Positions 1 through 18,058 of a stretch of DNA of 18,058 nt are shown here, piece after piece (within the stretch, counting starts at the first letter, position 1; the number at the start of each line of letters is the position of its first letter). The stretch lies in the IMG/VR virus record IMGVR_UViG_2695420538_000011. One strand, given 5' to 3'. This stretch comes from a virus. Lineage: Duplodnaviria > Heunggongvirae > Uroviricota > Caudoviricetes. The translations under genes were made by a program, and so were the position numbers. The notes under the pieces were generated by a model, which saw only the letters and a program-made list of their open reading frames with translations, had not been told where the DNA came from and did no database searches.

Positions 1-222
1 GAGTGCTTTGCATTCTGCTTTGGTATACGTTTTACCGAGCATGATGTCTTTTCCTGTATGCCCGTGACATACAGTCCATACACCAACAATATCTTTGTAT
101 GGTATGTAGCTAACACCTTCCAGACCATCGTTACCACTTGGTCCAGTGATTAACACAGATGCTATAGCAATAGCCCCGCCACTTATCGCCGCTATTACGC
201 TATTTCGTAGTGCCGGTGACAT
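1..222 (-). CDS. SAR-type endolysin (T4-lysozyme-like muramidase), 5' portion only; ORF runs off the window at position 1
   Basis: My own minus-strand translation from ATG 222..220 gives [74 protein letters not shown]. It has a Gly/Ala-rich weakly hydrophobic N-terminus (signal-arrest-release-like) followed by the E..D..T lysozyme motif (EG...PYKD...[10 protein letters not shown]). The start overlaps the holin 3' end, as in phage 21 and P1-type lysis cassettes. This ORF is not in the supplied track because it is truncated. Confidence 0.8.
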
Positions 223-403
223 TGCCATTCAATCTGTCCTCGCGCTCTTTGCGCTTGTAGTACCAGTTGATGCCAAATGTGCCGACAGTACAAAGAATAC
301 CAATGATGACAGCCCAGTCATTCAGGGAGAGAATGCCACCCATCGCAGTCAGTCCTCCGAAGCTGTAACTGAACCATTCTCTGATTTTGTCCATACGGTA
401 CAT
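200..403 (-). CDS. Class II holin, probably a pinholin, with a dual-start motif (Met1/Met4)
   Basis: 67 aa, [67 protein letters not shown]. Two predicted transmembrane segments are followed by a charged C-terminal tail. The M-x-x-M-D-K-I start resembles the S21 holin/antiholin dual start. It sits immediately upstream of, and overlaps, the SAR endolysin. Confidence 0.7.
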
Positions 404-647
404 GCTCTACCCCTTCATTGAGGGGATTTGCTCTATTTAATTAGGAATAAGGTCGATTACTGATAGAACAAATCCAGGCTACTGTGTTTAGTAATCAGAT
501 TTGTTCGTGACCGATATGCACGGGCAAAACGGCATGAGCTTGTTAGCGCAACATCCTGCCACCCGCTTTCACGAAGGTCATGTGTAGAAGGCCGCAGCAT
601 AACTATCACTGATGAATTCAGGATAACCAGTGGCTACGGCTCAGTTT

Positions 648-696
648 GGGTTGTGGCGGCCGGAATCGAACCGGCTTCCATCGGTGCGCTGCCGAT
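648..696 (-). other. tRNA 3'-half-like relic (anticodon-arm-like hairpin, 4-nt variable region, canonical T-arm GCCGG-TTCGATT-CCGGC, 7-nt acceptor 3' strand); not an intact tRNA gene
   Basis: Minus strand reads ATCGG-CAGCGCA-CCGAT-GGAA-GCCGG-TTCGATT-CCGGC-CGCCACA-A-CCC. No complementary 5' acceptor strand or D-arm exists upstream, and the loop lacks U33. Confidence 0.35.
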
Positions 697-894
697 TGCA
701 GTACGCGCGGCGGTCAGCTACATGACTAGTATTTTCACTATCGCCTATCTGCTAGCTCGCCATTGAGCTTCACCACAACGATAAGAGCACTCGGTGCATT
801 TAAGCCAAGTCCCATAAAGGAGAATGCTCTTACCTGTTGTGCAAACAAAAAAAGCCACCGTTGCAACTTAAGAGTCACTAACGGCAGCTTATGT

Positions 895-930
895 GAATAG
901 TGTTGCTCATTTGCTCAATGATGTCAACAC
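895..930 (-). promoter_or_regulatory. Candidate late promoter pR' and Q-utilisation region
   Basis: A TTGACA -35-like hexamer lies on the minus strand at 927..922, 6 nt downstream of the Q stop, which is the position where lambdoid pR' is found. No canonical -10 is present at 17 bp spacing (AACACT), so the call is weak. Confidence 0.3.
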
Positions 931-933
931 GTT

Positions 934-1422
934 CTATGCTACATGTTTAATTTTCTCTACACGTTTCCGGTTTTTAAACGCACTATCCAGAACCGGATAA
1001 ATCATAAACAACGAGGCATTGAGGATTTCGTCAACTTCCCGGCGACAGGTTGCGAGCGATGGTTTTTGAATGCGCCCGCCGCCCCGGCATAACATCTTGC
1101 GAGGTCTTGCGACGCGATGATAGTAAGATGCAATGGCGTGCTTGGAAGAACCGTGGGCGTAGTAGCTGAGGAGGATGCCAAAGGCTTTCTTGTCAATGTA
1201 CATGACGGAATCGACGACCTGAGAAATCAACATTCCATCATCATCATTACACATTGGCCTTGTCATAACTCTTCCCGGCTCTACGCTCTCCATGAACTTC
1301 GCTATTACGCTGCTCATGCGCTTTTCCAGACGACCTGAATAAACCCATGCGCCCCACAGTTCAAGCCAGCCATTCAGCCACTCATGCTGCTCTTTGGTGA
1401 GGTTTAGTTCTCTTATGCCCAC
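934..1422 (-). CDS. Q: Late antiterminator Q, phage 21 / QuuD type (not lambda Q)
   Basis: 162 aa. It sits between the nin region and the lysis genes. The W-G-A-W and [12 protein letters not shown] motifs resemble the Q21/QuuD family as I recall it, and there is no similarity to the 207-aa lambda Q. The start overlaps the ninI-like stop. Confidence 0.72.
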
Positions 1423-2084
1423 GCGCCTTCTCCCTGTACCTGAATCAATGTGAGCTTTCCGCAGAACACTGCGCCGGTATCGATATACATCTGGTTGGCA
1501 AACTTGAGTGGTTTCACTGCTGGCGTATGACCAAAGATGAACGTGTCCGCGCCTTTGATTTCTTTTACGATCCCGTCTTGTGAGTTGCTGATTCGTTCGC
1601 GGTTCCAGATTACCTGCTGATGATCAACTGGCTTTCCAAACTCGTATTCGTCACAAGGATAATCGGCGTGGCAGATGACATATTTTTTATCTTTGCTCAC
1701 CAGTTCGATGATTAACGGAAGTTCTTCTGCTTTATGGGCAAGAGCTTTAGCCAGAATTTCTTTGTCGTAATCGAGATTAAAGAACCAGCCACCGCCATTA
1801 AGCAGCCAGTGATTAACGTTTCCACGCTCTGATAAGCCATCAATCATCATTTGCTCATGGTTTCCACGTACAGCTCTGAACCAGGGGAATGTGATTAATT
1901 CCAGGCATTCGACGTTCTCTGTACCGCGATCGACCAAATCGCCAACCGAGATAAGCAGGTCTTTTTTGGTGTCGAATCCTATCGTCTCCAGTTTTTTCAT
2001 CAGGTTCGTGTAGCATCCGTGCAGATCGCCAACTACCCAAATATTTCGGTATTTGCTGCCATCAATTTTTTCGTAATAGCGCAT
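1413..2084 (-). CDS. ninI: NinI-like serine/threonine protein phosphatase (calcineurin-like metallophosphatase)
   Basis: Start is at the internal Met ([24 protein letters not shown]...), preceded by a GGAG ribosome-binding site; the track ORF is extended upstream. Metallophosphatase motifs GDLHG, GDLVDRG and GNHE are present. It overlaps the ninH 3' end by 23 nt, as in lambda. Confidence 0.9.
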
Positions 2085-2268
2085 CTCTTTCACTCCATCC
2101 GCGATGAACCATGAGAACGTCGTTGACGATGGCGTGCATTTTCCCGTCTTTATCATCAACGTATTTTCTGACCGTACCGCGACTACATTTCAGTCTGCGT
2201 GCTACTTCTGTCTGGTTTCCGTATGCTTCAACGAGCATGTCTGGAATGGTTTTTACTGAGAACGTCAT
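2062..2268 (-). CDS. ninH: NinH
   Basis: 68 aa, [37 protein letters not shown]..., matching lambda NinH from memory. Its ATG overlaps the ninG stop (ATGA). Confidence 0.85.
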
Positions 2269-2876
2269 GCGGCCTCACTTCTGCTATTTCGCAGGTCTTT
2301 GAGTTTCTGTTGGTACTCTGCCTTGATCGCCTTGCACTCTTCGACAGTCCAGCGATGGCGGTTATGGTTTGATTCGATTTCGTCTACTGCTTCCTTCCCG
2401 ATGCGGCTAATCAGTTCGACGCGATACGGAACGAGATTTCCGCTTTTGTGCTGGTTGCACACCACGCATTGCTTGTGAATATTGCGTTCATCAAATCGGA
2501 GTTGAGGTGCCGCAGCAGTTGTCCGGTAATGTCCGGCATCCCACTGAGCAGACGTGAGCGTTCCGCACGAGATACATGGTAAGTCGCGGTCTCTTTCTCT
2601 GATGAAGGCGTTTACGGCTTGTTGGGCTTGTTTAATCCAGTAACTGCGGGGCTTTAAGGCGAGTTTTCGAATCTTCAGTTTATCTTTCTGTTTCTGCTCC
2701 TCTCGTCGTCGTTTCTTCTCTGCTGCTTTTTCCGCTTTTTCGCGTTCTTTGCTTCGTCGTTCCAGTGCTATCTTTGTTCCACACTCTGGAGAGCACCACC
2801 ACTGATTAGCGAATGCAGGGTGAAACCATTCCCGACATTCATCGTTTTTACATCGTCTTCGCGCTGGTTTAGCCAT
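2265..2876 (-). CDS. ninG: NinG (Rap), recombination-associated structure-specific endonuclease
   Basis: 203 aa, [40 protein letters not shown]..., with Cys-rich motifs and a basic coiled stretch. It matches lambda NinG from memory. Confidence 0.9.
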
Positions 2877-2929
2877 CGTCTTCTTCCTCGTGCATCGAGC
2901 TATTCGGATCGCTCATCAGTTCTGCGCAG

Positions 2930-3436
2930 TTATGGTCTGCCATGGTTTTCATGAAAACCCAGTTCTTTTTCTACCCTCTTCCTTTCTGCAATAGCGTCAA
3001 TGATGCTAGCAAATATTCCAAGATATTTGGTGCGCCCATCTACGCATATATTCGCAATCCACTTACATCTCTCTTTATTGAAATATACTCCAGTCACTCC
3101 TGACGAATTGGTTATTTTTCTCTTTTGGTTCTGTGCATTCTGTTGGTGTGTAACCAATCGAAGATTAGATAGCCTATTATCTGACCTTACTCCATTTATA
3201 TGATCAATTTTATACCCTAATGGAATCTCACCATTATTTATCATCCATATAACGTGGTGAGCATAAGTAATTACACCATCGATAGTTAACATCCTATAAC
3301 CATCACTCCTAATGTAACCAGCAACACTGCCAACCTTAACATTATTAGAAGGAGACACTTTCCATCTAAGTACACCTAAAACATCATCATATGATAATTT
3401 ATTTCTTAATTCGTCTATGTTGCTTATATTTCTCAT
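2930..3436 (-). CDS. HNH (HNH_3-type) endonuclease with a C-terminal AP2-like DNA-binding region; homing-endonuclease-like insertion in the nin region
   Basis: 168 aa. It carries a GYKIDHINGVRSDNRLSNLRLVTHQQNAQNQ HNH motif followed by a GVTGVYFNKERCKWIANI AP2-like segment. Local base composition is visibly more AT-rich than the flanking nin genes. Lambda has no gene between ninF and ninG. Confidence 0.8.
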   Translation of the reverse strand: MRNISNIDELRNKLSYDDVLGVLRWKVSPSNNVKVGSVAGYIRSDGYRMLTIDGVITYAHHVIWMINNGEIPLGYKIDHINGVRSDNRLSNLRLVTHQQNAQNQKRKITNSSGVTGVYFNKERCKWIANICVDGRTKYLGIFASIIDAIAERKRVEKELGFHENHGRP

Positions 3437-3578
3437 TATGTTCCACCATATTTAAGCATTCATATATACAACGCTCACACACATGAACTTCCAGCACATG
3501 CAGCTTCTGACCACAGTTAGCGCACGTTAAAGCTCGCTCGACGCTTTCTTGTTCGTAACTTCGATTTGGGTCAATCAC
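3399..3578 (-). CDS. ninF: NinF-like zinc-ribbon protein with a divergent C-terminus
   Basis: The [25 protein letters not shown] core matches lambda NinF as recalled. A GTG at 3578 overlaps the ninE stop (GTGA), the same coupling as lambda; the alternative ATG at 3620 gives the 73-aa track ORF. The C-terminal residues ([22 protein letters not shown]) are encoded by AT-rich DNA continuous with the HNH insertion. Confidence 0.6.
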
Positions 3579-3757
3579 CTTGTATTCCTCGCACGATGTC
3601 TTAGCCACCGGATATCCCACAGGTGAGCCGTGTAGTTGAAGGTTTTTACGTCAGATTCTTTTGGGATTGGCTTGCGTTTATTTCTGGAGCGTTTCGTTGG
3701 AAGGTATTTGCAGTTTTCGCAGATGATGTCGGTGATACTTCGTCGCTGTCGTCTCAT
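3575..3757 (-). CDS. ninE: NinE
   Basis: Start is at the internal Met ([60 protein letters not shown], 60 aa), matching lambda NinE from memory. Its ATG overlaps the ninB stop, so ninC and ninD are absent. Confidence 0.8.
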
Positions 3758-4194
3758 GCCGCCCTGTCTCCCCATCGCGCTTTCCATTCGAGAGCCAGTC
3801 GCGCTTCGTCCGACCACTTAACGCCACGCTCTGTACCGAATGCCTGTATAAGCTCTAATAGCTCCGCAAATTCGCTTACACGCATCCTGCTGGTTGACTG
3901 GCCTATTACCACAAAGCCATTCCCGGCAAGGTTAGGAACAACATCCTGCTGCTTTAATGCTGCGGTAAACACACACTTCCAGCTTTCTGCATCCAGCCAG
4001 CGACCATGCCATTCAACCTGACGAGAGACGTCACCAAGGCAAGCCCAAAGCTTTCGATTCTGGTCTAAGCTGCGGTTGCGTTCCTGAATGGTTACTACGA
4101 TTGGTTTGGTTGGGTCTGGAAGGATTTGCTGGATAGCTTGAATGGCGTTCTGCTGATGTGCTGGAGATCGAATTTCAAAGGTTAGTTTTTTCAT
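3754..4194 (-). CDS. ninB: NinB (Orf), recombination mediator
   Basis: Start is at the internal Met ([31 protein letters not shown]...), 146 aa, matching lambda NinB. The track ORF is extended by 6 codons upstream. Confidence 0.9.
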
Positions 4195-4210
4195 GACTTC
4201 CCTCTCCCCC

Positions 4211-4242
4211 AAATAAAAAGGCCTGCGATTACCAGCAGGCCT
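4211..4242 (-). terminator. Intrinsic terminator tR2
   Basis: On the minus strand an 8-bp GC-rich stem (AGGCCTGC / GCAGGCCT, 8-nt loop) is followed by TTTTATTT. It lies between ren and ninB, exactly where lambda tR2 sits. Confidence 0.65.
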
Positions 4243-4267
4243 GTTATTAGCTCAGTAATGTAGATGG

Positions 4268-4558
4268 TCATCTTTTAACTCCATATACCGCCAATACCCG
4301 TTTCATCGCGGCACTCTGGCGACACTCCTTAAAAACCAGGTTCGTGCTCATCTTTCCTTCCCGTTCTTCCCTGGTAGCAAACCGGTAATACACCGTTCGC
4401 CAGACCTTACCTTCGATAACCAGAAGACCTGCCCGTGCCATTTTAGCCGCGGCCTGATTTATGCTGGTTACTGTTGCGCCTGTTAGCGCGGCAACGTCCG
4501 GCGCACAGAAGCTATTATGCGTCCCCAGGTAATGAATAATTGCCTCTTTGCCCGTCAT
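4268..4558 (-). CDS. ren: Ren (Rex-exclusion resistance protein)
   Basis: 96 aa, MTGKEAIIHYLGTHNSFCAPDVAALTGATVTS..., matching lambda Ren from memory. It overlaps the P stop. Confidence 0.9.
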   Translation of the reverse strand: MTGKEAIIHYLGTHNSFCAPDVAALTGATVTSINQAAAKMARAGLLVIEGKVWRTVYYRFATREEREGKMSTNLVFKECRQSAAMKRVLAVYGVKR

Positions 4559-5256
4559 ACACTTGCTCCTTTCAGTCCGAACTTAGCTTTGATTTCTGCG
4601 ATCTTCGCCAGAGCCTGTGCACGATTTAGAGGTCTACCGCCCATGACAGGAAGTTGTTTTACTGGTTCAGGGATCGCCTCACCACGGTTAATTCTCGCAG
4701 TCATATGGACAAGCTCATCTGCGGCCTTACGGCGTAATTCCGCATCAGTAAGCGCATTGGCCCGCATGTTCTGATACAGGTTGGTAACCAGCCAGTAGTG
4801 CGCGTTTGATTTCCACGGATAAGACTCCGCATCCGGATACAGGCCTCGCTTCCGGCAATACTCGTAAACCATATCAACCAGCTCGCTGACGTTTGGCAGT
4901 CCGGCGGTAACGGATGCTTCTTCCCGGCACCATGCAACAAACTGCCCGGGTGATGGCAGAAATGGTCGATTCTGCCGACGGGCTACGCGCATTCCTGCGT
5001 TAACCTGTTCCATCGTGGTGATCCCGTTTTCCCGAAAAGCCAGAACCCACTGGCGACGGATTTCGTTCACTTCGTTCTGGTCACGGTTAGCCAGGCTCGC
5101 CGGGAAAGTTGCCAGTAACTGGCTGAACACACCGTTGATGATCTGCGCTACCTGCTGTACCTGCGGCTTTTCGTCGTAGTGTTCCGGCATGTTGTTGGCG
5201 ATCCGACGCATCTGCTCACGGTCAAAGTTAACCATCTGTGCGGCGATGTTTTTCAT
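4555..5256 (-). CDS. P: Replication protein P (DnaB helicase loader)
   Basis: 233 aa, MKNIAAQMVNFDREQMRRIANNMPEHYDEKPQ..., matching lambda P. It overlaps the O stop. Confidence 0.95.
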   Translation of the reverse strand: MKNIAAQMVNFDREQMRRIANNMPEHYDEKPQVQQVAQIINGVFSQLLATFPASLANRDQNEVNEIRRQWVLAFRENGITTMEQVNAGMRVARRQNRPFLPSPGQFVAWCREEASVTAGLPNVSELVDMVYEYCRKRGLYPDAESYPWKSNAHYWLVTNLYQNMRANALTDAELRRKAADELVHMTARINRGEAIPEPVKQLPVMGGRPLNRAQALAKIAEIKAKFGLKGASV

Positions 5257-6152
5257 AGATCCACCCCGTAAATCCAGTCTGTGTTTGTCAGGTCGAGTTT
5301 TGGTTTGCTGGCTGTCACGCCTGCCTGTTGCTTGTTACGGTTGATTTCGAGTTGGGTCCACTTATCGCGGAGTTTGGCCGGACTCAGCACGTTACCGGAC
5401 CAGAAGTTGTCCTGGCATGCCCAGCGGAACAGCACACACATGTCGCGGTGGTTACGTCCGTCACGTTCACGCATCAGGCGGATATCGTTAGCCCACCCAG
5501 CAAAATTCGGTTTTCTGGCTGATGGTGCGATAGTCTTCACCATGTCAAACATCCACTCTGCGGCGGTCAGGTCTTCTGCTGTCCCCCACTTGCTGCCGCT
5601 CTGAATTGCAGCATCCGGTTTCACCACAGAAAGGTCGTTTTCTGGCTGGTCAGAGGATTCGCCAGAATTCTCTGACGAATAATCTTTTCTTTTTTCTTTT
5701 GTAATAGTGTCTTTTGTGTCCCCCTGTTTTGAGGGATAGCAATCCCCCAATTTGAGGGATGTTTTATCCCTCGTTTTAGGGGATTTTCCCTCGTTTTGAG
5801 GGATGCACCATTCTGAGATGTTTTTATTTGGTCCAAACATGCCGCCTTGCTGCTTGATAATATTCATTCTGACGAGTTCTAACTTGGCTTCATTGCACCG
5901 TTTGACAGGTAACTTTGTAATCTCGCTAAGTTGAGAATCGGTGATTCTGTCCATTGGTTTATTCCACCCATAGGTTTTACGCAGAATGGCAAGCAGCACT
6001 TTAAACTGTCGCTTGGTCAGATCTGCGCCCGAATAAGCCTCAAGCAGCATATTTGATAGTCTGGCGTAACCATCATCGAGATCTGCCACATTACGCTCCT
6101 GTCCGGCAAAGTTACCTCTGCCGAAGTTGAGTATTTTTGCTGTATTTGTCAT
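5253..6152 (-). CDS. O: Replication initiator O
   Basis: 299 aa, MTNTAKILNFGRGNFAGQERNVADLDDGYARLSNMLLEAYSG..., matching lambda O. The ori iterons lie inside the gene. Confidence 0.95.
   Translation of the reverse strand: MTNTAKILNFGRGNFAGQERNVADLDDGYARLSNMLLEAYSGADLTKRQFKVLLAILRKTYGWNKPMDRITDSQLSEITKLPVKRCNEAKLELVRMNIIKQQGGMFGPNKNISEWCIPQNEGKSPKTRDKTSLKLGDCYPSKQGDTKDTITKEKRKDYSSENSGESSDQPENDLSVVKPDAAIQSGSKWGTAEDLTAAEWMFDMVKTIAPSARKPNFAGWANDIRLMRERDGRNHRDMCVLFRWACQDNFWSGNVLSPAKLRDKWTQLEINRNKQQAGVTASKPKLDLTNTDWIYGVDL
5680..5805. repeat. ori-lambda: four roughly 19-bp O-binding iterons (5720-5805) plus the adjacent AT-rich unwinding region (5680-5719)
   Basis: Four tandem inverted-repeat iterons of the form ATCCCTCAAAACGAGGGAT (variants at 5720-5738, 5742-5760, 5766-5784, 5787-5805) sit within O. 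They are flanked by the T/A-rich run AATCTTTTCTTTTTTCTTTTGTAATAG. Confidence 0.88.
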
Positions 6153-6162
6153 AATGACTCCT

Positions 6163-6239
6163 GTTGATAGATCCAGTAATGACCTCAGAACTCCATCTGG
6201 ATTTGTTCAGAACGCTCGGTTGCCGCCGGGCGTTTTTTA
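6163..6239 (+). ncRNA. oop: oop antisense RNA (antisense to the cII 3' end)
   Basis: Coordinates are transposed from the lambda map using the colinear O and cII boundaries. A GC-rich hairpin followed by GCGTTTTTTATT (6221-6240) on the plus strand matches the oop terminator as recalled. Confidence 0.6.
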
Positions 6240-6478
6240 TTGGTGAGAATCGCAGCAACTTGTCGCGCCAATCGAGCCATGTCGTCGTCAACGACCCCCC
6301 ATTCAAGAACAGCAAGCAGCATTGAGAACTTTGGAATCCAGTCCCTCTTCCACCTGCTGATCTGCGACTTATCAACGCCCACAGCTTCCGCTGTCTTCTC
6401 AGTTCCAAGCATTGCGATTTTGTTAAGCAACGCACTCTCGATTCGTAGAGCCTCGTTGCGTTTGTTTGCACGAACCAT
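6185..6478 (-). CDS. cII: Transcriptional activator cII
   Basis: Start is at the internal Met (MVRANKRNEALRIESALLNKIAMLGTEKTAEAVGVDKSQISRWKRDWIPKFSMLLAVLEWGVVDDDMARLARQVAAILTNKKRPAATERSEQIQMEF, 97 aa), identical to lambda cII as recalled. The track ORF carries a 20-codon upstream extension. Confidence 0.95.
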   Translation of the reverse strand: MVRANKRNEALRIESALLNKIAMLGTEKTAEAVGVDKSQISRWKRDWIPKFSMLLAVLEWGVVDDDMARLARQVAAILTNKKRPAATERSEQIQMEF

Positions 6479-6495
6479 ATGTAAGTATTTCCTTA
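6456..6495 (+). promoter_or_regulatory. pRE (cII-activated promoter for repressor establishment)
   Basis: A TTGC-N6-TTGC cII recognition motif (TTGCGTTTGTTTGC, 6456-6469) lies on the plus strand inside the 5' end of cII and is oriented toward cro antisense and cI. Confidence 0.65.
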
Positions 6496-6557
6496 GATAA
6501 CAATTGATTGAATGTATGCAAATAAATGCATACACCATAGGTGTGGTTTAATTTGAT

Positions 6558-6589
6558 GCCCTTTTTCAGGGCTGGAATGTGTAAGAGCG
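6558..6589 (-). promoter_or_regulatory. nutR (boxB hairpin and boxA), with the tR1 region downstream toward cII
   Basis: On the minus strand boxA is CGCTCTTAC (plus 6581-6589) and boxB is GCCCTGAAAAAGGGC (plus 6558-6572), located between cro and cII. Confidence 0.75.
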
Positions 6590-6596
6590 GGGTTAT

Positions 6597-6806
<210 letters not shown>

Positions 6807-6821
6807 TTAGTACATGCAACC

Positions 6822-6892
6822 ATTATCACCGCCAGAGGTAAAATAGTCAACACGCACGGTGTTAGATATTTATCCCTTGCGGTGATAGATTT
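6822..6892. promoter_or_regulatory. Right operator OR1-OR2-OR3 with divergent promoters pR (toward cro) and pRM (toward cI)
   Basis: OR1 is TATCACCGCCAGAGGTA (6824-6840), OR2 is CAACACGCACGGTGTTA (6848-6864) and OR3 is TATCCCTTGCGGTGATA (6871-6887). The pRM -35 TAGATA and -10 TAGATT lie upstream of the leaderless cI ATG at 6898. Confidence 0.9.
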
Positions 6893-6894
6893 AA

Positions 6895-7611
<717 letters not shown>

Positions 7612-7723
7612 TCGGCAAGGTGTTCTGGTCGGCGCATAGCTGATAACAATTGAGCAAGAATCTTCATCGAATTAGGGGAATTTTCACTCCCCTCAGAACA
7701 TAACATAGTAAATGGATTGAATT

Positions 7724-8563
7724 ATGAAGAATGGTTTTTATGCGACTTACCGCAGCAAAAATAAAGGGAAAGATAAGCGCTCAATAAACCTGTCTGTTTT
7801 CCTTAATTCTCTGCTGGCTGATAATCATCACCTGCAGGTTGGCTCCAATTATTTGTATATTCATAAAATCGATGGAAAAACTTTTCTCTTTACCAAAACA
7901 AATGACAAGAGTCTGGTTCAGAAGATAAATCGCTCTAAAGCTTCAGTTGAAGATATTAAGAACAGCCTCGCAGATGACGAATCATTGGGATTCCCATCTT
8001 TTTTGTTTGTTGAAGGCGACACCATTGGTTTTGCCAGAACTGTTTTCGGGCCGACCACATCCGATCTGACAGATTTTTTAATCGGGAAAGGAATGTCATT
8101 AAGCAGTGGAGAGCGCGTTCAGATAGAGCCACTGATGAGGGGAACCACCAAAGACGATGTTATGCATATGCATTTCATCGGCCGAACAACGGTGAAGGTA
8201 GAAGCCAAGCTACCTGTATTTGGCGATATATTAAAGGTCTTAGGGGCAACAGATATTGAAGGGGAGCTTTTTGACTCATTGGATATAGTCATTAAGCCAA
8301 AATTTAAAAGGGATATAAAAAAGGTTGCCAAGGATATTATTTTTAACCCGTCACCTCAATTTTCAGACATTAGCCTGCGGGCAAAAGATGAGGCCGGAGA
8401 TATTTTAACAGAACATTATCTATCAGAAAAAGGCCATCTCTCAGCGCCTCTGAACAAGGTCACCAATGCTGAGATAGCTGAAGAGATGGCATATTGCTAC
8501 GCAAGAATGAAAAGTGATATACTGGAATGTTTTAAAAGGCAGGTGGGCAAAGTTAAGGATTAA
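7724..8563 (+). CDS. rexA: RexA (abortive-infection / phage-exclusion sensor)
   Basis: 279 aa, MKNGFYATYRSKNKGKDKRSINLSVFLNSLLADNHH..., matching lambda RexA as recalled. It occupies the canonical position downstream of cI. Confidence 0.95.
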   Translation: MKNGFYATYRSKNKGKDKRSINLSVFLNSLLADNHHLQVGSNYLYIHKIDGKTFLFTKTNDKSLVQKINRSKASVEDIKNSLADDESLGFPSFLFVEGDTIGFARTVFGPTTSDLTDFLIGKGMSLSSGERVQIEPLMRGTTKDDVMHMHFIGRTTVKVEAKLPVFGDILKVLGATDIEGELFDSLDIVIKPKFKRDIKKVAKDIIFNPSPQFSDISLRAKDEAGDILTEHYLSEKGHLSAPLNKVTNAEIAEEMAYCYARMKSDILECFKRQVGKVKD

Positions 8564-8578
8564 TTATCAGGAGTAATT

Positions 8579-9013
8579 ATGCGGAACAGAATCATGCCTG
8601 GTGTTTACATAGTAATAATTCCTTACGTTATCGTAAGCATTTGCTATCTCCTTTTCCGCCACTACATTCCTGGTGTTTCTTTTTCAGCTCATAGAGATGG
8701 TCTTGGGGCGACATTGTCATCATATGCAGGAACCATGATTGCAATCCTGATTGCTGCCTTGACGTTTCTAATCGGAAGCAGAACGCGCCGACTGGCCAAG
8801 ATTAGAGAGTATGGGTATATGACATCGGTAGTTATTGTCTATGCCCTTAGTTTTGTTGAGCTTGGAGCTTTGTTTTTCTGCGGGTTATTGCTTCTTTCCA
8901 GCATAAGCGGCTACATGATACCCACTATCGCCATCGGCATTGCCTCTGCATCGTTCATTCATATATGCATCCTTGTTTTCCAACTATATAATTTGACCAG
9001 AGAACAAGAATAA
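8579..9013 (+). CDS. rexB: RexB (membrane ion-channel partner of RexA)
   Basis: 144 aa with multiple hydrophobic helices, MRNRIMPGVYIVIIPYVIVSICYLLFRHYIPG..., matching lambda RexB as recalled. Confidence 0.95.
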   Translation: MRNRIMPGVYIVIIPYVIVSICYLLFRHYIPGVSFSAHRDGLGATLSSYAGTMIAILIAALTFLIGSRTRRLAKIREYGYMTSVVIVYALSFVELGALFFCGLLLLSSISGYMIPTIAIGIASASFIHICILVFQLYNLTREQE

Positions 9014-9039
9014 CCCGGCCTCAGCGCCGGGTTTTCTTT
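9014..9039 (+). terminator. Intrinsic terminator after rexB (timm)
   Basis: Hairpin CCCGGC-CTCAGC-GCCGGG followed by TTTTCTTT, immediately after the rexB stop codon. Confidence 0.75.
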
Positions 9040-9185
9040 GCCTCACGATCGCCCCAAAACACATAACCAATTGTATTTATTGAAAAATAAATAGATACAA
9101 CTCACTAAACATAGCAATTCAGATCTCTCACCTACCAAACAATGCCCCCCTGCAAAAAATAAATTCATATAAAAAACATACAGAT

Positions 9186-9256
9186 AACCATCTGCGGTGA
9201 TAAATTATCTCTGGCGGTGTTGACATAAATACCACCGGCGGTGATACTGAGCACAT
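9186..9256 (+). promoter_or_regulatory. Left operator OL3-OL2-OL1 with promoter pL
   Basis: OL3 is at 9186-9202, OL2 at 9206-9222 and OL1 at 9230-9246. pL has -35 TTGACA (9220-9225) and -10 GATACT (9243-9248) with a 17-bp spacer, driving plus-strand transcription into N. Confidence 0.9.
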
Positions 9257-9287
9257 CAGCAGGACGCACTGACCACCATGAAGGTGA

Positions 9288-9318
9288 TGCTCTTAAAAAT
9301 TAAGCCCTGAAGAAGGGC
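9288..9318 (+). promoter_or_regulatory. nutL (boxA and boxB)
   Basis: boxA-like GCTCTTAAAAA (9288-9298) is followed by the boxB hairpin GCCCTGAAGAAGGGC (9304-9318). Confidence 0.75.
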
Positions 9319-9490
9319 AGCATTCAAAGCAGAAGGCTTTGGGGTGTGGTGAAGGGTTCATGGATGGGAATATGTCGCACGTAAAGCGGCGAGGCCTGCG
9401 GAACTATTGCCGAATTGAAGTCGGCCGAAGCAGGTCGAAATGGGTCTCCCACCTACCACACCACCAAAGCTAACTGACAGGAGAATCCAG

Positions 9491-9817
9491 ATGGATGCAC
9501 AAACACGCCGCCGCGAACGTCGCGCAGAGAAACAGGCTCAATGGAAAGCAGCAAATCCCCTGTTGGTTGGGGTAAGCGCAAAACCAGTTAACCGCCCTAT
9601 TCTCTCGCTGAATCGCAAACCGAAATCACGAGTAGAAAGCGCACTGAATCCGATAGACCTTACGGCGCTGGCTGAATACCACGAACAGATTGAAAGCAAC
9701 CTGCAACGTATTGAGCGCAAGAATCAGCGCACATGGTACAGCAAGCCACGCAGTGAAATGGGCGTGACTTGTGTTGGTCGCCAGAAAATGAAATTAGGCA
9801 GCAAACCACTTATTTGA
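9491..9817 (+). CDS. N: Antiterminator N (lambda-type, variant C-terminus)
   Basis: Start is at the internal Met (MDAQTRRRERRAEKQAQWKAANPLLVGVSAKPVNRPILSLNRKPKSRVESALNPIDL...), containing the arginine-rich boxB-binding motif. The last ~25 residues differ from lambda N as I recall it. Confidence 0.9.
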   Translation: MDAQTRRRERRAEKQAQWKAANPLLVGVSAKPVNRPILSLNRKPKSRVESALNPIDLTALAEYHEQIESNLQRIERKNQRTWYSKPRSEMGVTCVGRQKMKLGSKPLI

Positions 9818-9825
9818 GGTGAGAT

Positions 9826-10296
9826 ATGACAAAATCATGGAGCGTACCTTTTCCTGAATCAGAAACTGAACATGATGGAATGCCTGTTTTCTGGAGATTC
9901 CAGGCGACAGTTGAAGAAGATGGAATCAAAATATTCGCACTTCAATATATAGCTTTTCATCAGACAGAGCATTATGCATGGTTGGTTCCTGCGCATTGGA
10001 TTGTTGATTTTAAACCAGCACCAAATCAGTGGTTACAGGAATGGAAACAAAAGAGAAATAGATATGCAATTAAGAAAGTAGCAAAAAATGCAGAAAGATC
10101 TTTTGCATTCCCAACGAAGAAACTTGCCATTGAAAGTTTATTGCGCCGGAAGAAATACCATTTAATGAGAATCAAACAAGATTTGGCTGTTGTATCAACT
10201 CTTGTTGATGGGATGAAGAATATTGATACATCAACACCAGATATTGAATATAACTTTGGACACAACCAAGAAACAGAAAATTGGGTATTTTATTAG
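9826..10296 (+). CDS. Hypothetical protein, 156 aa; AT-rich accessory gene (moron) fused directly behind N
   Basis: ATG at 9826 with ribosome-binding site GAGGTGA, 8 nt after the N stop. Base composition is markedly more AT-rich than the surrounding lambda backbone. No catalytic or transmembrane motif is recognisable. Confidence 0.7.
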   Translation: MTKSWSVPFPESETEHDGMPVFWRFQATVEEDGIKIFALQYIAFHQTEHYAWLVPAHWIVDFKPAPNQWLQEWKQKRNRYAIKKVAKNAERSFAFPTKKLAIESLLRRKKYHLMRIKQDLAVVSTLVDGMKNIDTSTPDIEYNFGHNQETENWVFY

Positions 10297-10400
10297 TACA
10301 AATAAGCACTGTGTATTCATTCCAACGAGTGAATACACGGAGCAATGTCGCTCGTAACTAAACAGGAGCCGACTTGTTCTGATTATTGGAAATCTTCTTT

Positions 10401-10428
10401 GCCCTCCAGTGTGAGGGCGATTTTTTTG
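10401..10428 (+). terminator. Intrinsic terminator (N-antiterminable, tL1-like position)
   Basis: Hairpin GCCCTC-CAGTGT-GAGGGC (10401-10418) followed by GATTTTTTT. Confidence 0.65.
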
Positions 10429-10439
10429 ATGGAGGATAT

Positions 10440-11408
10440 ATGAGTGAAGTAACAGATTTAGTTGTTATTGAAAAAGCAAATGCAATGACTGTATTTCAGT
10501 CTGCCGACCAGATTGAAGAAATCCTTCAAAAGGTTGAACGTGAAGTTATGTCCTTTGTGCCTGATATCACAACGGCAAAGGGCAGAAAGGAGATCGCTTC
10601 TCTGGCGTATAAAGTTGCGCAGACGAAAACATATCTCGATGGTCTTGGCAAAGACCTTGTTGCTGAACTGAAGGAAATTCCAAAGCTAATTGATGCCAAC
10701 CGCAAGACAGTGCGCGATCGCCTTGATGAACTGAAAGCCAAGGCGCGCCAGCCTCTTACTGATTATGAGGAAGAACAGGCGCGGATTAAAGCCGAAGAAG
10801 AAGCTAAGGCAGCAGCTGAAGCTCTCGCAAAGCAAATTGAGTCTGACCATGAAATAGCGATTTTGATGGATCGCGAATTTGACCGCCAAAGAGAAGAGGC
10901 AAGACTCAAAGCGGAGCAGGAAAAGCGAGAGTATGAAGAACGCTTAAAAAGAGAAGCTGAAGAGAAAGCCAGAGCTGAAGCCGAAGCAAAGGCAAAAGCA
11001 GAAATTGAAGCAGCAGCAAGGCGAGAAGCAGAAGCTAAGGCCGCAGCGGAACGTGCAGAGCGTGAACGCATTGAAGCCGAGCAACGAGCACAGCGCGAAG
11101 CAAAAGAGGCAGCAGAACGAGCTGAAAGAGAAAAGCAGGCGGCAATTGAAGCAGAACGCCGAAAAGCACAGGAGGAGGCTGAACGAATCCGGCGCGAAGC
11201 TGAAGCAAAAGAGCAAGCCAGAATAGCAGAAGAAAAAAGAATCAAGGACGAAGAAGAGCGTAGAGCAAAGGATAAAGCTCACCGGAAAGAAGTAAATAAC
11301 AAAATACTTGCTGACCTTATCAAGGTTGGTGCATCAGAAGATGTTGCTAAAAATATCATAACAGCCATCGTAAAAGGCGAAGTATTCGCAACAAAAATAA
11401 CCTACTAA
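10440..11408 (+). CDS. Hypothetical protein, 322 aa, with a long central E/A/K/R-rich coiled coil (TolA-like low complexity)
   Basis: Start is taken at ATG 10440 (ribosome-binding site GGAGGA at 10431-10436); the track ORF begins upstream at 10386 and would run through the terminator hairpin. A roughly 110-aa N-terminal globular region is followed by about 170 aa of EAEAKAKAEIEAAARREAEAK-type repeats and a roughly 45-aa C-terminal domain. Confidence 0.7.
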   Translation: MSEVTDLVVIEKANAMTVFQSADQIEEILQKVEREVMSFVPDITTAKGRKEIASLAYKVAQTKTYLDGLGKDLVAELKEIPKLIDANRKTVRDRLDELKAKARQPLTDYEEEQARIKAEEEAKAAAEALAKQIESDHEIAILMDREFDRQREEARLKAEQEKREYEERLKREAEEKARAEAEAKAKAEIEAAARREAEAKAAAERAERERIEAEQRAQREAKEAAERAEREKQAAIEAERRKAQEEAERIRREAEAKEQARIAEEKRIKDEEERRAKDKAHRKEVNNKILADLIKVGASEDVAKNIITAIVKGEVFATKITY

Positions 11409-11432
11409 TAAAACCAACATAAGGAACCACCC

Positions 11433-11564
11433 ATGATTTACGCAATCGCGGGAGGCGCTCGCATGGGTGCCTTCCAATTAAATGAATCTTTACTTGAACG
11501 AATCACCCGTAAATTACGTGACGGATGGAAAAGAGTTGAAGTCTTATTATGCGCAATGAAATAG
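11433..11564 (+). CDS. cIII: cIII-like protein (FtsH/HflB inhibitor), 43 aa
   Basis: My own translation gives MIYAIAGGARMGAFQLNESLLERITRKLRDGWKRVEVLLCAMK. The ESLLERITRKLRDGWKR core matches the lambda cIII amphipathic helix as recalled. Ribosome-binding site is AAGGAA. The ORF is below the track cutoff. Confidence 0.7.
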   Translation: MIYAIAGGARMGAFQLNESLLERITRKLRDGWKRVEVLLCAMK

Positions 11565-11701
11565 CCATCAATCACCAGATGCTTCGTGCTGCACAGAACA
11601 AAGCAGTAATAGCAAGATTTATTGGTGATTCCAAAATGTGGCTTGAAGCAAATAAAGCGATGAAATCAGCGATCAACATTCCGTGGTATCGCAGGAAATG
11701 A
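11549..11701 (+). CDS. Kil-like small protein, 50 aa
   Basis: My own translation gives MRNEIAINHQMLRAAQNKAVIARFIGDSKMWLEANKAMKSAINIPWYRRK. It overlaps the cIII 3' end as lambda kil does. Similarity to lambda Kil is from vague recall only. Confidence 0.45.
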   Translation: MRNEIAINHQMLRAAQNKAVIARFIGDSKMWLEANKAMKSAINIPWYRRK

Positions 11702-11805
11702 GTTTTACAGATAACTGGTCAGACGAAGAATTCATTCGTCAGATGAAAGAAATGCTCAATCAGCACAAAGAACAGGAGAAAGATGATGATTCTGACTCTG
11801 AATGA
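11698..11805 (+). CDS. Possible small acidic ORF, 35 aa
   Basis: ATGA overlap with the kil-like stop; translation MSFTDNWSDEEFIRQMKEMLNQHKEQEKDDDSDSE. It overlaps the start of the next gene out of frame and has no other support. Confidence 0.3.
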   Translation: MSFTDNWSDEEFIRQMKEMLNQHKEQEKDDDSDSE

Positions 11806-12094
11806 TAAGCGTGAAATATCGCAAATTATCGCAAGTTTTACTGATGAAGATTACGAACGAATCAACAGTGAAGTTGATCGCCTCTGCAAACGTTGCGACC
11901 CAATAAGCGAAATGCTTCGCTCATATAAACCAGATGAACACACTAAGGACGCTATCGACTGGCTGGAAGATGATGACTGTAACTATCAGGAAAAAGCCGC
12001 TGAATGGTTCTGGGATGCAATAACCGAAAGAGTTAAGGCTGAATATGCCTTCGCAATATTCAAGCGCAGACACATTTTTGGAGAAGCAGCATGA
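11783..12094 (+). CDS. Hypothetical acidic protein, 103 aa, at the position lambda gam occupies
   Basis: Ribosome-binding site AGGAG at 11774-11778, with ATG at 11783 or 11786. D/E-rich sequence with no resemblance to lambda Gam. The stop overlaps the RecT start (ATGA). Confidence 0.6.
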   Translation: MMILTLNDKREISQIIASFTDEDYERINSEVDRLCKRCDPISEMLRSYKPDEHTKDAIDWLEDDDCNYQEKAAEWFWDAITERVKAEYAFAIFKRRHIFGEAA

Positions 12095-13002
12095 GCAATA
12101 TCGTTGAATTCGTTAAACAGCAGGAGCAGTTATTCTGCGGAGCATTGACTGAACAGACGGTGACATGGGCTAAGGAAAGCCAGTTTGCAATTCAGTATTT
12201 CCAGAAAAACGATTACCTGGCTAAAACAGCACTGGCAAATCCAACCAGCGCACAGAACGCCATCATCAATGTTGCGGCGATCGGCATCACCTTAAACCCG
12301 GCCAGCAAACTGGCTTATCTGGTTCCTCGCGACGGCATGGTGTGCCTTGATATCAGTTATATGGGATTGCTCCATATTGCAATGGAGTCTGGTGTTATCT
12401 CATGGGGTCAGGCAAAACTTGTTCATGCTAACGATACCTATGAGTCAAACGGGCTTGATAAAGCACCAACCCATAAATACAACGCCTTCGGTGATCGTGG
12501 TGATATCGTTGGCGTTTACTGCACAGTTAAGACGCCAGCAGGTGATTATCTAACGGAAGAGATGAGTCTGGCTGAAATTGAGGCTGTAAGGAAAACAAGC
12601 AAGGCGGCATTCAGCGATAAAGGACCATGGGTAAATCACTGGAATGAGATGGCGCGAAAGACGGTCGTAAAGCGTGCAAGCAAGTATTGGCCTAAGGCAT
12701 CACGTCTTGATAGTGCTATTCACGTACTAAACGAAGAAGAAGGTGTGTGGACTGAACCAGTTATGCCGCACAAATCAGAGGAAGATATCCGCGAAGATGA
12801 ACGGAAACGCCAGCAGGAAATAATGGAAAAAGCACAACTTCTTTGTGATGAAATGGCTCAGGCTGAAAAAATGGATGATTTGAAGAGATATTTTGCAGAA
12901 GCATATCGCCTGACATCTGGAATGAAATTGCAGCAGAACATACAAGCCATTTACATAGAATGCAAAGCGAAACTGGAGGTTGCCAGTGAGCAAACTGTAT
13001 GA
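12091..13002 (+). CDS. recT: RecT-family single-strand annealing recombinase (replaces lambda Bet)
   Basis: 303 aa. The motif GPWVNHWNEMARKTVVKRASKYWP matches the conserved RecT signature (GPW..HW.EMA.KT...R..KY.P). Ribosome-binding site is GGAGAAG. Confidence 0.85.
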   Translation: MSNIVEFVKQQEQLFCGALTEQTVTWAKESQFAIQYFQKNDYLAKTALANPTSAQNAIINVAAIGITLNPASKLAYLVPRDGMVCLDISYMGLLHIAMESGVISWGQAKLVHANDTYESNGLDKAPTHKYNAFGDRGDIVGVYCTVKTPAGDYLTEEMSLAEIEAVRKTSKAAFSDKGPWVNHWNEMARKTVVKRASKYWPKASRLDSAIHVLNEEEGVWTEPVMPHKSEEDIREDERKRQQEIMEKAQLLCDEMAQAEKMDDLKRYFAEAYRLTSGMKLQQNIQAIYIECKAKLEVASEQTV

Positions 13003-13468
13003 AATAGCCAATGAATACGCAAAATTGATGGATTCAGATTTAGAACCAGAGATGATTGCTGACACAATAGAAGGCATGGAAGGAGAATTTACCGATAAAA
13101 TAGAGCAACTTCTTTCCGTCATTAAAAATGAATCTGGTTATGCTGAACGCCTCAAGGAAGAGGCAAAGTCACTTAATGAGCGAGCCGCAGTAATCCAAAA
13201 TAAGATTGACAGCATCAAATCATATATAGCGTCATCGCTTGAAATGGTTGGCAAGAAAAATATTCGAGCAGGTATTCACCAGGTAACAATCCGCAAACCG
13301 TCAGAAATTGTAGAAATAATCGACTCAAGCGCCCTTCCTCCTGAATACGTTGAGTTTGAAACGACAATTAAAGCCGACAAACTGGCAATCAAACACCAAC
13401 TAAAAGCAGGAATAAATATCCCCGGCGCTCAACTCAAAGTTGGGAAACCTTCACTTCTTATCAAATAA
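12986..13468 (+). CDS. Hypothetical protein, about 160 aa, possibly Gp157-family (recombination-module-associated)
   Basis: The track lists this from 12980 (a TTG codon); GTG 12986 has better spacing to the GGAGG ribosome-binding site. The protein is coiled-coil-rich with an MSKLYEIANEY start. The family assignment is tentative and from memory. Confidence 0.5.
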   Translation: MSKLYEIANEYAKLMDSDLEPEMIADTIEGMEGEFTDKIEQLLSVIKNESGYAERLKEEAKSLNERAAVIQNKIDSIKSYIASSLEMVGKKNIRAGIHQVTIRKPSEIVEIIDSSALPPEYVEFETTIKADKLAIKHQLKAGINIPGAQLKVGKPSLLIK

Positions 13469-13479
13469 CGGTATCGCCT

Positions 13480-13794
13480 ATGAAAAAGACTCCATGGGAG
13501 AAATGGGAAGTCGATTTCTTGCGCGAGGTAGCGGCGACAATGCCAGTTGAAGTTATCGCAGAAAAACTGGAAAGGACTGAAAAAGCAGTAATGGCGAAAG
13601 CAACAAGGATTGGCGCTGACATTGTTAGCCGACTTCGTGGAAGACGCTGGACAAGAGCCGAAGTATCACTTTTCGGTAAGTTCTCCGCAGAAGAAATAGC
13701 AATTGCAACCTGCCGCTCAATTTATTCAGTAAGAGCTATGCGATACAAGCTAAAAAAACTCGATGAAGAAAGAGCAGGCATACGAATAAATTAA
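13480..13794 (+). CDS. Hypothetical protein, 104 aa, with an internal tandem duplication of a W-x3-EV...E(V/I)IA...R(T/S)..(A/S)V.A motif
   Basis: Residues 5-45 and 57-95 align to each other (WEKWEVDFLREVAATMPVEVIAEKLERTEKAVMAK versus WTRAEVSLFGKFSAEEIAIATCRSIYSVRAMRY). This may be a helical DNA- or RNA-binding repeat. Confidence 0.55.
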   Translation: MKKTPWEKWEVDFLREVAATMPVEVIAEKLERTEKAVMAKATRIGADIVSRLRGRRWTRAEVSLFGKFSAEEIAIATCRSIYSVRAMRYKLKKLDEERAGIRIN

Positions 13795-13810
13795 CATGGA
13801 ATAATTAACA

Positions 13811-14092
13811 ATGAAGCTAAACATCGACCTCGGAAAATACGTTATTACCGGAACCAAACACGACCTGATTCTTAGCGAAAGAGGAATTATCAAAGAAGGC
13901 GAGAATGCAGGGAAAGAAACACTAAGTCGTATCGGTTATTACAGCAAGTTTGAGCATCTGGTTAAAGAGTTATGCAACCGTGAAATCCTGTTATCTCAGG
14001 CGCAGACGCTACAGGATATTCAGCAGCATATCGAGACTTTAGGTGTATCACTTAGCATGGCTGTTGACCAGTTCATGGAGAGTAAATCATGA
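13811..14092 (+). CDS. Hypothetical protein, 93 aa
   Basis: ORF in the supplied track; its stop overlaps the next start (ATGA). No recognisable motif. Confidence 0.5.
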
Positions 14093-14256
14093 GAGGACTT
14101 GCATACAATCCCGGCATTCTTCCGGCAGAAATGATTATTCGCCAACGCGTAAAGCCAATGCCATCGAGAGAGGAATTGCTTAAGCGAAACTCGTTTCCAT
14201 CAGTGAATCAGAACAAATATCTGAATGCGATGTGGCGTAAAGGAGGCAAACAGTGA
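14089..14256 (+). CDS. Hypothetical small protein, 55 aa
   Basis: My own translation gives [55 protein letters not shown]. Ribosome-binding site GGAGAG; ATGA and GTGA coupling on both sides. Confidence 0.45.
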
Positions 14257-14501
14257 GCAATTCAGCACGACTACAGCTTGGTTTTTCACCGCTATCAAAA
14301 ACAATCGTGTTGGCAAAAATGCGTGACTTAGGGGATGGAACAAAACGTCGTGTCGGCAATGATCGCGGTCGCGATGTAACCAACGAGGCCGCACAACTCG
14401 TTTGGCATCTAGTCATGGCTGAAGGCGGTGAAATTAATTGGGAGCTGGATGATGGTTCTCGCATGGTATTGAAGGCAGAAAAGCAGGAGCCTCCACAGTG
14501 A
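14253..14501 (+). CDS. Hypothetical protein, 82 aa (GTG start)
   Basis: Ribosome-binding site AGGAGG at 14241-14246 with GTG at 14253. It is translationally coupled to its neighbours. Confidence 0.5.
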
Positions 14502-14773
14502 ATATCGACACCACGATAACGATCGATACGGCCCTAAATACCGGACTGGCACTTCTCGGTTGGCTTTACATCATGTCCAGTACATGGCGATGGCTGGGTT
14601 CCATTTTCCTAAAACAGTGGAAAAAACGGCGCAAACAGGAACTACGCCAGAAGGCATTAGAAGCGTTCTATGACGCATTTGAACTTAGCCGCATAGAACC
14701 AGGCACAACAGCCAGGATAGCGACAAAAGGCGACCTGATGATAGTGATGTTCAGACAGGAGAAAACAAAATGA
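14498..14773 (+). CDS. Hypothetical small membrane protein, 91 aa (one predicted transmembrane helix, basic juxtamembrane segment)
   Basis: GTG start with ribosome-binding site AGGAG. The hydrophobic segment LNTGLALLGWLYIMSSTWRWLGSIFL is followed by KQWKKRRKQELRQK. Confidence 0.55.
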   Translation: MNIDTTITIDTALNTGLALLGWLYIMSSTWRWLGSIFLKQWKKRRKQELRQKALEAFYDAFELSRIEPGTTARIATKGDLMIVMFRQEKTK

Positions 14774-14994
14774 CAGAACAGACGATGACAAATCGCGAAC
14801 TTGTTGATGCCGCGATTGAACTTGCTGGCGATTTTTATTCCATGATGGGTTACGAGCATCGACCTGGTTTTAAGTATTGGGAGTCACCGCATCCGCAAGA
14901 ACAACAGGTGTTTGAAATGGCTTGCCGTGCTTTTGAGGTTATTCGCGGTTCTGATGTGATGGACGCCGTTGCCGACTTGGAGGATGAAGAGTGA
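14770..14994 (+). CDS. Hypothetical acidic protein, 74 aa
   Basis: ATGA overlap with the upstream gene; ribosome-binding site AGGAG; GTGA overlap with the downstream gene. Confidence 0.5.
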   Translation: MTEQTMTNRELVDAAIELAGDFYSMMGYEHRPGFKYWESPHPQEQQVFEMACRAFEVIRGSDVMDAVADLEDEE

Positions 14995-16232
14995 GCGAGA
15001 TTAACTATCAGGCACTGCGTGAAAAGGCAGAAAAAGCAACGTGGGGAGACTGGGACTCATATAAACCACACCGTGGCGCACGTGGTTATAAGGTCCGACT
15101 AAGTGGTCAGGCCATTGCGCAACACGTTCTGAAAAACAACGCTGAATTTATTGCTGCCTTTAATCCAAAGGTTGCTTTGGCATTACTGGATGAACTGGAA
15201 AGAAACCAGCAATACATAAAACGCCGCGACCAGGAGAACGAGGAAATTGCGCTAACGGTAGGGAAGCTGAGAGTTGAGCTTGAGGAAGTAAAACAACACG
15301 CTGAAGAATTATCCGAAACCAAGGCTGTTCGTAACCAATGGCGGCCAGATATTTGCCCAATAACCGGACGTGCATTTTTCATGTGGATTGAGCATCCAAC
15401 ATTGGGGAATGTGCCGACATATGGTGGCCCATTAGATAGTTACACCATTCCAACAAAGGACGGTGACGGTGAGTTTTCATGTGAGCGTTACGATCATGAT
15501 TTTGGCGGTTGGGTAGAAAGCGAATGTCTTGGGTTATATCTGATTGATGATAGAGAACAATGCAGGGTCTACGAACTGGAGGAACGCGTTAAGGAACTGG
15601 ATGCTCGGGAAATATCGCTCCCGGAACGTAGCAGCATGCTTCATCGAACAGATTTTCACGATGATTACCAAACGGTAATGGCATACAAAGTTTCTGAAGT
15701 CATCGCTGCAATCCGCGCCGCCATGCTTCAGTCCGGAAACTTTCGGGAAAACAAGAATTCGTCAACCAATAATTTTCGGGAAATCGCGGAAACGTCAACC
15801 AACTATCCGGCAATTCCTAGTGAGGTGTTGTCCGCAATCCTGAAGGTTGCCAGGATTCGTGCCGATTTCGATGATTTTGACGGTGACAGGCGAGGTATCG
15901 GTGATTGTCTGGATGAGGCTGAGCAAGAGCTTATCGTTACCATTAACAAATATGCCAGTCAGTTGGCAGCAGAACCTATAGCGCCTAATGACGTTCGAGA
16001 GCAGACAGCCATTCCACAAGTTCCGGTAACTCCGGATGGTTGGATAAGCTGTAGTGAGCAAATGCCCGCTCAAGATGATTGGATTTTAATTTATTCAAAG
16101 CACGGCGAGTATATGGCAGGACAGGTACAAGGGGAATACGTGGAGTTGAGCGACGGCACTTTATCGTGGTTAGGGAACGCCTTGTACTGGATGCCGCTAC
16201 CAGAACCGCCGCAGGAGGTTAACCGTGGCTAA
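14991..16232 (+). CDS. Ead/Ea22-like protein with a C-terminal DUF551-like domain, 413 aa
   Basis: GTG start with ribosome-binding site GGAGGA. The N-terminus MSEINYQALREKAEKATWGDW and the C-terminus WISCSEQMPAQDDWILIY...YWMPLPEPP resemble the Ead/Ea22 and DUF551 families common in enterobacterial prophages, assigned from memory. Confidence 0.7.
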   Translation: MSEINYQALREKAEKATWGDWDSYKPHRGARGYKVRLSGQAIAQHVLKNNAEFIAAFNPKVALALLDELERNQQYIKRRDQENEEIALTVGKLRVELEEVKQHAEELSETKAVRNQWRPDICPITGRAFFMWIEHPTLGNVPTYGGPLDSYTIPTKDGDGEFSCERYDHDFGGWVESECLGLYLIDDREQCRVYELEERVKELDAREISLPERSSMLHRTDFHDDYQTVMAYKVSEVIAAIRAAMLQSGNFRENKNSSTNNFREIAETSTNYPAIPSEVLSAILKVARIRADFDDFDGDRRGIGDCLDEAEQELIVTINKYASQLAAEPIAPNDVREQTAIPQVPVTPDGWISCSEQMPAQDDWILIYSKHGEYMAGQVQGEYVELSDGTLSWLGNALYWMPLPEPPQEVNRG

Positions 16233-16509
16233 CCTTCAACTTGCCGTCAAAGGTGAATACTTCGATGCCATGATTCGCGGAGAGAAAACGGAAGAGTATC
16301 GCCTGTGTAATGACTATTGGAATAAGCGCCTCGTTAACCGTAAGTATGACCGCCTGATTATCACAAAGGGATATCCGAAGCGCGACGATTCCAGCCGCAG
16401 AATTGATGTTCCGTATGACGGATATGAAATAAAGACAATCACACATCCCCACTTCGGCGATAAACCGGTAAAGGTGTTCGCGATAAAGGTAAATATCGGC
16501 AATAAATAA
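16225..16509 (+). CDS. ASCH-domain (PUA-like) protein, 94 aa
   Basis: GTG start with ribosome-binding site AGGAGG. It contains the ASCH signature G-x-K-x-x-E-x-R (RGEKTEEYR). Confidence 0.65.
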   Translation: MANLQLAVKGEYFDAMIRGEKTEEYRLCNDYWNKRLVNRKYDRLIITKGYPKRDDSSRRIDVPYDGYEIKTITHPHFGDKPVKVFAIKVNIGNK

Positions 16510-16513
16510 CAAT

Positions 16514-16539
16514 CCTCGCACTCGCGGGGATTTATTTTA
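16514..16539 (+). terminator. Intrinsic terminator after the ASCH gene
   Basis: Hairpin CCTCGC-ACTC-GCGGGG (one G-U pair) followed by ATTTATTTT. Confidence 0.5.
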
Positions 16540-16581
16540 TCTGAACTCGCTACGGCGGGTTTTGTTTTATGGAGATGATAA

Positions 16582-16749
16582 ATGCACTTCCGAGTCACAG
16601 GTGAATGGAATGGAGAACCATTCAACAGAGTTATCGAAGCAGAGAACATCAACGACTGCTATGACCACTGGATGCTGTGGGCGCAGATAGCACATGCAGA
16701 CGTAACCAATATTCGAATTGAAGAACTGAAAGAACACCAAGCCGCCTGA
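16582..16749 (+). CDS. Hypothetical small protein, 55 aa, upstream of xis
   Basis: My own translation gives MHFRVTGEWNGEPFNRVIEAENINDCYDHWMLWAQIAHADVTNIRIEELKEHQAA. Ribosome-binding site GGAG. The stop codon lies inside a CCGCC-TGAT-GGCGG hairpin followed by TTTTTTCTT. Confidence 0.5.
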   Translation: MHFRVTGEWNGEPFNRVIEAENINDCYDHWMLWAQIAHADVTNIRIEELKEHQAA

Positions 16750-16800
16750 TGGCGGTTTTTTCTTGCGTGTAATTGCGGAGACTTTGCGATGTACTTAACA
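16743..16800 (+). promoter_or_regulatory. Terminator-like hairpin and cII-activated promoter pI overlapping the xis start
   Basis: Hairpin CCGCC-TGAT-GGCGG plus T-run (16743-16769), then a TTGC-N6-TTGC cII site (TTGCGTGTAATTGC, 16763-16776) just upstream of xis, as in lambda pI. Confidence 0.55.
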
Positions 16801-17007
16801 CTTCAGGAGTGGAACGCACGCCAGCGGCGCCCAAGAAGCCTTGAAACAGTTCGTCGATGGGTGCGCGAATGCAGGATATTCCCTCCTCCGGTTAAGGATG
16901 GAAGAGAGTATCTGTTCCACGAATCAGCGGTAAAGGTTGACTTAAATCGACCAGTAACAGGTAGCCTTTTGAAGAGGATCAGAAATGGGAAGAAGGCGAA
17001 GTCATGA
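16789..17007 (+). CDS. xis: Excisionase Xis
   Basis: 72 aa, MYLTLQEWNARQRRPRSLETVRRWVRECRIFPPPVKDGREYLFHESAVKVDLNRPVTGSLLKRIRNGKKAKS, identical to lambda Xis as recalled. Confidence 0.95.
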   Translation: MYLTLQEWNARQRRPRSLETVRRWVRECRIFPPPVKDGREYLFHESAVKVDLNRPVTGSLLKRIRNGKKAKS

Positions 17008-18058
17008 GCGCCGGGATTTACCCCCTAACCTTTATATAAGAAACAATGGATATTACTGCTACAGGGACCCAAGGACGGGTAAAGAGTTCGGATTAGGCAG
17101 AGACAGGAGGATAGCAATTACTGAAACAATACAGGCCAATATTGAGTTACTCTCAGACAGCGGACGCAAATCACTGATAGACAGAATTAAAGGCGGTGAC
17201 GCAATCACTCTTCATGTGTGGCTTGACCGATATGAAAGAATCCTCACCGAAAGGGGGATCAGGCCGAAAACTCTACTCGACTACGCCAGCAAAATCAGGG
17301 CAATCCGAAGAAAATTGCCGGACAAACCGCTCACTGACATATCAACGAAAGAAGTGGCAGCAATGCTAAACACCTACGTAGCAGAAGGTAAAGCAGCTTC
17401 CGCAAAATTAATCAGGTCAACCCTTGTTGACGTTTTTCGTGAAGCAATAGCCGAGGGGCATGTGGCAACGAATCCGGTAACAGCAACCCGTACAGCAAAG
17501 TCAGAAGTAAGGCGCTCAAGGCTGACAGCTAATGAGTATGTCGAGATTTACCATGCAGCCGAACCTCTCCCTATCTGGCTAAGGCTGGCGATGGATTTGG
17601 CCGTCGTTACAGGGCAGAGAGTCGGCGATTTGTGCAGAATGAAATGGTCAGACATAAACGACAACCATCTTCACATTGAACAGAGTAAAACAGGGGCTAA
17701 ACTCGCCATTCCGCTAACGCTAACGATTGACGCGCTCAATATCTCACTGGCTGATACACTACAGAAATGCAGGGAGGCCAGCAGCAGTGAAACTATAATC
17801 GCATCAAAGCATCACGATCCGCTTTCCCCGAAAACAGTATCAAAGTATTTTACAAAGGCGAGAAATGCATCTGGACTCTCATTTGATGGAAACCCGCCAA
17901 CATTCCATGAACTGCGTAGCCTGTCAGCGAGGCTATACCGGAACCAGATTGGCGATAAGTTTGCTCAACGTCTTCTCGGGCATAAATCAGACTCAATGGC
18001 GGCGCGGTATAGGGACAGCCGTGGACGGGAATGGGACAAAATTGAAATCGACAAATGA
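16985..18058 (+). CDS. int: Tyrosine integrase Int (lambda family; N-terminal arm-binding domain lambda-like, core and catalytic domains divergent)
   Basis: 357 aa. The N-terminus MGRRRSHERRDLPPNLYIRNNGYYCYRDPRTGKEFGLGRDRRIAITE matches lambda Int as recalled. Catalytic residues are present (GQRVGDL, HELRS, LLGHKS, MAARY). It overlaps xis as in lambda. Confidence 0.93.
   Translation: MGRRRSHERRDLPPNLYIRNNGYYCYRDPRTGKEFGLGRDRRIAITETIQANIELLSDSGRKSLIDRIKGGDAITLHVWLDRYERILTERGIRPKTLLDYASKIRAIRRKLPDKPLTDISTKEVAAMLNTYVAEGKAASAKLIRSTLVDVFREAIAEGHVATNPVTATRTAKSEVRRSRLTANEYVEIYHAAEPLPIWLRLAMDLAVVTGQRVGDLCRMKWSDINDNHLHIEQSKTGAKLAIPLTLTIDALNISLADTLQKCREASSSETIIASKHHDPLSPKTVSKYFTKARNASGLSFDGNPPTFHELRSLSARLYRNQIGDKFAQRLLGHKSDSMAARYRDSRGREWDKIEIDK

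Follow-up and report, generated by a model that had tools for sequence, protein, structure and literature searches.

A putative free-standing HNH-AP2 homing endonuclease gene inserted within ninF of lambdoid prophages

Gene order and anatomy of the insertion in ninF

The window, i.e. the whole 18,058-nt stretch of DNA analysed, represents the early region of a lambdoid prophage, and its best database match is a prophage of E. coli strain 100117, which is 99.8% identical across 75% of the window and 100% identical across the region of interest. The plus strand carries int, followed by an Ea22-like gene, the RecT genes and rexB, rexA and cI, and the minus strand carries cII, O, P, ren, ninB, ninE, ninF, ninG, ninH, the gene for the NinI phosphatase and Q. 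The immediate neighbours of ninF, all on the minus strand, are unaltered: ninE (3575-3757; Pfam NinE, 5.3e-43; PGAP coordinates transferred via the 100%-identical strain 100117) lies upstream and ninG, or rap (2265-2876; Pfam NinG, 1.7e-91), lies downstream. Farther out on the same strand are ninB (3754-4212) and ninH (2062-2268).

Alignment with phage lambda showed that the window is collinear with it as far as GTGTGTGAGC and again from CTGCGCAGAACTG onwards, the two stretches being separated by an inserted element of 539 nt with about 35% GC (2929-3467, minus strand), which is made up of a 31-nt leader, a 507-nt HNH ORF and 1 nt. Delimited more strictly, by identity only, the insert comprises 543 nt (2930-3472) in place of the lambda ACTG, i.e. 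the four bases lying between GTGTGTGAGC and CTGCGCAG in lambda correspond to 543 nt in the window, read from 3472 down to 2930; this leaves at most 4 lambda nucleotides unmatched there. The native 5' part of ninF (3468-3578, minus strand), delimited by the lambda alignment and recognized by the Pfam NinF model (7.5e-12), retains lambda codons 1-37, including those for all four zinc-ribbon Cys residues. The two codons directly 5' of the insert carry three substitutions (lambda CAC TGC to CGT TGT), which change His36 to Arg and are synonymous at Cys37. On the other side of the insert, the native ninF frame resumes directly after the HNH stop codon (TAA, 2930-2932), and the displaced native 3' end (2869-2928, minus strand; 19 residues and stop), recognized by translation, keeps all 20 native codons and differs from lambda by 1 nt. 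Read from these alignments, the simplest account is that 539 nt were inserted between the adjacent ninF Cys codons 37 and 38 (lambda numbering). Because 539 leaves a remainder of 2 on division by 3, the native tail is out of frame with the product of the upstream part, NinF'. A delimitation in which the insert donates the fourth zinc-binding Cys was considered and rejected, as the native Cys37 codon is kept (TGC to TGT), with the insertion on its 3' side; the reading with Cys37 retained was preferred because it is simpler and leaves zero native nucleotides unaccounted for.

The GC content of the insert is 34.8%, compared with 49-50% in the 500-nt flanks and 45.8% in the whole window. A motif resembling, and presumably acting as, a Shine-Dalgarno sequence (GGTGGA; 3442-3447, minus strand) precedes the HNH ATG by 5 nt, and no promoter-like or terminator-like site was found on the coding strand of the insert. 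The displaced ninF tail still carries the purine-rich ribosome-binding region of ninG and the ATGGCTAA overlap between the ninF stop and the ninG start. For the 19-residue piece that it encodes, no start codon is evident, and translation in the window is improbable.

The ORF of NinF' (3399-3578, minus strand, by translation) encodes 59 residues from a GTG start according to PGAP, the longest possible ORF reaching 3620, and consists of native residues 1-37 with the His36Arg change followed by a 22-residue tail encoded by the insert. This new tail is read from the 31-nt leader and from the beginning of the HNH ORF in another frame, with an overlap of 38 nt between the end of NinF' and the HNH start. 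Against Pfam PF05810, NinF' scores 45.3 bits (cut-off 27.5), and C19, C22, C34 and C37 (lambda numbering) are kept. The acidic tail AELMSDPN...EEDD, conserved in almost all of about 105 NinF clusters of the protein database, is detached from NinF' and is exchanged there for a basic one. The distal portion of the new tail is not conserved: in one carrier it stops after ...NMV, and in a second lineage of the element, with 84% amino acid identity, it diverges after LN. The nin region is dispensable for the growth of lambda, as known from the nin5 deletion, and the insertion should therefore cost the phage little; NinF' also retains its four-Cys zinc ribbon, and ninG its own ribosome-binding site.

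These data modify the sequence-only reading, according to which an AT-rich HNH/AP2-like endonuclease gene had landed between ninF and ninG, where lambda has none, and had replaced the native ninF 3' end. The nature of the gene is borne out by the profile score, the structural model (both described below) and the GC contrast, as is its absence from lambda, which matches the flanks only; the position is not, since the gene lies inside ninF. It is also correct that NinF keeps its zinc-ribbon core and then ends in a divergent tail, encoded by foreign AT-rich DNA and overlapping the endonuclease start, and this is the feature that speaks for a deletion. However, with 20 of 20 native 3' codons, stop included, present at 2869-2928 and no more than 4 nt of lambda unmatched, loss of the 3' end is refuted. 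The junction had been regarded as the footprint of a homing endonuclease, and this stands as far as the inserted gene is homing-endonuclease-like with HNH and AP2 domains; instead of a replaced 3' end, what is found is a clean insertion that splits ninF.

The HNH-AP2 protein and related systems

The HNH-AP2 endonuclease gene (2930-3436, minus strand) is intact and AT-rich and encodes a protein of 168 residues, which was characterized by Pfam, by alignment with I-HmuI, by conservation among homologues, and with AlphaFold2 and Foldseek. Residues 58-102 match Pfam HNH_3 (1.2e-19; 70.1 bits against a cut-off of 24.8), and the protein belongs to PHROGs family phrog_99, 'HNH endonuclease' (2.5e-69). 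The HNH motif residues D78-H79, N87, N91, N100 and N103 are all present and align with the DH...N...N of I-HmuI, and in an alignment of 53 homologues D78, N91, R93 and N103 are invariant, with H79, D86, N87, R88 and N100 conserved in at least 90%. The Pfam AP2 match is sub-threshold (E 0.027; 15.2 bits against a cut-off of 33.3), and several homologues of the 168-aa protein have precomputed PF00847 hits. The AlphaFold2 model built from the 53-homologue alignment has a mean pLDDT of 90, and residues ~112-160 of this model superpose on the AP2 domain of Arabidopsis TEM1 with an rmsd of 1.3-2.3 A (Foldseek probability 1.00). Its C-terminal domain likewise matches AtERF1 and Plasmodium AP2 domains with Foldseek probabilities of 0.96-0.99. 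Together, sequence and model show an intact His-Me finger alongside an AP2-type DNA-binding domain. The 3' end of the HNH ORF, ATGGCAGA, was also considered as a possible derivative of an ADPNGQ-type ninF tail; this was rejected, as GFHENHG is a conserved C-terminal motif across the HNH family.

The top PDB match of the model, as ranked by Foldseek, is I-HmuI of Bacillus phage SPO1 (1U3E; E 6.9e-4, probability 1.00), with the catalytic stretch IDHINGVRSDNRLSNLRLVTHQQNAQNQ aligned with VDHKDGNKDNNLSTNLRWVTQKINVENQ. The two proteins are similar in size (168 aa here and 174 aa in I-HmuI), although their overall sequence similarity is marginal (phmmer E 0.064). I-HmuI, which nicks one strand, differs in being encoded within a group I intron and in having another C-terminal DNA-binding region, without an AP2 domain.

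The interruption of a coding sequence, as by introns and inteins, and the intron-encoded nature of the best structural match raise the question of a self-splicing element, in which case full-length native NinF would still be made. However, an Rfam scan of positions 2700-3800 at E <= 10 returned just two chance hits, both outside the insert, and the ORF takes up all but 32 nt of the insert (31 nt on the 5' side and 1 nt on the 3' side), so that there is no room for an intron core. An intein is impossible because the length of 539 nt is not a multiple of 3, shifting the frame by 2, and because the HNH ORF starts at an ATG and ends at a TAA of its own; in addition, NinF' stops inside the insert. 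Self-splicing is consequently considered extremely improbable. A free-standing endonuclease ORF that splits a coding sequence is known from mobE in nrdA of Aeromonas phage Aeh1 and from the split gene 39/60 of T4, where the products of both gene halves are made and combine to form a functional enzyme. The element in ninF resembles both of them in having its own start and stop codons, in the lack of an intron or intein, and in an upstream fragment that ends in codons supplied by the insert. It is unlike them in that the downstream 19-residue piece of ninF is probably lost.

The closest relatives in sequence are HNH proteins of Klebsiella and Escherichia siphophages (KpS2, vB_KpnS-VAC111 and MezzoGao), with 47-51% identity over 95-97% of the length. 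They share the same architecture and are annotated as HNH or homing endonucleases, whereas their genes belong to lytic phages and stand in unrelated contexts, none of them in a nin region. The combination of HNH and AP2 is a homing-endonuclease architecture described in phages, according to PMC10448857, which cites Magnani et al. (2004) for it. HNH-AP2 enzymes are found in phages, cyanobacteria and protists, and those of Vibrio phage ICP1 ('IPA-HNH'; PMC10448857) follow the same plan, with an N-terminal HNH and a C-terminal AP2 domain, and are small free-standing phage genes. The divergence of the ICP1 genes puts them beyond the reach of the Pfam HNH_3 model (PMC10448857), while the protein encoded in ninF scores 70 bits against it. 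Homing endonuclease genes of lytic phages tend to adjoin essential genes (PMC10448857), as the ICP1 genes do; the element described here, by contrast, resides inside a non-essential gene of temperate phages. That the insert is a free-standing HNH-AP2 homing endonuclease gene inside ninF is considered very likely.

Distribution of occupied and empty sites

The 543-nt stretch was detected in 45 of the 5,426 complete E. coli genomes searched. Forty-four of these hold it at full length with 98.2-100% identity, in every case under a NinF annotation, and the sole partial copy is split by an IS3. The flanking nin genes occur in 2,183 of these 5,426 genomes, of which about 2% are occupied and about 2,140 have the flanks only. 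The EPEC prototype E2348/69 is among the carriers. In some carrier genomes, up to 6 copies of the nin region are present and just one of them is occupied. IMG/VR contributed 30 further copies with 98-99% protein identity, plus one relative with 39% identity. Of these 30 ORFs, 28 are intact (one of them cut by the contig end), one is frameshifted and one has no ORF start, and the complete copies have identical junctions. The metagenome scan yielded four more copies at 98-99% and otherwise only distant relatives (<=51%). All 37 loci examined for this feature share the same junctions, and no HNH copy at another genomic site was found in the E. coli, IMG/VR, representative-genome or metagenome scans. 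The insert is likewise absent from all 414 matching records of sequenced phage isolates in INPHARED, among them lambda, 21, 434, Sf6 and P22-like phages, whose flanks match at 93-98% with nothing between them.

Neither of the two observations that would have refuted the sequence-only reading was made. None of the 5,426 E. coli genomes has the new tail without the HNH gene, and the HNH ORF is intact in the window, as it is in almost every other copy. In the literature searched no description of this ninF element was found, and ninF appears to be a new site for an element of this kind. Annotation pipelines already label it 'HNH endonuclease' in public genomes.

Among the 21 polymorphisms of the insert, 12 are synonymous and 9 non-synonymous (pN/pS ~0.2, P = 3e-4 against neutrality). 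This ratio indicates that the ORF evolves under purifying selection and that the protein has therefore been maintained. Purifying selection, together with the orientation of the gene along the early operon, would also fit a non-selfish phage HNH protein that had been domesticated for some function in the life cycle, in the manner of the terminase-associated HNH of HK97-like phages. However, the gene is distant from the packaging genes and interrupts another gene; about 98% of related prophages lack it, as do all sequenced isolates that have this nin region. Its relatives, moreover, which bear annotations as homing endonucleases and reach 56% identity at most, are dispersed among unrelated lytic phages, and domestication is thus regarded as highly improbable.

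Haplotypes were compared over 130 nt of ninF upstream of the junction in 30 occupied and 121 empty loci, mostly from IMG/VR. The 30 carriers comprise about 20 different ninF 5' haplotypes, many of which also occur in exactly the same form at empty loci, and they cover both lambda-type and P22-type (MLSPSQSLQYQK) NinF N-termini. The block common to the carriers extends only from the ninF start to its native stop. Upstream of it lies ninE or NinX, and what follows the native ninF stop varies among at least 7 sequences, ninG and a KilAC antirepressor gene among them. Throughout, the insert is at least 98.2% identical, and the flanks differ by 2-7%, with SNPs within 12-60 nt of the junction. For the 3' flank, carriers were recovered by anchors inside the HNH gene (n = 37) and compared with the empty loci (n = 121). 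The variant at +4 was present in 1/37 carriers and 23/121 empty loci (P = 0.017) and that at +10 in 0/37 and 13/121 (P = 0.04), the samples being non-independent. The rarity of these variants in carriers fits a short co-conversion tract, and tight linkage predicts the same pattern.

A second lineage of the element is represented by P0002 (locus L156, on a 909-nt contig), whose amino acid identity of 84% makes it the sole relative between 56% and 99%; the representative-genome scan revealed no additional members. P0002 follows a divergent ninF-like 5' part ending in ...IHVCEKCIYVLLNAGDDHEDNN and a stop codon, at the same insertion site, and the first residues of the new tail, C-E-x-C-I-Y-x-x-L-N, recur in this part. 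On the 3' side, what remains of an ADPNGQMLE-type native tail is followed by ybcO, and the junction is unlike that of the window, P0002 having lost its own stop codon, so that its ORF is eight codons longer and crosses the ybcO start. Since both lineages, themselves diverged, occupy one site in ninF genes that have diverged as well, site specificity is favoured over a single accidental insertion.

Possible modes of spread and breakpoints near the insertion point

Free-standing homing endonuclease genes have received much attention in lytic phages, T4, T5-like phages and ICP1 among them, and little in temperate lambdoid phages, whose mosaicism is usually ascribed to general recombination alone. 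The explanation considered probable for the locus is that a free-standing homing endonuclease gene, encoding HNH_3 and AP2 domains with an I-HmuI-like core, invaded ninF between Cys codons 37 and 38 and targets the uninterrupted form of ninF. Because no promoter or terminator was found in the insert, the HNH gene would be expressed as part of the delayed-early transcript from pR, along with the nin genes. During lytic growth, or upon co-infection with a lambdoid genome carrying an uninterrupted ninF, the enzyme would nick or cut ninF near codons 36-38, and recombinational repair with the occupied allele as template would copy the element in. The occupied allele itself would be immune, its target being divided in two by the insert.

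Whether such homing still drives the spread is a narrower matter than the identity of the gene. Ordinary recombination could contribute to the many ninF haplotypes and neighbours of the insert, and ordinary module swapping among lambdoid phages alone could have carried one ancestral ninF::HNH allele into many backgrounds. The element would then be a passive module of the mosaic, which entered ninF once by an illegitimate event and was afterwards shuffled by homologous recombination through the ninE, ninF and ninG flanks, its enzyme having another role (e.g. exclusion of competitor phages or general DNA processing) or being in decay. The common block does end exactly at the ninF boundaries, a typical place for lambdoid mosaic joints, the element is rare with empty copies persisting beside an occupied one in one chromosome, and the homing activity is deduced from comparisons of sequences and models. 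The non-essential nature of ninF also speaks against homing, as the homing endonuclease genes of lytic phages tend to occupy sites near essential genes. On the other hand, passive shuffling has to accommodate an ORF under purifying selection, a protein with the architecture of site-specific homing enzymes, the 99% and 84% lineages at one nucleotide position in diverged ninF genes, and an insert at least 98.2% identical between flanks that are 2-7% divergent, with SNPs 12-60 nt from the junction. Passive shuffling alone is accordingly viewed as unlikely, albeit deserving consideration, and the balance tips modestly towards a spread that still involves endonuclease-driven homing beyond ordinary lambdoid recombination. 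Since occupancy is about 2% and a single copy is occupied among up to 6, the element is not sweeping through co-resident prophages, though it could simply be silent in lysogens.

As such, the finding is of a selfish element of a common type, lodged in a gene that is dispensable, and its main value lies in a lambda-based model of homing in temperate phages. Lambda carries the presumed empty target and EPEC E2348/69 the occupied allele, which makes for an easy experimental system, and with an element of 539 nt homing, co-conversion and the share of the nuclease in lambdoid mosaicism and prophage decay become directly measurable.

Variants of NinF fused C-terminally to unrelated sequence were also encountered near the insertion point. 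Five independent breaks (variants P0091, P0107, P0110, P0155 and P0156; loci L168-L172) fall no more than 3 nt after codon 36 in the abundant VCSDCC allele, i.e. directly after GTGTGC[T/G]CCGAT or after the T or the TG that follows it. Beyond the break, four of the five continue into the lysis or late (virion) region, namely the P22 tail needle, an ejection protein, the tail-terminator region and near-holin sequence; the fifth (L171) runs to the contig end. All five are read as probable rightward deletions in defective prophages. Three of five ninF frameshift variants lie at codons 34-36, and a rough binomial estimate for this clustering of break and frameshift ends is ~1e-3. Taken as one set, the deletion and frameshift ends gather at codons 34-37, close to the position of the endonuclease gene, and may represent a trace of cleavage. 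The EH and SD alleles differ in 6 of 7 adjacent bases beside the insertion point and have identical flanks; the VCSDCC allele holds the deletion hot spot, whereas the occupied allele looks VCEHCC-derived, a mismatch that speaks against the homing explanation. A speculative and rather doubtful interpretation of these sequences is that the insertion position in ninF is a recurrent site of nuclease-driven breakage, at which the HNH enzyme acting in trans would drive homing or, without a template, rightward deletions, the EH-to-SD patch being an escape allele resistant to cleavage. If true, a selfish element of phages would be a direct cause of the decay of E. coli and Salmonella prophages. Junctions also form a looser group near the first CxxC of NinF.

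Break points and allelic variation at the ninF insertion site

Five independent large deletions, found in the defective prophages L168-L172, all start no more than 3 nt past ninF codon 36 (VCSD|). In each of these loci ninF lies from position 2501 onward, with the break equivalent to approximately 3468-3475 of the window, and the sequence beyond it belongs to the lysis or late (virion) region in four cases, while the fifth reaches the contig end. Three ninF frameshift variants were likewise located at codons 34-36. Both the deletion starts and the frameshifts coincide with the spot at which the endonuclease gene is inserted, and this position may be a breakage hot spot.

Two common ninF alleles occur among the insertion-free loci, namely GTGTGTGAGCAC (Cys-Glu-His) versus GTGTGCTC[A/C]GAT (Cys-Ser-Asp), as seen when window positions 3470-3478 are compared with L173 and L174-L293. 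The two alleles differ in six of seven adjacent bases directly beside the insertion point, whereas their surroundings are identical; the difference could represent a target-escape variant. As to phage records, MW057783.1, deposited as 'Campylobacter phage CJLB-4' (48,361 bp), matches the lambda ninE-ninG region; coordinates and identity of the match equal those of the lambda record, and the entry looks like lambda DNA under another name.

Integrity and annotation of the HNH gene copies

The only disrupted HNH gene among the 45 complete genomes is that of E. coli Eco_70239 (L035, 1263-2491), which is interrupted by an IS3-family element. The copy of E. coli Z1323CEC0006 (L003, 1631-2137) is labelled an incomplete pseudogene by PGAP, but its 168-aa ORF is intact, and the label looks like an annotation error due to the overlapping 'NinF' calls.

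HNH codon 155 is GCA in 26 of the 28 full-length insert copies, and because of this codon an ORF of 50-56 aa, with the native NinF tail (the displaced ninF 3' end) at its end, exists in another frame. PGAP labels it a second 'protein NinF'; its product is putative, and the ORF is probably an annotation artefact. The window carries the GTA variant at codon 155, giving TAG in the native-tail frame (minus strand, 2869-3040; L003 counterpart, 1570-1740).

The relative of the HNH gene with 84% identity (L156, 1-640) resides in a divergent ninF at the same site as in the window. Loss of the relative's stop codon lengthens its ORF by 8 codons, through a remnant of an ADPNGQMLE-type ninF tail and across the ybcO start.

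Other endonuclease genes and gene order in nin regions

Other lambdoid prophages carry, among their nin and replication genes, a second HNH endonuclease gene that is unrelated to the first and encodes 200-203 aa (L002, 4444-5055; L170, 1199-1801), with the L170 product matching NUMOD4 and HNH_3. One of these prophages is the one otherwise nearest to the window, where the gene occupies the position of the window's ren. Several endonuclease genes seem to accumulate in lambdoid nin regions. As regards gene order, ninE directly follows ninB in the window (3575-4212), this prophage being devoid of lambda's ninC and ninD.

Follow-up and report, generated by a model that had tools for sequence, protein, structure and literature searches.

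As shown by comparison with its homologues, the open reading frame (ORF) at positions 9826-10296 of the window (the whole 18,058-nt stretch of Caudoviricetes DNA that was analysed, IMG/VR record IMGVR_UViG_2695420538_000011) is a genuine conserved accessory gene under purifying selection. It lies directly past the antiterminator gene N in a lambdoid pL operon, and of its identity and expression context, taken by themselves, we are highly confident. As to what the protein does, we tentatively favour a host-directed role in counter-defence or takeover, exerted by binding to nucleic acid or to a nucleotide-like ligand, a reading to which we give somewhat less than an even chance.

The window covers a lambdoid early region and is oriented along leftward (pL) transcription. 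On the plus strand, cI (6898-7611) is followed by rexA, rexB, a terminator, pL, the nutL boxB and N. The features around the ORF are as follows.

9012-9033, plus strand: terminator after rexB, ahead of pL
9220-9248, plus strand: pL promoter (TTGACA-17-GATACT), found by consensus scan within a stretch 98% identical to lambda
9304-9318, plus strand: nutL boxB hairpin GCCCTGAAGAAGGGC, read directly, its stem also flagged by the scan; lambda annotates nutL at the matching place
9491-9817, plus strand: N antiterminator gene, 108 aa (PF11438, E 1.6e-26; called by PGAP in a 99.98% identical prophage)
9764-9825, plus strand: left flank travelling with the cassette, here the end of N and the ribosome-binding site
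9816-9822, plus strand: Shine-Dalgarno sequence GAGGTGA, a 7-nt anti-Shine-Dalgarno match overlapping the N stop codon
9826-10296, plus strand: gp45/L0079-family gene (PHROG 1636), 156 codons, for a basic compact protein with no assigned function
10309-10340, plus strand: hairpin with a 14-bp stem, a 4-nt loop and no U-tail; part of the lambda backbone, and in lambda just past ral
10399-10427, plus strand: intrinsic terminator, a GC-rich stem (10399-10420) followed by T7 (10421-10427); the first predicted intrinsic terminator past pL

Read directly from the sequence, the stop codon of N (TGA, 9815-9817) and the start codon of the ORF (ATG, 9826-9828) are separated by 8 nt. The initial annotation had reported a 156-aa ORF at this distance with a strong ribosome-binding site, and the 7-nt GAGGTGA confirms it. 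It also called the ORF fused behind N; the adjacency is real, but the two genes are in different reading frames and the word can only be figurative. So short a gap, together with a ribosome-binding site that overlaps the stop codon of N, suggests that ribosomes ending N can reinitiate at the ORF and that translation of the two genes is coupled. A consensus scan of the plus strand from 8900 to 11600 found pL as the sole sigma-70-like site and none between pL and the ORF, in agreement with the pL control proposed earlier.

Downstream, the hairpin and terminator described in the initial annotation are both present. The 9-bp stem seen there is the perfect core of the hairpin (GTGTATTCA/TGAATACAC), which begins about 10 nt beyond the stop codon of the ORF, and the stem extends to 14 bp. 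The core is kept in 69 of 75 related loci, the hairpin region is 97% identical in lambda, and the folding z-score for 10290-10435 is -4.6. The hairpin could be an RNA-processing or RNA-stability element; a Rfam scan of the window returned no family. The stem of the terminator (10399-10420) recurs unchanged at lambda 33931-33952, in the interval from ral to ea10, and the HK97 annotation places a putative terminator at the matching position. Directly past the terminator, in the place of lambda ea10, lies a 322-aa ORF (10440-11408, plus strand), rich in Lys, Glu and Ala and probably a coiled coil, which belongs to PHROG 1376 (no assigned function) and is named ‘TolA protein’ in one phage record.

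The ORF has a GC content of 35.9%, against 45.8% for the window and 50.6% for N, and a GC3 of 27%, against 46% for N. In a sliding GC analysis across the window only 1.6% of 471-nt windows were as AT-rich, so the AT-richness noted earlier holds and GC content is not uniform. An equally AT-rich stretch occurs elsewhere in the window, at 3001-3450 in the nin region (GC 0.32-0.35), around a minus-strand gene at 2930-3436. The counterpart of this gene in a 99.9% identical prophage is annotated by PGAP as a protein with an HNH endonuclease signature motif, and it looks like a further inserted accessory or homing-type gene.

The ORF sits in a replacement segment of clear outline. Homology to lambda (98%) runs from 3754 to 9792 and resumes at 10306-10439, which is 97% identical to the ral-ea10 stretch of lambda (33911-34045); position 10306 of the window corresponds to lambda 34045. 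The non-lambda segment thus replaces exactly lambda 34046-35061, that is sieB, orf28 and ral, and whatever signals that stretch of lambda holds are absent from the window. The earlier placement of the ORF in the ral/sieB slot was exactly right. Its description as an insulated single-gene cargo does not stand, since the hairpin and terminator belong to the backbone stretch that is 97% identical to lambda 33911-34045, and genes were replaced, not inserted between neighbours. Homology to HK97 (98.5%) extends over 9764-10426. In this window the left junction lies within the 3' end of N and the right junction a few bases past the stop codon of the ORF.

Cassette boundaries were derived from 80 near-identical loci in IMG/VR. 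Among these, the left junction lies at about -16, -28 or beyond -62 and the right junction within about 10 nt of the stop codon; hence the mobile unit consists of only the ribosome-binding site and the ORF. The sequence TTATTTGAGGTGAGAT directly ahead of the ATG is kept in almost all upstream-flank classes listed for these loci, and a few classes read GAGGTGATAT instead. The 62 nt at 9764-9825 are the same sequence as the non-coding spacer between N and gp45 in HK97 (L001, 3939-4000), where the N stop codon lies at the first bases of the shared stretch. The gap between N and gp45 is 58 nt in HK97 and 933W, which have a different N allele, and 8 nt here, with the lambda allele. Judged by this match, the HK97 spacer is the remnant of the 3' end of an N gene of lambda or 21 type and travels with the cassette, which suggests that the cassette was first attached to an N gene of that type. 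The N gene of the window is 90% identical to lambda N, with the differences clustered in the last 22 residues, because the 62-nt flank encodes its end. N therefore has a non-lambda C-terminus here, in the region that we take to bind RNA polymerase.

Among 64 related loci with a resolved upstream gene, that gene was N-like in 44 (four alleles), Nun-like in 9 and another small early gene in 11, so that an N-like or Nun-like neighbour precedes it in 53. Where flanks were complete (73 loci), a terminator was found within 220 nt downstream in 64; no terminator was present in the 160 nt upstream in 66 and a terminator-like site was present there in seven. These counts do not represent independent events, as the loci belong to closely related E. 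coli prophages. From pL to int (9250-18058) the window is 99.98% identical to a prophage (L101) beside torS in E. coli strain 100117, which has another repressor, cro, cII and replication region and thus represents a clean immunity-module swap. The presence of the gene behind a lambda-type N is routine lambdoid mosaicism. The initial annotation had called it a horizontally acquired moron; a shuffled accessory cassette it is, but not a classical moron, as no promoter of its own was found and its terminator belongs to the backbone.

Nor is the gene the orphan it was taken for. It matches PHROG 1636 over residues 1-156 of 156 (E 1.4e-111) and is 98.1% identical to HK97 gp45 (NP_037731) and 98.7% identical to the L0079 copy of 933W (AAD25424); H-19B carries an unannotated copy, 98-99% identical. 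It occurs in 83 phage records, including dozens of Stx1 and Stx2 phages, and 598 of 5,426 complete E. coli genomes (about one in nine) contain matching DNA, with up to four copies per genome, always annotated as ‘hypothetical protein’. A genome scan for wider loci yielded only 6. Relatives at 55-85% identity are confined to Enterobacterales (Salmonella, Cronobacter, Pectobacterium, Brenneria, Rosenbergiella), and 22 Enterobacterales homologues share 40 invariant columns, with the whole length conserved even at 55% identity. Among 1.84 billion representative proteins, a profile search extended the family to 87 representatives at E < 1e-3, most of them 130-160 residues long and 20-25% identical, which includes distant phage relatives. 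Long matches among the proteins (P0060, P0080, P0051) were considered as possible fusions and proved uninformative; P0060 resembles a repeat-driven false positive.

Protein-coding constraint is evident from two comparisons. Copies encoding 63%-identical proteins give pN of about 0.21 and pS of about 0.78, with synonymous sites saturated, and the sole unsaturated pair, NX263 versus Bas81, gives a dN/dS of 0.135. That the ORF is spurious or decaying and has no function, as its lack of an assigned function might imply, is refuted by this purifying selection, the full-length conservation to 55%, a confident fold, the conserved ribosome-binding site and the wide distribution, and we consider it practically negligible. 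The gene is nevertheless dispensable, as lambda has none.

Searches against known families gave no assignment, in line with the earlier statement that the protein has no recognisable motif. Pfam returned nothing significant (best E 0.18, far short of family cut-offs) and NCBIfam no match; the PDB gave no significant match by sequence, with either the single protein or a 74-sequence profile, and a Pfam scan of the 74 superfamily members revealed no common family. The PADLOC search proposed in the initial annotation was run, and its best match in PADLOC-DB (Cas1_II, E 0.01, 13 bits over 46 residues) is at chance level. No annotated homologue carries a function, and no experiment assigns one. A literature search on HK97 gp45, 933W L0079, their accessions and HK97 anti-defence did not find a functional study.

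The protein has a mass of 18.6 kDa and a pI of 8.7. An AlphaFold2 run with 22 close homologues alone reached a pLDDT of 55 and was replaced by a run with the 74-sequence superfamily alignment, which gave a pLDDT of 95.9 and a pTM of 0.83. This model predicts a compact single domain with a three-stranded sheet, short helices and a 33-residue helix: strands at 19-30, 33-46 and 50-55 are long and one at 83-86 is short, two short helices accompany the 33-residue one (98-130), and the N- and C-terminal tails are ordered. A fold search of the PDB with the model gave no match. The same search of BFVD gave 13 matches at E < 1e-3, all uncharacterised phage proteins, from phages of diverse hosts (Erwinia, Achromobacter, Delftia, Rhizobium, Tenacibaculum and others).

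Residues 74-118 carry a net charge of +14 with acidic ends on both sides, pI exceeds 8 in 92% of superfamily members, and basic residues are kept across the superfamily at positions 24, 83/84, 87, 92, 108 and 109. Columns kept superfamily-wide are R24, G33, E/Q46, T47, K87, A101 and K109. This pattern points to the basic segment as a putative nucleic-acid- or nucleotide-binding surface. Together, the pI of 8.7 and the central +14 charge rule out an acidic DNA mimic. A conserved H-E/Q-T motif led us to consider a 2H-phosphoesterase or an ADP-ribosyltransferase; both were rejected, as there is no second motif and no fold support.

The genomic setting of the relatives is varied. In three Pectobacterium and Brenneria prophages the homologue is the last gene ahead of xis-int. 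In Escherichia phage Bas81 and Salmonella phage NX263 it opens a small operon and is followed by genes for ParB-like and RusA-like proteins, and in two metagenomic phage contigs (L098, 8001-8444; L100, 8001-8453) it stands first at a divergent junction. On the latter two contigs and on L088 (3944-4420) and L095 (3001-3477), all from unrelated phages, the homologue heads a short operon at a divergent junction, sometimes between blocks of structural genes; homologues at divergent junctions may have their own promoter, unlike the gene in the window. In other phages and contigs it lies within long runs of small early genes, among neighbours such as RecE, a helicase with VRR-NUC, SSB or DNA methyltransferases. 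No constant partner gene was found among the loci of distant relatives. Since xis-int-side positions occur and seven of the 73 loci have terminator-like sites upstream, ‘immediate-early’ does not describe the family universally. A plasmid search returned phage-like non-mobilizable records only and no conjugative plasmids, and a distant homologue as query returned nothing.

For the gene in the window, the anatomy of the operon indicates that it would be transcribed from pL on the same RNA as N, probably with coupled translation, and made together with N, since the first intrinsic terminator predicted lies downstream of both genes. The product would then appear as soon as infection or induction begins, possibly at a time when antitermination by N is not yet required. 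In a lysogen the gene should be silent, because of the repression of pL and because the terminator behind rexB stops read-through from cI-rex; for the same two reasons an early lytic role is likelier than a lysogen-protective one. Under the host-directed reading that we tentatively favour, the protein would bind nucleic acid or a nucleotide-like ligand and neutralise a host function at the onset of the lytic cycle, as a functional counterpart of the restriction-alleviation slot that it occupies. We counted in favour of this reading the conserved basic positions, the place at the head of an operon at a divergent junction that the homologue often has in more distant phages, and the frequent early, replication, recombination and methyltransferase neighbourhoods, although the link to methyltransferase and defence neighbours is anecdotal and without a background control. 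Absence from conjugative plasmids, which are frequent carriers of anti-defence genes, counts against a counter-defence role, as do the lack of similarity to any known anti-defence protein and the inconstant position of the gene, and a basic surface would suit a phage regulator, or an accessory factor of recombination, just as well. Databases, structures and the literature do not decide among the host-directed, regulator and replication/recombination readings. For the superfamily as a whole, it is possible, though we think it rather doubtful, that these phage-wide proteins with an undescribed fold are first-made basic proteins that bind nucleic acid or a signalling nucleotide and so disarm a host defence or nuclease.

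Firstly among the alternatives, the protein could be a phage-directed DNA- or RNA-binding regulator that adjusts early transcription, N activity or the choice between lysis and lysogeny. Its basic nature and conserved basic surface would suit such a role, as would the tight linkage to N or Nun in the resolved E. coli lambdoid loci (53 of 64) and the first place in an operon at divergent junctions of regulatory appearance in Bas81, NX263, L098 and L100. However, lambda and many lambdoids regulate normally without the gene, homologues occur in phages that lack N and also mid-operon or distal, and neither Pfam nor the PDB fold search detected a helix-turn-helix or other known DNA-binding fold. 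We regard a regulator as unlikely.

Secondly, and to our judgement just as unlikely as a regulator, it could be an accessory factor of the phage replication/recombination module, which binds DNA ends or structures or modulates a host nuclease or recombinase. The gene shares its operon with RecT in the window, with Erf and Abc2 in HK97 and with Gam, Bet and Exo in 933W; further afield it shares one with RecE in a Vibrio phage, with ParB-like and RusA-like genes in Bas81 and with a helicase and VRR-NUC in L094. Also in favour of this alternative, one paper depicts the recombination locus of lambdoids as a place where conflict with host systems is concentrated (10.64898/2026.07.10.737580). On the other hand, three different recombination systems mean that there is no fixed partner, in lambdoids the terminator and other genes separate the ORF from the recombination genes, and the protein has no similarity to known recombination mediators.

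Thirdly, the initial annotation had suggested a host-protection or exclusion gene, in effect a functional replacement of sieB that protects the lysogen. The gene does occupy the sieB/ral slot and is AT-rich, as many acquired defence genes are. Such a role needs expression in the lysogen, however, and the gene has no promoter of its own and lies on the pL strand directly behind N, with pL repressed in lysogens and the rexB terminator (9012-9033) ahead of pL blocking read-through from cI-rex. In addition there is no meaningful PADLOC match, the soluble basic protein is unlike SieB, and homologues also occur in phages with no integrase recorded close to the gene (Bas81, NX263, LIET2). Where Phi24B lysogen cultures were screened by proteomics and for antigens, the gene was not among the prophage products detected (PMC3342100), which is weak negative evidence. 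The suggestion is thus not supported, and we consider a lysogen-protective role very improbable.

The gene itself is neither new nor rare; it has been in GenBank since the sequencing of H-19B, 933W and HK97. Its value is as a candidate, since few uncharacterised early genes are as common in E. coli prophages, the main Shiga-toxin phages among them. Its position would allow co-expression with N, its model is confident and has no solved counterpart, and its superfamily spans unrelated phages. Where it lies, how often it occurs and the lack of a match to its fold all make it reasonable to include the gene in screens for anti-defence or host takeover. Should it prove to be a counter-defence or takeover factor, we would know what HK97- and Stx-type phages have instead of Ral, and known anti-defence proteins would gain a new fold. 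An unrecognised counter-defence gene would then occupy the Ral slot in Stx phages, in HK97 and in about 11% of complete E. coli genomes.

Compared with known systems, no similarity to any known anti-defence protein was found, and solved phage nucleotide sponges and inhibitors (Tad1, Tad2, Acb2 and others) show no fold similarity. T7 Ocr and plasmid ArdA are highly acidic DNA mimics that act as first-expressed anti-restriction proteins. The ORF product resembles them in its small size and in the place of its gene at the head of the earliest transcription unit, but with a pI of 8.73 it is not acidic, and it matches no DNA-mimic fold in the PDB. Morons of lambdoid phages, autonomous accessory transcription units in the sense of Juhala and co-workers (2000), share with the ORF the deviant AT-rich composition, the accessory nature and the presence or absence between otherwise similar phages. 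In contrast to a moron, the ORF has no detectable promoter of its own (as judged by the 8-nt gap to N and the consensus scan only), its terminator is that of the backbone, its cassette replaces genes and is not added between neighbours, and it is expected to be silent in the lysogen. Lambda Ral and SieB are closer in that they occupy the same slot (pL operon, from N to the terminator ahead of ea10) and are accessory and dispensable. SieB, encoded on the opposite strand, has no similarity to the ORF product, which is soluble and basic. Ral has 66 aa, whereas the ORF product has 156; no sequence or domain match to Ral or Lar was found, and Lar_restr_allev (PF14354) was not hit in Pfam. Still, Ral is like the ORF an early gene on the pL strand. 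The closest counterparts are HK97 gp45, 933W L0079 and the H-19B copy, which occupy the same place as the first gene past N and are followed by the same hairpin and terminator.

Follow-up and report, generated by a model that had tools for sequence, protein, structure and literature searches.

Six Small Accessory Genes in the Early-Left Region of a Lambda-Like Escherichia coli Prophage

Introduction

Lambda and the Stx phages carry, in the pL operon and between the recombination genes and xis/int, an exo-xis region (orf60a, orf63, orf61, orf73, ea22 and ea8.5) composed of small, tightly packed genes that are expressed early and are non-essential. In lambda and Phi24B, the exo-xis genes have effects on both lysogenisation and induction (PMC3824215 and others). 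The equivalent part of P22 (Rec module and ea region) comprises erf, abc1, abc2, orf56, eaE, eaF and eaD. Abc1, encoded in the Rec module of P22, promotes recombination by a mechanism that is not known, and HK140 has been classed as SAP-4 + MuGam (PMC12315714). Abc1 has an HTH, may itself act through DNA binding, causes cell death that depends on P4, and has counter-defence phenotypes (bioRxiv 10.1101/2023.04.06.535777). P2 has a small early DUF5405 ORF upstream of a TraR/DksA-like gene and gene A. Phages also encode small membrane exclusion proteins, such as HK97 gp15 and T4 Imm.

The DNA analysed here (the window, the whole stretch of 18,058 nucleotides) contains six small genes, O1 to O6, in a comparable position. 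They are probably genuine small genes of a variable exo-xis/ea segment, made up of mosaic accessory modules, in a lambdoid prophage with lambda immunity.

The Locus and Its Transcription

The gene order in the window is cI, rexA, rexB, pL, N, Kil, RecT, Gp157, O1-O6, Ead/Ea22, xis and int. The features relevant to this work are listed below.

9220-9248, + strand: lambda-type pL promoter (promoter scan, TTGACA-17 nt-GATACT), the expected promoter of the entire early-left operon
11549-11701: Kil (Pfam Lambda_Kil match)
11783-12094: 103-aa gene preceding the Rec module
12091-13002, + strand: RecT (Pfam RecT, 3.6e-32)
12986-13468, + strand: Sipho_Gp157 or 'Mu Gam-like' gene (Pfam Sipho_Gp157, 2.4e-37)
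13480-13794, + strand: O1, 104 aa, basic (pI 10), two-repeat HTH protein, Abc1-like, last gene of the Rec module
13811-14092, + strand: O2, 93 aa, DUF5405 protein, homologue of a P2 early-operon ORF
14089-14256, + strand: O3, 55 aa, pI 11, DUF2737 protein, homologue of P22 orf56
14253-14501, + strand: O4, 82 aa, GTG start, DUF7446 protein
14498-14773, + strand: O5, 91 aa, DUF4752 protein, predicted single-pass membrane protein
14770-14994, + strand: O6, 74 aa, acidic, three-helix protein whose large family is not in Pfam
14991-16232, + strand: Ead/Ea22-like + DUF551 gene, 413 aa (Pfam Ead_Ea22, 4e-28; DUF551, 9.2e-11)
16225-16509: 94-aa gene following the Ead/Ea22 gene
16511-16532, + strand: first + strand terminator-like hairpin 3' of the six genes (terminator scan)
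16789: xis
16985: int

The six ORFs of 55-104 aa that an earlier note on this DNA had described are all present, with exactly those limits and on the + strand. An identical set of six CDS is annotated by PGAP (NCBI) in a prophage of E. coli ST131 strain 4993 whose corresponding sequence is 100% identical, and O1-O6 are, as such, already annotated accessory genes of a lambda-like E. coli prophage.

Positions 8838-9792, which span rexB-pL-nutL-N, are 91% identical to lambda 36000-35062, and O1-O6 lie 4.2-5.7 kb downstream of pL on the pL strand. The terminator scan of 10656-16511 returned no terminator-like site on the + strand. Because the genes follow a lambda-homologous pL segment on its own strand and this interval is free of + strand terminator-like sites, early co-transcription from pL, already proposed in the earlier note, is a sound inference, and the six genes would be transcribed together as part of an N-antiterminated early-left operon. 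The Rec module (RecT and Gp157, with PHROG matches 148 and 253) is of the HK140 type. Two features that mark the lambdoid exo-xis/ea region are found here: a position on the pL strand, between the Rec module and xis/int, and a mosaic gene content. The early-left location to which attention had been drawn is that of a known accessory region in which host-modulating genes are found (literature).

Junctions and Ribosome-Binding Sites

The six genes had been described as chained by ATGA/GTGA stop-start overlaps. This holds for four of the five internal junctions, which are 4-nt overlaps (ATGA at O2/O3 and O5/O6, GTGA at O3/O4 and O4/O5), but not for O1/O2, which is a 16-nt gap. The chain runs past position 14994, where O6 is joined through GTGA to the 413-aa Ead/Ea22 gene, which in turn overlaps the next gene (16225-16509) by 8 nt. 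Likewise, of the individual ribosome-binding sites attributed to all six genes, those of O3-O6 are clear Shine-Dalgarno sequences (duplex energies with the anti-SD between -6.6 and -11.6 kcal/mol), but those of O1 (-3.0) and O2 (-3.3) are near the window background, whose mean is -2.5 kcal/mol. The -4 overlap of O5 is retained with three different upstream and two different downstream genes. From O2 onwards, the genes would be translationally coupled to their neighbours through these overlaps, a type of junction that appears to be preserved regardless of which gene adjoins.

Conservation of the Block

The earlier note regarded the six genes as a cassette, a view that it held to be refuted if they were not conserved as a block in relatives, and this lack of conservation is what the comparisons revealed, with genes that assort independently. 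All six are present in 3 of 80 O5-anchored loci, 2 of 80 O3-anchored loci and 3 of 79 O6-anchored loci, and the full block, counted as at least 80% of the stretch, is found in 5 of 5,426 E. coli genomes, parts of it being found in 1,973. Around O5 (n=80), O6 is present in 34 loci, O4 in 17 and O1-O3 in 3-4; around O3 (n=80), O1 is present in 11, O2 in 18, O4 in 8, O5 in 13 and O6 in 3; O5 accompanies O6 in 40 of 79 loci; and O1 (n=69) is accompanied by RecT and Gp157 in every locus and by O2 in 32, all these sets being built from the 80 closest matches, skewed to near-identical relatives and not independent samples. The presence of O2 between O1 and O3 is, therefore, optional.

The reading of the cassette as a unit is unsupported because the full block is rare and its genes assort independently. 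As judged from sequence comparison, O1-O6 form a patchwork in which each gene has been shuffled separately, and not a single functional cassette. The region would fall into at least four modules that assort independently and keep a fixed colinear order: the first would contain the 103-aa gene, RecT, Gp157 and O1, the second O2, the third O3, and the fourth a variable set taken from O4-O6, Ead and the 94-aa gene (16225-16509).

O1, an HTH Protein of the Rec Module

O1 matches phrog_11492 (4.6e-23, the best match) and phrog_323 (2.8e-20), and P22 Abc1 matches the latter family as well (1.3e-23). Direct comparison of O1 with the Abc1 family by hhalign gives E values of 5.5e-5 to 8e-4 with probabilities of 24-66%, which is weak at the sequence level, and tblastn of O1 against P22 gave no match. 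BLAST did not reproduce the 'Abc1' label given in the Gally record, for which there is weak support at profile level. An internal tandem duplication of a helical motif had been noticed, and two HTH repeats are indeed visible in O1, but the duplication is weak within O1 itself (hhalign E 6e-4); BLASTP of one half against the other gave no alignment, the repeat being seen by profile comparison only. The duplication stands out clearly in three-repeat homologues alone, in which repeats 2 and 3 align with an E of 4e-11. The HTH signals are of the sigma-70 r4, LuxR and Myb kind; the O1-family profile matches the NarL HTH with an E of 0.005, and PDB sequence searches with O1, O2 and O6 found nothing besides this weak match of O1.

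The position of O1 is shared by its relatives. Three sequence-divergent homologues each come directly after a different kind of Rec module, divergent ones being located directly 3' of Gam/YqaJ and DUF3799 modules, and O1, as Abc1, is a small HTH protein at the Rec-module end. No match to P22 abc2 was found among the window ORFs compared (9826-18058), the neighbouring slot being occupied by Gp157. Most likely, O1 would bind DNA as a two-repeat HTH protein of the Abc1 kind, accessory to the Rec module, although the link to Abc1 could reflect no more than a generic Myb/sigma-r4-like HTH. Alternatively, O1 might be a plain phage transcription regulator, acting for example on the accessory genes downstream or on a competing element, functionally unrelated to Abc1 or recombination and placed in this slot by a mosaic accident. 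The kind of HTH repeats, the PHROG label 'transcriptional regulator, D5-like', and the weak Shine-Dalgarno sequence and flanking gaps of 11-16 nt that separate O1 from the coupled chain are in keeping with this idea, which is, however, somewhat unlikely, given that divergent homologues follow three kinds of Rec module and that P22 Abc1 is also an HTH protein with the same slot and the same PHROG; moreover, a regulator and an Abc1-type protein are not mutually exclusive.

A broader proposal takes the Abc1-type reading of O1 further: two- and three-repeat HTH proteins, P22 Abc1 included, would form a widespread class of obligate companions of unrelated phage Rec modules (RecT/Gp157, Gam/YqaJ and DUF3799) with DNA-binding roles in counter-defence or satellite sensing and, separately, O5 and O6 would be new anti-defence or exclusion effectors. 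This proposal is speculative and, as a whole, unlikely.

O2, O3 and O4

O2 matches DUF5405 (Pfam, 1.8e-5, 25.5 bits against a gathering threshold of 21.6) and phrog_154 (5.2e-31), and is 34-35% identical to the P2 protein over 85-88 aa. The PHROG label of this family, 'replication initiation protein', is unsupported and was apparently carried over from the adjacent gene A. The library of a 200-gene functional screen included a P2-type DUF5405 protein, which is absent from the reported hits, which is silence and not a negative result; a peptide-motif search of the supplements of Silas et al. found that protein only, O1 and O3-O6 being absent. O3 belongs to DUF2737 (Pfam, 8.8e-32, 109.2 bits against a gathering threshold of 25) and is found on at least 595 viral contigs; its HK140 counterpart, gp37, is annotated as similar to HK97 gp38. 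O4 matches DUF7446 (Pfam, 5.6e-18, 65 bits against a gathering threshold of 24.1) and phrog_1578 (6.9e-34), and is present in 21 phage records with varied hosts and genome sizes. The three proteins may be dispensable early modulators.

O5 and O6

O5 is a DUF4752 protein (Pfam, 3.1e-42, 143 bits against a gathering threshold of 27) with a hydrophobic helix, conserved in the family, that is followed by a basic KKRRK stretch. Its description as a single-pass membrane protein is backed by the AF2 model (pLDDT 77, helix 3-60 and a C-terminal beta-hairpin at 71-86) and by a calculated Wimley-White value of -10.9 kcal/mol, compared with -12.05 for the RexB TM segment and -3.1 or higher for each of the remaining early-left proteins compared, but is marginal on the Kyte-Doolittle scale (1.26, below the classical threshold of 1.6). 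O5 is probably a bitopic (N-out/C-in) membrane protein with a basic juxtamembrane helix, as predicted; the inner-membrane helix and the cytoplasmic basic helix would engage a component of the host envelope. The fold search with the O5 model was uninformative.

O6 matches the C-terminal half of the phrog_4132 profile (2.3e-42) and is modelled by AF2 as three helices (pLDDT 89); a fold search with this model gave no informative match. The O6 domain is also found fused to unrelated N-terminal regions, and a Pfam scan of ten long O6-domain proteins identified no fused domain. O6 might serve as an acidic protein-binding module.

The two proteins might form a two-gene module of a membrane anchor and an acidic soluble partner, such as an exclusion or anti-defence pair or a toxin and its neutraliser. 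The genes are ATGA-coupled, co-occur in the 34 of 80 O5 loci and 40 of 79 O6 loci given above, and are together in the P1-like phage D6 (88.7% identity), and the net charges of their products are opposite (+5.5 for O5 and -12.3 for O6). However, the partner is missing in about half of the loci of each gene, three loci have the opposite order, with O6 preceding O5, and the O6 family (445 clusters in the representative library), with its unrelated N-terminal fusions, is far wider than DUF4752 (156 proteins at E <= 0.001). The co-occurrence counts are, in addition, inflated because the sampling favours close relatives, and such a pair is quite improbable.

Collective Role

By analogy with the non-homologous exo-xis genes of lambda and Phi24B, for which such a role has been shown, the six genes would be collectively non-essential and would adjust the physiology of the host, the choice between lysis and lysogeny, or the evasion of defence. 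Very unlikely, by comparison with this reading as mosaic modulators, is one co-functional host-takeover or anti-defence cassette with O5 as its key effector, a Kil-like or superinfection-exclusion membrane toxin. The tight overlaps and common strand, the early-left location, the conserved helix of O5 with its basic tail, and the precedent of counter-defence factors among the accessory genes of such regions speak for it. Against it, the block is not conserved across the anchored locus sets and the E. coli genomes, and Stx, P22-like, P1-like, Klebsiella and Erwinia phages carry O5 without the other five genes, while in BTP1 it is placed in the nin region. The toxin role proposed for O5 fares no better: the phage already encodes RexAB and a separate Lambda_Kil gene, DUF4752 is the sole Pfam match of O5, which does not match the Lambda_Kil model, and its fold search, as mentioned, adds nothing. 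NCBIfam and PADLOC model searches with O1-O6 gave no match, O5 included, while RexA and RexB matched PADLOC as positive controls.

Coding Status

The coding signal is apparent in all six genes, where variable sites among homologues are concentrated at codon position 3 (at positions 1/2/3, 1/1/13 in O4 and 8/3/30 in O6), and each protein matches a Pfam or PHROG family. That at least one ORF is an untranslated annotation artefact (most plausibly O3, the shortest, or O1 and O2, whose Shine-Dalgarno complementarity is at background level) is extremely improbable in view of this codon-position-3 excess in six of six ORFs, the strong profile matches of O3 (8.8e-32), O2 (phrog_154) and O1 (phrog_11492) cited above, and the conservation of O2 homologues at 34% identity in P2-like phages. 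An Rfam scan of the whole window found no RNA family, and a literature search by the four DUF names (DUF5405, DUF2737, DUF7446 and DUF4752) returned a single incidental mention.

This stretch is typical, ordinary, already annotated lambdoid mosaic accessory DNA. Its value is that of a catalogue entry, in which a 'cassette' becomes a set of separately mobile early genes with coupling preserved at each border. The lead that it offers is O1, since O1-type HTH proteins follow three kinds of Rec module and resemble P22 Abc1, for which counter-defence and P4-triggering phenotypes are reported. Should O1, O5 or O6 prove to act in anti-defence or exclusion, this would enlarge the toolkit of the many E. 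coli, Salmonella and Stx prophages that carry these genes.

Comparison with Known Systems

The likeness to the exo-xis region of lambda and the Stx phages is one of position and lifestyle. As in lambda, an Ead/Ea22-like gene (its product 35% identical to that of ea22) and a homologue of lambdap35 (98% identity) are located just downstream of O1-O6, but none of the lambda exo-xis genes has a homologue among the six (tblastn, 0 of 6 ORFs), in agreement with the claim that none resembles a lambda gene. O5 is, as lambda Kil and the small exclusion proteins, a small, early product with one hydrophobic helix, and the window Kil is a separate gene. O2 resembles the P2 DUF5405 ORF, also a small early gene of a temperate phage, although phage type and operon differ.

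In P22, the protein encoded by orf56 is 77% identical to O3, and Abc1 is similar to O1 in size (about 100 aa), in having two HTH, in its distal position within a Rec module and in matching phrog_323. P22 differs in that O1 and Abc1 share no BLAST-level similarity, in that the Rec module of the window lacks Abc2 and Erf, and in that P22 has no counterpart of O2, O4, O5 and O6. As for HK140, the DNA of Gp157-O1-O2-O3 is 97-98% identical to its gp40-gp37, and the O1 protein is 99-100% identical in HK140, mEpX1, Gally and Kapi1. The window and HK140 diverge 3' of O3, where gp36, an Ead-like gene and others replace O4-O5-O6 in HK140.

The early region of the prophage

The window corresponds to the early region of a lambdoid prophage and runs opposite to the lambda map. 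On the minus strand are cro, cII, O, P, NinB, an HNH endonuclease, NinG, a metallophosphatase and Q. Along the plus strand the order is cI, rexA, rexB, N, a 156-aa gene, a 340-aa coiled-coil gene, Kil, a 103-aa gene, RecT and the Sipho_Gp157 gene, followed by six small ORFs (O1-O6, 13480-14994), an Ead/Ea22 and DUF551 gene, a 94-aa gene, a lambdap35 homologue, xis and int.

Features of the window, with gene borders and, for O1-O6, variable sites at codon positions 1/2/3 among ungapped homologues
1413-2159, minus: calcineurin-like phosphoesterase gene, nin region, beside NinB, NinG and Q
2930-3436, minus: HNH_3 endonuclease gene, nin region, beside the same genes
7724-9013, plus: rexA (279 aa) and rexB (144 aa), after a lambda-like cI
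10386-11408, plus: 340-aa coiled-coil ORF
11549-11701, plus: Kil
12091-13002, plus: RecT
12986-13468, plus: Sipho_Gp157 gene; 11-nt gap to O1
13480-13794, plus: O1, 104 aa; 4/2/9; 16-nt gap to O2
13811-14092, plus: O2, 93 aa; 8/5/25; ATGA overlap with O3
14089-14256, plus: O3, 55 aa; 9/7/21; GTGA overlap with O4
14253-14501, plus: O4, 82 aa; 1/1/13; GTGA overlap with O5
14498-14773, plus: O5, 91 aa; 29/18/51; ATGA overlap with O6
14770-14994, plus: O6, 74 aa; 8/3/30; GTGA overlap with Ead
14991-16232, plus: Ead/Ea22-like and DUF551 domains in a single 413-aa ORF; 8-nt overlap with the next gene
16225-16509, plus: 94-aa gene, labelled ASCH-domain by PGAP in the strain 4993 prophage (annotation label only)
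16582-18058, plus: lambdap35 homologue, xis and int

The lambda rexB-pL-N segment is 91% identical to 8838-9792. Both rex genes are full-length (Pfam and PADLOC matches), so the classical Rex abortive-infection pair is present in the prophage. The 340-aa ORF is listed with a TTG start, but its true start is probably Met19 (10440), because PHROG alignments begin at residue 19; the protein, which belongs to no Pfam family, has a long coiled-coil middle rich in E/A/K/R. Just upstream of Met19 there is a terminator-like hairpin with a T-run (10399-10420), in a segment 97% identical to lambda 34045-33911, which we take to be the tL1 region. The strain 4993 counterpart of the Ead/DUF551 gene (15692-17314 of that record) is longer and is annotated in three pieces: a 209-aa Ead gene, a pseudogene fragment and, separately, a DUF551 gene. 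Identity to lambda is 98% for the lambdap35 homologue and 98.6% for xis and only 75% for int, suggesting that a recombination joint may lie inside or just before int.

Gene borders and transcription

All six ORFs were confirmed at their positions. Three genomes, one of them that of E. coli O25b:H4-ST131 strain 4993, have a 100% identical copy of 13300-15200, and the PGAP annotation of strain 4993 contains these six CDS exactly. All six ORFs have good coding signal, as judged from a profile family match for each and from codon-position variation. The earlier note had described six ORFs chained by ATGA/GTGA overlaps, each with its own ribosome-binding site. The overlaps hold from O2 to O6, but O1 and O2 are separated by a gap, and further overlaps join O6 to Ead and Ead to the next gene, so the chain begins at O2 and extends past O6. 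Anti-Shine-Dalgarno duplex energies are strong for O3 (-6.8 kcal/mol), O4 (-11.6), O5 (-6.6) and O6 (-7.4), whereas those of O1 and O2 (-3.0 and -3.3) are at background level (window mean -2.5, sd 2.6).

The early-left location on the pL strand was borne out by the map and by a promoter scan, which placed the lambda pL hexamers (TTGACA-17-GATACT) at 9220-9248. The terminator scan found no plus-strand terminator-like site between 10656 and 16511. Since pL is in place and no such site intervenes, we can reasonably infer that O1-O6 would be co-transcribed from pL. Some 400 nt upstream of O1, at 13059-13088, the scan lists a weak promoter-like match (9/12); overall, it gave fewer sites than shuffled sequence.

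A mosaic stretch of catalogued genes

The proposal that the six genes form one cassette was not borne out. Of 5,426 complete E. coli genomes, 1,973 contain some part of the 1.9-kb stretch but only 5 have at least 80% of it, and the genes assort independently among IMG/VR loci.

Genes found beside each anchor gene in IMG/VR loci (closest 80 matches each; near-identical relatives are favoured by this sampling, which makes the counts purely descriptive)
O1 anchor, 69 loci with adequate flanks: RecT, Gp157 and O3 in 69, O2 in 32, O4 in 13, O5 in 16, O6 in 3
O3 anchor, 80 loci: O1 in 11, O2 in 18, O4 in 8, O5 in 13, O6 in 3
O5 anchor, 80 loci: O6 in 34, O4 in 17, O1-O3 in 3-4
O6 anchor, 79 loci: O5 in 40; inverted order (O6 before O5) in 3

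Where present, the genes are nearly always colinear. The -4 overlap of O5 persists with different neighbours, three upstream and two downstream, so the overlap is a property of the gene borders of the region and not of the O1-O6 set. O5 is also found in the nin region of Salmonella phage BTP1 (3980-4252 of that record), in the P1-like phage D6 and in Stx, Klebsiella and Erwinia phages. The stretch is ordinary exo-xis/ea accessory DNA from a mosaic lambdoid prophage. Public genomes already have it annotated, and its genes all fall into catalogued families without assigned function.

O2 belongs to DUF5405 (phrog_154) and shares 34-35% identity with a P2 early-operon ORF located beside a TraR/DksA-like gene and gene A. 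Its PHROG and RefSeq label, replication initiation protein, was rejected, being most likely carried over from the adjoining P2 gene A. A P2-type DUF5405 protein was part of a 200-gene screen library and is absent from the named hits (bioRxiv 10.1101/2023.04.06.535777). O3 is a DUF2737 protein (8.8e-32), 77% identical to P22 orf56 (7450-7620 of the P22 record), with a counterpart in HK140 gp37 (annotated as similar to HK97 gp38), and it occurs in at least 595 viral contigs. Several types of Rec module have it as their immediate distal neighbour: RecT/Gp157 in the window, Erf/Abc in P22 and DUF3799 in Enterobacter (L328, 5276-5449). DUF2737 behaves as a conserved border gene, with the Rec module on one side and the variable ea genes on the other. 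O4 (DUF7446) occurs in 21 phage records that differ in genome size and host.

The O5 and O6 proteins

O5 belongs to DUF4752, a family restricted to Enterobacterales (156 proteins at E <= 0.001), with a nearly invariant N-terminal stretch (T-A-L-N-T-G-L-A-L-L-G-W-x-Y-I) followed by K-Q-W-x-K-R-R-K-Q and a short C-terminal region. The membrane helix attributed to it is favoured by an AlphaFold model (pLDDT 77) with one helix (residues 3-60) and a beta-hairpin (71-86), and by a Wimley-White octanol value of -10.9 kcal/mol, compared with -12.05 for a RexB segment and at least -3.1 for the other early-left proteins tested, although its best 19-residue Kyte-Doolittle window (1.26) is below the usual threshold of 1.6; on hydrophobicity the picture is mixed. 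We consider it fairly probable that O5 is membrane-anchored. The helix has two acidic residues ahead of it and a basic cluster behind it, so the positive-inside rule predicts an N-out/C-in topology. A Kil-like or superinfection-exclusion toxin, as the earlier note proposed, finds no support: a bona fide Kil (Pfam Lambda_Kil, 1.7e-20) is encoded separately at 11549-11701, upstream of the Rec module, and therefore already accounts for the Kil function of the phage. This gene was missed by tblastn against lambda. Neither PADLOC nor a fold search matched O5 to known exclusion proteins. What the note had observed largely holds, apart from some details of gene borders and ribosome-binding sites, and of its interpretation the place and timing stand, but not the genes as a unit or the toxin.

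O6 has a net charge of -12, a confident three-helix model (pLDDT 89) and a conserved core, G-Y-x-H-R-x-G-F-K-Y-W-x-S-P-H-P-x-E; an acidic protein-binding role would be a guess. A profile search of 1.84 billion representatives gave 445 clusters (50% identity), 133 of them at E <= 1e-10. The unit, of about 70 aa with the family core G-Y-x-H-R-x-G-F-K-[YF]-[WY]-x-S-x-H-P-x-E, occurs alone or, in many clusters, as the C-terminal domain of longer proteins, and one protein (P0268) has two matched stretches of it. The family has no Pfam model, and a Pfam scan of ten long members found no domain at gathering level.

O1 and Abc1-type proteins

O1 is a basic protein (pI 10.0) composed of two copies of a helix-turn-helix unit, W-x3-E ... 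E-x-I-A ... R-[ST]-x-x-[AS]-V. BLASTP found nothing between the halves; profile comparison aligns them in register (E 6e-4). In longer homologues (about 152 aa) a third repeat is present that matches repeat 2 (E 4e-11), and these homologues also have precomputed Sigma70_r4_2 matches; the family profile matches the NarL C-terminal HTH (E 0.005). A protein of phage Gally (2681-2995 of its record), 100% identical to O1, was deposited as 'Anti-RecBCD protein 1, similar to P22 Abc1'.

BLAST-level similarity to Abc1 is absent, tblastn of O1 against P22 giving no match. P22 Abc1 (94 aa), however, scores above the Pfam Sigma70_r4_2 cut-off (27 bits vs 25.7), contains the same repeat (W-S-x-x-E ... V-A-x-x-L-G-R-S-E-E-S-V) and shares phrog_323 with O1 (1.3e-23 and 2.8e-20, respectively), and hhalign aligns its family with O1 repeat 1 at a weak score (E 5.5e-5, probability 66%). 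Taken together, this mixed evidence leads us to read O1 as an Abc1-like HTH accessory protein of the Rec module, and at most as a candidate member of the Abc1 family.

In P22, Abc1 is part of the Rec module and aids recombination without being essential for it; the HK140 Rec module has been classed as SAP-4 + MuGam (PMC12315714), and it is the one found in the window. In a functional screen, abc1 caused P4-satellite-dependent cell death and made several hosts more sensitive to infection (bioRxiv 10.1101/2023.04.06.535777). Directly past the prophage integrase, strain 4993 carries a P4-like satellite (19492-28710 of its record) with Ogr/Delta-like, DUF927 primase-like, Icd-like and sce7725/sce7726 genes, one further product being annotated 'P2 family phage major capsid protein'; the satellite is of note given that this P4-dependent death is reportedly triggered by P22 Abc1. 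Divergent O1 homologues adjoin, directly downstream, different recombination modules: the order is KilR, Gam, a 167-aa gene, YqaJ exonuclease and the O1 homologue in Salmonella, and Kil, DUF3799 nuclease, a 189-aa gene, the O1 homologue and DUF2737 in Enterobacter. That O1/Abc1-type HTH proteins are consistently paired with unrelated recombination modules is the sole lead worth pursuing.
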